DNA of 40,330 bases, from the IMG/VR virus record IMGVR_UViG_3300045988_047360; one strand, written 5' to 3'. How positions within the stretch are numbered: position 1 is the first letter of the stretch; every line of letters starts with the position of its first letter. The notes below the pieces were generated by a model. The model made no database searches. It saw nothing but the letters and a program-made list of their open reading frames with translations, and had not been told where the DNA came from. This document shows, piece after piece, positions 1-40,330 of this stretch. Source of the stretch: a virus. The position numbers were made by a program, and so were the translations under genes.

Positions 1-97
1 CACCCCAGTTCCCGGCTGTCGCTGCGCCACTGTACCCGGCTGTCGCTGCGCCACTGTACCCGGCTGTCGCTGCGCCACTGTCCCCGGCTGTCGCTGC
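1..97 (-). repeat. 24-nt in-frame tandem repeat (about 4 units) encoding octapeptide AATAG-x-x-G; same array as 40163-40330
   Basis: Unit ccggctgtcgctgcgccactgtac repeated head to tail. Minus-strand translation gives AATAGDSG AATAGYSG AATAGYSG AATAGNWG. Confidence 0.9.
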
Positions 98-175
98 TTT
101 CGGATCGGTATGTTCTGTGGTTGTATGTGCTTTCACATACTCAATCTGTGCCTTTACAAGGCCGGGGACCCCGAT
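1..175 (-). pseudogene. Central segment of a DUF7666-like repeat protein, in frame with ORF 176-424 but separated from it by TAA at 176-178
   Basis: 58 stop-free codons (IGVPGLVKAQIEYVKAHTTTEHTDPKAATAGDSG...) in the same frame as the upstream ORF. The frame continues across the circular junction into 39935-40330. Confidence 0.6.
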
Positions 176-424
176 TTACGCACCAATCTTGATTTTGGTT
201 GAAGCAACCTTGCTGTCATCCGAGCTTGCATTCGTCTCGCCGCTCTGCTCAACTTCGCAATACCGGCTGGATGCAGGCGGATAATACGAAAATACATCAA
301 GCGGTCTTTCACAGGCATGGAACCCGGTCTCACAGGCCACCGCGGCTGCACATTCATATTCCTTGCCGATCTCGTACTGAAAGCCCCTGCATTTCAGATC
401 CTTATCAAATCCTTTGTAATTCAT
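176..424 (-). CDS. DUF7666-like N-terminal domain protein (82 aa), apparently a truncated form of a longer repeat protein
   Basis: MNYKGFDKDLKCRGFQYEIGKEYE..GFHACERPLDVFSYYPP..SRYCEVE..DDSKVASTKIKIGA matches my memory of this phage/bacterial family. ATGA start/stop overlap with the upstream ORF. Confidence 0.65.
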   Translation of the reverse strand: MNYKGFDKDLKCRGFQYEIGKEYECAAAVACETGFHACERPLDVFSYYPPASSRYCEVEQSGETNASSDDSKVASTKIKIGA

Positions 425-639
425 TCCGCTTCCCACTCCTTATAAAGCTGCATCAGCTGCGCCTGCGTGGCGTTGTCAGCGCCGATGCTCTGTAAATACG
501 TTTCCGCCGTCAAAGGCTCTTCACTCTGCGCCCGCGGGGCAAAGATGATTGCCACCGCAGCAGCCACGATCAGGCAGATCGCCAGCTTTGCAAGCGCGCT
601 CTGCTTTCTCCGGCGCTGTTCCCGTGTCTTATGCTTCAT
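421..639 (-). CDS. Small single-pass membrane protein (72 aa)
   Basis: MKHKTREQRRRKQSALAKLAICLIVAAAVAIIF: basic N-terminus followed by one hydrophobic helix. Translationally coupled on both sides. Alternative start at 660. Confidence 0.5.
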   Translation of the reverse strand: MKHKTREQRRRKQSALAKLAICLIVAAAVAIIFAPRAQSEEPLTAETYLQSIGADNATQAQLMQLYKEWEAE

Positions 640-850
640 GCGGCTGCACCCCTTCCACATACTGAATAAACGGGATTCTGGGGATCTTCGTCCGGGTGCC
701 GGTACGCGTCACCGGGAATCCCAACTGCTCCGGGCAATCCCTCGCCGCGATGCGGATATACTGAGGATCGCAGCCGATCACCTCGGCAACATCCGTCGGG
801 ATGAGAAAGCACTTGTCGCTGGCCTTGATCTCTTCCATTGTCATAATCAT
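629..850 (-). CDS. Excisionase/MerR-like HTH DNA-binding protein (possible Xis or early regulator)
   Basis: AAGGAGG RBS. LIPTDVAEVIGCDPQYIRIAARD..FPVTRTGTRTKIPRIPFIQYV resembles excisionase-type winged-helix proteins. Start may be 844. Confidence 0.45.
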   Translation of the reverse strand: MIMTMEEIKASDKCFLIPTDVAEVIGCDPQYIRIAARDCPEQLGFPVTRTGTRTKIPRIPFIQYVEGVQPHEA

Positions 851-917
851 TTCCTCCTTGCATCAACCGGTTTCTTTTGGTAGAATGAAGGAAAGACACT
901 GCAAAAGTCTTTCCTTT

Positions 918-956
918 GCCCCGTTCGGTGTGCCAGCACCGGGCGGGGCGCTTTTT
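918..956 (+). terminator. GC-rich 13-bp hairpin followed by T5 on the plus strand (plus-oriented intrinsic terminator inside a minus-strand operon)
   Basis: gccccgttcggtg-tgccag-caccgggcggggc then gcttttt. On the minus strand the hairpin is followed by AAAGGAAAG, not a U-tract. Confidence 0.5.
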
Positions 957-1713
957 ATTGCCCCAAAAACAGGTTGATAAAATACTGCTGGCCTTTACCG
1001 GTCACAAGCGGCGTTTTCTTTACGCTGATGCTCCCGTTCGGCTCCTGCACGGTGCGCTCCTTGATCGTAAACCAGCCGCGTTCCATGCTGCGCTGCGTGG
1101 GCATGTTGTAATCCCTGCCGCTGCGCTTAATCAGGTAGCCGTTATCCCGGAGATAAGCAAATAAGCGGTTCTGGCCGATGTCCTTGCCGTTCTGTTTCAG
1201 AAGCTTTGCAAGCTCGCCTACAAGAATCGTGGTATGGCTCGCATTCACCGCATCCGCAAAAAGCACCTTCGGCGCATCGGATTCCACCTTTGCTTCAAGC
1301 TTCACCCGCTGTTCCCTTTCTTCCTGCAAAGCGGTCAGCAGCTTAATGCCAAACTCCGGCGATGCGATCATGTTTTCCAATGTGTTTTCCGTCATATACG
1401 CGCCATGCTTGCGGATGCTGGGCAAAATTTCTGTCGTTACCCAATCCGTAAACTTTTCTGCTGTCGGGAGTTTGGAACTGAATACCAAACGGTAAAGATC
1501 GCTCTCTGGGATGAAAGACATCTCTTGTTCACCTCCGCCGGTAAGGGTGTTCCGTTTCAGAACGCCCTTGCAGTGGTCGAACAACGCTTTGCGCGGGACC
1601 GCATATCCCAGCGCCTTTGCGACATCGCTCCCGCAAAACAACACCGTTCCATCTTCCTCAACGGTTCTGACTTCCCCAAACTCCGGGTTGCTAAAAATCT
1701 GAATATCGTTCAT
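955..1713 (-). CDS. Phage antirepressor (BRO N-terminal domain plus KilAC/ANT C-terminal domain)
   Basis: IQIFSNPEFGEVRTVEEDGTVLFCGSDVAKALGY..ESDLYRLVFSSKLPTAEKFTDWVTTEILPSIRKHGAY is Bro-N-like. C-terminal LFAYLRDNGYL..R..YN.PTQRSMERGWF is ANT-like. Confidence 0.8.
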   Translation of the reverse strand: MNDIQIFSNPEFGEVRTVEEDGTVLFCGSDVAKALGYAVPRKALFDHCKGVLKRNTLTGGGEQEMSFIPESDLYRLVFSSKLPTAEKFTDWVTTEILPSIRKHGAYMTENTLENMIASPEFGIKLLTALQEEREQRVKLEAKVESDAPKVLFADAVNASHTTILVGELAKLLKQNGKDIGQNRLFAYLRDNGYLIKRSGRDYNMPTQRSMERGWFTIKERTVQEPNGSISVKKTPLVTGKGQQYFINLFLGQ

Positions 1714-1916
1714 GCGCCCTCCTTATCTGCTTTTAAAAGCTCATCCACAGATACCCCGAAATGTTCCTCAATTAAACGCATATGTGCCGGATGGGGCATC
1801 GTCCCTTGTCTCCAATTTTTTACAGTTGTCTGATGTACACCAAGCGATTTTGCAAGCATATAATTTGTTTCCTTGTGTTCTGCTTGCAATTGGGCGAGTA
1901 AATTCGCAAACGTCAA
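1710..1916 (-). CDS. Cro-like XRE-family HTH regulator
   Basis: TTG start after a GGGGGGAAG RBS. NYMLAKSLGVHQTTVKNWRQG is a helix-turn-helix. Opposite orientation to the CI-like gene. ATGA overlap with the antirepressor. Confidence 0.65.
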   Translation of the reverse strand: MTFANLLAQLQAEHKETNYMLAKSLGVHQTTVKNWRQGTMPHPAHMRLIEEHFGVSVDELLKADKEGA

Positions 1917-1947
1917 TCCACTTCCCCCCTTTTATTTTAGATTATTC

Positions 1948-1976
1948 TTGACAGAGCTTTGGAATCGTGATACTCT
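1948..1976 (+). promoter_or_regulatory. Candidate sigma-70-type promoter directed toward the CI-like gene
   Basis: TTGACA (1948-1953), 17-nt spacer, TG-n-TACTCT extended -10 (1968-1976). Confidence 0.45.
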
Positions 1977-2065
1977 AATTTTGCAGAAATTAGACCATGC
2001 TTCCTTTGATTTTCCCGTTGTATTATGGCGGGAGACGTATTTGCTATGCCCTGATTGCAAAACAA

Positions 2066-2094
2066 ATTATAGACTATTATTAGAGCATTGTCAA
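2066..2094 (-). promoter_or_regulatory. Consensus sigma-70-type promoter directed toward the Cro-like early operon
   Basis: Minus strand reads TTGACA (2094-2089), 17-nt spacer, TATAAT (2071-2066). A TTATAGACTATT operator-like 12-mer overlaps the -10. Confidence 0.7.
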
Positions 2095-2149
2095 TCATTT
2101 TAAGACTTTTGTTAGACGTTATTTTAGACTATTTTTAGAGGTGTTAGTT

Positions 2150-2488
2150 ATGGATTTCGCACAATGGTTACAAAGCAAGCAGAAACAATACCACCTCACA
2201 AATTACAGAATAGCTAAAATGGCCGGAGTTCATCAGAGTACGGTTGCAGGATGGCTTAAAGGTACAAAACCGCAAGAGGAAAAAGAAGCTGACGTCCGCG
2301 CTGCAATTAAGAACTACGAAAATAGTCATTCCGAAGAGGGCCAAACCGAATTAAGTAAAAAAAATACGCCCACCGGTGAACCCGATGAGCGCGATGAAGA
2401 ATTTAATATGCTTATTTCTCAGCTGACAGCGGAAGAAAAGAAATTTATCTCCGCTCAGATAAAAGGGATTTTGTCAAATCGAGAATAA
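2150..2488 (+). CDS. CI-like XRE-family repressor
   Basis: AGAGGTG RBS. NYRIAKMAGVHQSTVAGWLKG is a helix-turn-helix. Acidic linker and short C-terminal helix. Alternative GTG start at 2141. Confidence 0.65.
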   Translation: MDFAQWLQSKQKQYHLTNYRIAKMAGVHQSTVAGWLKGTKPQEEKEADVRAAIKNYENSHSEEGQTELSKKNTPTGEPDERDEEFNMLISQLTAEEKKFISAQIKGILSNRE

Positions 2489-2564
2489 TGTCTTTTTCTT
2501 TTACAGTGAGTTGCCGGAACAGATCGGCCAGCTCTTGTGTAGATTTTTCTGCCTGCTCGTTCAT
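2445..2564 (-). CDS. Possible 39-aa ORF convergent with and overlapping the 3' end of the CI-like gene
   Basis: GGAGGAG RBS 6 nt before the ATG. MNEQAEKSTQELADLFRQLTVKEKDIILDLTKSLLSERR resembles the CI C-terminus (EFNMLISQLTAEEKKFISAQIKGIL). Confidence 0.25.
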   Translation of the reverse strand: MNEQAEKSTQELADLFRQLTVKEKDIILDLTKSLLSERR

Positions 2565-2698
2565 CTTCCGCTCCTCCATCCTTCCCATATTCAAACATTT
2601 GTTCTTTGTAAAAGTATATCATTCTTGTACTTGCTTTGCAACTGCAAAATGCACAATGTTTTGGGCCAATAGAAAATAATAAAATAGGGGGAAATTTT

Positions 2699-3787
2699 AT
2701 GGATTTTATTGATCAGTTAAAGCAGTTTTCTAAGCGCGTCGATTCAATGAAAAACAATGTGCAAACCGAAGAAGCAACCAAAACCGCATTGATTATGCCG
2801 TTTTTTTCTATGCTTGGATACGATGTTTTTAATCCACAGGAATTTGTCCCGGAATTTACTGCTGACGTTGGGATCAAAAAAGGTGAAAAAGTTGATTATG
2901 CTATTATAAAAGATGAAGAACCAGTTATCCTCATTGAGTGCAAAGCCATTACAGAGGATTTAGGGAAGCACGATTCCCAGCTTTTCCGCTATTTTGGGAC
3001 AACATCTGCTAAGTTTGCGATTTTGACAAACGGTCAGTATTATCGTTTTTACACTGATCTGGATAACCCAAATAAAATGGACGAAACGCCTTTTTTGTCT
3101 ATTAACATTTTAGATATCCGGGAAAACCAGGTGCCTGAACTAAAAAAATTCTGTAAATCCGTTTTTGACGTTGATTCAATTTTCAGCACAGCATCGGAGC
3201 TTAAATATGTACACGAATTTAAAGATATGTTCTCCCAGCAGCTAAACAATCCAACCGATGAATTTGTGAAGTTTTTCTTGACTGGCTGCTGGACTGGGCA
3301 GAAAACGCAAAATGTAATTGAAAAATTCAGGCCAATATTAAAGAAAGCTCTTAATGACCAGATCAGCGAGCTGATGAATGATAAAATCAAATCTGCGTTA
3401 GGTGGAGCTGGTGGAAGTGTTACAGTCCCGGCCACAGAAGAAAAAGTGGCAGAAGATGATTCGCAAGATGCATCTGCCGAAGAAAAGAAAGTTCATGCTA
3501 TCATTACTACCGAAGAAGAGCTTGAAGCATATTTTATTATTAAGAATTTGATGAGTGACATAGTAGACATCCACGATATCACTTATAAGGACACGGAATC
3601 TTACATAAATATCCTTTATAAATCAAACTCTCGCAAGTGGATTTGCAGGCTTCGATTGAGCGACACTACAAAAACAATAAGCATTCCAAACGAATCTAAG
3701 AAAGAAGTTAAGTACACGTTAGCTGATATATACGATATCCCTCAATATAAAGATCAGCTGCAACAAGTTTTGAAGCGTTACTTATAA
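2699..3787 (+). CDS. PD-(D/E)xK nuclease-fold protein with type I restriction HsdR N-terminal-like domain (362 aa)
   Basis: TEEATKTALIMPFFSMLGY, VDYAII and VILIECK (D..ExK) motifs. AT-rich gene inside the lysogeny module. Confidence 0.65.
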   Translation: MDFIDQLKQFSKRVDSMKNNVQTEEATKTALIMPFFSMLGYDVFNPQEFVPEFTADVGIKKGEKVDYAIIKDEEPVILIECKAITEDLGKHDSQLFRYFGTTSAKFAILTNGQYYRFYTDLDNPNKMDETPFLSINILDIRENQVPELKKFCKSVFDVDSIFSTASELKYVHEFKDMFSQQLNNPTDEFVKFFLTGCWTGQKTQNVIEKFRPILKKALNDQISELMNDKIKSALGGAGGSVTVPATEEKVAEDDSQDASAEEKKVHAIITTEEELEAYFIIKNLMSDIVDIHDITYKDTESYINILYKSNSRKWICRLRLSDTTKTISIPNESKKEVKYTLADIYDIPQYKDQLQQVLKRYL

Positions 3788-3860
3788 AATTTTTGTATAG
3801 ATACTTTGTTTCAATTGTGTCAGGATTTAATACTTAAAAAATATTTTAGGAGATGGGTTT

Positions 3861-4295
3861 ATGAAAAAAGTATTCAGTGTACTCCTTTGCTGCGGCGTAT
3901 GCCTGTCCTTTGCCGCATGCGGCGCAAACAGCACTCCCGGAAGCGATGCAGCGCAGGATCCTACGCCGCCCGATCTGACCGGTGAATGGAAGCAGACAAA
4001 CAGTGATTCGGACGATTCCTGGCAGGCTGCAACGATCACCGATGACACCATTGAGGTCTACTGGGTATCTGATAATGGAGACACGAAGTCTCTCTACTGG
4101 GCCGGTTCCTTCGAAGCGCCTACAGACGACGCAGAGCCGTACACATGGGAATCTGAAAACGATCACGACAAAACAGATTCCGCATTGCTCGCCAGCCCGG
4201 ACGATACCAAAACGTTTACTTATGAATCCGGCGAGCTGAGCTACGAAGTAAGCGCACTCGGCACGACAACAACGGTGCGGCTGGAAAAACAGTGA
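3861..4295 (+). CDS. Secreted lipoprotein (candidate superinfection-exclusion factor)
   Basis: AGGAG RBS. Signal peptide MKKVFSVLLCCGVCLSFAACG with a lipobox-like cysteine. Acidic mature part. Followed by a strong terminator. Confidence 0.7.
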   Translation: MKKVFSVLLCCGVCLSFAACGANSTPGSDAAQDPTPPDLTGEWKQTNSDSDDSWQAATITDDTIEVYWVSDNGDTKSLYWAGSFEAPTDDAEPYTWESENDHDKTDSALLASPDDTKTFTYESGELSYEVSALGTTTTVRLEKQ

Positions 4296-4308
4296 TTGAA
4301 TAAATCTT

Positions 4309-4346
4309 GGCCCTGCCGCCTCTGCAACAACGGCAGGGCCTTTTTG
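4309..4346 (+). terminator. Rho-independent terminator
   Basis: Perfect 10-bp stem ggccctgccg/cggcagggcc followed by ttttt. Confidence 0.85.
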
Positions 4347-4544
4347 CAGATTGGCGGCGTGGATCGCCTTGCTGCTTGTCCCCATGCTACGCTTTTGGGG
4401 TTTGTATGGGCAAGATGCACATTCGGTTTTTCTGCCAATTTCTGGAAACTGCATCTTGTATTTCATGGCGTAGGTTTGTGAAAAGTCGCGCCCCGCGAGG
4501 GGTGCGTGGATTGAAATTGTAATATATAGGAAAGGACGAGGGAA

Positions 4545-4946
4545 ATGACGATTCAAGAAATGTGCAATGAAAAAAGAATTGCTCTGGGCCTGACCCATCA
4601 GAACATCGCGGATCAGGCAGAAATGCCGCTGCAAACCGTGCGGAACTTCTTCTCCCGCGCGTCGAAAGCGCCGTCCATCTACACCACCGCGCAGATATGC
4701 GCCGTGCTGGGCGTGTCGCTGGATCAGTTCTTCGGCATTTGCGAACGACTGACGCAGAAAGAACAGCACATTGCCGATTTGCAAGCCTACATTGCAGATC
4801 AGGAATCTACCATTCAGGATTTGCACCGCCGCGCCCGTAGTATGCGCCGCGCAATTTTGGTGTTAGGCTGCGTGGCAATCGGCCTGCTGGTTTGGTGTAT
4901 TTATTTTGATTTGCATTGCCTTGATATTGGGTTTTATAGGAGGTAA
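4545..4946 (+). CDS. XRE-family HTH protein with coiled-coil and C-terminal transmembrane helix
   Basis: LTHQNIADQAEMPLQTVRNFFS is a helix-turn-helix. C-terminal AILVLGCVAIGLLVWCIYF is hydrophobic. The stop lies 5 nt before the integrase start. Confidence 0.6.
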   Translation: MTIQEMCNEKRIALGLTHQNIADQAEMPLQTVRNFFSRASKAPSIYTTAQICAVLGVSLDQFFGICERLTQKEQHIADLQAYIADQESTIQDLHRRARSMRRAILVLGCVAIGLLVWCIYFDLHCLDIGFYRR

Positions 4947-4950
4947 AGCA

Positions 4951-6060
4951 ATGGAGTGTATCAAATGTAAAGCCCCGCTGCCAGAGGGCGCGATCTTCTG
5001 CCCCATGTGCGGCAAAAAGCAAAACGAAAAGAAGTCGAATATTCACAAAAGAGGAAATGGCCAAGGAACGGCGATTCGTAGAGGAAAAACATGGACAGCC
5101 ATATGGACAGAAAATATTTATATTGACGCTGAAACGAAAGGGATAAAGCAAGTACGGAAATGGAAGGGAGGATTTACTTCAAAAACAGCTGCCTTAGCTT
5201 ATGCGGCTACCCCTTCGGAAGATCCCGTAAAAATTCCAACACTTCGGGATTATTGGAACAGCTGGGTAAATGGCGGCTTTACTAAATTATCTGATTCTAA
5301 AAAATGCGCACAAAAAATTGCATGGAAAAAACTTTCTTCCATTGCCGGCATGCCAGTGGATAAAATAACAATCGATACATTGCAAGAATGCATTGATGAA
5401 AAAGCTAAAACGTATTATCCCGCAAAAGACATGAAAACTGTTTTATCTCATTTGCTAAAGCGTGCAATTGCAGAAGGGTATATTGGCACTAATCTTTCCG
5501 AATTTATTACGCTTCCAAAGTTAAAGGAAACGGAAGCCAACCCATTTACAGAAAAAGAATTAGCTGCTTTTTGGGAAGCATATGGAAATGGTGATAGAAT
5601 TATAGGCTTTGTATTACTAATGATTTATACCGGTATGATGCCGGGCGAAATATTTATCTTAAAATCTGACATGATTGATTGGGAAAAGCGAGAAATTGTT
5701 AAAGCGGGTATCAAAACCGCAAAGAGAAAAGAAATCCCAATTGTTTTCCCAGAAATGATCGCGCCTGTTCTCGATAATTTAGTGCAATCATCGAGTAGTG
5801 CTGCCGGGTATGTTCTTGGAATGAATAAAGATAAATTTTATAAAGAGTACCACGAATCTATAAAAAAAGCGGGTGCAAGAGATTTGCCGCCCTATTCATG
5901 TAGACATACTACAGCAACAGCGCTTGCTCTTGGGAATATTGCACCAAGCGTAATTCAAAACGTTATGCGGCACGCTAAATTTTCCACTACTCAGCGATAT
6001 ATTCACCCGGATAATAAAAGCGCTCATGACGCAATTAACACGATTGGCAAAGGAGTGTAA
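4951..6060 (+). CDS. int: Tyrosine recombinase/integrase with N-terminal zinc ribbon
   Basis: AGGAGG RBS. CIKC..CPMC zinc ribbon. C-terminal catalytic-type motifs (YSCRHTTATAL, VMRHAKFSTTQRYIH). attP lies immediately downstream. Confidence 0.85.
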   Translation: MECIKCKAPLPEGAIFCPMCGKKQNEKKSNIHKRGNGQGTAIRRGKTWTAIWTENIYIDAETKGIKQVRKWKGGFTSKTAALAYAATPSEDPVKIPTLRDYWNSWVNGGFTKLSDSKKCAQKIAWKKLSSIAGMPVDKITIDTLQECIDEKAKTYYPAKDMKTVLSHLLKRAIAEGYIGTNLSEFITLPKLKETEANPFTEKELAAFWEAYGNGDRIIGFVLLMIYTGMMPGEIFILKSDMIDWEKREIVKAGIKTAKRKEIPIVFPEMIAPVLDNLVQSSSSAAGYVLGMNKDKFYKEYHESIKKAGARDLPPYSCRHTTATALALGNIAPSVIQNVMRHAKFSTTQRYIHPDNKSAHDAINTIGKGV

Positions 6061-6084
6061 TGCTAACTATAGTGCTAACTATAG
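6061..6084 (+). repeat. Two tandem copies of TGCTAACTATAG (candidate integrase arm-type sites, P arm)
   Basis: Exact 12-mer duplicated directly after the int stop codon. Two more copies at 6290-6313 flank the tRNA-derived core. Confidence 0.55.
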
Positions 6085-6142
6085 AAAAAAATCTAACAAA
6101 TTTTATCAAGTTTTTGTGATTTTATCGGCTTGATTAAAGGCG

Positions 6143-6191
6143 AAAAAAAGAAACCGGAAACCATTGAGTTCCAACGGTTTCCGGTCTTTTT
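6143..6191. terminator. Bidirectional rho-independent terminator (for int on plus, for the reconstituted tRNA on minus)
   Basis: 10-bp stem accggaaacc/ggtttccggt flanked by an A7 run upstream and a T5 run downstream. Confidence 0.75.
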
Positions 6192-6254
6192 GGCGCAGAA
6201 GGAGGGATTTGAACCCTCGCGCCGGTTACCCGGCCTACTCCCTTAGCAGGGGAG
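6191..6254 (-). tRNA. 3' fragment of tRNA-Ser(GCU), anticodon stem to CCA: attP core, not a complete tRNA
   Basis: Reverse complement reads CTCCC-CTGCTAA-GGGAG (anticodon GCT), long variable arm GCCGG-GTAA-CCGGC, T arm GAGGG-TTCAAAT-CCCTC, then acceptor 3' strand plus CCA. No D-arm or 5' acceptor strand lies upstream. Confidence 0.75.
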
Positions 6255-6289
6255 AAAAAGCCGTTGTGGCGCAGCGAAAAACGAGGATT

Positions 6290-6313
6290 TGCTAACTACT
6301 TTGCTAACTATAG
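6290..6313 (+). repeat. Two further TGCTAACTA(c/t)(t/a)(t/g) copies (candidate arm-type sites, P' arm)
   Basis: tgctaactactt followed by tgctaactatag, in the same orientation as 6061-6084. Confidence 0.5.
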
Positions 6314-6358
6314 CACAATGCGCACCAAGTCGTGTTTAATTTTTCGCAGGCAATTTGA

Positions 6359-6389
6359 GAACCCCCGGATGTACCCGGGGGTTCTTTTA
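6359..6389 (+). terminator. GC-rich hairpin with plus-strand T-tract at the end of the minus-strand operon
   Basis: gaacccccgg-atgtac-ccgggggttc then tttta. Sits directly after the stop of ORF 6387-6725 on the minus strand, where it lacks a U-tract. Confidence 0.6.
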
Positions 6390-6725
6390 TGCTTCCAATT
6401 TCCGCATCACGCCATTATATGCCCGCTCATTGATGATATGCAGCGTGTCCATTAGCTCGTCCATAACAGCAAACACGCGGGCGGGATCCTTGCCGCTGAC
6501 AGCCTGTAAGAAATCGCTGTCACCATAGACTGCAACGGGATTAGCAGGGGCAGCAGAATACATCGACGGTTGCGCAAAATGTTCTATGACTTTTGAATCA
6601 CTTTCGATTTGCTTTTGCCGCTGCTGAATAATATAAAGGATCGCCAGCTTTTCATAATTGGGCCAGCTGGATTCTTCCGTTTCCAAACGGGATATCCACA
6701 AGCGTAATTCTTTTTCGTCGATCAC
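6387..6725 (-). CDS. Hypothetical protein (cargo cassette, last gene)
   Basis: 112-aa ORF. No family recognised. The stop abuts hairpin 6359-6384. Confidence 0.55.
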   Translation of the reverse strand: MIDEKELRLWISRLETEESSWPNYEKLAILYIIQQRQKQIESDSKVIEHFAQPSMYSAAPANPVAVYGDSDFLQAVSGKDPARVFAVMDELMDTLHIINERAYNGVMRKLEA

Positions 6726-6740
6726 GGGGATACACCCCCT

Positions 6741-7124
6741 TTATCTCTCCAATGCGTCCATGCAGCGCCGGATAGCATCGCGGGTCGTGTCGTTGTCGGC
6801 ATTGTGCATCATTTCTTCCAGCTTCATCCGCATATTATCGTAAGCATCACTACGGCTGTAATGGCCACGCACATAATGCGATCCGCGGCGAGCATAAGAA
6901 CTGCCACGTCCATAATTGCCCCGAATATTGGCATTCCAATCGCCGCCGTGGGAATATTCTTCATCTTCAAACATCTCGATTTTGTAGATGTTTTTGATCG
7001 AACTGGTAATATCCCGAATGGCATCCAGTTCGGCAGCGCTGGCACCGCCCTTCTTCATGGTTTCGTTATACAAATCGCTCAGCTCATTGCAAAGCATTTC
7101 ACGCAGATCATCATAATTCCGCAT
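6741..7124 (-). CDS. Hypothetical protein with G/R/S/Y-rich low-complexity core
   Basis: 127 aa. Helical ends flank GNYGRGSSYARRGSHYVRGHYSRSD. Confidence 0.55.
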   Translation of the reverse strand: MRNYDDLREMLCNELSDLYNETMKKGGASAAELDAIRDITSSIKNIYKIEMFEDEEYSHGGDWNANIRGNYGRGSSYARRGSHYVRGHYSRSDAYDNMRMKLEEMMHNADNDTTRDAIRRCMDALER

Positions 7125-7137
7125 ATAGATTCTCCTT

Positions 7138-7560
7138 TCAAGACACGCGATCTACCGTAAGATTGCTATTCGCAAAATTTACGGCCTGTGTGCTGGTGTT
7201 TTCCATTGCGACGGTCAGGCAGCAACCGCGCGGCACTTCGACAATAGCGCTGACGTAAATGTTAAAGTAATTTTCAACCGCAGCAGGGGTGACAATGGCT
7301 GTAGCGCTGTTCAGGGGTTCGCCGTTAATAGCCAGAGCCGCGCTGATGGCTTCAACCGTGCCGCCGGTAGGGATAGCAATGTTGCCGCCAAACGCTACGC
7401 GGAACCGTGCCTTGCACTGGTTCGTCAGGCCCCGCAATGTTACGATGCCTGCGCCATCACGGTGCGTAATACATGGCTTGCTGTTGATCGCCGTTTCGGT
7501 CAGAGGTACGTTCTGACCGGCAGCGACTTCAATAATGTTGCTGTTTGCATATTCTGCCAT
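7138..7560 (-). CDS. BclA C-terminal / C1q-TNF-like jelly-roll domain protein (no collagen stalk)
   Basis: 140 aa and beta-rich. THRDGAGIVTLRG..RFRVAFGGNIAIPTGG..ALAINGEPL..CCLTVAMENTS recalls exosporium BclA-C domains. AAAGGA RBS. Confidence 0.4.
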   Translation of the reverse strand: MAEYANSNIIEVAAGQNVPLTETAINSKPCITHRDGAGIVTLRGLTNQCKARFRVAFGGNIAIPTGGTVEAISAALAINGEPLNSATAIVTPAAVENYFNIYVSAIVEVPRGCCLTVAMENTSTQAVNFANSNLTVDRVS

Positions 7561-7575
7561 AAAATCAATCCTTTC

Positions 7576-7616
7576 ATAAAATAAGCGGCGGGGCTATTGC
7601 CCCACCGCTTTGTTTT
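7576..7616 (-). terminator. Rho-independent terminator/attenuator between the 238-aa gene and the BclA-C-like gene
   Basis: 12-bp stem (aagcggtggggc/gccccgccgctt on minus) with an AATA loop, followed by ATTTTAT. Only about 20 nt separate it from the next start codon. Confidence 0.7.
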
Positions 7617-7673
7617 CAAAATCGGCACGGGGCCGAACAATTTCCGTTTTGGAAATAGTTGATGATGCAGTTG

Positions 7674-8390
7674 TCAGGCGCAGCCACAGCCGGTATAGGT
7701 GCCGCCAGCCCACGGATTACAGGACTGGTAAGCGGGGATCGGCGTAGGCCGCAGCTGCGAAATCAGATAGTTGTTCTGCGCAGCCTGAGAAGCCTGCAAA
7801 CGCAGCTCCTGATTTGCGCTCTGCAGATCCTGCAGCTTGCTCTGGGTCAGGAAGTCGAGAATCGCGCGGCTGTTCTGGTTCTGGTTGTCGATAATGTCGC
7901 GCGCCGCGGTGTTGACCGTGTTGCGGGTGTCGCATGCCTGCGTTGCCATGTCATAACGCACCTGCGCAATCGCTGCACGGTTTTCGCAGCAGCATTCCTG
8001 ATTCTGCATCTGCATAGCGTTCAGCTGCTGCATCAATGCGGCCTGCTGGTTGCAGCGTGCCAATTCGGCAGCAGAAAATCCGCTGGTCACAGCTTGCGTC
8101 ACACCGGCAAAACCGTTGAGCATACCGGTATTCATGGCATAAAAGCCATCGCAGATCCCATTGTTAACCGCATCCAGCTTGCGTTCGATGTTGGCGAAAT
8201 CAGAAGTCAGGACATAGCCGTCCATTACGCCGTTGTTGCCGTTCCCGCCAAAGCCATTGCGGCCCCAGCCAAACAAAAACAGGACAATGATCCAGATCCA
8301 ATCCTGGCCCCACATACCCATTCCACCACCGTAATTGTTTGCGGGAGCAACAGGCATCGTCATCATGGGGGTACCGTCAGAGAGAGACAT
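7674..8390 (-). CDS. Gly-rich single-pass membrane protein with N/Q-rich, Cys-containing coiled-coil ectodomain
   Basis: NNYGGGMGMWGQDWIWIIVLFLFGWGRNGFGGNGNNG, then Q/N-rich helices with ECCCE, ending in GCGCA. AAAGGAG RBS. Confidence 0.6.
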   Translation of the reverse strand: MSLSDGTPMMTMPVAPANNYGGGMGMWGQDWIWIIVLFLFGWGRNGFGGNGNNGVMDGYVLTSDFANIERKLDAVNNGICDGFYAMNTGMLNGFAGVTQAVTSGFSAAELARCNQQAALMQQLNAMQMQNQECCCENRAAIAQVRYDMATQACDTRNTVNTAARDIIDNQNQNSRAILDFLTQSKLQDLQSANQELRLQASQAAQNNYLISQLRPTPIPAYQSCNPWAGGTYTGCGCA

Positions 8391-8421
8391 ATAAAATCTC
8401 CTTTCGTTTTTTATTTATCAA

Positions 8422-8435
8422 ATCGTGGCCACGAT
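8422..8435. promoter_or_regulatory. Perfect 14-bp palindrome ATCGTGGCCACGAT upstream of the 238-aa gene (operator candidate)
   Basis: Lies in the only sizeable AT-rich gap (8391-8476) inside the cargo cassette. Confidence 0.35.
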
Positions 8436-8476
8436 ATTGATCCAATTAGCAAAATGTTTTTGGTTTTGTTTGCTTA

Positions 8477-8695
8477 TTATCGAAACAAATGGCCGAATTG
8501 CTGGGCCATCTGCTGCAGCTGGTTTAGTTCCTGCTGGCTCATTGCGCCGCTTTGCAAAAGTTTTTCAACTTCTGCTTTCGGGTTGCCCTGAAAACTGCTT
8601 TGAAACTGCCGGAATTGCTGAATCATGTTCTGGAACTGCCCGGCAGGACCAGGCATTTTGCCGCCGCCCAAAGAATCAAACAATGGATTACTCAT
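8477..8695 (-). CDS. Small Q-rich hypothetical protein (72 aa)
   Basis: Translationally coupled to the upstream ORF by an 8-nt overlap. Contains FQNMIQQFRQFQSSFQG and QQELNQLQQMAQQF. Confidence 0.5.
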   Translation of the reverse strand: MSNPLFDSLGGGKMPGPAGQFQNMIQQFRQFQSSFQGNPKAEVEKLLQSGAMSQQELNQLQQMAQQFGHLFR

Positions 8696-9107
8696 TTGCT
8701 TTTTCCTCCTTGCTCGTATCGCCGCTGATCTTACTTACAAGTGCTGCCAGCTCTTCAAACTCTTTCCGGGTAACATATTCGCCCTGCTGCACTACCGTTG
8801 GCGCTGCTTTATGCGCCGCCGTGCGCTCCGTGTAGTCCAGGATCCGCATAGATGGCACGCCGGATGCGTCAACAGATTTTAAATAAATCACCTGATTTTC
8901 ACTGTCCCAAAGTGGCACAGTATTACCGGCGCTGACCAGATAAGACCTCGCCCCCACTTCCCCTTGCACCCAAATCATAGCGGGCTGATTTGCTGCAAGC
9001 GCGGACATAGGCTGCTGCATCATCTGCTGCTGCCGCATCTGCATGAGGTTGTCCGGCATTGCCTGCGGATAATACGGATTCTGATATCCATATGGTGTAT
9101 ATGCCAT
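8688..9107 (-). CDS. Hypothetical protein: Q/M/P/Y-rich N-terminus plus small beta domain
   Basis: 139 aa. IWVQGEVGARSYLVSAGNTVPLWDSENQVIYLKSVDASGVPSMRILDY, followed by an acidic tail. Confidence 0.55.
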   Translation of the reverse strand: MAYTPYGYQNPYYPQAMPDNLMQMRQQQMMQQPMSALAANQPAMIWVQGEVGARSYLVSAGNTVPLWDSENQVIYLKSVDASGVPSMRILDYTERTAAHKAAPTVVQQGEYVTRKEFEELAALVSKISGDTSKEEKANE

Positions 9108-9108
9108 G

Positions 9109-9492
9109 TCACTTCATCCTTTCTTTCGCCCAGTAATACAAGATCACTTCATTTCCGGAATCCCAGCTATCATACCAATCGCCGTTTTGCACACAAACCA
9201 CATGGCCGGAAAGGGCCAAAATAAACGTGCCTGCCGGATGATCTGCGGCGAATTGGGCCACGGTATAGCAATCAGGGCAAGTATCCTGCACAAGATGTCT
9301 GCGGTATCCTTCTTCGCTCAAATAGTGGCCCCATACGGCGTTGCTGCTGGGCATATCCGCGTCGGTCAGGCCTTGCATGCAAAGTGCCATATAGGTCCAG
9401 TCCCAGTCCATTCCTGTGGCTTTGGAAATCGCTCTGACTGTGCAATCCCCCACGTTTTTTCCCTGCGGGTTTTCGTTGTAATGCTTAAACAT
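9109..9492 (-). CDS. Putative papain-fold (Cys-His) peptidase/amidase-like protein
   Basis: 127 aa. NVGDCTVRAIS (candidate nucleophile Cys) and LSGHVVCVQNGDWYDSWDSG (candidate His/Asp). Confidence 0.35.
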   Translation of the reverse strand: MFKHYNENPQGKNVGDCTVRAISKATGMDWDWTYMALCMQGLTDADMPSSNAVWGHYLSEEGYRRHLVQDTCPDCYTVAQFAADHPAGTFILALSGHVVCVQNGDWYDSWDSGNEVILYYWAKERMK

Positions 9493-9622
9493 GGCGAAAC
9501 TCCCTGTAAATGTGCTCGATCATAAAAACATACGTCTGCAATCCGCTTTCGGCCTGATACAGTGCCAAGACGTCATTTGCCATCTGTGGAGTAAAGCCGC
9601 ATGCAATCAATCTTTCGTACAT
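9485..9622 (-). CDS. Small hypothetical protein (45 aa), first gene of the cargo cassette
   Basis: CAGGTGG RBS before MYERLIACGFTPQMANDVLALYQ. 8-nt overlap with the next ORF. Confidence 0.4.
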   Translation of the reverse strand: MYERLIACGFTPQMANDVLALYQAESGLQTYVFMIEHIYREFRHV

Positions 9623-9661
9623 GTGACCACCTGTCTTTCTGCTCTTATGGTAATAAAAAAT

Positions 9662-9702
9662 CGGGCAGATAAATTGCCCGAAAACTGCCCGCATTCTGCC
9701 CG
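9662..9702. promoter_or_regulatory. TGCCCG repeats: three direct copies with 11-bp phasing plus one inverted copy
   Basis: cgggca at 9662; tgcccg at 9675, 9686 and 9697. Located between terminator 9708-9743 and the first cassette gene. Confidence 0.4.
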
Positions 9703-9707
9703 TTCAA

Positions 9708-9743
9708 TAAAAAAACAAGAGCGCACCATACCGGTACGCTCCT
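9708..9743 (-). terminator. Rho-independent terminator closing the late/lysis operon
   Basis: Minus strand reads AGGAGCGTACC-GGTAT-GGTGCGCTCTT (11 bp, two G-U pairs) followed by GTTTTTTTATT. Confidence 0.8.
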
Positions 9744-9748
9744 GCTTT

Positions 9749-9985
9749 TCACCCTTTAATATCATCCGCTATTTTGGCGTATGCTTTACGCCGTATTTTG
9801 GCAAGTCCATCCACGCTGACGTGCAAATGTTCTGCCGTCTGCACGCAGCTTTTTTTGCAAATATCAATGTCAATGACGCATTGTTCTTCTCTCTCCGGCA
9901 GGTTTACCCTGCGCACGGCTTCGATTGCTTTGTTTGGAGCCATAGACGATAGCAATGCGCGTATTGTTTTATACTGACTGTTCAT
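9749..9985 (-). CDS. Small sigma-70 region-4-like HTH protein
   Basis: LPEREEQCVIDIDICKKSCVQTAEHLHVSVDGLAKIRRKAYAKI resembles sigma region 4 / LuxR-type HTH. Confidence 0.45.
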   Translation of the reverse strand: MNSQYKTIRALLSSMAPNKAIEAVRRVNLPEREEQCVIDIDICKKSCVQTAEHLHVSVDGLAKIRRKAYAKIADDIKG

Positions 9986-10055
9986 GCCCCTTTTAGGGCT
10001 TGCAGAGCGCTATTGCGTGGGTGGCCGTGCCACCGCCCGAATCCATCCTTTCAGA

Positions 10056-10637
10056 TTATTTTTCCACGGCCTGTGCCAGCTTGATAATGAGATCATCGCC
10101 ATAGCGGTAGCTGTCCAGATAGGTAATCGTCGCGTCGCTCAGGCCCGCCTTGGACTTGAGAATGCTTTTCGCTTCGTCTTTGGTCACTGCTTTCACCTCC
10201 CGATACAGCGGCATCAACCGCGGCAGCTGCCCCTTACGCACCATGGACGCCGTGAATCTGCCGCCATCGTCCCACTGGAAATGCGGACGGTCCGGCAGGC
10301 TCTTCCAGTCTCCGCCCCAGGTGAAGCCCATTTCCTTCCCGATCGCGCCGCACTTGCGGAAGAAGTCCGCATCGTCGTATTCATGGCCCTTGACGTTTTT
10401 GCAGATGTCAAAGGCCAGACCGACCTTGTCCCAATGGAAAGAGGGCGTTTTCTGGTTCGTGACGATCTTTCCCGGCTTTGTTCGCCCCTGCGCGTAAAGA
10501 CTGGCCTGATACTCCAGATCCCGCACCGTCTCCACCACAGCCACCGGCAAGCCCTCTGCCGCGCACCGCTGAATCAACACCCGGCAGTTATGCGCGACGT
10601 CGCTGCGCAGCCGGTCAATCTCTCTCGATTTGAGCAT
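10056..10637 (-). CDS. Endolysin, peptidase M15 (VanY-like zinc peptidase) family
   Basis: SFHWDKVGLAFDI and LPDRPHFQW zinc-ligand motifs. AAAGGATGAG RBS. C-terminal helical extension. Confidence 0.75.
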   Translation of the reverse strand: MLKSREIDRLRSDVAHNCRVLIQRCAAEGLPVAVVETVRDLEYQASLYAQGRTKPGKIVTNQKTPSFHWDKVGLAFDICKNVKGHEYDDADFFRKCGAIGKEMGFTWGGDWKSLPDRPHFQWDDGGRFTASMVRKGQLPRLMPLYREVKAVTKDEAKSILKSKAGLSDATITYLDSYRYGDDLIIKLAQAVEK

Positions 10638-10681
10638 TCATGCTCATCCTTTCCGGGCAGCAAAAAGCCGCCCTGTCAATC

Positions 10682-10709
10682 TTGACAAAGCGGCAAAAAA
10701 TAGTATAAT
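10682..10709 (+). promoter_or_regulatory. Consensus sigma-70 promoter on the plus strand, antisense to the late operon
   Basis: TTGACA (10682-10687), 16-nt spacer, TATAAT (10704-10709). Confidence 0.65.
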
Positions 10710-10715
10710 GAAGCC

Positions 10716-10811
10716 AGAAAAGGCGGTTGCCATTGCAGTGGCGGTCGTCCCTGTTGAGATTTTTGGTCTGAAGGAAACGCCGCTTACCGCCATGGTAGGC
10801 GGTTATTTCTT
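10716..10811 (+). ncRNA. Candidate antisense sRNA of about 95 nt (type I antitoxin-like)
   Basis: Bounded by the consensus promoter at 10682-10709 and by hairpin 10780-10802 plus TTATTTCTT. No plausible ORF downstream of the predicted start. Confidence 0.45.
10780..10811. terminator. Bidirectional terminator shared by the candidate sRNA and the 29-aa peptide gene
   Basis: ccgcttacc-gccat-ggtaggcgg. The plus-strand T-tract ttatttctt overlaps the peptide stop codon and its two Lys codons. Confidence 0.55.
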
Positions 10812-10892
10812 GCGGTTCGTGATCGTGTAGATCAGAGTTGCAAGCGCGATCAACACCAGCGTATATGTAAACATATCAGCAAATGTCACCAT
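10803..10892 (-). CDS. 29-aa hydrophobic peptide, holin-like toxin (Hol-Tox) / type I toxin-like
   Basis: Not in the ORF track. MVTFADMFTYTLVLIALATLIYTITNRKK. GGGAGGTG RBS 6 nt upstream. Has its own promoter. Confidence 0.55.
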   Translation of the reverse strand: MVTFADMFTYTLVLIALATLIYTITNRKK

Positions 10893-10897
10893 CGCCG

Positions 10898-10917
10898 CAC
10901 CTCCCTTGCAGGAAGTG
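10898..10917 (-). promoter_or_regulatory. SD-sequestering hairpin in the peptide 5' UTR
   Basis: Minus strand CACUUCC-UGCAAG-GGAGGUG forms a 7-bp stem that pairs the Shine-Dalgarno sequence. Confidence 0.45.
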
Positions 10918-10947
10918 GACAGCCTTACCGCCTTTTCTGGCATACAC

Positions 10948-10976
10948 AATATACTATTCTTTTCGCGCCATGTCAA
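10948..10976 (-). promoter_or_regulatory. Near-consensus sigma-70 promoter for the 29-aa peptide gene
   Basis: Minus strand reads TTGACA (10976-10971), 17-nt spacer, TATATT (10953-10948). Confidence 0.6.
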
Positions 10977-10981
10977 TTTTC

Positions 10982-11009
10982 GCCGCCCTTCGGAGCGGCT
11001 TTTCTTTTT
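10982..11009 (+). terminator. Plus-strand terminator (UUCG-loop hairpin plus T-run)
   Basis: gccgcccttcggagcggc followed by ttttcttttt. Would stop plus-strand read-through beyond the peptide gene. Confidence 0.55.
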
Positions 11010-11044
11010 GGGGCTGCCCGTTTTATGGGACAGCCCCTATGTAA

Positions 11045-11314
11045 TCACTTATCCTTATTCGGGCATGTATAGCTCAGTGCCCGCGCGCTGTCCGTCAGGC
11101 CTGCCGTGGTGGGATCCACAAACACCGCCAGCACCGCCAACACCGCGGTTACCAACTGCACGGGGTTCCGGAACACCGCTTCTACTGCGTCCAGCACAGC
11201 GCCCCAGCTGGTCATGGTCGTCGGATCAAGGCCGATCGCCGTGATGATGATTGACACCACGCCAACCCAGAACCACGGGTTTTTCAGCCGGACGGGAATG
11301 TTGACCGCTTTCAT
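11045..11314 (-). CDS. Holin, phi LC3 (Phage_holin_1) family
   Basis: VRLKNPWFWVGVVSIII..TSWGAVLDAV..NPVQLV..VFVDPTTAGLTDSARALSY matches the family pattern. Confidence 0.8.
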   Translation of the reverse strand: MKAVNIPVRLKNPWFWVGVVSIIITAIGLDPTTMTSWGAVLDAVEAVFRNPVQLVTAVLAVLAVFVDPTTAGLTDSARALSYTCPNKDK

Positions 11315-11646
11315 TTCAGCACCTCGATATGGTCGCCCTCTACCGCGTACACGCGGCCGCCAATGTAGAAATTGGAATTGCCGCTGCCCAGAGCGGTATT
11401 ATAGGGGAACTTGCCCTTTTCCACATGGATCTTGAACGTGCCGTACATGCCGGACACCAGCCCCCAGCCGGTGACCTTGGTGGGATCGTCGCTGACCACC
11501 GCACCGGCGCGCTCTTCGTCCGTCAGCGTCACCTTGCCCGGATCCAGAACAAAACCGGCGTTCTGCTTTTTCAGCGCCACATTCGCCTGCTCTACCGTGA
11601 TATCGCCCTTGCTTACCTGCATGATGATTTCTGTTGCCTTTGTCAT
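11311..11646 (-). CDS. Hypothetical protein (111 aa) between XhlA-like gene and holin
   Basis: AGGAGG RBS before MTKATEIIMQVSKGDITVEQ. ATGA-type coupling to the holin gene. Confidence 0.55.
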   Translation of the reverse strand: MTKATEIIMQVSKGDITVEQANVALKKQNAGFVLDPGKVTLTDEERAGAVVSDDPTKVTGWGLVSGMYGTFKIHVEKGKFPYNTALGSGNSNFYIGGRVYAVEGDHIEVLK

Positions 11647-11669
11647 AGTAATTCCTCCTGAAAAAATTT

Positions 11670-11966
11670 TTACAGCCCCGCACCGGTCAGCAGATATGCC
11701 ACCACGGCGGCGGCAATCGCCCACACAATCTTGTCCACAAGGTTGTCCCAGCGCTTGGCAGGCTTGTCGGTTAATGCCCGGACATCGGTTTTGATCTCTC
11801 CGATGTCCTTTTTCATGTTTGCCTGATCGGCGGCCAGCTCCCGGACGGACGCTGTCAGCTCCATCAGTGCTTTCTGGTCTTCCTCCAGCTGCTTAATGCG
11901 CCCCTCGTTGCGCACGCTTCGATCCTCGGTTTGCCGCCAGTTCAGCGACAGTTCTTCCAGCGTCAT
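11670..11966 (-). CDS. xhlA: XhlA-like lysis-associated membrane protein
   Basis: Coiled-coil (IKQLEEDQKALMELTASVRELAADQANMKKDIGEIKTDV) then a C-terminal TM helix (IVWAIAAAVVAYLLTG). Alternative start at 11984. Confidence 0.55.
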   Translation of the reverse strand: MTLEELSLNWRQTEDRSVRNEGRIKQLEEDQKALMELTASVRELAADQANMKKDIGEIKTDVRALTDKPAKRWDNLVDKIVWAIAAAVVAYLLTGAGL

Positions 11967-12008
11967 GCCCTCTCTCCCTGTCATATGTATTTTTTTACCT
12001 TGAATGGC

Positions 12009-12548
12009 TCATGCTTCTGTTACCTCTGTCCAGCCATACACGCCCGGTTCCCACACATTATTGTCCACATCGGATGTCCAGTGCTTTCCGCTATGGGAGA
12101 CTTTCGCCCCCTTGGCGTAGGCGTCTGTGCTGCCCACAGGCTGGCTCCATTCCGGCCATTCTTCCGCCGGGTCTGAGATTGCAACCCACAGGCTCGGAGC
12201 CGCATCCGGTGTCCACGTCTCTTGGGATGTATGATCCTGCAAGCATTTGTACAGCTTCCCGCCGTGTTCCAGGATTTGCCCCGTTTTGTAACTCACCGGA
12301 TACGCCCACGGGCTGAACAAATCAACGTGTTCACTCGCCGTCACGGCATCAATGCTCCCGGCTTCGCAGAGTGTAACAAAAGTAATGGCTGTGGCGGATT
12401 CAAGCGCCGTGATACGCTCTTCCGGGGTAGAAGTGGGGATCTCATCTTCAATCAGCACGCCCGTTTCAATATTTCGGTAAGTTCTCTCCCCATTGACTTC
12501 AACTTCTGCATATCCAGCTTTGGGAGATAGTTTCGCTTCAAAAATCAT
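12009..12548 (-). CDS. Tail-fibre-associated carbohydrate-binding protein (CBM5/12-like repeats)
   Basis: GKLYKCLQDHTSQETWTPDAAPSLW and a second GKHWTSDVDNNVWEPGVYGW motif. Confidence 0.6.
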   Translation of the reverse strand: MIFEAKLSPKAGYAEVEVNGERTYRNIETGVLIEDEIPTSTPEERITALESATAITFVTLCEAGSIDAVTASEHVDLFSPWAYPVSYKTGQILEHGGKLYKCLQDHTSQETWTPDAAPSLWVAISDPAEEWPEWSQPVGSTDAYAKGAKVSHSGKHWTSDVDNNVWEPGVYGWTEVTEA

Positions 12549-12559
12549 TGTTTTCCCCC

Positions 12560-13963
12560 TTATTTAACTTTTACAAATGCGTTGGCACCGTCAATAGAAA
12601 CAATTGGCAGTCTTCCTGGGCCACTGTAAATTAACGAGTTATCTGATTGCAAGATAAGTGCATAACTATCATCCACAATTGCAAATTCTGACGCAGTCCA
12701 GCCATAAGAATTACTCGCAAGTTTTTCTGCTGTTCCGGATACAGCGAGCGTATAAATACCATTTGTAGGAGATGCCAAATAGGTTTTAGTGCCTTGAACC
12801 GATCTAAGCGCATCGGCAATACTCGGATTTGTTGTTCTTGCAGTTTCTACAGGAGTTGCTCCGGACATATCAAAGATAACTGTAAGCCCATTTTCGCAAA
12901 TAGCACAATGATCTGCATCTACAACTACCAAATGCGAGAATTCATAATATCCATTTTTTTCAACAATAAGATCATTTTGCCCGCCGGTCCTCAGCGTATA
13001 CGATAAGACGTGGTATTGGGAAGCATATCCGCTTCTCCATGCGCCAATTACCACGCGGGTATCTCCCGCTGATGATGCACTAATAGCAAACGGTCCATCC
13101 ACGGTGTAGTTATCCCAAGTTGCATCTATGGTTAAAGTATATGTGCTTTGCAAAGATTCAGGATTCAGGGTTTCTGATTGCATATAAAAAATCCGATTGC
13201 CTTCGGACCCCATGCTGTTTACTTGGCAGTTTTCCCCATTTATAACAACTCTTCCGTCCGTTGTTACTGCCATTGTTGGGTACCCTGCATCTTTTAAATA
13301 ACCCGTTCCAGCCAAAAGGTACGTGGATCCCTTCAACGCAAAGTCGGCGTCAAAAATGTATAATTTATATTGGTATTTTGAAGAATAATAACCCGCTCCT
13401 AAAACAAAATAGTACAAAGTCCCATTAACATTTGCTCTTGCTGTACTACGAACAACATAATCTTCCGTAAGAAGAAAACTTGCTGCCGGTTCATTATAGG
13501 GCTTGCGCATGAAATAAATTGTGTAGGAAGTGTTTCTTTCTTTATATATAACTACACCATCCTCAAACATGTCATACACATAGGGCATGTTGGCATTTAC
13601 CTTGATAAATCCTTTTTCAAGATTATAGGTCGATTCTTGAAACGTCCGATAAGCCGGATACTCTTCTGCATCGTAAGCGTCTCCGTTGCATAGTGCCCAA
13701 TTTGCCCCGATACTCTGCCGATTTGTCAGGCGAATGTCGCCAACGGAAAAAGCGCTGTCACCCAACTTTTGAAACACATCATCCGGTGTGGCATTTGTCA
13801 GACCATACAGCGCCGCGGTACTGTCTTTGAGCAGCGTGGCCTTATTCAGCGGCGTACCGGCCTGTGTGGGCTGGTCTGCGCGTTCCATGTCGTAAATATT
13901 GGCCTGCCCGGAAACAGGCGTCATTTTGACACGTCCGGGGTATAAAGGCACTCTATCAACCAT
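12560..13963 (-). CDS. Tail fibre / receptor-binding protein
   Basis: AAAGGAG RBS. N-terminus VPLYPGRVKMTPVSGQANIYDMERADQPTQAGTPLNKATLL is typical of Firmicutes phage fibres. The gene is markedly AT-rich. Confidence 0.65.
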   Translation of the reverse strand: MVDRVPLYPGRVKMTPVSGQANIYDMERADQPTQAGTPLNKATLLKDSTAALYGLTNATPDDVFQKLGDSAFSVGDIRLTNRQSIGANWALCNGDAYDAEEYPAYRTFQESTYNLEKGFIKVNANMPYVYDMFEDGVVIYKERNTSYTIYFMRKPYNEPAASFLLTEDYVVRSTARANVNGTLYYFVLGAGYYSSKYQYKLYIFDADFALKGSTYLLAGTGYLKDAGYPTMAVTTDGRVVINGENCQVNSMGSEGNRIFYMQSETLNPESLQSTYTLTIDATWDNYTVDGPFAISASSAGDTRVVIGAWRSGYASQYHVLSYTLRTGGQNDLIVEKNGYYEFSHLVVVDADHCAICENGLTVIFDMSGATPVETARTTNPSIADALRSVQGTKTYLASPTNGIYTLAVSGTAEKLASNSYGWTASEFAIVDDSYALILQSDNSLIYSGPGRLPIVSIDGANAFVKVK

Positions 13964-13977
13964 TTGTTTTGCTCCTT

Positions 13978-14868
13978 TCAGATTTCGCCGGAGAACAAAT
14001 CTCCGGAATAGAACCACGCAGCCGCAGCGCGGGTCAGCGCATCGTCAATGTCGATCAGGATCTGCTCGATGTCGTTTGCTTCCGTGTAGGTCAGATTTGC
14101 CATGCTCTCCGGCGTGGCAGGCGTATCTGCCGTAATGGCCGCGCGTATTGCAGCCACGTTTGCAAGGTACTGTGTCATTTTCGACGGCGTGGGGATATCA
14201 TCTTCAAACCATGTATAACGGTCGCGGGTATCCGGGGTGGTAGTGACAACCTCGACGGTTTTTGTGACCTGCGTTTTGAGGTTTGAAAGCGTGCATTTGT
14301 CATCGTTAGTATCGTTAGAAGAATCTTTGCTATACGTCAGAACAATTGTCTGGTCTGCCGCCAGATTCCCGGAATACGATTTTGACGTTGTCGCGCCGCT
14401 GACGCCGTTTTCCACCGTCGTACCGGCAACTGTGAGGGTAAATTTATCGTAGTTCGCTTCGCTGGAATAGGAATAATCAAAAGAAACCGGCATTGCGCTT
14501 TTCGCTTTGAATGTGGTGGTTGCCGTGGAGCTTTTGACGCCGCCGTTGTTGCTTGTCCATACTCCCTTTGACGGTGCAAAATAATAGGTCCCGTTGGTAA
14601 CGTCGAAGAACTCATCCACGTTGTCTTCCGTGATCTGCTCATCAACCAGCTTTGTTTCTGTGGTGACGGTTTTGATATCCGGCCGGATGATCTCCACCCT
14701 TTGATACCCCGGGAGCACATATCCATAGTCGGACAGACGTGCGGCGAGGTATTCAAGGCAAGCATCCACCCGGTTCAAATCAGATGCGTTGTAGGTGCCT
14801 TTATCGTTGCGTGCGCCCACATCCGCCGCTGTGCGGTCTGTGATCAGTGTTGAAAAATCAAAGCTCAT
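13978..14868 (-). CDS. Tail tip/baseplate structural protein
   Basis: MSFDFSTLITDRTAADVGARNDKGTYNASDLNRV is a conserved phage tail N-terminus. Overlaps the upstream stop. Confidence 0.5.
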   Translation of the reverse strand: MSFDFSTLITDRTAADVGARNDKGTYNASDLNRVDACLEYLAARLSDYGYVLPGYQRVEIIRPDIKTVTTETKLVDEQITEDNVDEFFDVTNGTYYFAPSKGVWTSNNGGVKSSTATTTFKAKSAMPVSFDYSYSSEANYDKFTLTVAGTTVENGVSGATTSKSYSGNLAADQTIVLTYSKDSSNDTNDDKCTLSNLKTQVTKTVEVVTTTPDTRDRYTWFEDDIPTPSKMTQYLANVAAIRAAITADTPATPESMANLTYTEANDIEQILIDIDDALTRAAAAWFYSGDLFSGEI

Positions 14869-16985
14869 GTGCTTCCCTTCTCCCAATATACGATGACGCA
14901 TCCCGTCGCACCGGAAACGCCCGGCGTTCCTTTGCCGGGATAATTATCGATCACGTTGTACGTGTGCGTGCTGCCGTCTTTCCCTTTGGACGTTTCACGG
15001 TGCCGCTCACCTTTTGCGCCGCCGGTTCCTTTGATGCCGCCATCGCCGGAATGCGGGAGCGGATCCTGAACGCCGGTTCGCGCAAAGCTGTCGCCGTTGG
15101 CAATATCGGTATAGCCGTTTTCATAACGCTTTCCGTTTGCGCTGGAATATGCACCGAATACCGTATCATCGCCAATGGTCACCGTGAAAGACTGCGCTTC
15201 GTTGATGCTGACGGTATCCGCCCATACTTTCGCGCCCACGCCGTCAACGCCGTCCTCGCCGCGCTCTGACCATGTGCCATCCGTGCCGGGGGTGCCGTCG
15301 GAGCCTTTGCCCACAAGGATCAGGCGCAGCTTTGCAACACCCGCCGGGGCCGTCCACGTGCCGCTTTTTGTAATGACTGCCCGATTCTGAAACAGGAACG
15401 AACCGTCCGCCTGTAAAAGTGTGCTCTGGCAGCTTTGCAGAACGCCGCCTGAGATCTGGAAGGTCTGTGCCATCCTGCGTGCGGTAACTGCGCTGCTTTC
15501 GTCCAGCCAAACCGTATCCACGTCGCCGATTTCTGAGGTTGGATTTCCGCGCCCGGTGGTTTCCAGCTGATTTCCGCCGTAGGCAGACAGCATCAGCTTT
15601 GCGGCAGTCAACGCCTGCGCCTGTGTGTGGATGAACGGATTGTCTATGCTCACCGTGTCACTGGATGCCGTTGAATTGCCGGAGACGATGTATTTTGTGT
15701 TTTGGCCATCGTACAGCGTAAAAATCAACGCGGCCACATCGTTATTTGCTTTCATCGTGGGATAAGCAATCAGGTTTTCAAGCGTAAGCTTGTTCCCCTG
15801 ATTCCATAACGGTTCCGCCGCAAGATACCCGGTTTCTGCATCTGCGCGCGGCCAAACTCCGGCAGCCATGCAGGCCAACCGCAGGATGTCACCGCATTTC
15901 TTTCCCGTCACGTCCGCCGCCGCGCTGGCTGTGATTGCGGCAGACGCATAATTTGCATCCACCGTATACCGGTCCTTGAAATTGGTGCCCAGCTGTTCCA
16001 CAAGTGCCGCGATCCAGCCGGAAAGCGTCGTTGGAAGCGTAGCGGGCGGGATAAATTCCCGGTCTGCCAGCAGGCCGATAATGTCCACCAAATCCCATTG
16101 CATGCTCAATCCGTTGTCACCGGTTTTCCATCCGCCGGAATGCTGATAAAACATGCCGACGCGCTTATAGTCCGTTGTACCGTCCGGCATACGGACGCCG
16201 ATAGAAACGTCAATTGCCTGCCGTTCCTCGATAGACTGAAACAGTCCGGATTTGGAGCGCGGCTCAAACCGGCGGGACAAATTGTCCATTTTCAGTGTGC
16301 AGGTGCCGTAAGGGAGCGCATTGCATGAAAAGTTGCCCTGATGCTTGACGCTGAATTCCGCAATAATGCTGTCATCCCACGATTCATAAACGCCCGGTAC
16401 GATCTCCACAGCCCGCAATCTGCGGCTCGGGAGTGACCATTTTGAAACAGTCACACGGATAGCATCCGGGTTATTGACAGTGAAGCCGCTTAAAGAGACC
16501 GACGCAGCGGTATTATCCGTAAAAGTCGCGGTATAATATGCCGTCCCGCCCTGCCGCACCTGAACGGTAAAATCAACGGGCAGGCCGTCATATTCATTAT
16601 CCGGGAAGTAAACGGAGCACGCCTGCAAAACAGAAACGCCGGAAAACCGCAGTTCCACCCAGACTTCCGGTGAAAAGGTCCCATCACTTCCGGAAAGAAT
16701 GTCGCCCATAAAAGCGACATTCCCCGCCGTGTCCGCCGGATCATCCGGGAAAAGATCCCATGTTCCATCCAGCGCCCAGCGTCTTTTCTCCAATGTGGCG
16801 TCTTTGGGCGGGTTGCTGAAATCTTTATCATGCAGCTGATCGCTTTTGCTGTAATCACTCTCCCCGCTGCTTTTTGCGGTACCGTAAACAATATCTGGGG
16901 AGATAATATCGATCATCGCTTTGAGCAGGATCCGGCGGGAATCAGCGGTAATGGCGGCATCATACGCCGCAGAGTGCTCAATCAT
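14865..16985 (-). CDS. Tail-associated (Tal-like) structural protein with C-terminal glycine-rich domain
   Basis: 706 aa, positioned after the tape measure and a small tail protein. C-terminal GTDGTWSERGEDGVDG..GDGGIKGTGGAKG..GKGTPGVSGATG. Confidence 0.6.
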   Translation of the reverse strand: MIEHSAAYDAAITADSRRILLKAMIDIISPDIVYGTAKSSGESDYSKSDQLHDKDFSNPPKDATLEKRRWALDGTWDLFPDDPADTAGNVAFMGDILSGSDGTFSPEVWVELRFSGVSVLQACSVYFPDNEYDGLPVDFTVQVRQGGTAYYTATFTDNTAASVSLSGFTVNNPDAIRVTVSKWSLPSRRLRAVEIVPGVYESWDDSIIAEFSVKHQGNFSCNALPYGTCTLKMDNLSRRFEPRSKSGLFQSIEERQAIDVSIGVRMPDGTTDYKRVGMFYQHSGGWKTGDNGLSMQWDLVDIIGLLADREFIPPATLPTTLSGWIAALVEQLGTNFKDRYTVDANYASAAITASAAADVTGKKCGDILRLACMAAGVWPRADAETGYLAAEPLWNQGNKLTLENLIAYPTMKANNDVAALIFTLYDGQNTKYIVSGNSTASSDTVSIDNPFIHTQAQALTAAKLMLSAYGGNQLETTGRGNPTSEIGDVDTVWLDESSAVTARRMAQTFQISGGVLQSCQSTLLQADGSFLFQNRAVITKSGTWTAPAGVAKLRLILVGKGSDGTPGTDGTWSERGEDGVDGVGAKVWADTVSINEAQSFTVTIGDDTVFGAYSSANGKRYENGYTDIANGDSFARTGVQDPLPHSGDGGIKGTGGAKGERHRETSKGKDGSTHTYNVIDNYPGKGTPGVSGATGCVIVYWEKGST

Positions 16986-17400
16986 GCGGGGACACCTCCC
17001 GCAGCTCTACTTTGAAATCGCCCCAGAGGGGTACACTTGTGATCTCACTGTCAGAAACCGCCTGCCGGGACCACATAAATTTGGGGCGGGTAAAGGATGT
17101 AACGATAAAATCGCCGTATGTCAGCGCGCCTGCATCGGCTTCCTGCGGCAGAAAACCGCATTGAATCGTCTGTGACTGCCCCTTTTCACAGGCCGCAATG
17201 ACTTTGTTTTTCATTTCCGTATTGAAAAATCCGTACTGATAGGTAATCTTCCATACATGGCCGCGCAGCTCCCGGACTACTCTCCCGGATACCATTTCAA
17301 CACTGACGGAAAGCGGCTCATTCTGAACCGTATAGCCGCCTTTCCGGCTCTCCGGAAGCGCAACCGCGCTCCCGGAAGAATCCAAAATCAACTGTGTCAT
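16978..17400 (-). CDS. Distal tail component (small)
   Basis: 140-aa ORF immediately after the tape measure gene, coupled to the next gene. Confidence 0.45.
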   Translation of the reverse strand: MTQLILDSSGSAVALPESRKGGYTVQNEPLSVSVEMVSGRVVRELRGHVWKITYQYGFFNTEMKNKVIAACEKGQSQTIQCGFLPQEADAGALTYGDFIVTSFTRPKFMWSRQAVSDSEITSVPLWGDFKVELREVSPHD

Positions 17401-17408
17401 ATGTCACC

Positions 17409-20045
17409 TCACTGTGGGTTCAGAATCGGAGTGCCATTTGCTTTGGCATAGCTTGTCATGGGTCCGAACAGATACGACGCAAGCTTTGTCATATCCGGGA
17501 GCATCAGGTTGAACGTAAAGCTGCCGCCGTTCTGCGATGCGGAATTCATGCTGTTGATCATCGCAGCAGAAGATACACCGATGCCGGAAGATGCAAAGTC
17601 AACGTTTCCGGTCTGGAATTGCAGACTGTCGTTAATTCCCCGCTGCACATCTTCATACTCGCTTTCCCAGCCAACGCCGAGACCGCGTACCATGTTTTCG
17701 CCGATCTCTGCAAACACAGTGGATGGGGAATGAATGCCCAGCGTTGTTTTTACAGCGTCAACAGACTGCTGTGCGGTTCTAATGGCAGCGTTGATCACAT
17801 CCGAAGATCCGTTCTCAATGCCCTGCCGCAGGCCATCCATAAACGCTTCTCCAACATCCGGGGATTCATCGTCATACAGGCTCTTAAGGTCGCTCAGATT
17901 CTCGGAAATCTGTGCAAGCGTATCCGTGCGAAGCGTTGAAAGCTCCTTTTTCGCTTCATCATTGGCAAGCTTCTGTTTCTCCCCGTAAAGCTCGGAATAT
18001 TCGCTCAGCTTGTCATCACTCAGGGAAAGCAGCGCATCAAGCTGATCCACAGCTTCCGGCCCCATCGTGCGGATCTCTTCAATCAGGCTGTCGTTGACGC
18101 CCTTATCTTTCAGCGTCTGGAGACCGTTATAAAATTCCTCCATTGTGGAAATTTGATCCCGCAGATTCTCAATCAAAGAATCGCCGCTGACCTGTTCCCG
18201 CTCCTGAATCTCGTCAAACAGAGAATAAGAATTGTAGATCTCGCTGGTGCGCTTGGAAAGAGCGTCCTGATACTCTTTCTCGACCTTCTCAATATTGTCG
18301 TAATATTCCTGCTCCGCCTTTTCCCGAAGGTCAAGGATCTGCTTTTCCGCATCTGCGTACTGCTGGGAGCTGGAAATAAACTGGCTTTGAATGGCTTTCC
18401 ATGCCGCAAGCTGCTGCTTGACCGAAAAGTCATTATATTTGACCTGCCGGTTCAGCCATTCAACATTGTTCTGATAAACAGACTTTGCCAGATCATCAGC
18501 AGCTTTCAGCGCTGTGCTTTTGCTGGTATTCAGGCCAACAGCAATGCCAAGTCCGATATTTTTACCGATTCCTGCAAAAACGGTGGACGGCGAATGGATA
18601 CCCAAAAGCTTTTTTACATAGCTGACAATTCCACCGACAAACCCGGAAATCTGATTATTCAGCCATCCGACTTTGTCTGCGATTCCGTTCCACAATCCTG
18701 TCACAAGATTCTGCCCCCATTGCCGCGCAATCTCAGGGAGCTTTTTAATCTCGTTTACGATCGGGCTTACAATGTTCTGCGACACAACGTTGATGATCAG
18801 CTTATTCATGGATGCAATGCCCTCTCCGAGAGCTTCCATCAGATTCAGCCCGGAATCAGCGATCAGACTCCGGTTGTCAAAAAGGGCCTTTGCAAAAGCG
18901 GTGATGATCTTCGGCGCAGCTTCGATGATTGCCGGGATCATGCTCAGAATCGCATCAAGCAGCGCGGTGCAGATCTCCACGGCGCTTTCCACAACCTTTG
19001 ACATGTTGCCGCTGTCCTGCAAACCGTCGGCAAACGACAGGATCATGTCTTTTGCCTGGTCCGCAAGCTTCGGAGCATAATCAATAATCAGGTTCCCGAC
19101 ACTATTAAGAATAGTACCGATTCTCGGGAGCACATTTCCGGCGGCAGTTGCAACGCTCTCCGCAAAGTTGGTGACAAGCACGCCCAGATCCGCATCTTCG
19201 TTGCCAAATCCGGCCAACAGATTATCCCATGCGGATTTCATGGCGTTGATGGATCCTTCGATTGTCGTTGCCGCTTCTCGTGCCGTTGTCCCGCCGATCT
19301 GCATACTCTCCTGCATGACATGGATCGCCGCAACAATATTTGAGAAGGACATCGAATTCCCGTCCACCGTGACGCCGAGTTCCTTCTGTACGTCGGTCAG
19401 CTTGGAAGCATCCGCAATCAAACGCTGCATTTCAGACTGTGTACCGCCATATCCGAGTTTCAGGTTGTCCAGCATTGTATAATTCTGCTTCGCAAAGCCC
19501 TGATAAGCGTTTTGCACGTCCTGCATATTGGAACCGAACGTGTTGACGTTGTCGGACATGTCGATCATTGCCATGTCTGCGTAATCTGCGGCCTTTTGGG
19601 TATCGTTGCCGAGGGAAGTGATCAGCGCAGCGGAGAACGAAGTGACCTGCTGCATATAATCGTTCGCGGACATACCGGCCGTTTTCCACGCATTGTTTGC
19701 GTTTTCAAGCACGGTATTCTGCGCGTCTTCCAATTTGGCCCATTGGCTCGCCACCGCATCTGTGGTGGTGTTGTTCATTGCGGCATACTCTTCAAGGCTT
19801 TTCCCCATATTGCCGAACAGCTTTTGAATGCCGCCGACGTTCTGTTCATACGCCGCATATACTTCTACAGACTGCTTGACCGTCCCTGCGACCGCCTGAC
19901 CGACCTGCACAATGCCATTCATGGCAAGCTTTGCAGCATCTGCCATCAGCTGGCCTTTTGCAACGACCTTTGCCCCGAGATTTTCAACCTTGTCGCTGGC
20001 CTGATCGTCTACGCTGATTTTCACAAACAGGTCAAGAAGATTCAT
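17409..20045 (-). CDS. Tail tape measure protein (878 aa)
   Basis: Size, position and helical low-complexity composition. Contains a duplicated LGIHSPSTVFA(G/E)IG motif. Confidence 0.85.
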   Translation of the reverse strand: MNLLDLFVKISVDDQASDKVENLGAKVVAKGQLMADAAKLAMNGIVQVGQAVAGTVKQSVEVYAAYEQNVGGIQKLFGNMGKSLEEYAAMNNTTTDAVASQWAKLEDAQNTVLENANNAWKTAGMSANDYMQQVTSFSAALITSLGNDTQKAADYADMAMIDMSDNVNTFGSNMQDVQNAYQGFAKQNYTMLDNLKLGYGGTQSEMQRLIADASKLTDVQKELGVTVDGNSMSFSNIVAAIHVMQESMQIGGTTAREAATTIEGSINAMKSAWDNLLAGFGNEDADLGVLVTNFAESVATAAGNVLPRIGTILNSVGNLIIDYAPKLADQAKDMILSFADGLQDSGNMSKVVESAVEICTALLDAILSMIPAIIEAAPKIITAFAKALFDNRSLIADSGLNLMEALGEGIASMNKLIINVVSQNIVSPIVNEIKKLPEIARQWGQNLVTGLWNGIADKVGWLNNQISGFVGGIVSYVKKLLGIHSPSTVFAGIGKNIGLGIAVGLNTSKSTALKAADDLAKSVYQNNVEWLNRQVKYNDFSVKQQLAAWKAIQSQFISSSQQYADAEKQILDLREKAEQEYYDNIEKVEKEYQDALSKRTSEIYNSYSLFDEIQEREQVSGDSLIENLRDQISTMEEFYNGLQTLKDKGVNDSLIEEIRTMGPEAVDQLDALLSLSDDKLSEYSELYGEKQKLANDEAKKELSTLRTDTLAQISENLSDLKSLYDDESPDVGEAFMDGLRQGIENGSSDVINAAIRTAQQSVDAVKTTLGIHSPSTVFAEIGENMVRGLGVGWESEYEDVQRGINDSLQFQTGNVDFASSGIGVSSAAMINSMNSASQNGGSFTFNLMLPDMTKLASYLFGPMTSYAKANGTPILNPQ

Positions 20046-20235
20046 GTTTCACCACCAATCCGCACCTTTGCACAATGTCTGCCGTGATTTCTTCACAGGA
20101 ACGGCCGTCCTGCTTCTTCTGGTTCAAAATATCCGCATAGCGTACATCCAGGAACGTGCCGCCGCGAAAACCGGCAGTATTTTTGCTGATCAGCCGCAAA
20201 GCTTCGCTTACATACAGCCGGTATGCCTTGCTCAC
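20032..20235 (-). CDS. Tail assembly chaperone, distal (gpT-like) part; possibly expressed by -1 frameshift from 20280-20684
   Basis: GTG-initiated 67-aa ORF. Its frame stays open upstream to at least 20340, overlapping the end of the preceding ORF in the -1 frame. Confidence 0.45.
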   Translation of the reverse strand: MSKAYRLYVSEALRLISKNTAGFRGGTFLDVRYADILNQKKQDGRSCEEITADIVQRCGLVVKHESS

Positions 20236-20279
20236 GTTTTCATGCCGGCAATAAGCAAGGCAATACCGGATAAAAGGCT

Positions 20280-20684
20280 TTATTCTTTTCGGCCCTTGGT
20301 ATTGGCCTGCGCAGAGCCAGAGGGCGTCCCTGTTTTCTTGCTCTGCGCAGAGGTAAAAAGCTCAAGGAACGTGCTGTCCGTCAAAAGTTCTGCCGCATCA
20401 CGCAGCAGCTTGACCAGATTCAGACTGTCCGCATATTCTTTCGGGTCCGTGCCCTCAATTGCCGACAGGATCGTGGCAATATCGTGCTTATGCGTTTTCA
20501 GGAGCACCGGTGCGGATTTCCGAACACGCTCCGCCACAAACCGCGCGGCTGTCATACCTTCCGGGCACTTTTCCCGGCGGAACATAGCCGATGCCGTCTC
20601 GTCTGACGCAATACTGGCAATCGGATCAATAATATCCGCGATCACGTCAAAAACGCGCTCGCCTTTTACGTCTGAAAGTTTCAT
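20280..20684 (-). CDS. Tail assembly chaperone (gpG-like)
   Basis: 134-aa acidic ORF between the major tail protein and the tape measure. Confidence 0.6.
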   Translation of the reverse strand: MKLSDVKGERVFDVIADIIDPIASIASDETASAMFRREKCPEGMTAARFVAERVRKSAPVLLKTHKHDIATILSAIEGTDPKEYADSLNLVKLLRDAAELLTDSTFLELFTSAQSKKTGTPSGSAQANTKGRKE

Positions 20685-20693
20685 GTGCCCTCC

Positions 20694-21281
20694 TTACGAT
20701 TCAGCGGTGCCAGCTTTGATATAAAGCTCAAACGGCACTGTATCCTGTGCGCTCATGGAATAGTGGCCGGTAAACTCAAAGGCAAACTGGCCTTTTGCTT
20801 TGTCGCTGGTCTGCAGCTTGAAACCGCCAGTGCTCAAAGCGTTCAGCAGTTTAATTGCGATATAACCACCGTTTTCCGCACCGTTTTTGTCAGAATAGTC
20901 GCCAACCAGCCAGATGTCTCCAAAATCAGAATCTTCAAGATCGTTGCGGGGCGTTACTTTCGTTGTGTCGGTGGAGCCGATATCCGCCGCACCGATGAGC
21001 TTCTTTGCAATAGCGGTATCTGCATTAACAAAGGTGCCGCTCATCTTTACTTCCCAGGAATCCAGCTTTTTCAGCTCTTTCATATTCTTGGGGCAGTTGT
21101 CAATATCATCTCCGAAGTCGGAAAACGTGGGGGTTGCAGTGAAGTTGATACCGCCGGAAGTCGCGCCGATCTGGCCGGATTCGCCCACGGTCCCGGTTGC
21201 GGGCGTAAAATCGGTAGTCAGGATGCCCGCGTTGATCTGGAGCTTCTGGAATGTATCGGAAGGAATTTTCGTAAATTTCAT
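20694..21281 (-). CDS. Major tail protein
   Basis: AAAGGA RBS before MKFTKIPSDTFQKLQINAGIL. Position upstream of the chaperones. No sheath gene is present. Confidence 0.7.
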   Translation of the reverse strand: MKFTKIPSDTFQKLQINAGILTTDFTPATGTVGESGQIGATSGGINFTATPTFSDFGDDIDNCPKNMKELKKLDSWEVKMSGTFVNADTAIAKKLIGAADIGSTDTTKVTPRNDLEDSDFGDIWLVGDYSDKNGAENGGYIAIKLLNALSTGGFKLQTSDKAKGQFAFEFTGHYSMSAQDTVPFELYIKAGTAES

Positions 21282-21294
21282 AATTTCAGTCCTT

Positions 21295-21663
21295 TCAGTC
21301 CTGCGACAGATATTCAACCGTAATGTTGAGATATCGCCGCTTAATATTGGAATCGGAATCATCCACAATGTTCTGGCACCATGGAGATCCCCGTTTCAGC
21401 CACATGGCACCGCCGTCATAGGAAACCATTACGCCGCCCATACCAATGGCGTCACTGATCTCTTGCGACTTTGCATTTGGGACTGCTTCTCCCTCTGTGT
21501 AATACCAAAGGTTGACCGTCAGCCCGATTTCACCGCTTTCCCACGAGCCGGTGATCAGCTCATAGGTCAGCCATGGAAAAACTGCGTCTTCCGGCACGTT
21601 CGAGGTCGGATAAGCAGTAAGAAATTGGGAAAACCACGCATGGAGCGCCTTATCCTTTGTCAT
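21295..21663 (-). CDS. Tail terminator / tail completion protein
   Basis: 122-aa ORF directly upstream of the major tail protein gene. Confidence 0.45.
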   Translation of the reverse strand: MTKDKALHAWFSQFLTAYPTSNVPEDAVFPWLTYELITGSWESGEIGLTVNLWYYTEGEAVPNAKSQEISDAIGMGGVMVSYDGGAMWLKRGSPWCQNIVDDSDSNIKRRYLNITVEYLSQD

Positions 21664-22019
21664 TTCGGCAGCTCCTTCCGCTCAACAGTAAAAAATTTCA
21701 GCGCGCGAATAGCTGCGCTTGCCGACCTTGGCGCTTCCCGCTCTTCCGGGTTGGAAGTCACGCGGTAAGTATTTCCTGTGACTTTGTCGCGGAAATAGTC
21801 GTTGTATTCGATAGGGACGTCCTTATTGACCAATGCGGAGTATACCGAAGTAACGCCCTCTTTCTCCGCTCTGCGTGCTTCCATTGAGGTGTCAAGCGCT
21901 TGATAGTTCAGGAATGCCGCGCCCTCCGACCATGTGACCTCGTATCCGCCTGCACCATCCGGCACCCGCGTTTTTTCCATCAGCACGCACTCGCGGGCAA
22001 AATCATCTAAAAGGCTCAC
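21660..22019 (-). CDS. Head-tail adaptor / head closure protein
   Basis: GTG start in a GTGA overlap with the upstream stop, GGGGGTGG RBS. 119 aa. TRVPDGAGGYEVTW is a pattern typical of head-tail joining proteins. Confidence 0.5.
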   Translation of the reverse strand: MSLLDDFARECVLMEKTRVPDGAGGYEVTWSEGAAFLNYQALDTSMEARRAEKEGVTSVYSALVNKDVPIEYNDYFRDKVTGNTYRVTSNPEEREAPRSASAAIRALKFFTVERKELPK

Positions 22020-22450
22020 GGTTCCACCCCCTTGAGCTTTCGCCAGTCGTTCAGGCGGCTGCGGAAAGCGTCTGCCCATCCGGTCACAGCGCTTGTATCC
22101 GCCGTGCCGGTGCTTGCTTTGGTGTAGCTGTAGCCCCCGAACGATTCCGAAGTAAACGGGCTCATAACGGCGTCGCCGTTCTTTTCCTGCCACGCAGAGA
22201 TGTCTTCTGCAAGGGTTATTACAGCTTTGGGGACAGCAAGTGCCCACACCGCCCCTGTAAAAGATTCATCGGTCAGGTCTTCCGCCGGGTATTGGTGCAG
22301 GCCGTCATTGAAAACGGAGCCAACAATACGGAAATACTGCCCGTTTTGGAGAAAAGGCAGCGTAACGCCGCCATTCTCCACGGTGAACGTTCCTTCATGG
22401 ATTTCCAGAAGAAACCAGTTGTTCAAATGCCGCAAGACTTGTTCAAGCAT
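22016..22450 (-). CDS. Head-tail connector protein
   Basis: 144-aa ORF immediately after the major capsid gene. Confidence 0.5.
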   Translation of the reverse strand: MLEQVLRHLNNWFLLEIHEGTFTVENGGVTLPFLQNGQYFRIVGSVFNDGLHQYPAEDLTDESFTGAVWALAVPKAVITLAEDISAWQEKNGDAVMSPFTSESFGGYSYTKASTGTADTSAVTGWADAFRSRLNDWRKLKGVEP

Positions 22451-22465
22451 TACGCTGCCCTCCTA

Positions 22466-23608
22466 TCAGGTTTTTGCCGTTACGTCAGCGCTGCCGGACT
22501 TGAGCGCATGATAGTTGCCGTCGCACTCAACAACGGTCACCTTCTGGCCAGTGGCAATGGTCAGGTCTTTCTTGCCGTCCCAATCAAGCCAGCCCGCCAC
22601 ATTGTCGCCGTAAGCGACGGTCACAGCGGACGCGCCAGAAGCGTACTTATACTTGTTGCCCGCCGCAGCCTTTGCGGGGGAAACAGTCAGTTTAGTATCG
22701 CCGCTCTTGGTACCGGAGGCAGAAGTAACCGTCAGCGAGCCAAGCTTTCCGCTGTCGATGGTGCCGACAACTACGCCGTCGATGCGCTCGGCAAACAGCT
22801 CAATGCCGTTGATCACGGTGTCAGACGCGGTCATGTTGGTGTAATCAGGCTCCTCGTGGATGCCGATGTAGCCGGTCGCGTCGGTGGTAAAGGTGAAGAC
22901 CTCCTGCAGATCGGCGCCGTTGACGGGGATGTAGTAGAGGACGATGTTGTCCTTAGCCGTGGCGTAAATCTTGCCCTTGGGGACGCTGGCATTCATGATC
23001 AGGGTGCCAAGGCCCAGGAAGTTTTCCACATAGGACATACCGAATGCGGTCTGCACGGTGATGTTGGCCGTAGACAGGTAATCCGCGACGTCCAGCGGAT
23101 TCATGAAGTAGACCGCGCCGATCTCGTCGTCCTCGAAAAGAACCTGCAAATTGCCCCACGCCTGCGCAAGAACAGTCTGGAAGTTCTTACCGCTCACCGC
23201 GCCGGTGCCGGTCGAGAGGAAGTCAAAGAAGCTCTTGCGGATACCCTTCTGCACGTCCTTGAGCATTTCGTCGGTGGTCATCTCCACTGCCTGATCGTAG
23301 CCACGGTCGGTGATCGCTTCGGCGGAGGTCGCCTTGCGCCACTTCTTGAGCGTGATCTCCTTGTAGTTCACGGCCTCGGTCTTGTAATGGGAAAGGGGGA
23401 TGGTGTCACCCTCTGCCACAACGCCGCTTTCAAGCGTGCCGGTCGCCTTGTAGCTCTTGAGCACAGTGCCCGCCTGCTTGGCGATCTTACGGGTCACGCC
23501 GAGCGCCTCCATCAGCTTCTTGATGGAGTAACCGAACATTTCGGTAAATTCGATCTCGCGCACGCGGGCGAGGTCATTTTTCTTGATCAGATTGGTTTCA
23601 GCAGCCAT
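22466..23608 (-). CDS. Major capsid protein (HK97-fold type) with C-terminal Ig-like domain
   Basis: 380 aa following the scaffold gene. C-terminal LTVTSASGTKSGDTKLTVSP..YKYA..WDGKKDLTIATGQKVTVVE is Ig-like. Confidence 0.8.
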   Translation of the reverse strand: MAAETNLIKKNDLARVREIEFTEMFGYSIKKLMEALGVTRKIAKQAGTVLKSYKATGTLESGVVAEGDTIPLSHYKTEAVNYKEITLKKWRKATSAEAITDRGYDQAVEMTTDEMLKDVQKGIRKSFFDFLSTGTGAVSGKNFQTVLAQAWGNLQVLFEDDEIGAVYFMNPLDVADYLSTANITVQTAFGMSYVENFLGLGTLIMNASVPKGKIYATAKDNIVLYYIPVNGADLQEVFTFTTDATGYIGIHEEPDYTNMTASDTVINGIELFAERIDGVVVGTIDSGKLGSLTVTSASGTKSGDTKLTVSPAKAAAGNKYKYASGASAVTVAYGDNVAGWLDWDGKKDLTIATGQKVTVVECDGNYHALKSGSADVTAKT

Positions 23609-23610
23609 AA

Positions 23611-24228
23611 TTAGCCTCCGTTCTTATTTTCAAAAAGATTGATGTTTGCAGCGATCGCCGCGCGGCGCTCTGCTCTGTCCTTGATCTCCATGATCTGATC
23701 TTTGGTCATTGCGCCGCCGCCGGTGTTCGCCGGGGGAGTGGCGGGATTCGCTCCCTTTGTATGCGTGGTAGAGACAAGCCCCTTATAGGTGCCCTCGATC
23801 AGCGCATCAAGGCTCTTGGTGTCCTTGATTTTGTAGCCGTCCAGCTCCAATGCGGCCATTTCTTCGCCGCAGCCGCGCATTGCAAGGTCGAGATTCGCGC
23901 CGGTGATATTTTTGCTTTCAAAGTAAGCCCGCACGGCCTTTTCCTTTGCCGCCTTGCTTTCCTTTGCGGTGATGTCGGACTTAAAGGCTTCAAAGGCCGA
24001 GTGTTCCTTCTCGTACTTCTCCTTATAACCGCCATCACCTGCCGCCTTAAGGTCGTCCAGTTCCTTCTGGACGCCGGGCAGCTTCTCCGCGTCCGCCTTG
24101 TACTTCGTGAGATCGTCCTTGAGGGGGTCGACCACGCCCAGATGCAGCGCAACCAAGCGATTTTCGATTTCTTCGGTGCAAGCCTCGCCGAGAATATTTC
24201 TGATTTCCGCTCTCGTAAATTTCGCCAT
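23611..24228 (-). CDS. Scaffolding protein (GP20-like)
   Basis: AAAGGAG RBS. Charged helical protein MAKFTRAEIRNILGE..KYKADAEKLPGVQKELDDLK. Directly upstream of the capsid gene. Confidence 0.7.
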   Translation of the reverse strand: MAKFTRAEIRNILGEACTEEIENRLVALHLGVVDPLKDDLTKYKADAEKLPGVQKELDDLKAAGDGGYKEKYEKEHSAFEAFKSDITAKESKAAKEKAVRAYFESKNITGANLDLAMRGCGEEMAALELDGYKIKDTKSLDALIEGTYKGLVSTTHTKGANPATPPANTGGGAMTKDQIMEIKDRAERRAAIAANINLFENKNGG

Positions 24229-24314
24229 GTTATTCGTTCTCCTTTTCTTTGGCCCCAATTCTTCGGGGGCGAACGTTGTATAAAAACCGCTGTGCTTCGC
24301 GGGTTTTACCTGTT

Positions 24315-24680
24315 CTAAATTGCGTTTGCCATTTCCCACGCCTTGTGGATTTTTGCCCCTTGCCACGCAATCCAGTCGACAAGCTCCTCGTTTTTGCACC
24401 ATGCCCCTTCAAAAGAAAGTGCGCTATCCAAAAGACCGCTTTCGCTGAAAAATGCGTGGACAATTTCATGCCGTAGCGTTTGCTTTTGAGCCTCTCTTGC
24501 CGTTTCTACTGGCTCGTTTTCCCACCCCTTATAGGTTGTCATGTCGCAAATTACGATTTGCTTCAAAAGGTAGTCGCAATATCCGTCAATGCTCCTTCGC
24601 TCAAATGCCTCATCGTCGCCGTATTTTTTAACGACAATTTCGTAATCCGTGCCTAAAATGTTGACTTTGCTGTTACCCAT
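24315..24680 (-). CDS. Small HExxH zinc-metallopeptidase-like protein
   Basis: AGGAGG RBS. LRHEIVHAFFSESGL motif. 121 aa. Confidence 0.5.
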   Translation of the reverse strand: MGNSKVNILGTDYEIVVKKYGDDEAFERRSIDGYCDYLLKQIVICDMTTYKGWENEPVETAREAQKQTLRHEIVHAFFSESGLLDSALSFEGAWCKNEELVDWIAWQGAKIHKAWEMANAI

Positions 24681-24692
24681 GCGTTGCCTCCT

Positions 24693-24738
24693 GAAAACAA
24701 AAGAGCCAACCTGTAAGAAATCCTTACAAGTTGGCTCT
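24693..24738 (-). terminator. Rho-independent terminator/attenuator inside the head module
   Basis: Long hairpin agagccaac.tgtaag..cttaca.gttggctct followed on the minus strand by TTTGTTTTC, directly before the RBS of the HExxH gene. Confidence 0.6.
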
Positions 24739-24760
24739 AATTGCCCTTTCCTGCGCCCAA

Positions 24761-24892
24761 TTACGCAGAAGTCGTATATTTAATTGCTTTTTTTACTTCC
24801 AAAACGATGTACCCATCGCCTTTTCGCCGGATCTCAGCATCATTGCCGCGTTTAATGATGGCTTCAATAGCCTTGATCGTTTCATTATCCAT
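24761..24892 (-). CDS. Small hypothetical protein (43 aa)
   Basis: Not in the ORF track. MDNETIKAIEAIIKRGNDAEIRRKGDGYIVLEVKKAIKYTTSA. 8-nt overlap with the upstream stop. Confidence 0.4.
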   Translation of the reverse strand: MDNETIKAIEAIIKRGNDAEIRRKGDGYIVLEVKKAIKYTTSA

Positions 24893-25283
24893 TTTTCAGT
24901 TCCTTTTTCAGAATCTCCCGATATTGGTCTGCATGCTCCGCTGCGGCCGGTTTCAAAAAGGGCTGTGCCTTGCTGCCGCTCGTCCGGTGCCAGTTGCCCT
25001 TTGCATCCTGATATACCCACGGCGTCGGCCTGCCGCCCGGATAATATTTTCCGGTTCCCAGCTCCACATAAGCGCCATAATCGGAATTTGTTCCAACATA
25101 AACGGAACGCCCTTCACTGTCTACCTGATGTGTAATACTGTTCCTTAAGTTTCCGGTGTCCACCGGGCACAGCTTTTTTGCATACCCCTCTGCCACCAAA
25201 CCGCACTTTTCCAGCCCGCGCAGCAGCGCCGCCTTGATTGCGGCGGAAACCTCTTTGCTGTTGTCGGTAATTTCAATACTCAT
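24885..25283 (-). CDS. HK97 gp10-family protein
   Basis: AEGYAKKLCPVDTGNLRNSITHQVD..VYVGTNSDYGAYVELGTG matches the gp10 family pattern. Confidence 0.65.
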   Translation of the reverse strand: MSIEITDNSKEVSAAIKAALLRGLEKCGLVAEGYAKKLCPVDTGNLRNSITHQVDSEGRSVYVGTNSDYGAYVELGTGKYYPGGRPTPWVYQDAKGNWHRTSGSKAQPFLKPAAAEHADQYREILKKELKNG

Positions 25284-25456
25284 CGCTCACCCCATGTTTC
25301 AGCAATAAGCGTACCATCCTTCTTGCACTCTCGAACAACTATTCGATTGTCGTCGATATAGCAAATTTCCGAATAATCGCCGCCGGACGGTGTTTTCCCG
25401 TAAACGCGCTCTTTAACAAGTTTTCCATTGTCATCATAGAACTTTTTTGTTTTCAT
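25280..25456 (-). CDS. Small protein (58 aa), candidate immunity/partner of the MuF C-terminal domain
   Basis: Not in the ORF track. MKTKKFYDDNGKLVKERVYGKTPSGGDYSEICYIDDNRIVVRECKKDGTLIAETWGER. AT-rich. ATGA coupling to the next gene. Confidence 0.4.
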   Translation of the reverse strand: MKTKKFYDDNGKLVKERVYGKTPSGGDYSEICYIDDNRIVVRECKKDGTLIAETWGER

Positions 25457-25470
25457 AAGCGCTCACCGCC

Positions 25471-27156
25471 TTACTTTAAGAAAATATCAATGATTTTCGC
25501 TCTGTTCGGGAACGTCTTTCTGAATGCGTCCGGATCTTTAACAAATTCGGCCATGCTTTCCGCAAAATCCTCAGAATTAGCGTTTTCTCCATAAACCGTA
25601 ACCGATTTTTTACCAGATAACTTCTTATCCTCGGCCATTGCATTTGTCCACCATGTATAATCCGAGAATCGTGTGCCATTTACGCTATTGTCCGTATCAA
25701 CTTTATGCCCGATTTCATGGCAATAAGTTCGCACAACATAATCGTCGTTATGCGGATAATCATAACGCCAAAAATTGATGTCTTTTCCGCCCGTAGCATA
25801 ACTACCTCGGAATTTTTTATATCGCTTTCTCCAGTATTTGTCTTGCGGATTATGCACATCTTGAAATATGATTTGCTTCTGCCCCATATCCCGCAATTTT
25901 TCTGGAACCTTGCTCCAAAGCTCAACCGCTTTCTCTGGGGTCATCGCCTGGTGCGCCTTGTTATAACTTGTCGGGAATATGAACTCTGTTCCATCCGGAG
26001 TTTTATAAACCGTGGCATTCGCAGATTTTCTTACTCCATTTTCCGTCCCATCACTAAAATCATATTTCCGCGTCTCTGCGGTACAATCCGAAATAGTAAT
26101 TTGCAACGGTTTGGTTTCTTTTATTATATCAGATTTTGCCGCGCTTGCAACTTGCTTTGTATCTTTCTTCCATCCCGCCCATTCCGCATAGGACATGTTT
26201 GAGATAACCTCTGCTTGCCCCGTATCGGCGTTTCTGGCGCGTCTTTGTGCATCTGAGGTGTCTATCCCATCCACAGCAGCAATCATCGTGCAGCGGCAGT
26301 TATAAATCTCCCGCGGCGGGCCTTGCGGATCTCCCGGAAATCGGCAGCCGTTAGAGAACTTATCGTCTTGCTCTACCTGTTCACCGTCCAGCATGGCGTG
26401 AGAATGACGTGTGCGGCTGTCCAGCGTGGCAAGCCATTCCTTTTTGAGCTTAATCCCCATCTTCTGCGCCGCCGCGTAGCTGTCCATGCGCCCGGCGTTC
26501 TGCGCGCCGGTCACGGCGGTTCGGGCGGTTCGTATCGCGCTGTCGCGGTTCATGGTGGTGATCCGCTTTTGCAGATCATCTGACATGCCTTTGATGCTTT
26601 TGCCTTGTAGGATAGAGCTGGTCACGCTGGCCGTAATCTGCTTTTTGCCCCACGCAAGGTCGATACCGCGCTTCAAAGCGCGTTTTGGCGGGTAATAGGG
26701 CATCAGATCCGGCTGCTCTACCATAAGCCGCTTGACAGTCTGCTCGTCCCACAGATCAAAGCCGACGTTACCCGCGATCTGTTCAATAGTGTATGCCGCA
26801 TAGTTACGGTTCAGGCTGTAAATGCCTGGTGTGGCATCGTTGGTATAAGACACAGCAACGGCGTTCGCGTCTGTCATACGACGCGCCACCTTATCGCGCA
26901 AGGCTTGATAGCGCTCACCGCGTGCAATCTGATTGAGCCGCCATTGCTTATAATCGGATTCCGTCCATTCCTTCCCGTTCTGCACCGTGCCGATCAGAGC
27001 TTGCATTTCCTCATCGCGCTGCTTGAACTGCTCAAAGTATGTGTTGATAGTCCCTTGCAGCTCTTTTCCAGTCTCTCGATACAGCTTTGCAATGCGCCGC
27101 TCCAGCGCCGCCAGCTTTTTATCGGTCAACTGATGCCCAAGATCAGGCGTTGCCAT
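25471..27156 (-). CDS. MuF/SPP1 gp7-like minor head protein fused to a C-terminal zincin (anthrax lethal factor-like) domain
   Basis: N-terminal part has LDSRTRHSHAMLDGE (MuF). C-terminal part has HEIGH (25705-25719) and EDFAESMAEF, like HEFGH..EFFAEAF of the lethal factor family. Confidence 0.7.
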   Translation of the reverse strand: MATPDLGHQLTDKKLAALERRIAKLYRETGKELQGTINTYFEQFKQRDEEMQALIGTVQNGKEWTESDYKQWRLNQIARGERYQALRDKVARRMTDANAVAVSYTNDATPGIYSLNRNYAAYTIEQIAGNVGFDLWDEQTVKRLMVEQPDLMPYYPPKRALKRGIDLAWGKKQITASVTSSILQGKSIKGMSDDLQKRITTMNRDSAIRTARTAVTGAQNAGRMDSYAAAQKMGIKLKKEWLATLDSRTRHSHAMLDGEQVEQDDKFSNGCRFPGDPQGPPREIYNCRCTMIAAVDGIDTSDAQRRARNADTGQAEVISNMSYAEWAGWKKDTKQVASAAKSDIIKETKPLQITISDCTAETRKYDFSDGTENGVRKSANATVYKTPDGTEFIFPTSYNKAHQAMTPEKAVELWSKVPEKLRDMGQKQIIFQDVHNPQDKYWRKRYKKFRGSYATGGKDINFWRYDYPHNDDYVVRTYCHEIGHKVDTDNSVNGTRFSDYTWWTNAMAEDKKLSGKKSVTVYGENANSEDFAESMAEFVKDPDAFRKTFPNRAKIIDIFLK

Positions 27157-28519
27157 CGCCGTTCACCCCCGGCGCGTCCGGTTCTCCAAAGCTCCGGTCA
27201 ATCTCTTCCGCCGCCTTGCGCTTCATCATGTCCTCAAACTGGTCAATATCGCCGTTTATGGTCAGCAGTTTCTTCGTAATGTACTCATCATCGTAATACT
27301 GAGCACCCAGAAGAATTGCCTGTGTTTCTTCGGTTTTGTTGATGATCTGATTGCGCGTGTAGCTGGGTTGATCGTCAATACCGGCCAGCCGCAGGATCTC
27401 AACAATAAAGCGCGTGACTTCGGCTTCAAATTTATCCGTTTTCAGATCGAGCGGCACATAGCTCGCCTTGATAGCCGTCGCGGTCTGATTGCCCGCTGAT
27501 ACTGCAGAAGCATCGAAACACTGAAAATCTTCATAAAGTTTCTTTTTCAGCATGTCGATGGTAGTATTCGTCCCCTCATACGGGGCCTCGACGGTGTGTG
27601 CCTCCGCCTTCGCTCCATCATCGCCGTCGGCATGCGCCACATGAAGCGTTTTCAGGCGCTCCACGAATTTTGCATCATCCAGATCATCCATGCCGCCGCA
27701 GTTGGAAATCACCCAATAAATCAAATTCCCCTCATCCACGTTGTTGACCATGTTGGACGAAGCAAGATCGAGTGCATCAATCGTATTGCGCTTGCCTGCA
27801 ATTTCCGAAAGGCAATGCCTGTTGTTTTTCAGCGGAACAACAGGGAAACCCGGATAATTCCCGCCGTCATAAATTTCAGTCTCGCCGACTTCTGCCTTAC
27901 GGACAATGAGCTTATAACTGCGCTTCTGATGTAATACGCTCATGTCTTTATTTTTTGGCTGGAAATACTCCGTAAAGCCGTCAATCTCGTACAACGTCGC
28001 CCGCAAAGGCTTATCCGGCGCGACCTGCCAGAACCGAATACCAGCTTTCAAAGCGCCGTCCTCTTCATCGTACAGCGGCACAAATTCCAAGAGGGAAAAC
28101 ACGCGGAGATGCGTCAAATCCCAAAATCCAAACGATACGCCCGCGATCTTCGCCGCTCTGGCAGCATCCATGACCTCCTGGTCAAAATCTGCGCACAATT
28201 TCTTGCCTGTGGTCTCATCCGAGAACGTCACACCGTTGCCAAGCAGATAGGAAACTTCCTGATCGACCGCCATGCCGAAGAACCGACTTGCCAGCTTGTG
28301 ATTCGCTGTCCACATATCCTTGTGGGCTTTGCCCTGCATATCATACAAAATCTTTTCGTAGCGATTGATGGAAGGGTTCAGGCCATCGTAATATAGCTCT
28401 GCATCAGCCGCAGCCTTATATGCGCCTGATGCACGATGATCGTTGATTGCGCTCCGAATAAAGGCAATGCGATCCTGTTCGTTCTCGCCGGCGTTTAACA
28501 AATCCTGATAGGTTTTCAT
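27143..28519 (-). CDS. Portal protein (SPP1 gp6-like)
   Basis: 458 aa between terminase and MuF. N-terminal ..AELYYDGLNPSINRYEK..NHKLASRFFGMAVDQEVSYLLGNGV pattern. Confidence 0.8.
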   Translation of the reverse strand: MKTYQDLLNAGENEQDRIAFIRSAINDHRASGAYKAAADAELYYDGLNPSINRYEKILYDMQGKAHKDMWTANHKLASRFFGMAVDQEVSYLLGNGVTFSDETTGKKLCADFDQEVMDAARAAKIAGVSFGFWDLTHLRVFSLLEFVPLYDEEDGALKAGIRFWQVAPDKPLRATLYEIDGFTEYFQPKNKDMSVLHQKRSYKLIVRKAEVGETEIYDGGNYPGFPVVPLKNNRHCLSEIAGKRNTIDALDLASSNMVNNVDEGNLIYWVISNCGGMDDLDDAKFVERLKTLHVAHADGDDGAKAEAHTVEAPYEGTNTTIDMLKKKLYEDFQCFDASAVSAGNQTATAIKASYVPLDLKTDKFEAEVTRFIVEILRLAGIDDQPSYTRNQIINKTEETQAILLGAQYYDDEYITKKLLTINGDIDQFEDMMKRKAAEEIDRSFGEPDAPGVNGDGNA

Positions 28520-28529
28520 TCAACCGCTC

Positions 28530-29807
28530 CTATCTGTTCCAAATGGGTATATAGTCACTTCTCCCTTTTTGCCCAGGCGTTTTCCATATCGATTCTGTAG
28601 CATATCTGCACGCATCGATATGGTGATTATTTGCGTCAGGATACCCGCTGATAATGTCTCCCTCTCGGTTCCTCTCGTACTCGTAAGAAATAAACTCGTC
28701 CGCTGTCTTTGGGCATCTCACTTTGTCAATCACGATGCTTGATAAGCCTTGCATCCATTGCATAGAACGCTCAACACTGCCGGGGCCTTTTCTCGCACTA
28801 ATACAGCGCAGGCCAAATTTCTGATAATCTGCGACGCTTTTGGGTTCTGCGCCGTCTGCTGTGATGAGATCATCCCGCGTAAGGCCATAATCAAGCAACA
28901 TATCTGCCGTTTCTTTATTACGCTTCTTATTTGCGGTCATCTCCGCAAAGATGTACAAAACGCGCCGTGCCGCGTCATAATGGCACTGGTTGAACGCCCA
29001 CGGGTCAGGAAAATATCCCCAGTCAACGCCATTATATATGCGGTCAAAATGCGAAATCTCTTCGTCCGTGATCTCTCGCAGCTCAAGATTCTCAAACACA
29101 TTGCCGCCCGTGCCAACCGAAATACCAAGGTATTCGTGCTGATATGCACGCTCATCCGCCGCTTTAAGGTGCTCCGCTTCGTCAATGAACTGCTGCCCTA
29201 ACCATTCAGGCGGCGCTTGCAGGTACGTTGACTTGTGGCACAAACGATCGGCGCGCTCTTCCAAGCTGTCTTTATTGGCCCAGTTGTCGCGGCTGATCGG
29301 CGGGTTGTAGCTTTCAAAGTTCCAGAAAACCGTGCCGCCGCGCATGGTGGACTGCAGGATATTACGGATTTCCGCCCGCCCGGCAAACTGGTCTTTTTCC
29401 TCGAAGTGCGTCACGGCAATATAACCGAACGGTACTTTGATGGACTTGATCTTCATGGGGTCATCAGCGCCACGGAACATGATCTTCTGTCCGGTTGGCT
29501 TATAGATCAGCTCCATCGGGGATACTTTGGCATCCCAAAACGCCGCCATTCCCAGCTCGCCGATTGCCCAAATATATTGCGCATATACGCTGTCTCGAAT
29601 GGTGTTTGCCACTTTACGCAGAACCAGTGCATGTGTGCCCGGGTTTTGAATCAGCAGCAACGGGACAACGATGGAGATGAAAGACGATTTCAGCGAACCG
29701 CGCCCGCCGCTCTCGTCATAATGCGTGTGGCCATGCCGGAAGACGTCATGTGCAACGTCATAAAACGCAGGGCCTATTTTTTCTGACAAGCGAATTTCAG
29801 ACATCAA
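28530..29807 (-). CDS. terL: Terminase large subunit (PBSX-type)
   Basis: Walker A GGRGSLKS, 425 aa, follows the small subunit with an overlap. Confidence 0.85.
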   Translation of the reverse strand: MMSEIRLSEKIGPAFYDVAHDVFRHGHTHYDESGGRGSLKSSFISIVVPLLLIQNPGTHALVLRKVANTIRDSVYAQYIWAIGELGMAAFWDAKVSPMELIYKPTGQKIMFRGADDPMKIKSIKVPFGYIAVTHFEEKDQFAGRAEIRNILQSTMRGGTVFWNFESYNPPISRDNWANKDSLEERADRLCHKSTYLQAPPEWLGQQFIDEAEHLKAADERAYQHEYLGISVGTGGNVFENLELREITDEEISHFDRIYNGVDWGYFPDPWAFNQCHYDAARRVLYIFAEMTANKKRNKETADMLLDYGLTRDDLITADGAEPKSVADYQKFGLRCISARKGPGSVERSMQWMQGLSSIVIDKVRCPKTADEFISYEYERNREGDIISGYPDANNHHIDACRYATESIWKTPGQKGRSDYIPIWNR

Positions 29808-30189
29808 TTACCACCCGAACCTTTTCACTGCCGTCATTAACGGTCTTTTCCTGCAACATCGCCCACTTGTCAATTACTGTCCCCATCGCCGTTGTGATCT
29901 GGCTCAAATTTGCCGCCGCCAGTTTGTCGGGGTCATTGAGCATTTCAAGGCCCTTGCCGATGAATGAACACACAAGGTCTTTATGCGCGTCCATGTATGC
30001 TAAAACGTCAGCGGCAACTTCTTCCTTTTTTTGTGCGGCTTTTTGCTCAAAATCGCTGCTTGCTTCAACAATCCGCTTTACAGTGGATGCGTTTACGTTG
30101 TTTTTCCTCGCAGTGGCACGATAGCTGCCGCTTTCCAGATAGTCCGCCAGTATTTTCTTTTTCTGCCGGTCTGTCAGACGTGCGGCCAT
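29797..30189 (-). CDS. terS: Terminase small subunit
   Basis: GAGGTGG RBS. N-terminal HTH (ILADYLESGSYRATARKNNVNASTVKRIV). 130 aa, upstream of terL. Confidence 0.7.
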   Translation of the reverse strand: MAARLTDRQKKKILADYLESGSYRATARKNNVNASTVKRIVEASSDFEQKAAQKKEEVAADVLAYMDAHKDLVCSFIGKGLEMLNDPDKLAAANLSQITTAMGTVIDKWAMLQEKTVNDGSEKVRVVIDV

Positions 30190-30239
30190 TTGTCACCACC
30201 TCAAATCGATTTTTTATTCCCCGCGTACATGCGCCAAGC

Positions 30240-30343
30240 GGGGGGCTCCTGGGGGGATTTTTTCTTTTCTTTCTGGGGGATTATAGGGGGTAAGATAATA
30301 CGGGGGATGCAAGGGGGAGAAGAAGAGAGGGGGCAAAAGGGGG
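30240..30343 (+). repeat. Array of eight G5-6 tracts arranged as four GGGGG-N5/6-GGGGG pairs
   Basis: Tracts start at 30240, 30251, 30275, 30286, 30302, 30313, 30329 and 30339. The pairs have 10-11-bp spacing. Confidence 0.9.
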
Positions 30344-30368
30344 AAGTTTCTTTTCTTTTTGCCCTATT

Positions 30369-30423
30369 TTGATTCCGTTTTGATTGCCGTTTGTTTATTG
30401 TTTGATTCCGTTTTGATTTCGCC
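30369..30423 (+). repeat. Five 11-bp phased TTTG(A/T)TTsCG-like repeats
   Basis: TTGATT/TTGTTT starts at 30369, 30380, 30391, 30402 and 30413. Confidence 0.85.
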
Positions 30424-30835
30424 TACTGTCGTGCTGCGGTTTAATTTCATCCGCCCGTCACAGCTGATCATCGCATCGATACGCACGGCAACGTTTTCAA
30501 ATTATTTGGTGCAGCATTGCAGCCCCGCCCTGCTTTAGCGCTTCAAGGAAAGTCCCTGTCACTCGCTGTGGTCTCCCCTTGCGGGGCACCTATGCTGCAT
30601 ATGGCCCTCGTAACAGGGCCATGTTGCGTGTTTTGGGGCTTTGCACGCGTGCCCGCCGATTCACTTTAAGGGGCCCGCATTGATCTCGCGCAATCTCTGC
30701 GGGATATAGAGCCCCGTTATTCGCGCCACGGGGCCACGGCGCTGTAAGGAGGTGTGTGGTAGTAACCCTGCTATAACCATCATACAGTAAAGATTCGATT
30801 GCAACAACTACGACTTTTGAAAACATGCAAACCTT
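30424..30835 (-). other. ORF-free, hairpin-dense region (candidate structured RNA, late-operon leader or pac region)
   Basis: No credible ORF on either strand. Many GC-rich stems, for example atggccct-cgtaac-agggccat (30601-30622) and nested stems at 30670-30745. Confidence 0.4.
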
Positions 30836-30870
30836 TTAAAAGGGCCGCCGGGGCAGCGCCCCCAGCGGCC
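30836..30870 (-). terminator. Terminator closing the early operon
   Basis: 11-bp stem (GGCCGCTGGGG/CCCCGGCGGCC on minus, one G-U pair) directly after the stop at 30876, followed by CTTTT. T-rich on the plus side as well. Confidence 0.65.
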
Positions 30871-30875
30871 TTTCT

Positions 30876-31046
30876 TTATGCTTTTTCTTCTGTGTTAGTC
30901 TCCCGCTTGCCATGCTTGCAGAAGAACTCGGAATCGACCGTGCAGCCGGTCAGCCTGCATCGGCTCCACGCCTTACCGGCGTCACCCATACGAGGGCAAT
31001 CGCCCCACCACTTACATTCCCAGCAAGGGACCACATCAACCATCAT
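30876..31046 (-). CDS. Small Cys-rich protein (56 aa)
   Basis: AAAGGAG RBS. MMVDVVPCWECKWWGDCPRMGD..CRLTGCTVDSEFFCKHG. Confidence 0.55.
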   Translation of the reverse strand: MMVDVVPCWECKWWGDCPRMGDAGKAWSRCRLTGCTVDSEFFCKHGKRETNTEEKA

Positions 31047-31335
31047 AGTAGCAGTATCTCCTTTCCCACGGCTGAAACTGATCGCCGAGGATCGCTTGTA
31101 ACTTACGATCCACCACGGCCTTTGTGTACTCCATGTCTTCTGTGTCTTTCTGCTGGATCTCGGCCATTTCAGTGTAGACCTCTTCCATCTTTCGCATGAA
31201 CGCTGCGCAGCGCTTCTCCCCTGCGCCGAATACGATGTTTGCCGCAATCAGCGCACAGTCTGCCATCAGCTGGCGGGTAACGTGCCGCTCTAAGCGCTTG
31301 CGCTTCTGTATCTTTGCAGCATATGCGTTTTTCAT
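31036..31335 (-). CDS. Hypothetical protein (99 aa)
   Basis: Coupled ORF in the early operon. Confidence 0.5.
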   Translation of the reverse strand: MKNAYAAKIQKRKRLERHVTRQLMADCALIAANIVFGAGEKRCAAFMRKMEEVYTEMAEIQQKDTEDMEYTKAVVDRKLQAILGDQFQPWERRYCYYDG

Positions 31336-31547
31336 TCTACCTTCTCCATCAGCCTATGCAGATACCATTCCGCCTTTTGCAGATCCTGCAAGCCGTTCTT
31401 GCGGTGGTATCTCCATACGTATTTGATGACGTTTGCCGCACAGATCGCCTGCTCCGGCGGCAGGCCCTGAACGGCGCTTTCAAGCGCGTCAATGCATTCC
31501 ACGCTGCCGCTTGCGTAGTGTTCCGGATGAGAAACCATATCAAACAT
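31332..31547 (-). CDS. DUF3310-family protein
   Basis: VSHPEHYASGSVECIDALE..ANVIKYVWRYHRKNGLQDLQKAEWYL matches the DUF3310 pattern. Confidence 0.7.
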   Translation of the reverse strand: MFDMVSHPEHYASGSVECIDALESAVQGLPPEQAICAANVIKYVWRYHRKNGLQDLQKAEWYLHRLMEKVE

Positions 31548-31803
31548 TTTCGTCTCCCCCTCTCAGCCGGTAATTCTCGTCTTCCAACCGGTCAATCAGC
31601 TTACCCCGGTTGATGTTCGCCGCACGCAGGTAGTGAATCACCGAAACCAGCTCTTCCCGGCTCAGCCCCTCAAGGCGTTCCTGATCTACCTTGAGGGCTT
31701 TCAGCGCCGCATAGGCCAAACGGTACATATTCCGCGCCCCCGGCATAGGCACGCTGCGCTTCCCGAACCATTCAATCGCGCTATCCAGTTCTTTGTCAGA
31801 CAT
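31540..31803 (-). CDS. Hypothetical protein (87 aa)
   Basis: MSDKELDSAIEWFGKRS. 8-nt overlap with the upstream stop. Confidence 0.5.
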   Translation of the reverse strand: MSDKELDSAIEWFGKRSVPMPGARNMYRLAYAALKALKVDQERLEGLSREELVSVIHYLRAANINRGKLIDRLEDENYRLRGGDENV

Positions 31804-32284
31804 TTTCCGCTTCACGCTCCTTTTTCTTCCTGTTGTATTCCCGGTTATACGCCCGGATTGCTTCCCGGTGCTTCTCTCTGTATTGCCGGTTCCGCTTTGC
31901 GATCTCGTCACGGTGGCTCTCATAATAGCGCCTGTTGCTGTCCTGCATGCGTTCCTCTGTGCTCTTCTTAGGCGCTTTCTGTGGCTGTACCACTCTCGGT
32001 GCTGCATGCGGAGCAGCGGGCACAAATGGCGTCGGAACAGGCTTGCCGGGGTAGGCGTACTGTTGCAGTATGTACGCCTTGTACCCCTCCCGCACTTCCC
32101 ATTTCCCACGCTGATACTCCTTGTCAATTTTGGCGGTCCGTTTCAGATACCGGATGCAATGATCACTGCTGCAGCCGCGGGGCTTTCCCGTCAGGATCAG
32201 GTAATCGCAGCCCCAGGTCGGCGCGCCATGAGTTTCCCGCGGATGAAAGGCACAGTCCCTGCATCTGTCCGCTTCCGCCCCCAT
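31796..32284 (-). CDS. Hypothetical protein with Cys-rich N-terminus and basic C-terminus
   Basis: 162 aa. CRDC..C..C at the N-terminus and RRYYESHRDEIAKRNRQYREKHREAIRAYNREYNRKKK at the C-terminus. Confidence 0.5.
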   Translation of the reverse strand: MGAEADRCRDCAFHPRETHGAPTWGCDYLILTGKPRGCSSDHCIRYLKRTAKIDKEYQRGKWEVREGYKAYILQQYAYPGKPVPTPFVPAAPHAAPRVVQPQKAPKKSTEERMQDSNRRYYESHRDEIAKRNRQYREKHREAIRAYNREYNRKKKEREAENV

Positions 32285-32580
32285 CAGTCAGCACCATCCT
32301 TCCTTTCGCCGTAGCTACAAAAGTCATCTGCCGACGTTGGCTCGTATGTATTCCAGCACTTAGGTACATCATCCCTTATCTCAAAACCACCAAAGGCTAC
32401 CCCATACCCCCAATTCTTGCAATCCCTGCACCGCACCACCGGCACAGCATCAATGGCTGGAGCCGCCTCTATTTCACGTAAGCACTCTTCTTTTGCTTCC
32501 CTCGAATCTTCGTATGAAGCAGAGACGTTTTCGTATATGATTTCGGACAGCCTATCCGCATCAATCAACCGCATGGTCAT
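32284..32580 (-). CDS. Hypothetical early protein (IDADRL..VVRCRDCKNW type)
   Basis: 98 aa. Motif pattern common in Firmicutes prophage early regions. Confidence 0.5.
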   Translation of the reverse strand: MTMRLIDADRLSEIIYENVSASYEDSREAKEECLREIEAAPAIDAVPVVRCRDCKNWGYGVAFGGFEIRDDVPKCWNTYEPTSADDFCSYGERKDGAD

Positions 32581-32896
32581 CCCTCCCGTTCATACGTGCG
32601 CCGCAATTGGGGCAGTAACGGAAGGAACTTGCCACACACGAAAACCCACAAGCAGAGCATCCGCTCAGAATCGAATCTGGAATTCCGTTGCTTACCCATC
32701 GCCCATGCACCACCGGTACCACGTCTGCGGCGGGTGCGCTTGCAAATACGGATGCAACCGCTTTGCATAACTCCTGCCGCTTATACACGAGATTGATCTC
32801 TCTGTTACCATCAGCTGCCGCCATTGCAAGATTCCACTCATTCCATGCGTGTTCTGCAGCTTTTATCGCCGCTTCCCGTTCAATGTATTCATCCAT
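32561..32896 (-). CDS. Hypothetical early protein with C-terminal zinc ribbon
   Basis: 111 aa. VVPVVHGRW then CSAC..CPNC. Confidence 0.5.
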   Translation of the reverse strand: MDEYIEREAAIKAAEHAWNEWNLAMAAADGNREINLVYKRQELCKAVASVFASAPAADVVPVVHGRWVSNGIPDSILSGCSACGFSCVASSFRYCPNCGARMNGRDDHAVD

Positions 32897-33167
32897 TGTC
32901 AGCCCTCCTGTTCCATGCTTCGATTGCTTTTGCTTCCAGAGTTTTGTCAGTCGTAGCCCAGTCGGGAAGCTGAGCGCAGCGTGTCCACGGGTCATTCATA
33001 ACGCGACCACCAACAGCGCCTCCACGCGCGTGGCAGGTGTTGCATCGGACAGAGTAGGTGTGCATTTCTACGCGCATATCAAGACCATTCCACCCGGCAA
33101 GCCGCAACTTTCGGCCCATCTTGAGTTTTGTGCCGCCGCAGAACGGGCAAGGTTTCAATTCATCCAT
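32889..33167 (-). CDS. Lar-family restriction alleviation-like zinc-ribbon protein
   Basis: GGAGGGG RBS. LKPCPFCGG..YSVRCNTCHARG..EAKAIEAWNRR. Confidence 0.6.
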   Translation of the reverse strand: MDELKPCPFCGGTKLKMGRKLRLAGWNGLDMRVEMHTYSVRCNTCHARGGAVGGRVMNDPWTRCAQLPDWATTDKTLEAKAIEAWNRRADNG

Positions 33168-33636
33168 TTCGCATCCCCTCCAATGCTTTCTCCGCCTCCT
33201 CGCGGGTGAGGAATACGGTCTTGCCAAAATCGGAAAACCGATAAAACCTTGGGGCCATTGGAGTGTATTGTGCTGCAATGCACCATCCGTCAGTGTTCGT
33301 TTCGATCCATTTTGCCACCATCGGCAATATGGTCTTTTCCCCGTAGAATCCGTACACAACATCGCCCACCTTGCACGGCAGCATCACCACGCGGCCGCCC
33401 CTTTCAGCCGCGACTATCTCACGCATTCGATCCACGTCAATGCCATCAAACAGCGCTGTGAGGATCGCCATATCCATGCGCATGTTCATGACGTCAGGCG
33501 GCATCATGTGCGTGTCCTCGTAGGCCGCGAGACGGTCAATCGCCGGGCCGCAGTAGTGCTCGCTTTGCTCTTCAAAGCACTGATCGTTCCTTACGCAGGG
33601 GATTTCATCCCCGTTCAAAAATGTCAATCGTTCCAT
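33160..33636 (-). CDS. Hypothetical early protein (158 aa)
   Basis: Coupled ORF ending in ..VFLTREEAEKALEGM. Confidence 0.5.
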   Translation of the reverse strand: MERLTFLNGDEIPCVRNDQCFEEQSEHYCGPAIDRLAAYEDTHMMPPDVMNMRMDMAILTALFDGIDVDRMREIVAAERGGRVVMLPCKVGDVVYGFYGEKTILPMVAKWIETNTDGWCIAAQYTPMAPRFYRFSDFGKTVFLTREEAEKALEGMRNG

Positions 33637-33818
33637 CACATTTCCTCCTTCAACCAGCTTTCCCATGTTACCAGCCAATCGTCTTTTGCGCTTGACAGCC
33701 CTTCCGGATATTTCAAATTTAAAGAACACCCCTCCGCTTCAAGGGCGTCATCTACCGCTTTTTCGATCAACATTGCCAGCAACTCAGGGGATCTTGCATA
33801 ATTTTCAAAATTTGTCAT
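33636..33818 (-). CDS. Small acidic hypothetical protein (60 aa)
   Basis: MTNFENYARSPELLAMLIEKAVDD. ATGA coupling upstream. Confidence 0.45.
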   Translation of the reverse strand: MTNFENYARSPELLAMLIEKAVDDALEAEGCSLNLKYPEGLSSAKDDWLVTWESWLKEEM

Positions 33819-34693
33819 TCTTCGAACCCTCCAAGAACTTCCTGACCCGGTAAAACACCGTCCTCCATCCACCAATGAAACACATCTACGCCGGAACGCC
33901 ATGAATGCGCATCCTTTCCCTTTGCCATGCGCCGCGCCAGCATCTTATCAAACGCTCGTATATATGCAGCCTTAAACTTTGGATAGCGGGCAAACTCCAT
34001 AATCCGTGATGATGATGCCATGGGGCATCCGATGCAGCCAACCCGCCGAAAGCCCTCGCAATACAGCGGGTTCATGCAGATTTTCTCGGCGGCGGCGTAA
34101 TCCAGAACATCCGCTTCCTGCCAGTCAATGATGGGGTTGACTACTCTCTCCCCCTTTAGCTGGCAGGTTTCAAACAATCTGCGCTTCTCGTCATTGTCAT
34201 TGAGTAGAACAAAATTATTTTTTCTCCCAGTGGTCGCCAAAACTTCCAGAGTTCCCCGGTTTTTCTTCCGGGCTGTACTTTCCGCCCAGCGGACACCGGT
34301 CGCAATAAATCGCCCTTTCCCTCCACCTTCTTTAAGCTCGGCGCAGCAATACCGCGCCAGCCTGGTAGGCGGCATAAGCTTCCGAGGGATCAGGTTCCAC
34401 ATGGTCACGCGGTTCCCATCTGACTGGACGTGCTTGTCCACCGTGCACTTAATGCCCTTGCCTTCAAGTCGTTTGAGCGTGTCATACACATGTCGTACCG
34501 TCTCCGGTGCGTCCGCAGTAGTCAGCGAGTGCAGCACCTCAAACGGTATGCCGCTGATCTCTGCCAGGTGCAGAAGCACATCGCTGTCCTTGCCGCCGCT
34601 GTATGTGATCACCAGCGGCTGCTTAAAAAGCCGCAGCGACATATCCGACGCCGCCTTTAACCGTTCGATTGCAACCGTTCCCAAGTCACTCAT
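33815..34693 (-). CDS. PAPS reductase / PP-loop ATP-pyrophosphatase family protein
   Basis: SGGKDS PP-loop (VITYSGGKDSDVLLHL). C-terminal Cys cluster (CEGFRRVGCIGCP). Confidence 0.75.
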   Translation of the reverse strand: MSDLGTVAIERLKAASDMSLRLFKQPLVITYSGGKDSDVLLHLAEISGIPFEVLHSLTTADAPETVRHVYDTLKRLEGKGIKCTVDKHVQSDGNRVTMWNLIPRKLMPPTRLARYCCAELKEGGGKGRFIATGVRWAESTARKKNRGTLEVLATTGRKNNFVLLNDNDEKRRLFETCQLKGERVVNPIIDWQEADVLDYAAAEKICMNPLYCEGFRRVGCIGCPMASSSRIMEFARYPKFKAAYIRAFDKMLARRMAKGKDAHSWRSGVDVFHWWMEDGVLPGQEVLGGFEE

Positions 34694-35093
34694 GCGGCTC
34701 CACCCCCGGCGCTGCCGGCAACGGCATCCAGTGGGTGATTTCAACAGCCGCGTCCACCAAATCAAATTCGTCTTTCCCGTATTCCGCCAGATAATCGAGA
34801 AGTACAGGTGAATCCCAATACCAACGTCCTCCGTAAAAACACGCAGTACCAGAGAACGGAACGCCCTTTATTTTTTCATAATACGGTTCCGGGTCTCTGT
34901 TTACCCACACCACGTTTACAAGTACTCGTTCCTCCGGCAGCCGCTCCGTCACCGGGATCCATTGGGGCAGATGCTCCAACCGCTGAATCGCAGTATAAAT
35001 ATCATCCCCAAGCGTAATTGGGCATTCCCATTCATTGGCACGGGCCCATTCTGCGTGTTCCCGCAGCGCCTGAATCAATTCCTGATCTGTCAT
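34686..35093 (-). CDS. DUF551-domain protein
   Basis: WIPVTERLPEE..HWMPLPAAP pattern. Confidence 0.6.
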   Translation of the reverse strand: MTDQELIQALREHAEWARANEWECPITLGDDIYTAIQRLEHLPQWIPVTERLPEERVLVNVVWVNRDPEPYYEKIKGVPFSGTACFYGGRWYWDSPVLLDYLAEYGKDEFDLVDAAVEITHWMPLPAAPGVEPHE

Positions 35094-35338
35094 ACTTCCT
35101 CCCCGGCTTTCAGCCGTTTCCATTCTTCGTCCGTGAACTCTACCCATACCTGCTTGACCTTCCCTTTTTTCCAGCCGCTTCGCCGCGCACGGTTAAACCG
35201 CTGGGAAAGATTGGGAACAGAAAGGCCGGTCTGTCTCGCAAGGTCCGTCAGGCTGTCCCCCACGGCAACCGGAAGTTCGTTTTTCCCTGCAACAATCAAA
35301 AACAAAGGGCGTGTCACGCCTTTCCCTCGTACACTCAC
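35090..35338 (-). CDS. Small HTH-like protein
   Basis: GTGA overlap start. DSLTDLARQTGLSVPNLSQRFNRA. Confidence 0.45.
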   Translation of the reverse strand: MSVRGKGVTRPLFLIVAGKNELPVAVGDSLTDLARQTGLSVPNLSQRFNRARRSGWKKGKVKQVWVEFTDEEWKRLKAGEEV

Positions 35339-35604
35339 GGTGTTTTTCCCTCCTTCAACGGGCAGAGCCGCCCGCTTGCTTTACAGTCCGGGAACGGGCA
35401 GGCAAGGCACATCTGGATCTGCTCTGTGGAATCACAAAAGTGATCCCTTCCTTCCTGCTGGGCCATCCGCGGCTGCCGGAGCATACGGTTTACCGCTTCC
35501 GCCGATAACCCGATGCGCCGGGCAATTTCCGAGCCGCTCAAGTCCTGCTTGTGCAGCCTGACAATCTCCCGCACTGTTTCTTCCGTTATCACTTTTCTGC
35601 CCAT
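35335..35604 (-). CDS. HTH DNA-binding protein
   Basis: EIVRLHKQDLSGSEIARRIGLSAEAVNRML, followed by a Cys-rich tail. Confidence 0.5.
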   Translation of the reverse strand: MGRKVITEETVREIVRLHKQDLSGSEIARRIGLSAEAVNRMLRQPRMAQQEGRDHFCDSTEQIQMCLACPFPDCKASGRLCPLKEGKTP

Positions 35605-35987
35605 GGCATCACGCCCCTGTAGCTTCGCAGCGTCACTTCTGTCCGGGGATGCTCCTTGTCGTACAGTACCCGGCTCCCATCGTGGGAAACGATGATGCGG
35701 CAGTTATCATCCGCCAGCAGCCCGGCGCGTACCAGCGTATCGTCCAGCGCTTCCAGAAGATTTGTCAGATCCACACGCCGCCGCGTCGGCATGTAAAACA
35801 GCGCCTGTACCGTCACCGGTGCGGTGATCCCGCTGTATGTATTCGTCGGGATAAACAGCATCGCCGCCTTTTCGTAAGCCTTGTACTGCTTGCTCGGCAC
35901 AATGCTGTACCGCTTGCCCAGCCGTACGATCTGCTGGCTATTCTTTTTCGTCACCGGCGCAAGGGCTATCACAAAATGCAGCGTCAT
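35589..35987 (-). CDS. rusA: RusA-family Holliday junction resolvase
   Basis: IALAPVTKKNSQQIV..YMPTRRRVDLTNLLEALDDTLVRAGLLADDN matches the RusA pattern. ATGA coupling. Confidence 0.75.
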   Translation of the reverse strand: MTLHFVIALAPVTKKNSQQIVRLGKRYSIVPSKQYKAYEKAAMLFIPTNTYSGITAPVTVQALFYMPTRRRVDLTNLLEALDDTLVRAGLLADDNCRIIVSHDGSRVLYDKEHPRTEVTLRSYRGVMPWAEK

Positions 35988-36802
35988 CCCGTCACCTCCC
36001 GGAGCCATTCCAGGTTTGCCTTTGCTTTTGGACGCCGCCGGTTCTCCCCGCCGAAATACAGCGGCGTACACAGTTCCAGTACCCGGTCATAGATCCGCTG
36101 GTAGTTCATGTTTTCGGGCTTCTTCAGCGCGGAAAGCGGCAGGTTTGTTGTCACGATCAGCGGCAGGCCCGACTTGTAGCGCTCGTCCACCACCTGATAC
36201 ACGGTCTCAAGGGCGTAATCGCTCTGCCGCTCCGCGCCCAGATCATCCAGCACCAGCAGCTTGTAGCGGTTCAGCTGACCGATGATCTTATCGCGTGCGT
36301 CCCATCCTACGCCGAGGATTTTCGGGAAGGAGGTCACCATGGCCGGGATCCCGCGATCCAGCGCCGCGTTGGCGATGCAGGCCGCCGCAAAGGTCTTGCC
36401 GGTGCCGGTGTTGCCCCACAGCAGCAGCCCCCGGTTCTCCCGCACCGCCTCGCTCAGATGCTGCGCGTAGGCCTTGCAGCGCAGAAGATCCGGCGTTTCC
36501 TCCGCCGATGCGAAGGTATAGCCCCGCACGGCACGATCCGCGATGCAGGACGCCCGCAGCCGCTCGATGCGGTCCATCTCCTGCCGCTGCTGTTCCGCTT
36601 TGCGCTCCGCTTCGTAGCGCCGCGCGGCGCAGCTGCATTGACAGCCCACCACCCGCAGGGCAGTTCCGAAACGAATCCGGCACTGCTTCGGCGTCCGGCA
36701 CGCGCCGCAGTACAGCAGACCGTCCTGTATGTAATCGCCGGGGTTCCGGACCGGCTGCGCCTTTCGGATCACGGTATTCAATGCATCTGTCAAAGCATTC
36801 AT
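35984..36802 (-). CDS. DnaC/IstB-like AAA+ helicase loader
   Basis: Walker A GNTGTGKT, Walker B LLVLDDLG. N-terminal Cys cluster. Confidence 0.8.
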   Translation of the reverse strand: MNALTDALNTVIRKAQPVRNPGDYIQDGLLYCGACRTPKQCRIRFGTALRVVGCQCSCAARRYEAERKAEQQRQEMDRIERLRASCIADRAVRGYTFASAEETPDLLRCKAYAQHLSEAVRENRGLLLWGNTGTGKTFAAACIANAALDRGIPAMVTSFPKILGVGWDARDKIIGQLNRYKLLVLDDLGAERQSDYALETVYQVVDERYKSGLPLIVTTNLPLSALKKPENMNYQRIYDRVLELCTPLYFGGENRRRPKAKANLEWLREVTG

Positions 36803-37461
36803 AAGCTTCCCTCCATGCTTCCGGGGTCATAGTGCCAGGTGCCGCTTTCGGCTTCGGCCTTTTTCAGGCGATCCCAGATAATGCCCTGCCAGTTGCTGGA
36901 CATACACTTGCCGATCAGGCCGATCACGGCGTCCTCGCCATACCGGGCGGCGTTGTTACGGATCTCCCCGATCAGGGCTTTCAATCCCTCGGGCTTGTAG
37001 CTCTGGTGCTTCTCCGACTTGTACCGCAGCCAGGATTCCAATGCGGACTGCAATGCGGGAGAAAAACCGGTGGATGAAAGGGGGGTAGGGGGAATAGAAC
37101 TATCGTTCTCTCTCTCTTTCTCTACCTCTACCTCTATCTCCCCCTCTTTCTCTTTCTTGCTTGCGGTTTCCCATTGCTTCCCGTTTGCTTCCGCTTTGCT
37201 TCCGTTTTGCTTGCAGTTTGCTTGCGGTTTGCTTCCGCCCTTTTTACCGATTTCTGCTTTTGCTTTGGCTTTGTCAAGGACAGGCCGGAGCAACTCAAAA
37301 GCAATTGCCACAGCGTCGGAAGCTGTATTCAAGTCAGGCTCGATCTGATCTAAAGCATACGCGCAAATCATGTCGTAAACGTCCGCTCTGTCCTGCTTTT
37401 TCTTGATTCGGCTTATTGCTTTGAAAAAGCTGCGGTAGAAAGTAAATTGGTTCCGTTCCAT
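36799..37461 (-). CDS. Replisome organizer / replication initiator-like protein (conserved phage C-terminal domain)
   Basis: FTFYRSFFKAI N-terminus. C-terminal WLRYKSEKHQSYKPEGLKAL..SSNWQGIIW. Iteron array lies inside the gene. Confidence 0.6.
   Translation of the reverse strand: MERNQFTFYRSFFKAISRIKKKQDRADVYDMICAYALDQIEPDLNTASDAVAIAFELLRPVLDKAKAKAEIGKKGGSKPQANCKQNGSKAEANGKQWETASKKEKEGEIEVEVEKERENDSSIPPTPLSSTGFSPALQSALESWLRYKSEKHQSYKPEGLKALIGEIRNNAARYGEDAVIGLIGKCMSSNWQGIIWDRLKKAEAESGTWHYDPGSMEGSL
37157..37239 (+). repeat. Iteron-like array: TTTGCTTsCG repeats, six in exact 11-bp phase (candidate origin)
   Basis: TTGCTT starts at 37157, 37174, 37185, 37196, 37207, 37218 and 37229. A polypyrimidine tract at 37100-37156 is adjacent. 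Confidence 0.8.
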
Positions 37462-37473
37462 CCTATCGCCACC

Positions 37474-37899
37474 TTAAAACGGCAGATCTCCATCTGCGTC
37501 AACCATCTCCGTAAAGCCTGATTCCCGCATCCGCCCTTGCAGCTGATCCAGCTTTGTAGAGCCATCGCCGTGTTCCTCCCGTTTGGAATCACCAAAATAT
37601 ACGCTGTCCGCAACCACCTCTGCGGTGCGCCTCTTGTTTCCGTCCCTATCGGTCCAGTCCCTGAGTTGGAGCCGACCGGAAACAACGGCCATCCGGCCTT
37701 TGGTAAAATATCTCGCCAGAAGTTCCCCGGTGCCCTTCCACGCAACAACAGGAATAAAGTCCGTCCCCCTGCTGCCGTCCTGATTCTTGAAATCACGGTC
37801 TACTGCCAATGTAGCAGATGCAACAGGAGTTCCGCTCTGTGTTCTGCGCAGCTCCGGGTCTGCGCAAAGCCTGCCTTGAATCATAATTCTATTCAGCAT
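37474..37899 (-). CDS. ssb: Single-stranded DNA-binding protein
   Basis: OB-fold N-terminus (MLNRIMIQGRLCADPELRRTQSG) and acidic C-terminal tip DGDLPF. Confidence 0.9.
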   Translation of the reverse strand: MLNRIMIQGRLCADPELRRTQSGTPVASATLAVDRDFKNQDGSRGTDFIPVVAWKGTGELLARYFTKGRMAVVSGRLQLRDWTDRDGNKRRTAEVVADSVYFGDSKREEHGDGSTKLDQLQGRMRESGFTEMVDADGDLPF

Positions 37900-37900
37900 T

Positions 37901-38206
37901 TTAGCTGTCTCCTTTTCTGTAAATCATGTCTTCCCGGTTCCATCCGGGGTAAAAGCCTTTCAGATACGCGATGATCCGCGCTTCATATGCATCGCGGTTC
38001 TTCCCTTCGTCAAACGCTCTGTGGCAAGCCGGGCACAGCGTTACAATGTTCTGCTCAATGCCCTTGCCGCCACGGGAGCGGCGCACAACATGCGCGCACG
38101 GGATGCCATGAAATGAACCACAGATAATACATGTACCTCTGTCTCTGGCATACACAGCTTCTTTGACCGCCGTCGGTATCGCTGTTGCCTTTGTCATCTT
38201 GTGCAT
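37901..38206 (-). CDS. HNH endonuclease
   Basis: CIICG..AHVVRRSRGGKGIEQNIVTLCPACH. Confidence 0.8.
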   Translation of the reverse strand: MHKMTKATAIPTAVKEAVYARDRGTCIICGSFHGIPCAHVVRRSRGGKGIEQNIVTLCPACHRAFDEGKNRDAYEARIIAYLKGFYPGWNREDMIYRKGDS

Positions 38207-38724
38207 TTCCAGCCCTCCATCAGCGCCGCCAGCCTGTCCGGCGGCATGGTTTCAATGCCCTGCATCCTGCAATCCTGAACAATCATGTCAATCAGTCTGG
38301 ACATCTGCGCCGTATCATAAGTGCTGGAACCGTAATATAGAATGACGTTGACGCAGCCCTGAATCTTACTCGGCATGGTTTCCGTCTGCCAACCGATCCC
38401 GTTATGCTCCCATCCGCTGCAAAGTTTCGCGGAAGCTGTTTCCAGCACACATACGGTTTCGCTGTTCCCGCCGATCTCGCGGATATAAGCGCGGTACAGC
38501 TCTGTTTTTGGAATCCTCAGGCGCTCAGAAAGCTTATCCAATAAAACCCATGCATACGCATTGGCGTCCAAACTGCGCCGCGCGCGGTGCTCTTTTACCG
38601 TCACATCGTATTGCTTGCCGGGTTTGAGATCATCCAGAATTTTCCGGGCATCGCTGGTCTGGATACATAGCCATTCTCCGGCCGCATCCATAGACCAGCG
38701 GAAGCCCTCCGCCTTAACCGGCAT
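38194..38724 (-). CDS. NinB/Orf-like recombination mediator
   Basis: RRSLDANAYAWVLLDKLSE and YYGSSTYDTAQMSRLIDMIVQDCRMQGIET parallel lambda NinB RSLDQN.. and STSRM..EF..LLE motifs. Sits next to Erf. Confidence 0.55.
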   Translation of the reverse strand: MPVKAEGFRWSMDAAGEWLCIQTSDARKILDDLKPGKQYDVTVKEHRARRSLDANAYAWVLLDKLSERLRIPKTELYRAYIREIGGNSETVCVLETASAKLCSGWEHNGIGWQTETMPSKIQGCVNVILYYGSSTYDTAQMSRLIDMIVQDCRMQGIETMPPDRLAALMEGWKCTR

Positions 38725-39307
38725 TGTCCTGTTCCTTCCTCACAACCTTCATGCAGGCGGGGCATAAAACATGGCCGAACATACGCTCACCGTACTTTTT
38801 GATATCGGATACGCTCCAAATGCTCCCGTCCCGTTTCTTCGCCGGGTAAAGCTGCTGACCGCATCTTTCGCATAAAACCGGCTTTTCCTGCGCCGCTGCT
38901 TTTGCTTCCAGCTCTTCCGTAGAGATCTTGTCCGGGTCCTCACCGGTCGGCAATGCAAAGGTACGCAGCCACATATACTTAAAAGCATATGTCATGGCCT
39001 TCCCGCTGCCTTTATCCTGCGAATCCGCGCCGTCCCCACAGGATGCGATCTCAATGGATTCATCCGGGTTCTCGATATTGACCATCCGATATACCACATC
39101 CACGTGTGTAATACTTCCGGTTCTTGTTGCATTCTGCATCGTCGGGAAAACAACAAGGCCATATTTCAGAAGCTCCGCCCGCATGATAGACGTCACTTTT
39201 TCTTCGCTCAGCGCTTTATAATTGGTGCTTCCGAAAGAAACATGATCATCCTTTGCGAGATACTGCACATCTTTCATAATGGCGGTGATCTTCTCGTAAA
39301 TGTTCAT
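38714..39307 (-). CDS. ERF-family single-strand annealing protein with C-terminal zinc ribbon
   Basis: NYKALSEEKVTSIMRAELLKYGLVV and GSGKAMTYAFKYMWLRTFALPTGEDPD. C-terminal CERC..CPAC. Confidence 0.75.
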   Translation of the reverse strand: MNIYEKITAIMKDVQYLAKDDHVSFGSTNYKALSEEKVTSIMRAELLKYGLVVFPTMQNATRTGSITHVDVVYRMVNIENPDESIEIASCGDGADSQDKGSGKAMTYAFKYMWLRTFALPTGEDPDKISTEELEAKAAAQEKPVLCERCGQQLYPAKKRDGSIWSVSDIKKYGERMFGHVLCPACMKVVRKEQDNAG

Positions 39308-39465
39308 TCCTCTTCCTCCACTTCCTCAAGGTCTCCATAATCTGTGCTCCCACACTCCGGGCAGCATGTCCAGATCTCCGGAGCACGATCCGGCTCTCCG
39401 TGATACTCGCGATATGTATCCGGCGTGTCAAACGCCGCGCCGCACCAGCGGCATTTATACTGCAT
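39304..39465 (-). CDS. Small zinc-ribbon protein (53 aa) with acidic tail
   Basis: Not in the ORF track. MQYKCRWCGAAF..CCPECGSTDYGDLEEVEEEE. ATGA coupling to erf. Confidence 0.5.
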   Translation of the reverse strand: MQYKCRWCGAAFDTPDTYREYHGEPDRAPEIWTCCPECGSTDYGDLEEVEEEE

Positions 39466-39742
39466 CGTCCGCCCCTTCTTTCAAGGGAACATAGGCAATA
39501 AACTTGACGCCGTGATACATGGCGGAAAGGATCTTCCCTTCTCCGGGATATATGCGCTCTGCCCGCGCCTGCTCCCCGAAAAGTTCCAGCATCTTTTCAG
39601 ATGACAACTGCACATACCCAGTACCGATAGCGCAAAAGCCGGCGCCATCCTCGTCGAGAAGGTCTTCCTCATACAACTTTGCATACTCCTTCTGAATGCC
39701 GCAGAGCTGATCCAGCCTGCGTTCCTGTTTCTTCGTGATCAT
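39455..39742 (-). CDS. Hypothetical protein (95 aa)
   Basis: AAGGGAG RBS before MITKKQERRLDQL. Confidence 0.55.
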   Translation of the reverse strand: MITKKQERRLDQLCGIQKEYAKLYEEDLLDEDGAGFCAIGTGYVQLSSEKMLELFGEQARAERIYPGEGKILSAMYHGVKFIAYVPLKEGADDAV

Positions 39743-39938
39743 TTTTCAATCTCCCTTCGTTCCATGCCCGCGTTGCCGCGTTCATGGTGTGGTATATGTA
39801 AGTCCGTGCTCCGCATGTGGAGCATATGACGCAATGACGTTCCAAAACGCTGTCTGCGCTTCGGCGCTCGCCGCTGTAGCTCCCGCATCTGGGGCAGGCA
39901 TTCAGCCCGCGGCGCGGTCTTTTGTGCCCGGCGTTCAT
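39669..39938 (-). CDS. Lar-family restriction alleviation-like zinc-ribbon protein
   Basis: CPRCGS..HCVICSTCGARTY..AATRAWNEGRL. ATGA coupling upstream. The 3' end overlaps the next gene by 74 nt. Confidence 0.55.
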   Translation of the reverse strand: MNAGHKRPRRGLNACPRCGSYSGERRSADSVLERHCVICSTCGARTYIYHTMNAATRAWNEGRLKNDHEETGTQAGSALRHSEGVCKVV

Positions 39939-40330
39939 TCCTTTACCTCAGCAAGCCGGTTCCCTTTTACCGTGTACCAGGTATCAGCCTTGACCTTTTC
40001 GCCGTCAACTTTTACGGTTTTCAAAATCTCGATTTCCCCATCATCATCTGTTTTCACAAGCACCAAAACGGCGCCAATGCCGCCCTTTGCTTTCGGATCT
40101 GTGCCGCGCACTACGGCAACACCGTTTTTGCCGCAAGCGGAATTGCCACCAGACAGTGCATAGCCCCAGTTTCCGGCTGTCGCTGCACCCCAGTTCCCGG
40201 CTGTCGCTGCACCACGGTCCCCGGCTGTCGCTGCACCACAGTTCCCGGCTGTTGCTGCGCCATAGTTCCCGGCTGTCGCTGCACCCCAGTTCCCGGCTGT
40301 CGCTGCGCCACTGTACCCGGCTGTCGCTGC
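39935..40330 (-). CDS. C-terminal part of the DUF7666-like octapeptide-repeat protein (runs off the window end and continues at nt 1-175)
   Basis: 7 x AATAGxxG, then YALSGGNSACGKNGVAVVRGTDPKAKGGIGAVLVLVKTDDDGEIEILKTVKVDGEKVKADTWYTVKGNRLAEVKE, then stop. Confidence 0.7.
   Translation of the reverse strand, partial: AATAGYSGAATAGNWGAATAGNYGAATAGNCGAATAGDRGAATAGNWGAATAGNWGYALSGGNSACGKNGVAVVRGTDPKAKGGIGAVLVLVKTDDDGEIEILKTVKVDGEKVKADTWYTVKGNRLAEVKE
40163..40330 (-). repeat. 24-nt in-frame tandem repeat, 7 units (AATAG-x-x-G)
   Basis: Variable positions only in codons 6-7 of each unit (YS, NW, NY, NC, DR, NW, NW). Confidence 0.9.

Follow-up and report, generated by a model that had tools for sequence, protein, structure and literature searches.

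In phage PhiCrAss001, small head fibres are docked in hexon pockets of a disulfide-stabilised virion, and the authors of that work anticipate that other crassviruses have similar fibre proteins, as yet uncharacterised (PMC10172136). In this work, we have analysed a 40,330-nt stretch of viral DNA (IMG/VR record IMGVR_UViG_3300045988_047360; hereafter the window), in which eight minus-strand genes, g1 to g8, form a genuine operon. The virus is a temperate gut phage, and the operon, with control elements of its own, occupies the end that carries the attachment site. What our analysis establishes is that these genes are conserved in their linkage, that the block is portable, which control elements it carries and how g6 and g2 are predicted to fold. 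As a tentative reading, which we hold to be possible rather than probable, we propose that the operon is a portable, self-regulated module whose products assemble, at the infected cell's membrane, into a complex anchored by g5 and capped by g6.

All eight ORFs reported in the initial annotation are present, and direct reading of the sequence places a Shine-Dalgarno-like sequence 5' of each. In order of transcription they are g1 (9485-9622; 45 aa, with an AGGTGG ribosome-binding site), g2 (9109-9492; 127 aa), g3 (8688-9107; 139 aa, with a Q/M/P/Y-rich N-terminus), g4 (8477-8695; 72 aa, Q-rich), g5 (7674-8390; 238 aa, Gly- and Cys-rich, with one hydrophobic segment), g6 (7138-7560; 140 aa), g7 (6741-7124; 127 aa, with a G/R/S/Y-rich centre) and, last, g8 (6387-6725; 112 aa). 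The block is bounded upstream by a strong terminator (9708-9745) and downstream by a GC-rich hairpin (6357-6386). None of the eight genes matches a family in Pfam, NCBIfam or PADLOC; the earlier statement that no product resembles a standard virion, lysis or lysogeny protein holds for every module gene, and the same is true of defence families.

Co-occurrence across genomes, on which the idea of a unit depended, showed that linkage is not lost: g2>g3>g4>g5>g6>g7 are colinear in nearly all (about 230-260) of 260 related loci, belonging to three clades, and the genes are linked well above chance expectation. The unit is nevertheless not strictly one of eight genes. The conserved core is g2-g7, to which g8 is often but not universally attached (117 loci, two clades), whereas g1 is limited to one lineage, with homologues in only 38 loci. 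In the window's clade median intergenic gaps range from -12 to +15 nt, so that neighbours overlap or abut, except at two conserved spacers, g4-g5 and g5-g6. Could these simply be unrelated small accessory genes, co-inherited by closely related phages and sharing no joint function? Solitary g2 relatives occur elsewhere, g1, g8 and a neighbouring sigma-like gene come and go, and inserts, including homing endonuclease genes, split the block in some phages. We consider this very improbable, since the g2-g7 order survives at both of two unrelated genome positions and between clades that share just 38-53% identity in g6, relatives of g3, g4, g5 and g8 are again adjacent in the C. perfringens phage CPD1, and the tight gaps outside the two spacers argue in the same direction.

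The six-gene core, with its order intact, is found in hundreds of gut and rumen phages, and its two genome positions are unrelated: the block is portable. At the first, the order is lysin, module, integrase; at the second, portal/minor capsid protein, module, scaffold/capsid. The second arrangement is that of the Dulem virus 35 clade, where Phage_min_cap2 flanks the module on one side, and the scaffold and capsid genes on the other, in at least 57 of 80 loci. The window has the first. Upstream of the module lies a Peptidase_M15_4 endolysin gene (10056-10637), and at its distal end are the tRNA-Ser(GCU)-derived attP and the integrase ORF (4906-6060, plus strand), which lies outside the module and converges with it across attP. 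The attP core (6191-6250, minus strand) is a stretch of about 60 nt equal to the 3' part of a tRNA-Ser(GCU) gene, in which we read the anticodon loop, the long variable arm, the T arm, the acceptor and CCA; copies of TATAGTTAGCA on both sides of it (6061-6083 and 6287-6313) may be read as arm-type integrase sites. A search of the window found no complete tRNA gene and gave a T-arm/acceptor-like match at 6202-6219, while a complete tRNA-Ser(gct) lies directly 3' of the module in three integrated relatives (L007, L011 and L016). In the window's clade, most loci have an integrase homologue after the module, on the opposite strand; the relatives whose g6 is identical have instead a Phage_integrase-family protein or a serine recombinase. 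The module remains at the end of the late genes while the integrase varies (Phage_integrase family, serine recombinase, or Phage_int_SAM_1 beside host genes). Together with the terminators, these surroundings bear out the earlier description of a discrete unit between the lysis genes and attP.

This location invites the alternative that the module is a membrane-active lysis accessory, which times or completes envelope disruption and is co-regulated with holin and endolysin. It lies directly 3' of the endolysin in the clades of the window and of the Butyrivibrio phage Ceridwen, and in the crAss-like phage cr116_1 about 1.2 kb separates the g5 homologue from the holin and L,D-carboxypeptidase genes. 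The Gly-rich hydrophobic segment of g5 and its N/Q-rich region, which bear a weak, non-significant resemblance to influenza HA2 near the fusion peptide, could also suit such a role. We find it quite improbable, however: a strong terminator separates the module from the lysis operon, the position varies (head operon, early region, after tail genes), phages with related lysins lack the module, and no lipobox or typical holin architecture is present. Moreover, most carriers infect hosts with one membrane, in which a spanin-like step is not needed.

The module carries several control elements, and elements of these same kinds recur in relatives. The strong lysis-operon terminator described initially is there (9708-9745, minus strand; 18-bp stem, -26.6 kcal/mol, z -6.7, followed by UUUUUUU) and ends that operon. 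The last gene before it (9749-9985, minus strand) codes for a 78-aa protein with a weak sigma-70 region-4-like helix-turn-helix (Pfam Sigma70_r4, E 0.026; NCBIfam sigma70-ECF, E 0.036), a candidate regulator; it is near the module in 47 loci, the listed orders all being from the window's clade, and accompanies the module in only part of that clade. Downstream of the terminator, the phased TGCCCG repeats reported at 9662-9702 (minus strand) consist of CGGGCA in three direct copies, one every 11 bp (9675-9702), and in a fourth, inverted one (9662-9667), and the last direct copy could pair with the inverted one in a small hairpin followed by a T run. The hexamer as such is not enriched in the window (41 copies vs about 31 expected); near-identical 6-base units in at least three copies spaced by 10-12 bp occur at just three window sites, 9675-9702 included, with 26 overlapping matches of that kind observed vs 0.05 expected from shuffles. 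Relatives have three 11-bp-spaced repeats of other sequence units in the same place, in 16 of 73 and 5 of 65 distinct upstream regions (21 regions vs 0.1 expected), located 29-122 nt, mostly 54-91 nt, 5' of the first gene.

The two conserved spacers also contain signals noted before. In the g4-g5 spacer, the 14-bp perfect palindrome ATCGTGGCCACGAT (8422-8435) is a candidate operator: among 52 distinct g4-g5 spacers from the window's clade, 44 have as their longest inverted repeat one with 6 bp or more per arm, and in most of those displayed among the 44 this repeat is the palindrome itself. The g5-g6 spacer (7561-7673, minus strand) is a structured RNA with three hairpins: H1, variable (7638-7659), H2, conserved (7622-7636), and H3 (7583-7610), GC-rich and terminator-like (about -28.7 kcal/mol, z -5.8, then AUUUUAU), which corresponds to the attenuator recognised initially. 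Across 57 distinct sequences 98.6% of cells are paired, compensatory changes occur in 10 of 13 pairs, and the covariation signal exceeds shuffled and slid controls alike; a comparison with Rfam returned no family match. At the end of the cassette, the distal hairpin folds strongly (-25.3 kcal/mol, z -5.0); its U tract is poor when read on the minus strand, and a T run follows it on the plus strand.

The g5 protein matches phrog_16490. In alignments its N-terminus shows an MPVxP motif and then Gly-rich flanks around one short aromatic hydrophobic segment; the N/Q-rich region that we mentioned above has weak similarity to coiled-coil proteins, a CCC motif is invariant, and the C-terminus is Pro- and Cys-rich (PxPxPAY...GCGC), with a mean of 10 Cys per protein in the family. 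The hydrophobic core has 13-15 residues and lacks flanking positive charges: the flanks are acidic on both sides, K+R being slightly higher C-terminally. The segment may not be long enough to span a membrane, and its topology is ambiguous. Among the module products it is the only hydrophobic segment, and the other products contain no signal-peptide-like or membrane-spanning stretch, so that no export route is evident; reading of the module sequences and alignments likewise revealed no lipoboxes, sortase motifs or signal peptides. The g5 family is large (1552 cluster representatives at 50% identity, E <= 1e-3) and includes proteins of C. perfringens phages, of crAss-like and Bacteroides phages, and of viruses of Methanomassiliicoccales (methanogenic archaea), in early, head and late positions and sometimes after tail genes.

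These positions bear on the main rival of our proposal, an optional virion appendage, with g5 as fibre or spike stalk, g6 as its TNF-fold head and the other genes as assembly factors. The hydrophobic segment of g5 would then anchor in the capsid or tail, or enter the target membrane on ejection, and the structure would bind ligands of the host cell or of gut surfaces; a ligand of the gut environment could account for the spread over gut viruses of unrelated hosts. We regard this as rather unlikely. The head-operon location in the Dulem virus 35 clade favours it, as does cr116_1, where a short way 5' of the scaffold-like and capsid genes come the g5 homologue and, after it, a small beta-rich Cys protein; depositors annotated the crAss-like g5 homologue as 'spike protein/glycoprotein' or 'viral fiber'. 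Indeed, these two positions fit a virion role equally well or better than a membrane complex, and count against the latter. The head fibres and disulfides of PhiCrAss001 (PMC10172136) offer a precedent, TNF/C1q heads are common on viral fibres, and cytoplasmic assembly agrees with the missing signal peptides. By contrast, early or recombination genes surround the g5 module of CPD1 and of Bacteroides phage C3_41T2LP, the modules of the window and of Ceridwen are each a separate terminator-bounded unit 3' of the lysis genes, none of the module genes has a match in a structural family of PHROG or Pfam, and no homologue of the 136-aa protein was found in phiCrAss001, which is also absent among the g5-family matches listed. 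In crAss-like and C. perfringens phages, what comes after g5 is a protein with no detectable relation to g6, which also counts against the membrane complex.

The initial annotation of g6 as BclA-C/C1q-like is supported by a confident AlphaFold2 model (pLDDT 94.1) with a TNF/C1q jelly roll, and by structural matches to F-BclA, ExsFA/BxpB, BclA-CTD, EDA and C1q (E 4e-7 to 1e-5, TM 0.66-0.74); further matches are the phi812 central spike knob and giant-virus collagen/C1q proteins. By analogy with such proteins, g6 is expected to form a trimer. It belongs to phrog_20016, with more than 7000 homologues and an invariant GCC motif. Its nearest solved structures are the exosporium proteins BclA, F-BclA and ExsFA/BxpB, which speaks for the original interpretation of the block as lysogenic-conversion cargo, an exosporium-like assembly of the cell or spore surface. 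So do its own terminators and control elements, and the integrated module's place at the extreme end of the prophage, beside the host tRNA-Ser. Cys-rich, Q-rich and G/R/S/Y-rich compositions may also be reminiscent of spore-coat proteins. This interpretation is not supported by the comparison with other genomes, and we judge it very improbable. Ceridwen, which its genome indicates to be virulent and for which only a lytic cycle has been observed, carries the module with terminators on both sides; to our knowledge, its host genus Butyrivibrio does not form spores. The presence of the module there points to lytic relevance, which counts in favour of a membrane complex. A spore-surface role in particular is unlikely because of this virulent phage, the head-operon position, the occurrence of g5 relatives in crAss-like and Bacteroides phages and in archaeal viruses and the lack of an evident export route. 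Finally, collagen repeats are absent from the module, and Pfam gave no match to BclA_C, DUF3992 or a spore family.

The proposal that g2 is Cys-His peptidase-like stands as regards topology and invariant residues, but the structure search found nothing significant among solved structures (top match Josephin-2, E 0.19). The AlphaFold2 model (pLDDT 92.7) places the Cys at a helix N-terminus and the His and Asp on strands; D16, C17, H97, D108 and C72 are invariant in the alignment, a CPDC motif is conserved, and by topology g2 is a minimal papain-like Cys/His/Asp protein. It corresponds to phrog_3754, a PHROG to which no function is assigned, and may not be dedicated to the module, because Bacillus, Geobacillus and Lak phages have solitary relatives of it in their early regions. 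The g3 protein (phrog_21718) matched no solved structure; in its alignment the consensus WVQGEAGAKSYLV...DSE...YLKS.DASGMP marks one conserved region, initially described as a small beta domain, and EYVTK.E..AL marks another at the C-terminus; g4 (phrog_22984; 231 loci) has a median Q+N fraction of 0.30. g7, with a weak match to phrog_28802, is found in 251 loci, always preceded by g6, and the CPD1 relative of g8 was detected with an E of 9e-8.

What could such a module build? In the membrane complex that we tentatively favour, transcription would start at a dedicated activator-dependent promoter, the activator, possibly the neighbouring 78-aa sigma-region-4-like protein, binding the three 11-bp-spaced repeats, and the structured g5-g6 spacer with its terminator-like hairpin would set the ratio of g2-g5 to g6-g8 expression. 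The complex itself, its topology, expression time and role are what we infer. Since only g5 is hydrophobic and no product has a signal peptide, assembly would take place in the cytoplasm, at the inner face of the membrane, in the infected or lysogenic cell. There, the short Gly/Trp/Phe-rich segment of g5 would enter the cytoplasmic membrane and display a long Cys-rich stalk, taken as a coiled coil; papain-like g2 might mature or cross-link some component, and adaptor or chaperone roles might fall to g3 and g4, both Q/M-rich, and to g7 and g8, both of low complexity. The g5 family spans viruses of monoderm, diderm and archaeal hosts, and therefore its target is probably a membrane, or a membrane-level step, common to all tailed viruses. 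Possible roles are the exclusion of superinfecting genomes or the organisation of late events at the membrane. The g6 trimer would dock on or near the Pro/Cys-rich C-terminus of g5, an interaction suggested by the adjacency of the two genes and by analogy with the exosporium, where ExsFA holds the N-terminal peptide of a fibre protein; the structure of ExsF with a bound anchor peptide (9h3d) is likewise among the matches of g6.

Our results show that the eight minus-strand genes studied here (g1 to g8) form a portable, terminator-bounded operon with conserved control elements and gene order, which encodes a hydrophobic Cys-rich protein, a TNF-fold protein and a papain-like protein. We read the window as the genome of a temperate, siphophage-like virus whose late genes are encoded on the minus strand. 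On this strand an endolysin gene (10056-10637; Peptidase_M15_4, by Pfam and PHROG match) is followed by a gene for a 78-aa protein (9749-9985) with a weak sigma-70 region-4 signature in Pfam and NCBIfam, and by a strong intrinsic terminator (9708-9745; -26.6 kcal/mol, z -6.7, followed by a U run). Then come g1 (9485-9622), g2 (9109-9492), g3 (8688-9107), g4 (8477-8695), g5 (7674-8390), g6 (7138-7560), g7 (6741-7124) and g8 (6387-6725), each with a Shine-Dalgarno-like sequence and several with overlapping stop and start codons, and a GC hairpin (6357-6386; -25.3 kcal/mol) closes the run. These ORF coordinates match exactly those of the initial annotation. Farther on, some 60 nt (6191-6250) can be recognised as the 3΄ part of a tRNA-Ser(GCU), which runs from the anticodon loop through the long variable arm and the T arm to the acceptor and CCA; TATAGTTAGCA repeats lie on both of its flanks, and the integrase gene (4906-6060) is convergent on it. 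ARAGORN found no whole tRNA in the window, and in integrated relatives from bacterial genomes (L007, L011, L016) a complete tRNA-Ser(gct) lies directly 3΄ of the module. The cassette had been placed between the lysis genes and attP, and this is correct, because the endolysin and the terminator stand on one side and the tRNA-Ser fragment and the integrase beyond the distal hairpin.

Two other features of this genome were observed. A 17-bp hairpin with a T run (6151-6187) directly follows the CCA end of the tRNA-Ser fragment, and is presumably the terminator of the host tRNA gene, carried in attP. The stretch 2001-4000, in the presumed lysogeny-side region, has a G+C content of 0.38 versus about 0.45-0.62 elsewhere in the window and includes a plus-strand ORF of 383 aa (2636-3787); it may be separately acquired cargo.

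A set of 260 related loci, taken from phage records, bacterial genomes and viral contigs, was searched with an iterated profile for each window protein. The genes g2 to g7 are colinear in essentially every sufficiently long locus of three clades, in which g6 shares only 38-53% identity with that of the window. The linked cassette described initially is thus real, but its conserved unit comprises six genes (usually seven) and not eight, since g8 is present in 117 loci of two clades, and g1, like the sigma-like gene, only in part of the window's clade. There are two unrelated places at which the block is found: in the window's and Ceridwen clades the endolysin precedes it and an opposite-strand integrase follows it, and in the Dulem virus 35 clade (at least 57 of 80 loci) it stands between Phage_min_cap2 and the scaffold/capsid genes. 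That a block of six to eight genes keeps its order while changing its genome position points to a multi-protein machine. Ceridwen, whose block is also bracketed by terminators, was isolated on Butyrivibrio fibrisolvens, where only a lytic cycle was seen, and its genome led to its being judged virulent (PMC7372960). Finding the module in this virulent phage and inside head operons is evidence against a function limited to lysogens.

We discarded the idea of a separate integrated element or satellite: replication and packaging genes are absent from the block, which is always co-oriented with the late genes. A defence system was also rejected, on the lack of PADLOC matches and the occurrence in virulent phages. 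Phages with related lysins lack the module, although the lysin relatives found are only distant (58-66% identity), so that its dispensability is only weakly supported.

Four contigs (L265-L268) encode a g6 identical to protein P0111 and have near-identical late ends with different continuations: a Phage_integrase-family gene in L267, a serine recombinase in L266, and in L265 and L268 a Phage_int_SAM_1 protein, beyond which lie the host's HtrA and two-component genes. It is thus the late end of the genome that the module accompanies, rather than the genes for integration, and integration modules have been swapped recently among these relatives. In other relatives (L019) the attachment site is a tmRNA gene. 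Extra genes split the block in some loci: an annotated opposite-strand endonuclease between g4 and g5 in Dulem virus 33 (L002:5410-5961), a Cys-rich 216-aa protein, read as HNH-like, at the same place in phage CPD1 (L263:4017-4667), and a 264-aa protein with a weak HTH_17 match between g6 and g7 in Ceridwen (L001:7518-8312) and a few other loci. Apart from these insertions, the genes stand in their usual order.

The control elements ascribed to the cassette do exist, and its relatives have elements of the same kinds. Upstream of g1, CGGGCA is repeated three times at an 11-bp period (9675-9702), with one inverted copy (9662-9667), and this hexamer shows no enrichment over the whole window. Only three places in the window have six-base units in at least three copies 10-12 bp apart, the CGGGCA array among them (26 overlapping matches observed versus 0.05 expected from shuffles). 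In relatives, three 11-bp-spaced repeats are likewise found at this place, between 29 and 122 nt (mostly 54-91 nt) ahead of the first module gene, with units as varied as CCACTT, TGACCAAA, GCGGGCA, TGATGC, GGCGCA, TGACCC, TGCCCGAAA, TTGCAC and others; in two clades such triple repeats were seen in 16 of 73 and in 5 of 65 different upstream regions, with 0.1 expected. An arrangement that is kept while its sequence changes is expected of sites bound by a regulator of diverging specificity. Among the promoters listed there is no clear sigma-70 promoter at the repeat region. Some late promoters are driven by an activator that binds direct repeats, as is the case for Alt of the lactococcal phage TP901-1, and the cassette resembles them in its three direct repeats one helical turn apart. 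It departs from them in that the repeat unit differs between relatives and that the activator is only a candidate; the unit also differs from the presumed late-promoter repeats of the window itself (30368-30407). We propose that the three upstream repeats would serve an activator, possibly the sigma-like neighbour.

Those presumed late-promoter repeats consist of TTTGATT, present about four times at 11-bp spacing in a gap upstream of ORFs presumed to be packaging genes, and are a possible late promoter operator. At 37173-37236, inside the ORF 36799-37461, about six copies of TTTGCTTCC-like units, again at 11-bp spacing, look like origin iterons. The CGGGCA unit is absent from both arrays.

Within the operon, the palindrome ATCGTGGCCACGAT (8422-8435) is found again in most of the printed g4-g5 spacers of the window's clade. 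The 113-nt spacer between g5 and g6 (7561-7673), where an internal attenuator had been predicted, forms more than one hairpin: H1, which is variable, H2, which is conserved, and the terminator-like H3 (7583-7610), which is rich in GC. This arrangement is common to the window's clade, Dulem virus 33 and the Dulem virus 35 clade; the Ceridwen clade is without it, and there g5 and g6 nearly abut. In 57 distinct sequences, 98.6% of the cells of H2 and H3 are paired and 10 of the 13 pairs show compensatory changes, with pairing and covariation well above shuffled and slid controls alike. H2 and H3 can also be read as a short ORF, whose amino acids, however, are altered by the compensatory changes; what is conserved is therefore the RNA structure rather than a peptide. 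Neither the spacer RNA nor the upstream control region matches an Rfam family. We suggest that the spacer RNA may set the ratio of g2-g5 to g6-g8, and both this RNA and the repeat-controlled promoter are further leads in themselves. A near-invariant (A/T)TG(T/G)TC was seen between H1 and H2 in the spacer alignment (A8: window 7561-7673, L002:6881-7001, L004:6864-6984 and about 55 other loci).

What do the proteins of the module look like? Searches of Pfam, NCBIfam and PADLOC with g1-g8 and the sigma-like neighbour gave nothing above noise (for the PADLOC models, no match at E <= 0.1 for any of these nine proteins), and g2-g6 fall in PHROG families that are all of unknown function. Structure prediction was more informative for g6 and g2, each of which belongs to a family of more than 7000 clusters at 90% identity; their alignments were built from two homologue searches. 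The AlphaFold2 model of g6 (pLDDT 94.1; 140 residues) shows a TNF/C1q-type jelly roll that spans residues 2 to 138, so the likeness to the BclA C-terminus and C1q that had been guessed from sequence is right at the level of the fold. Its best solved-structure matches are the F-BclA C-terminal domain, ExsFA/BxpB, BclA-CTD, EDA, 4-1BBL and C1q (TM 0.66-0.74), with E values from 4e-7 to 1e-5 for the Bacillus exosporium and endospore-appendage anchoring proteins (PDB 1wck, 9h38, 7r1m, 8d02, 9h3d); BclA-CTD (1wck, TM 0.72) and F-BclA (9h38, E 4e-7) are matches of fold only. Among the viral models, those closest to g6 belong to uncultured gut phages and are stand-alone proteins some 135-145 residues long, and further structural matches include the phi812 spike knob and giant-virus collagen/C1q proteins.

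These matches bring up a spore- or cell-surface cargo, as favoured in the initial annotation. Like ExsFA/BxpB, g6 is a stand-alone TNF-like domain in the range of 140-170 residues, and it superposes well on these proteins (7r1m, 8d02, 9h3d; TM 0.70-0.74); because the identity is only 10-13%, this is a resemblance and not membership. In the exosporium, ExsFA/BxpB binds a fibre or anchor protein by the N-terminal peptide of this partner. Unlike the exosporium anchors, to which its identity is 10-14%, g6 has no Pfam match (none at E <= 0.1, BclA C-terminal and exosporium families included), and a profile search of solved-structure sequences returned no significant match. It has neither the collagen-like GXX repeats nor the N-terminal exosporium-targeting segment of BclA, and the module contains no partner like the basal-layer proteins ExsY/CotY. 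The setting is also different, as the carriers of the module are phages, some with non-spore-forming hosts. We thus rate surface or spore-surface cargo as less likely than the readings developed below, in view, for example, of the virulent carriers and the head-operon position. A comparison of g6 with the Ena appendage subunits, whose DUF3992 jelly roll has a Cys-rich connector at the N-terminus, gave no Pfam match and no Ena entry among the 50 structural matches listed; the Cys-rich N-terminus CNRRCNCC was seen only in an unrelated 125-aa protein of phage CPD1.

For g2 (127 residues; AlphaFold2 pLDDT 92.7), the predicted topology is papain-like. C17, H97 and D108 are invariant in 120 sequences, and in the model C17 opens a helix (17-26), H97 precedes a strand (98-102) and D108 ends another (105-108), an arrangement of catalytic residues that is typical of clan CA. 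By structure, Josephin-2 comes nearest (E 0.19, TM 0.46), and the other weak matches are largely cysteine peptidases or deubiquitinases; no significant match was obtained by structure against solved structures, or by sequence in Pfam, NCBIfam and a profile search of solved-structure sequences. The earlier description as a Cys-His peptidase-like protein holds for the topology and the invariant residues, and g2 is a putative member of clan CA. With the peptidases, deubiquitinases and transglutaminases of clan CA (Josephin, Tae4-like amidases) g2 shares the Cys at a helix start and the His and Asp on later strands, and it differs from papain-like enzymes in its mere 127 residues and an extra conserved CPDC motif. 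Bacillus phage depositors have labelled its homologues 'putative peptidase'. In Bacillus subtilis, the transglutaminase Tgl and its Q-rich substrate GerQ form an enzyme-substrate pair. By analogy, g2, which also has Q-rich neighbours, might cross-link g3 and g4 in the manner of a transglutaminase; we keep this only as a sub-hypothesis, weakened because g2 occurs alone in other phages, which also makes it separable from the rest of the module. Such solitary homologues were observed in the early regions of unrelated phages, among them Geobacillus phage GBK2 (L261:4986-5375), Bacillus phage Izhevsk (L262:4974-5369), Tsamsa-like Bacillus phages and Lak megaphages, and in the Tsamsa-like phages they lie near serine-threonine kinase and Ocr-like anti-restriction genes, which hints at a host-takeover or counter-defence role of the small papain-like family apart from the module. 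In Dulem virus 35 (PP511522.1) a g2 homologue 56% identical to that of the window (L004:3977-4375) is uncalled in the deposited annotation, which has overlapping ORFs in other frames at this place. A bacteriocin system was also considered, in which g2 would be the C39 leader peptidase and either g4 or g1 would supply the double-glycine peptides, and was rejected, as there is no C39 match and no transporter among the module genes or the listed neighbours.

At its N-terminus the g5 alignment has MPVxP. A single short hydrophobic segment of aromatic character is flanked by Gly-rich stretches; the protein also has a long region rich in N and Q, the invariant motif CCC and a C-terminus rich in Pro and Cys, and the family mean is 10 cysteines. 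The features of the Gly-rich TM protein with an N/Q- and Cys-rich part that had been described are seen. Its topology is ambiguous, because the residues flanking the hydrophobic segment are acidic on both sides. Among the module families only g5 has such a segment. In the g3 alignment the N-terminus is rich in Q, M, P and Y, the core region shows good conservation, and a stretch at the C-terminus is also conserved; g4 is Q-rich and the centre of g7 is G/R/S/Y-rich. Profile searches of solved-structure sequences with g5 and g3 gave nothing significant. The many weak matches of g5 to influenza HA2 (E 0.05-1) represent one redundant family on the Gly/Trp-rich stretch, and we judged them compositional.

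The g5 family (PHROG 16490) extends well beyond the three clades. It counts 1552 representatives at 50% identity (E <= 1e-3); each is a stand-alone protein, and their lengths run from about 100 to 330 residues, with most at 200-300. Its profile matches a protein of the C. perfringens phage CPD1 (E 2e-33), flanked by g3-, g4- and g8-like genes among the early genes, and over its full length the 'spike protein/glycoprotein' of the crAss-like phage cr116_1 (L264:3392-4288; E 4e-34), just upstream of scaffold-like and capsid genes. Many crassviruses, Bacteroides phage C3_41T2LP (L270:4989-5906) and two Methanomassiliicoccales viruses also have relatives; in the archaeal virus inspected, vir215, a hypothetical protein (L269:4878-5759) lies after the tail genes and before an integrase. 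The cr116_1, C3_41T2LP and vir215 proteins are full-length or near-full-length homologues. Depositors have named members from crassviruses and the Bacteroides phage 'spike protein/glycoprotein' and 'outer capsid protein/viral fiber', names that are probably owed to a weak likeness to the fusion or fibre proteins of viruses. In the Bacteroidota lineage g5 is again followed by a small, beta-rich protein that bears Cys; profile-profile comparison found no homology between g6 and the proteins after g5 in cr116_1 and CPD1. Small proteins with an HExxH motif adjoin the g5 homologue in cr116_1 (L264:2901-3248, L264:5481-5876) and C3_41T2LP (L270:7770-8234), one of them annotated as a PolyVal metallopeptidase, and in Firmicutes phages the papain-like g2 takes their place. 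Judging from these motifs, some peptidase may be a constant companion of g5.

What could be the role of the module? We propose that g5 would be anchored in the cytoplasmic membrane and bear a stalk, which a g6 trimer would cap by analogy with ExsF, whose structure 9h3d holds a peptide of a fibre/anchor protein and served as the model for docking g5 and g6. In this scheme g2 may mature or cross-link one component, and the low-complexity proteins could be adaptors. As no hydrophobic or signal-like segment exists outside g5, assembly should take place in the cytoplasm, and as the g5 family is found in viruses of monoderm and diderm bacteria and of archaea, the target should be a membrane or a step common to all tailed viruses. 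We regard this reading as a possibility well short of probable, and superinfecting-DNA exclusion or the membrane-level organising of late events is our guess for its role. Slightly more tentative is a broader proposal, in which g5 and a small Cys-bearing beta-sandwich partner would be the core of an undescribed apparatus of the gut virosphere: g5, somewhat fusion-protein-like, would bear the TNF-fold head and nucleate a Cys- or metal-cross-linked low-complexity scaffold, acting on the cytoplasmic membrane, the only envelope layer common to all hosts; a small peptidase would mature the scaffold, an activator-controlled promoter and a structured attenuator RNA would regulate it, and its carriers would be Firmicutes siphophages, crAss-like and other Bacteroidota phages and methanogenic archaeal viruses. 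If true, this would be a new functional class of phage module, and not a variant of fibre, lysis gene or moron.

In the main rival explanation, the module would make a virion fibre that is optional, or a protein that is ejected and penetrates the membrane. In its favour are the position in a head operon, the crAss context of the g5 homologue and the precedent of phiCrAss001, with small head fibres and disulfide-stabilised virions (PMC10172136); the early-region positions and the separate transcription unit count against it. A lysis accessory is less likely: spanins form an inner- and outer-membrane pair with a lipoprotein signal, and holins are small with several membrane-spanning segments, but the module has just one short hydrophobic segment, in g5, with no lipobox seen in the alignments and no lysis PHROG match for g1-g8. 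A spanin was rejected, as the hosts mostly possess one membrane only and a lipoprotein is lacking.

In the literature searched, no description of this gene set was found; none of the four PHROG identifiers is mentioned, a search on BclA and C1q with prophage returned nothing relevant, and the phiCrAss001 papers describe no g5 homologue. No annotation library names any part of the module, which is nevertheless among the more widespread unexplained gene sets of gut and rumen phages. The cassette is best taken as a portable phage accessory operon with a fibre-like TNF-fold component, and there is a real chance that it represents a new functional class. Should it be a membrane-level exclusion or organising device, or else an optional gut virion fibre, it would give a function to part of the unannotated genes of gut viruses. 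Ceridwen, CPD1 and C3_41T2LP, cultured isolates with the module or its g5 core, open it to experiment.

Two further known systems come close to the module. In viral fibres and spikes such as PRD1 P5, giant-virus collagen/C1q proteins and phage fibre knobs, a trimeric TNF/C1q-like head sits on a stalk of coiled-coil or collagen type, and here the long N/Q-rich g5 likewise adjoins the TNF-fold g6. The context is also fibre-like, with the module in the head operon in one clade and a g5 homologue near the capsid genes of a crAss-like phage, where the phiCrAss001 head fibres gp21 and gp29 are a positional analogue. Unlike fibres and spikes, the module would have stalk and head as separate polypeptides; it has a g5 with a hydrophobic Gly/aromatic segment and about 10 cysteines, and locations in early regions and after lysis genes as well. 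With morons such as lambda lom and bor, which are autonomous units of promoter, gene and terminator close to att, it has in common the flanking terminators, its own upstream control region and the att-proximal prophage end, as well as its absence from phages with related lysins and its movement between genome positions. Seen as a genomic object, the cassette behaves like a large moron, but one that has six to eight co-ordered genes in place of one or two, and that is also carried by virulent phages and inside a head operon.

Follow-up and report, generated by a model that had tools for sequence, protein, structure and literature searches.

What lies in the stretch that separates the holin and endolysin genes of a gut phage, and what would it do there? 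The window analysed here, i.e. the whole 40,330-nt stretch of viral DNA (IMG/VR record IMGVR_UViG_3300045988_047360), carries on its minus strand a holin gene (11314..11045; PF04531, 1e-17; phrog_297) and a gene identified by profile matches as that of an M15 endolysin (10637..10056; Peptidase_M15_4). The presence of an integrase gene (4906-6060) and of an antirepressor led us to read the phage as temperate. Wedged between the two lysis genes, from 10662 to 11009, is a type I toxin-antitoxin-like cassette made of two facing near-perfect sigma-70 promoters, an ORF for a 29-aa hydrophobic peptide, a hairpin sequestering a Shine-Dalgarno (SD) sequence and three terminators; conservation of the cassette extends on the right as far as the SD sequence of the endolysin gene (GGAAAGGA). 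Type I modules already known from prophages sit in the same kind of setting (PMC6562991, PMC7699646). As argued below, the region is probably a type I toxin-antitoxin cassette complete in itself, of the TxpA/BsrG/SprG (Hol-Tox-like) sort, which a temperate phage of gut Clostridia carries as a moron.

The two promoters on which the original prediction was built are both present. The one reading the plus strand, called here the antisense promoter (TTGACA-16-TATAAT, 10682-10709), matches the consensus at 12 positions out of 12, with a predicted start near A10716. The one reading the minus strand, the toxin promoter (TTGACA-17-TATATT, 10976-10948), matches it at 11 out of 12, with a predicted start near G10941. 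The rarity claimed for such a pair was upheld: sites with at least 11 matches out of 12 are only three in the whole 40-kb window, both strands included, two of them being the pair of the cassette, against 0.43 per window expected from block shuffles. In related groups the TTGACA and a -10 box (TAAGAT, TATAAT, TATGAT) of the toxin promoter are kept, with different spacers. An equivalent of the antisense promoter is found in 19 of the 21 peptide lineages; its start is 72-90 nt past the stop codon of the peptide, whatever the intervening sequence, which varies.

The ORF that the toxin promoter would drive (10892..10803, minus strand), also part of the original prediction, encodes a 29-aa peptide, MVTFADMFTYTLVLIALATLIYTITNRKK, with one predicted transmembrane helix and a basic tail. 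At least 18 variants of it were found; their substitutions are conservative and they keep the hydrophobic core and the NRKK C-terminus. The dN/dS ratio of 0.1-0.5 indicates purifying selection on the ORF, and the variable columns are distributed as 13/11/22 over the three codon positions. By its size (less than 60 aa), hydrophobicity, single predicted transmembrane helix and charged C-terminus, the peptide corresponds to the general definition of a type I toxin (PMC6563280). A longer candidate, a 57-aa ORF with a TTG start, was rejected as a gene: its upstream part is frameshifted in the related group 2, which designates the ATG at 10892 as the real start. This artefactual ORF, which contains the peptide, was the query used to retrieve related loci and proteins, and six unnamed proteins were returned. 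No further copy of the peptide family was found within the window.

The central hairpin of the cassette ends the predicted antisense RNA (10779..10812, plus strand: hairpin 10779-10803, tail TATTTCTT, U-tract UUAUUUCUU). As had been pointed out, the U-tract lies opposite the Lys-Lys-stop codons of the peptide, of which it is the complement, and this overlap is present in all 23 distinct antisense RNAs examined. The same hairpin had been proposed as a bidirectional terminator shared by the two RNAs. It reaches -19.1 kcal/mol and is followed by a U-tract on the plus strand; on the toxin strand it is weak (-11.8 kcal/mol) and is not followed by a U-tract, so that the shared terminator had to be rejected for this window. 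It does hold in a distant subgroup (L053, L055, L058 and L059).

The other two terminators form the borders. On the left, the second plus-strand terminator of the original prediction (10982..11009) is present, with a hairpin at 10982-10999 (GCCGCCCTTCGGAGCGGC) and then a T-tract (TTTTCTTTTT), and would stop transcription proceeding in the antisense direction; viral groups 1 and 2 have a hairpin and an A/T tract at the same place, with alterations in loop and stem. On the right, a minus-strand terminator for toxin-sense transcription (10694-10662) had been overlooked: a 12-bp stem (10694-10667), which harbours the -35 box of the antisense promoter, is followed by UUUUU, for a predicted energy of -20.6 kcal/mol. 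It directly precedes the ribosome-binding site of the endolysin gene and ends about 25 nt before its start codon. It is 92% paired across 13 mRNAs, and reading of the sequences reveals an equivalent hairpin with a T-run in several distant relatives.

The predicted antisense RNA, the putative antitoxin, is about 95 nt long (10716..10812, plus strand) and folds into two stem-loops, SL1 and SL2, plus the terminator stem-loop SL3 (-40.2 kcal/mol, z = -3.06). Its consensus structure contains 31 pairs, of which three, in SL2, covary. Pairing depends on the strand: 97-99% of the cells in the helices are paired on the plus strand versus 67-76% on the opposite strand, and minimum free energies are from -41 to -47 kcal/mol versus -28 to -35 kcal/mol. 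Since 24-30% of the cells are G.U pairs, the helices form on the plus strand only. Conserved promoter, strand-specific structure and terminator are together what is expected of a cis-encoded antisense gene, as which the region can be classified by prediction. An Rfam covariance-model scan of 10000-11700 (E<=10) gave only two chance-level matches to unrelated families (E = 0.25 and 5.1).

For the toxin mRNA a length of about 170 nt had been announced. We find about 280 nt (10941..10662, minus strand) most likely, with an end at the outer terminator (stem 10694-10667); this extent is deduced from the covariation of the helix described in the next paragraph and from the conservation of that terminator. 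The RNA would comprise a 5' UTR, the 29-codon ORF and a 3' UTR spanning the whole antisense gene, and its predicted fold is very stable (-117.9 kcal/mol, z = -7.9). With a toxin mRNA reaching 10662, the whole of the ~95-nt antisense RNA is complementary to the toxin 3' UTR.

That both RNAs should begin with the same 15 nt was part of the original prediction, and the repeat (GCCAGAAAAGGCGGT) is indeed found at 10713-10727 on the plus strand and at 10941-10927 on the minus strand; the later analysis added an explanation for it. In the modelled toxin mRNA, the shared 15 nt are the signature of a 15-bp helix between the 5' and 3' regions, P1, in which the 5' arm GCCAGAAAAGGCGGU (10927..10941, minus strand) pairs with 10727..10713, i.e. 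with the 3' arm ACCGCCUUUUCUGGC located in the 3' UTR (10713..10727, minus strand); read on the plus strand, these same bases are the 5' end of the antisense RNA. Among 13 distinct mRNAs, 96.9% of the P1 cells are paired and 8 of the 15 pairs show compensatory changes on both sides, to be compared with 38-54% of paired cells in slid controls, a figure that applies to the whole structure. All group-A representatives contain P1 in their minimum-energy folds. In most lineages the two 5' ends resemble each other significantly, and more so within a module than between modules.

The covariation of P1 is equally compatible with a selection that merely keeps the 5' ends of both RNAs identical, and the two cannot be told apart. 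Such ends might, for example, share a purine-rich motif comparable to the 5' end through which SprF1 has been reported to bind ribosomes (PMC10579593). It is very improbable, in our opinion, that the inverted repeats are instead DNA operators for a regulator of both promoters, or sequences of chance or repeat origin devoid of any role at the RNA level. They do occupy equal positions relative to the two -10 boxes, and a pair of palindromic operators would likewise covary. However, no regulator gene accompanies the cassette across its many contexts, and most of the one-sided changes in P1 still allow a G.U pair on the toxin strand (10 wobble cells versus 6 unpaired ones). Moreover, the repeats are wholly different in sequence between subfamilies yet match inside each module, and the probed P1 helix of bsrG offers a direct RNA precedent.

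The pairing predicted at the SD sequence also proved to be there: the minimum-energy fold joins CACUUCC to GGAGGUG within a hairpin (CACUUCCU / GGGAGGUG; 10898..10917, minus strand) whose 8-bp stem is 99% paired in the 13 mRNAs and displays changes of the wobble type only. Distant relatives have different hairpin sequences which, as read from the sequences, still pair with their own SD. Masking of the 3' UTR left the hairpin unchanged in constrained folding of seven representatives, so that in silico no extension of the SD helix is predicted upon binding of the antisense RNA. We count this invariance against the explanation that we prefer, on the points of the route to toxin translation and of any effect of the antisense RNA on it.

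Complete copies of the cassette were found at 68 further loci, 47 in IMG/VR viral contigs and 21 in Clostridia genomes, mostly of Oscillospiraceae. One of the near-identical modules is L050, from the human-gut genome MGYG-HGUT-02250. Its borders are conserved and its neighbours vary: it is accompanied by a holin and an M15 endolysin, by a holin and an amidase endolysin, by a tail-fibre region and phrog_4105, by chromosomal genes, by integrase/XRE genes or by ParA/ParB. A blastn search of the region against the INPHARED phages gave no match, and a tblastn search of phages and PLSDB plasmids with a consensus-like family peptide gave none either, although the low-complexity filter may mask matches in the latter.

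In three phage lineages the cassette is inside or adjoining the lysis genes. Here, as in group 1, it separates the holin gene from the endolysin gene; its place in group 2 is directly upstream of the lysis genes. This raises the possibility that the peptide is an accessory of lysis, be it a mini-holin, an antiholin or a lysis enhancer, and that the facing promoter, its antisense RNA and the two terminators serve to gate peptide and endolysin and so to time lysis. A strong terminator right before the endolysin ribosome-binding site, with no other promoter between, would suit such a function. So would the precedent of the prophage-borne hokW-sokW, which aids lysis and increases the release of phage Sp5 twofold (PMC8621323). 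Among holin profiles there was no Pfam match for the peptide, and the one PHROG 'holin' match, phrog_3488, is not significant (E = 0.18). We nevertheless consider a lysis accessory improbable: the same cassette occurs at loci without lysis genes nearby, next to rml genes (L053), thrC (L060), integrase/XRE (L059) or ParA/ParB (L063), it is present in tandem copies in L054, both of its promoters are of the constitutive host type, and it is insulated at either side. The original suggestion of a part in lysis timing, weakened by these chromosomal, integrase-proximal and ParA/ParB contexts, is speculative. A more restricted version, to which we also give little chance, is that here and in group 1 the cassette was co-opted as a gate in the lysis operon: late transcripts coming out of the holin gene would meet the facing constitutive promoter and a strong terminator doubling as its -35 region, and would gain a target for the antisense RNA. 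If so, the output of endolysin and toxin would be set by late transcription versus antisense RNA, which would turn a toxin-antitoxin module into a lysis timer.

Is the peptide a toxin? The original prediction had proposed an HMM search with Pfam Hol_Tox (PF16935; gathering score 23.3 bits), the family to which SprG1, BsrG and TxpA belong. While these three, run as controls, scored 31-38 bits, none of the 18 family peptides matched, even at E<=10. NCBIfam toxin models likewise matched none of the 18, and scans of the peptide against Pfam, NCBIfam and PHROG gave nothing significant. A similarity was revealed by hhalign between the family profile and the 31-aa form of SprG1, SprG1(31): the probability is 95.9% and the score 35.6, the alignment being colinear over 30 columns with 30% identity. 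In 200 shuffle controls, scores were 8.8-10.6 with a standard deviation of 2.3 and a maximum of 16.9, which puts SprG1(31) about 11 standard deviations above them; the relation to SprG1, a bona fide Hol_Tox member, exceeds what composition only would give. BsrG scored 19.2, and Fst, PepA1, TisB and Hok gave no score (probability 0.3% for Fst and 0.9% for Hok). In view of the negative Hol_Tox and NCBIfam results, homology is founded on a single profile-sequence comparison of short transmembrane peptides.

This bears on the possibility that the peptide is a conserved but harmless small membrane protein provided with a cis-antisense regulator and devoted to another role, such as superinfection exclusion or modulation of a host transporter. 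Purifying selection speaks for importance and says nothing on toxicity, the peptide matches no curated toxin model, and within type I-like families YhzE-2, as well as TxpA in E. coli, are non-toxic when overproduced (PMC2887945). Against this stand the specific and colinear similarity to SprG1(31), a proven membrane toxin (PMC10579593), several design features shared with bsrG/SR4, and a spread over mobile elements with tandem copies that is typical of addiction modules. We hold the harmless-protein alternative to be unlikely, and prefer the reading as a type I toxin-antitoxin cassette.

A toxin-antitoxin cassette of this composition would operate as follows. The host-type minus-strand promoter (10976-10948) would generate the ~280-nt toxin mRNA; with the SD sequence locked in its hairpin and the first 15 nt paired to the 3' UTR in P1, this would be a compact and poorly translated RNA, whose product is the 29-residue single-helix membrane peptide with its Lys-Lys tail. 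The facing plus-strand promoter (10682-10709) would yield the highly structured ~95-nt antisense RNA, complementary throughout to the toxin 3' UTR, with the 3' arm of P1 and the final codons of the ORF among the sequences covered. When the two RNAs pair, P1 should open and a long duplex should form that RNase III would cut, so that toxin synthesis would be off for as long as the cassette stays. The outer terminators would insulate the whole at either side. Its benefit may be maintenance of the prophage, or of the element carrying it, or help in lysis.

Type I modules are systematically overlooked by annotation, and 29 aa is under the limit of most gene callers. In the resources searched we found neither a name nor a Pfam or Rfam match for the peptide, and we found no description in the literature consulted of type I modules in gut Oscillospiraceae and their phages. 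The family defined here extends the BsrG/SprG design from Bacilli to Clostridia. The predicted design of both its RNAs is well resolved (promoters, 5'-3' helix, SD hairpin, Lys-codon terminator), and its profile and architecture could serve to annotate further copies. It also provides a natural case of a cassette with a strong terminator wedged between holin and endolysin genes.

How does the cassette compare with known systems? The original prediction had likened it to par/Fst, bsrG/SR4 and txpA/RatA. The likeness to par (fst/RNA II of the Enterococcus plasmid pAD1) lies in convergent genes, a 3' overlap at the terminator and repeats at the 5' ends (PMC3834814). It goes no further: the peptide is not similar to Fst, and the par repeats are direct, which makes the RNA 5' ends complementary, whereas those of the cassette are inverted, which makes the 5' ends identical. 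The kinship with par was therefore not retained.

In hok, fold-back inhibition, in which the 5' end of the mRNA pairs with its 3' end, keeps the message inert. The hok/sok system resembles the cassette by this pairing of the toxin mRNA ends; unlike the cassette antisense RNA, Sok pairs at the 5' region or leader, the hosts are Gram-negative, and Hok is without similarity to the peptide.

By their description, the C. difficile modules (CD0956.2/RCd10, CD0977.1/RCd11 and others) are like the cassette in being located in prophages of Clostridia, with convergent overlapping toxin and antisense genes and toxins having a hydrophobic N-terminus and a Lys-rich C-terminus. Their toxins are longer (34-53 aa against 29) and reportedly lack homologues among other type I toxins; the modules have been shown to contribute to prophage maintenance (PMC6563280, PMC7699646). 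The S. aureus sprG1/SprF1 pair supplies, with SprG1, the best match to the peptide. Like the antisense RNA of the cassette, SprF1 has a purine-rich 5' end and overlaps its toxin mRNA at the 3' end (PMC10579593); sprG1 directs synthesis of two peptides (44 and 31 aa) from two start codons, against one for the ORF of the window.

The closest design is that of bsrG/SR4, from the B. subtilis SPbeta prophage, and also of bsrE/SR5 and txpA/RatA; like the cassette, bsrG/SR4 is prophage-borne. Structure probing of the bsrG mRNA has demonstrated that nt 1-35 pair with nt 232-262 (P1), that the SD is in a stem, and that SR4 binding frees nt 1-33 (PMC3834814). BsrG is, like our peptide, small, with one transmembrane helix and a Lys-rich C-terminus; SR4 is transcribed towards the toxin gene and is complementary to the 3' portion of its mRNA, which has a long 5'-3' helix with its 3' arm inside the antisense-covered region, an SD in a stem and a separate toxin terminator after P1 (PMC3834814, PMC6562991). 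The convergent antisense RNA, P1 and the sequestered SD of this design are all predicted in the cassette. Differences are that SR4 has four stem-loops against three in the shorter antisense RNA of the cassette, that the SD-helix extension is peculiar to SR4, that the hosts are Bacilli rather than Clostridia (Oscillospiraceae), and that the peptide family, unlike BsrG, falls outside PF16935, BsrG itself reaching a modest hhalign score. To conclude, the kinship with bsrG/SR4 and txpA/RatA was supported by a portable conserved cassette, purifying selection on the ORF, two promoters conserved despite differing spacers, a strand-specific RNA structure and the likeness to SprG1; what the cassette resembles is a branch, so far without annotation, of the well-known BsrG/SprG type I systems rather than a novel type of switch.

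The cassette at ~10662-11009 is real and well defined; it is toxin-antitoxin-like, of type I, and has no annotation. The core of the original prediction holds, and the promoters, ORF, hairpins and 15-nt repeat on which that prediction was built were all found in the sequence. The 29-codon peptide ORF (10892..10803, minus strand) is preceded by the toxin promoter TTGACA-17-TATATT (10976-10948, minus strand; 11/12) and faced by the antisense promoter TTGACA-16-TATAAT (10682-10709, plus strand; 12/12). These are two of the only three sites scoring at least 11/12 on both strands of the 40-kb window, against 0.43 such sites per window in composition-preserving shuffles. The central and outer hairpins (10779-10803 and 10982-10999, plus strand) and the inverted repeat (10713-10727 / 10927-10941) complete the set.

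The 29-aa peptide ORF is a real gene. Its variants, at least 18 in number, share the pattern M-V-T-[YF]-x-D-[ML]-F-T-Y-[TS]-L-V-L-I-[GA]-L-A-x-L...[KR]KK. The dN/dS values were 0.1-0.5 for all peptide pairs, one pair being without any non-synonymous change, and third codon positions were the most variable (13, 11 and 22 variable columns at positions 1, 2 and 3). The 57-aa ORF, which is a mechanical upstream extension of the same frame, was ruled out as a gene: upstream of ATG 10892 it is frameshifted in group 2, one of the two related viral groups with the cassette, and yet the nucleotide sequence is conserved there, which makes this stretch a 5' UTR and ATG 10892 the start. Only six relatives, all unnamed, were found in a collection of 5.8 billion proteins. 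Three public gene calls for the group 1 peptide (P0004, P0005 and P0006; 35, 33 and 72 aa) have frameshifted C-termini that lack the KK-stop or run past it, a result either of decay of these copies or of assembly errors.

On the opposite strand, a facing promoter (TTGACA-16/18-TAnnnT) places the predicted antisense start 72-90 nt past the stop codon in 19 of the 21 peptide lineages, in spite of the differing sequence in between. In the window, the predicted RNA (~10716-10812, plus strand) folds into two stem-loops and a terminator (-40.2 kcal/mol, z = -3.06); 31 pairs are common to 11 distinct close relatives, and three of those in the middle hairpin covary. Since G.U pairs account for between a quarter and a third of paired cells, the helices form on the plus strand (97-99% paired, MFE of -41 to -47 kcal/mol) and not on the toxin strand (67-76%, -28 to -35 kcal/mol). 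The overlap of the U-tract with Lys codons noticed earlier in the window is present, and in every lineage the U-tract is complementary to the stop codon together with the codons that immediately precede it, which in most lineages are Lys codons.

The transcript model required revision. The predicted convergent antisense RNA stands; the toxin mRNA, however, was originally proposed to end at the central hairpin, which on the toxin strand is weak (-11.8 kcal/mol) and without a U-tract. A strong terminator, missing from the original list, lies further on (10694-10667, minus strand; -20.6 kcal/mol, then U5) and includes the -35 box of the antisense promoter. The transcript thus predicted (~10941 to ~10662) folds at -117.9 kcal/mol (z = -7.9), with its first 15 nt paired with 10727..10713 in the helix P1 and the Shine-Dalgarno sequence held in an 8-bp hairpin. 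Among 13 distinct mRNAs, pairing was 96.9% in P1, where eight pairs had changes in both partners, 99% in the Shine-Dalgarno hairpin and 92% in the outer terminator, against 38-54% in slid controls. In distant subfamilies the sequences are entirely different and the 5' ends are still matched within each module. Because the 3' arm of P1 lies beneath the antisense RNA gene, the antisense RNA and the toxin mRNA are bound to have identical first bases, which explains the 15-nt repeat. The covariation in P1 fits either real 5'-3' pairing or selection for identical 5' ends, two readings between which it cannot decide by itself.

Relatives of the cassette were found on 47 IMG/VR contigs by a search with the ORF, and at 21 genome loci by a search with the alignment of variants, nearly all in Clostridia and mostly in Oscillospiraceae/Oscillibacter gut MAGs. 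The conserved region runs from the upstream to the downstream hairpin, and the genes on both flanks differ. In the window these are a holin gene (11314..11045; PF04531, 1e-17) and a Peptidase_M15_4 endolysin gene (10637..10056); in group 1, a holin upstream and an amidase-type endolysin downstream; in group 2, tail-fibre-like genes upstream and a phrog_4105 gene, then lysis genes, downstream. Genome copies adjoin rml genes, thrC, an integrase/XRE pair or ParA/ParB. Given these constant borders and varying neighbours, the cassette behaves as an autonomous module, or moron, and not as a component dedicated to a lysis operon. A Clostridiales bacterium (UBA4644, DHMK01000032.1) carries slightly diverged tandem cassettes, with at least two complete copies and the 3' part of a third. 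The right edge (CCGGAAAGGAG / CCGGAAAGAGAG; window 10640-10662 and its equivalents in loci L001, L008 and L048) is the Shine-Dalgarno sequence of the next gene, whether this encodes an M15 endolysin, an amidase endolysin or the phrog_4105 protein, which puts the recombination boundary just beyond that site.

A few oddities were seen. In an Oscillibacter MAG (L055), the complete cassette is followed, ~210-330 nt downstream of the peptide start, by a second antisense region (terminator remnant, RNA body and -10 box) without toxin ORF, which may therefore be an orphan antitoxin. Locus L051 has a second cassette ~250-400 nt downstream of the peptide start, with its own promoter (TTGACA-17-TAAAAT), a very similar Shine-Dalgarno-sequestering leader (GCCACTTCCTTGCAAAAGGAGGTG) and an unrelated peptide (MGDKRRAQALRFAVCIIMIL...); different small ORFs may make use of one leader. 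In the window, an extra 10-bp hairpin (GGGGCTGCCC...GGGACAGCCCC, 11010-11037) immediately follows the stop codon of the holin gene; the related groups lack it.

Could the cassette time lysis, as first suggested? No sigma-70-like promoter was found between it and the endolysin gene, so that transcripts of this gene have to come through the cassette; the strong terminator (10694-10667) directly precedes the endolysin Shine-Dalgarno sequence, and group 1 phages are laid out in this way too, with another endolysin. There is precedent for help with lysis from a prophage hok/sok module (PMC8621323). Loci remote from any lysis gene, however, carry the cassette just as readily, and for that reason we consider a role in lysis timing improbable; if there is one, it would be no more than a secondary effect in particular lineages. 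We find the proposed extension to a lysis switch unsupported.

The phage is temperate, as its genes for a tyrosine integrase and an antirepressor show. The only other promoter scoring at least 11/12 (2066-2094, minus strand; 12/12) lies in an apparent lysogeny switch, where an HTH/XRE-like ORF (2141-2488, plus strand) diverges from minus-strand ORFs for a small Cro-like HTH protein (~1720-1916) and a Bro-N/ANT antirepressor (955-1713). Two stretches of low GC (0.38-0.39 at 2001-4000 and 5001-6000, versus ~0.52 for the phage) hold plus-strand genes for an HSDR_N-domain protein (2636-3787) and for the integrase, which has an N-terminal zinc ribbon (4906-6060); this end of the prophage is probably the one for integration and cargo.

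As to mechanism, the structured toxin mRNA would most likely be poorly translated, and the antisense RNA would most likely pair along ~95 nt of its 3' UTR, opening P1 and setting off duplex cleavage, by analogy with RatA and SR4. Should the element be lost or the antisense RNA level fall, the membrane peptide would be made. In this scheme we infer the toxicity of the peptide, the RNA ends and the RNase dependence. Masking the 3' UTR in silico left the Shine-Dalgarno hairpin unchanged, from which the folding model predicts no SR4-like effect of the antisense RNA on translation.

The plan of the predicted toxin mRNA is that of the bsrG mRNA of the B. subtilis prophage SPbeta, in which probing paired nt 1-35 with nt 232-262 to form P1 (PMC3834814), with the Shine-Dalgarno sequence in a stem and the terminator after P1 (PMC3834814; PMC6562991); SR4 is complementary to the 3' part of that mRNA and its binding frees nt 1-33 (PMC3834814; PMC6562991). 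In hhalign comparisons, the peptide family profile was colinear with the S. aureus toxin SprG1(31) (probability 95.9%, score 35.6; shuffles 8.8-10.6 ± 2.3), aligned more weakly with BsrG (19.2), and gave no alignment with Fst, PepA1, TisB or Hok. Pfam Hol_Tox (PF16935), proposed at the outset as a search model, contains SprG1, BsrG and TxpA; none of the 18 new peptides reaches it, and no Rfam family matches either RNA. Type I modules of prophages in C. difficile, one of the Clostridia, stabilise the prophage (PMC6563280, PMC7699646). On the strength of the SprG1 alignment, the bsrG-like plan and the missed Hol_Tox model, we file the cassette, which is outside PF16935 as now defined, beside the TxpA/BsrG/SprG class, as one that would work like its members and is probably a distant relative of them.

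Follow-up and report, generated by a model that had tools for sequence, protein, structure and literature searches.

A lethal-factor-like zincin domain and its linked small partner gene in an exchangeable cassette on the MuF head protein of a temperate gut phage

In a window of 40,330 nucleotides (IMG/VR record IMGVR_UViG_3300045988_047360; "the window" is the whole stretch of DNA that was analysed), we identified a gene in which a MuF-type head protein is fused to a C-terminal zincin domain resembling anthrax lethal factor (LF), directly followed by a gene for a protein of 58 amino acids. We consider it probable that the two genes specify a capsid-carried, LF-like protease effector or toxin and its cognate inhibitor or immunity protein, acquired as one cassette. 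The C-terminal domain of ~205 aa is predicted to be an active LF-like zinc endopeptidase. The MuF part would carry the fusion protein into the capsid; the protease would then enter the next host cell along with the DNA and cleave one or a few host proteins there, and the 58-aa partner, expressed from the same late operon, would bind and block the protease in the producing cell. It could possibly block the protease in lysogens too, which would provide immunity against related phages. Packaging and injection of the fusion protein are expected by analogy with SPP1 gp7 and the MuF toxins; the partner would be the inhibitor, the zincin is presumed to be toxic and a host protein to be its target. 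The source phage is temperate and gut-bacterial: a tyrosine integrase (4906–6060) and an antirepressor (955–1713) are encoded in the window, in line with an earlier note on this DNA, which named temperate Firmicutes phages as carriers of MuF toxin domains. The features of the locus are as follows.

25471–27156 (−): whole gene of the 561-aa MuF–zincin fusion (ORF; Pfam, PHROG and NCBIfam matches to MuF or minor head proteins)
26167–27156 (−): N-terminal carrier, a MuF/SPP1 gp7-type head protein, aa 1–330 (Phage_Mu_F match)
26281–26640 (−): Phage_Mu_F core, aa 173–292 (Pfam, E = 3.8e-20)
25284–26160 (no strand assigned): AT-rich cassette of linker, zincin and partner gene (G+C drop; blastn breakpoints)
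26123–26150 (−): putative promoter-like site at the cassette's 5′ junction, TTGCAA-16-TG-TATAAT (extended −10; 10 of 12 positions)
25474–26097 (−): zincin (gluzincin) domain, aa 354–561, ~205 aa (AF2 model, Foldseek, profile)
25696–25719 (−): HEIGHKVD, comprising the catalytic Glu, two His as zinc ligands and, three residues past the second of these, an invariant Asp (alignment)
25558–25593 (−): YGENANSEDFAE motif, Y522–E533 (profile alignment to LF chain 2l0r; homolog conservation)
25280–25456 (−): 58-aa partner gene, candidate inhibitor or immunity protein (linkage to the zincin; AF2 model)
24885–25283 (−): HK97 gp10-like tail-completion gene, the conserved 3′ flank of the cassette (family matches; homology in relatives)

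The fusion gene and its exchanged cassette

The 561-aa protein matches Phage_Mu_F far above the Pfam cut-off (73 bits versus 29.6) and also TIGR01641, the SPP1 gp7 model of NCBIfam (E = 8e-12), which bears out the N-terminal MuF/SPP1 gp7 domain described in the earlier note. At least 591 close relatives of this N-terminus occur in IMG/VR, the best 80 of which are 84–91% identical. Among these best 80, the carrier is followed by 12 unrelated C-terminal modules or by none (short MuF); the modules include an ADP-ribosyltransferase (E = 4e-16), a CdiA-CT-like domain (weak match), five other zincins and others. Most alternative modules come with a small downstream ORF of their own, unrelated to the one described here, and L104 and L135, two other zincin cassettes found on this MuF backbone, lack a partner gene. 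The latter run against our preferred explanation, as they imply that MuF-borne zincins need not endanger the producer. The C-terminus of these MuF proteins is thus polymorphic, as the earlier note had suggested.

The module also stands out in composition. The G+C content falls from 0.55–0.57 (positions 26200–27000) to 0.40–0.44 (25300–26200) and amounts to ~0.52 in the next gene. In blastn alignments with relatives carrying other cassettes, homology stops at 26115–26178 (at 26252 in one relative, L165) and restarts at 25253–25283. Hence, the AT-richer C-terminal region pointed out in the earlier note is real in comparison with the carrier, and its span of 25280–26170 matches the recombination breakpoints. 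The best explanation is that the zincin and the small gene were acquired together as one exchangeable cassette.

The promoter-like site at the 5′ junction is confined to cassettes with the KDTKQVASAAKS linker, and the count of such sites in the region does not exceed the expectation from shuffled sequences; for these two reasons, we treat this putative site as a lead only.

Fold and catalytic motifs of the zincin domain

The AF2 model of the zincin domain (pLDDT 89.8, pTM 0.86) is structured from residue 23 of the modelled fragment onwards. In a Foldseek search with this model, anthrax LF and PPEP-1/Zmp1 (M34) came out on top (E = 1.2e-5 to 1e-3; probability 1.0). TM-scores against LF and PPEP-1 were 0.40–0.58 (TMq 0.40–0.50; TMt up to 0.58, for PPEP-1), i.e., the superposition is moderate, not close.

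The catalytic motifs are where the earlier note had placed them: translation of the ORF puts HEIGH at residues 480–484 (25705–25719), and EDFAESMAEF starts with E529, 45 residues after H484. The H, E, H and D of HEIGHKVD are invariant in the homolog alignment. A profile alignment pairs HExxHxxD and YG..N..E.FAE of the zincin with HEFGHAVD and YGRTNEAEFFAE of LF, such that Y522 and E529 fall on the LF motif YG....E.FAE (2l0r). We take their aligned partners to be Tyr728 and Glu735 of LF, respectively, the latter being the third zinc ligand. HExxHxxD and Y..N...EDFAE are kept in all 35 non-redundant homologs, including the copies in chromosomal remnants, so that these motifs are beyond chance.

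At E ≤ 1e-3, the zincin profile recovers 1616 representative proteins, and 167 of these still match at E ≤ 1e-30. The GenBank phage collection contains one homolog only, which is unannotated. The family occurs four times within proteins of ~7,700 aa, and in P0220, it lies C-terminal to an ART domain. For domains in such a setting, Iyer et al. (PMC5512222) proposed a processing role; this occurrence speaks against our preferred explanation.

In sequence space, the domain is harder to place. None of the families in Pfam, NCBIfam and PHROGs matches the C-terminal domain above threshold. By sequence profile, the closest structure is 9urd_A (E = 1e-3); Peptidase_M90 appears below its threshold in seven of 25 zincin members (15.7–17.6 bits versus a cut-off of 26.2) and Peptidase_Mx1, weak and equally sub-threshold, in 12 of the 25. 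The Pfam model ATLF is absent both from the matches of the 561-aa protein at E ≤ 1 and from the 25 most frequently matched of the 30 Pfam families hit by the 25 zincin members. A phmmer search of the single sequence against PDB gave nothing meaningful and no match to LF, so the link to LF comes from fold and profile searches, with LF appearing in the latter at E = 0.12.

Because the domain stays below the curated cut-off of every Pfam model, including ATLF, "lethal-factor-like" here denotes a likeness in fold and motif and does not assign it to the family. The comparison with ATLF suggested in the earlier note therefore holds in part: the fold (Foldseek E of about 1e-5) and the HExxH, Glu and Tyr motifs agree, while the Pfam threshold for ATLF is not reached. 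Its assignment to the LF-type gluzincins stands, given the top rank of LF and PPEP-1 in Foldseek and the motif alignment to LF.

The partner gene and its linkage to the zincin

The 58-aa ORF starts 14 nt past the MuF stop codon, behind a Shine–Dalgarno-like GGTGAG stretch, and its stop codon (TGA) overlaps with the start codon (ATG) of the HK97 gp10-like gene as ATGA. It was earlier reported as a gene directly downstream, at 25280–25456, and the short gap, GGTGAG and the ATGA overlap confirm this. Homologs fall into 845 database clusters, which puts the ORF beyond chance.

In all, a partner homolog lies directly 3′ of the zincin in 99 out of 99 loci with downstream sequence (35 of them non-redundant). 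The pair occurs on different carriers (Phage_Mu_F, Phage_min_cap2 and VG15), of which the carrier parts share 23–30% identity and the zincins and partners ~60–65%. Zincin–partner pairs are, moreover, retained in chromosomal remnants without phage genes, and at one chromosomal site, an intact partner ORF sits beside a zincin cut down to its last ~25 residues. The strict linkage over different carriers and the orphan partner support the earlier idea of an immunity-like small gene.

The identities of zincin and partner are correlated (r = 0.55; Mantel 0/2000), and those of zincin and carrier as well (Pearson 0.63, Spearman 0.32). The zincin–partner correlation is not clearly above that with the carrier and no stronger than simple linkage predicts; we have, therefore, dropped this mirror-tree analysis as evidence of co-evolution.

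The AF2 model of the partner (pLDDT 96.2) is an all-beta protein of five strands. Foldseek of this model against PDB returned no significant match (best E = 0.19); Pfam, NCBIfam and PHROGs contain no family above threshold, and no Pfam domain was found in the partner homologs among the 120 listed of the 845 clusters. In these searches (Pfam, homolog clusters and PDB Foldseek), the partner has no detectable kinship to known immunity or inhibitor folds, an observation that counts against an inhibitor and immunity function. A MORN_2/YwqK-type identity was rejected, as the match covers 15 residues and scores 15.5 bits versus 29.6 (E = 0.019).

The partner carries an R-E-C motif, in which the Glu (E43) is invariant, whilst three of 35 homologs have a Tyr or Phe in place of the Cys. 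The idea of a cysteine switch is weakened by this pattern. E43 might be inserted into the active site of the zincin.

Readings of the pair and comparison with known systems

Architecture and delivery would be the same if the protein were an effector of host takeover or anti-defence, where the injected protease cleaves a host defence or regulatory protein or biases the choice between lysis and lysogeny, and the partner only silences it during assembly, without any "immunity". We regard this as possible, albeit rather unlikely. Jamet et al. anticipate no more than mild toxicity from peptidase modules, which weakens the toxin part of our preferred explanation, and propose such a role for low-toxicity modules, e.g., peptidases (PMC5576092); Iyer et al. 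2017 view MuF fusions as effectors that are injected (PMC5512222). The partner-less zincin cassettes on the same backbone point in this direction too. What argues against it is the upkeep of the pairs and of the orphan partner in phage-free chromosomal remnants, for which addiction or immunity is an easier explanation than a function at the time of infection.

Linkage by itself cannot separate inhibition from activation. Instead of inhibiting the zincin, the small protein could assist it as a cofactor or as a chaperone in folding or packaging, or it could be delivered along with the zincin as its substrate or adaptor. MtfA (M90), a related gluzincin, is regulated through the binding of a protein partner, Mlc, and the zincin of the window matches M90 weakly. 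Such a helper is nonetheless improbable, given that an intact orphan beside a decayed zincin is hard to explain when the enzyme is gone, and that in position and size the partner resembles the immunity genes that accompany experimentally tested MuF toxins (PMC12226406). No likelier is a protease acting in cis, which would cut its own fusion or neighbouring domains in the capsid or after injection, so that MuF or some other effector is freed or matured, rather than act on host proteins. The copies in the ~7,700-aa proteins and the one behind ART in P0220 would suit such an activity, and Iyer et al. 2017 suggest autoproteolysis for the MPTase domains found in phage polyvalent proteins, among which one clade shows the same Asp (PMC5512222). 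In the window, however, the fusion carries no cargo besides the zincin that would need release; a domain that cleaves itself would not be expected to have a dedicated, strictly linked partner in trans, and relatives build the same head with a short MuF or with non-protease modules. That the zincin is the essential head-maturation (prohead) protease of the source phage is highly improbable: some matching PHROG families are labelled "head maturation protease", but these matches lie mainly on the MuF part, and phages whose head genes are nearly identical lack the zincin cassette or carry another in its place. Since the zincin domain is accessory, we have rejected this identity.

A protease effector or toxin with its cognate inhibitor thus remains our preferred explanation. 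A more far-reaching version of it is conceivable, though we would not count on it: the partner would be the founding member of a new family of gluzincin inhibitors, the pair would be the first MuF effector system of the protease type, in which a capsid-injected endopeptidase cuts a defined protein of the gut Clostridia host, and orphan partners in bacterial chromosomes would confer immunity against phage-delivered proteases.

MuF toxins have been described as a route, with few experimental tests so far, through which temperate phages may deliver enzymes into cells. Among Clostridia phages of the human gut, the locus is a clean and abundant case of the protease type, with sharp boundaries and a strictly linked candidate inhibitor, and the same head genes combined with other modules, or with none, provide natural controls within one phage backbone. 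Should the pair function in the proposed way, it would constitute a new zincin/inhibitor pair and give a handle on the host substrates of phage-delivered proteases.

The kind of system has already been described (Zhang et al. 2012; Jamet et al. 2017), and the zincin/partner pair of the window appears to be uncurated. MuF toxins are polymorphic, associated with temperate phages and accompanied by small ORFs downstream; metallopeptidase domains are present in 20% of the 191 that were counted (Jamet et al. 2017, PMC5576092). Experiments in two MuF toxin papers concern only RelA-like (Apk2), (p)ppApp-synthetase modules (PMC5576092, PMC12226406); in the MuF-Apk2 toxins, a downstream immunity protein neutralises by occluding the active site (PMC12226406). 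Zhang et al. list an LF-like toxin domain with PVC and T2SS delivery only, not with MuF (PMC3482391). The locus shares with the MuF polymorphic toxins the MuF head domain, an exchanged C-terminal module that is also found on other carriers, the small 3′ gene and the temperate Firmicutes phage. It differs in that its zincin lies below every Pfam threshold and its all-beta partner family is unnamed; a toxin survey based on known domains would, for the former reason, probably file the zincin as an "unknown C-terminal extension".

The M34 enzymes (LF, PPEP-1/Zmp1) are the best structural matches and share the HExxH on one helix and the Glu zinc ligand ~45 residues on, in an E-x-F-A-E helix, with a Tyr seven residues before; HEFGHAVD of LF likewise has an Asp three residues past the second His. 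Identity is only 14–19%, with TM-scores of just 0.40–0.58 and no match to Pfam ATLF; moreover, the zincin of the window has an extra N-terminal beta subdomain as well as conserved SYATGG and NPxDxYW, and belongs to a cytoplasmic phage capsid context instead of a secreted toxin. MtfA (Peptidase_M90) and the Bacteroides Peptidase_Mx1/SusD-associated zinc metallohydrolase (PDB 9urd), closest by sequence profile with sub-threshold matches, fall, like the zincin of the window, within the LF-like gluzincins, but they are cellular proteins (a regulator-bound peptidase and a lipoprotein, respectively), not phage cassettes. The zincin-like MPTases of polyvalent proteins resemble the zincin family described here in their association with phage virions (putative for the fusion of the window) and in being joined to MuF, ART or further effector modules; no small partner gene dedicated to them is described in the available part of that paper (PMC5512222). 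By its description there, one MPTase clade has an Asp three residues past HExxH and a conserved His ahead of the catalytic helix, like D487 and H469 of the zincin of the window.

The MuF fusion gene and its surroundings

The head genes of the window are grouped in one block on its minus strand:

28530-29807, minus: large terminase
27143-28519, minus: SPP1-type portal
25471-27156, minus: 561-aa ORF (MuF-zincin)
25280-25456, minus: 58-aa ORF (partner)
24885-25283, minus: HK97 gp10-like tail-completion gene
two small ORFs, minus, between the gp10-like gene and the scaffold gene in this order
23611-24402, minus: scaffold
22466-23608, minus: major capsid protein

The 561-aa protein contains Pfam Phage_Mu_F (aa 173-292, E=3.8e-20) and also matches TIGR01641 (SPP1 gp7), along with numerous PHROG families labelled "minor head / head morphogenesis". 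HEIGH occupies residues 480-484 (25705-25719), and EDFAESMAEF starts 45 residues past its second His. G+C is 0.55-0.57 across the MuF part against 0.40-0.44 across 25300-26200. The 58-aa ORF starts 14 nt past the MuF stop, preceded by a GGTGAG stretch, and its stop codon and the start codon of the following gene overlap in ATGA. From the sequence alone, an earlier note had described a MuF N-terminal domain, both motifs at these places, an AT-richer C-terminal region and the small downstream gene; given these ORF, motif, G+C and small-gene data, that observation is therefore correct in all details.

Genes for a tyrosine integrase and an antirepressor in the window mark the phage as temperate. 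The nearest isolate is Flavonifractor phage Chenonceau, which is 68% identical in nucleotides across portal and MuF. Its genes follow the same order, and it has a MuF extension and a small ORF of its own. Zincin-bearing genomes include Clostridia, Oscillospiraceae, Lachnoanaerobaculum, Selenomonadales and Collinsella MAGs. Elsewhere in the window, a type I restriction HSDR_N-like domain protein is encoded next to the integrase (2636-3787, plus strand), and a PAPS-reductase domain protein at 33815-34765 (minus strand).

Within the head block, the major capsid protein (22466-23608, minus strand) ends in a domain with a match to the C-terminal domain of S-layer SbsC (E=2.4e-11); this domain may serve as a capsid decoration or be Ig-like. 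A second insertion/deletion segment, 24312-24693, contains a 121-aa ORF with a HEIVH motif (24315-24680, minus strand; phrog_1233, of unknown function), which had no match in a Pfam scan. It is present in relatives L135 and L138 and absent from L104, L105, L112 and L113, where homology breaks off at 24694 and picks up at 24311; this ORF is possibly a second moron, of a mini-zincin-like kind. Directly upstream of it, bordering the variable segment in the middle of the head block, lies a strong terminator-like hairpin (24702-24738, minus strand; 17-bp stem and T-run).

The zincin domain and its partner protein

The last 230 aa of the fusion protein gave nothing above threshold against Pfam, NCBIfam or PDB sequences; a Peptidase_M90 match was weak (15.7-17.6 bits, cut-off 26.2). 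Among 25 members of the zincin family, Pfam matches were likewise sub-threshold only (Peptidase_Mx1 in 12, Peptidase_M90 in seven), and ATLF was absent from the families listed. An alignment of 32 homologs from a database search shows a strongly conserved domain of ~205 aa, in which the H, E and H of HExxH, an Asp three residues on, SYATG and NPxD..W are invariant, and Y191, N194 and E198-D-F-A (fragment numbering) nearly so. The AlphaFold model built with the homolog alignment is confident (pLDDT 89.8, pTM 0.86). In a Foldseek search of the PDB with this model, anthrax lethal factor (LF) took ranks 1-20 (E 1.2e-5 to 1e-4, probability 1.0, TMq ~0.40-0.43), and C. difficile PPEP-1/Zmp1, also of M34, was found at E ~1e-4 to 2e-3 (TMq 0.45-0.50, TMt at most 0.58). 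When PDB sequences were searched with a profile, the matches were a Bacteroides "substrate import-associated zinc metallohydrolase" (9urd_A, E=1e-3) and LF (2l0r, E=0.12). In the 2l0r alignment, HEagHyiD pairs with HEFGHAVD and teYgensnaEDFAeS with tsYGrtneaEfFAEa, which places Y522 at LF's catalytic Tyr and E529 at its third zinc ligand. The LF/PPEP-1 fold and the motif alignment, both of which uphold the LF-like gluzincin first proposed, point to a putative LF/MtfA-type gluzincin; as no Pfam match is above threshold, it lies outside M34 and M90 going by the curated models of those families.

An exhaustive profile search matched the zincin to 1616 representative proteins at E<=1e-3 (167 at E<=1e-30), nearly always C-terminally in proteins of 200-860 aa. 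Two giant proteins, P0242 (7713 aa) and P0262 (7686 aa), contain the family four times. In P0220 (825 aa), the zincin follows an ADP-ribosyltransferase and the carrier is Phage_min_cap2; P0235 (862 aa) is a MuF protein with an intein-like insertion.

The partner belongs to an unnamed family of 845 clusters, all of ~56-70 aa and, among the 120 clusters listed, free of Pfam domains. T22, P23, G25, Y28, S29, E30, E43, C44, G48 and E53 are invariant in a 46-sequence alignment; the Cys is replaced by Tyr or Phe in three of 35 loci, with the Glu kept. The AlphaFold model has five beta strands (pLDDT 96.2), for which Foldseek found nothing significant in the PDB (best E 0.19). The window's partner is an unusual variant, with an added N-terminal hairpin and a 10-residue deletion.

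Cassette exchange and linkage of the pair

IMG/VR contains at least 591 close relatives of the N-terminal 330 aa. In the best 80 of these, identity to the window is 84-91%, and the C-termini form 12 unrelated groups.

C-terminal modules in the best 80 relatives (loci; Pfam)
ADP-ribosyltransferase: 19; ADPrib_exo_Tox, E=4e-16
Window's zincin: 10; none above threshold
CdiA_C-like: 9; weak match
DUF6883-like: 6; sub-threshold match
JAB-like: 3; weak match
Five other HExxH modules: 19 in all; none
Two further modules: 8 in all; one of the two scanned, no match
No extension (short MuF): 6

The five other HExxH modules show marginal similarity at best to the window's zincin. DNA homology to phages with other modules ends at 26115-26178 (26252 in L165) and picks up again at 25253-25283, where the gp10-like gene begins; these breakpoints agree with the G+C trough and with the limits first drawn for the region (25280-26170). 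With 12 modules on MuF N-termini that are 84-91% identical and such breakpoints, the C-terminus is therefore polymorphic, as anticipated. Most modules come with a small ORF of their own at the same position, and these ORFs are mutually unrelated; the zincin modules of L104 and L135 and another module (L105) have none. Loci L102-L181 form a natural library on a single phage backbone: at least 12 cassettes occur between MuF and the gp10-like gene, of which five are further unclassified HExxH modules and several have unannotated downstream ORFs of 51-102 aa.

Exactly at the cassette's 5′ junction, within the codons for QVASAAKSDIIK, lies the region's best promoter-like site (TTGCAA-16-TG-TATAAT, 26123-26150, minus strand; 10/12 positions). 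In relatives, the motif occurs only in zincin and ART cassettes with the common linker, in some though not all. It could drive partner expression in lysogens or be a coincidence.

We gathered 101 zincin loci from genomes, metagenomes and viral contigs, and searched them with HMMs of both proteins. A partner homolog, proposed earlier as a candidate, accompanies the zincin in 99/99 loci with sequence past the zincin stop (window included; 35 non-redundant at 90% identity), its match starting within 54 nt of that stop or overlapping it; three other loci, outside this count, stop at the zincin gene. The pair occurs on several carriers (Phage_Mu_F, Phage_min_cap2, VG15; one protein is ordered min_cap2-ART-zincin), and carrier identity can be as low as 23-30% while zincin and partner are ~60-65% identical. 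Moreover, it is kept, with catalytic motifs intact, in chromosomal remnants without phage genes, adjoining CRISPR-Cas, dxr-ispG-proS and glycosidase genes. Prophage remnants with a truncated carrier-zincin gene, intact motifs and the partner are L001-L004 (5001-6376), L005, L009 and L011; their neighbours are type I-C-like CRISPR-Cas genes, a Cas9 gene, isoprenoid/proS genes and glycoside hydrolases. An orphan 58-aa partner with an intact ORF occurs at one bacterial chromosomal site in three samples (L188:3898-4177; also L189 and L190): the zincin upstream is recognisable by its last ~25 residues only, and the site is flanked by genes for a Na/Ca exchanger and a DUF975 protein.

Proposed role and relation to known MuF toxins

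The architecture, fold, exchange and linkage of the cassette established here are best accounted for by a MuF-delivered protease with a blocking partner. The MuF part would carry the protease into the capsid, the protease would accompany the DNA into the next cell and cut one or more host proteins, and the partner would block it in the producing cell, possibly also protecting lysogens or cells with an orphan copy. Packaging, injection, inhibition, toxicity and a target are suggested by the precedent of MuF toxins, which are linked with temperate phages and small downstream ORFs (PMC5576092); for MuF-Apk2, the downstream immunity protein neutralises by occluding the active site (PMC12226406).

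A non-toxic takeover or anti-defence effector is also plausible, and our data do not separate it from a toxin. Processing in cis, suggested by the occurrence of the family in giant polyvalent proteins, is unlikely because the zincin is the sole cargo of the window protein and has a dedicated trans partner. That this partner might be a cofactor instead of an inhibitor is argued against by the orphan copy beside a zincin remnant. An essential maturation protease is ruled out, since the cassette is accessory.

As for the putative delivered protease and its partner, MuF-borne toxins were defined by Zhang et al. 2012 (PMC3482391), and metallopeptidase modules were reported in 20% of 191 MuF toxins (Jamet et al. 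2017, PMC5576092). In MuF-linked polyvalent proteins of phages, Iyer et al. 2017 (PMC5512222) described zincin MPTase domains, one clade of which has, like the window's zincin, an Asp three residues past HExxH. Our literature search found no experimental characterisation of any MuF metallopeptidase module, and Pfam, NCBIfam and PHROG annotation captures neither the zincin family nor the partner. A MuF toxin with an exchanged C-terminal module is thus of a kind already known; the zincin family with its invariably linked ~57-aa partner of predicted all-beta fold appears to be new, and the alternative cassettes on one phage backbone provide a clean natural series.
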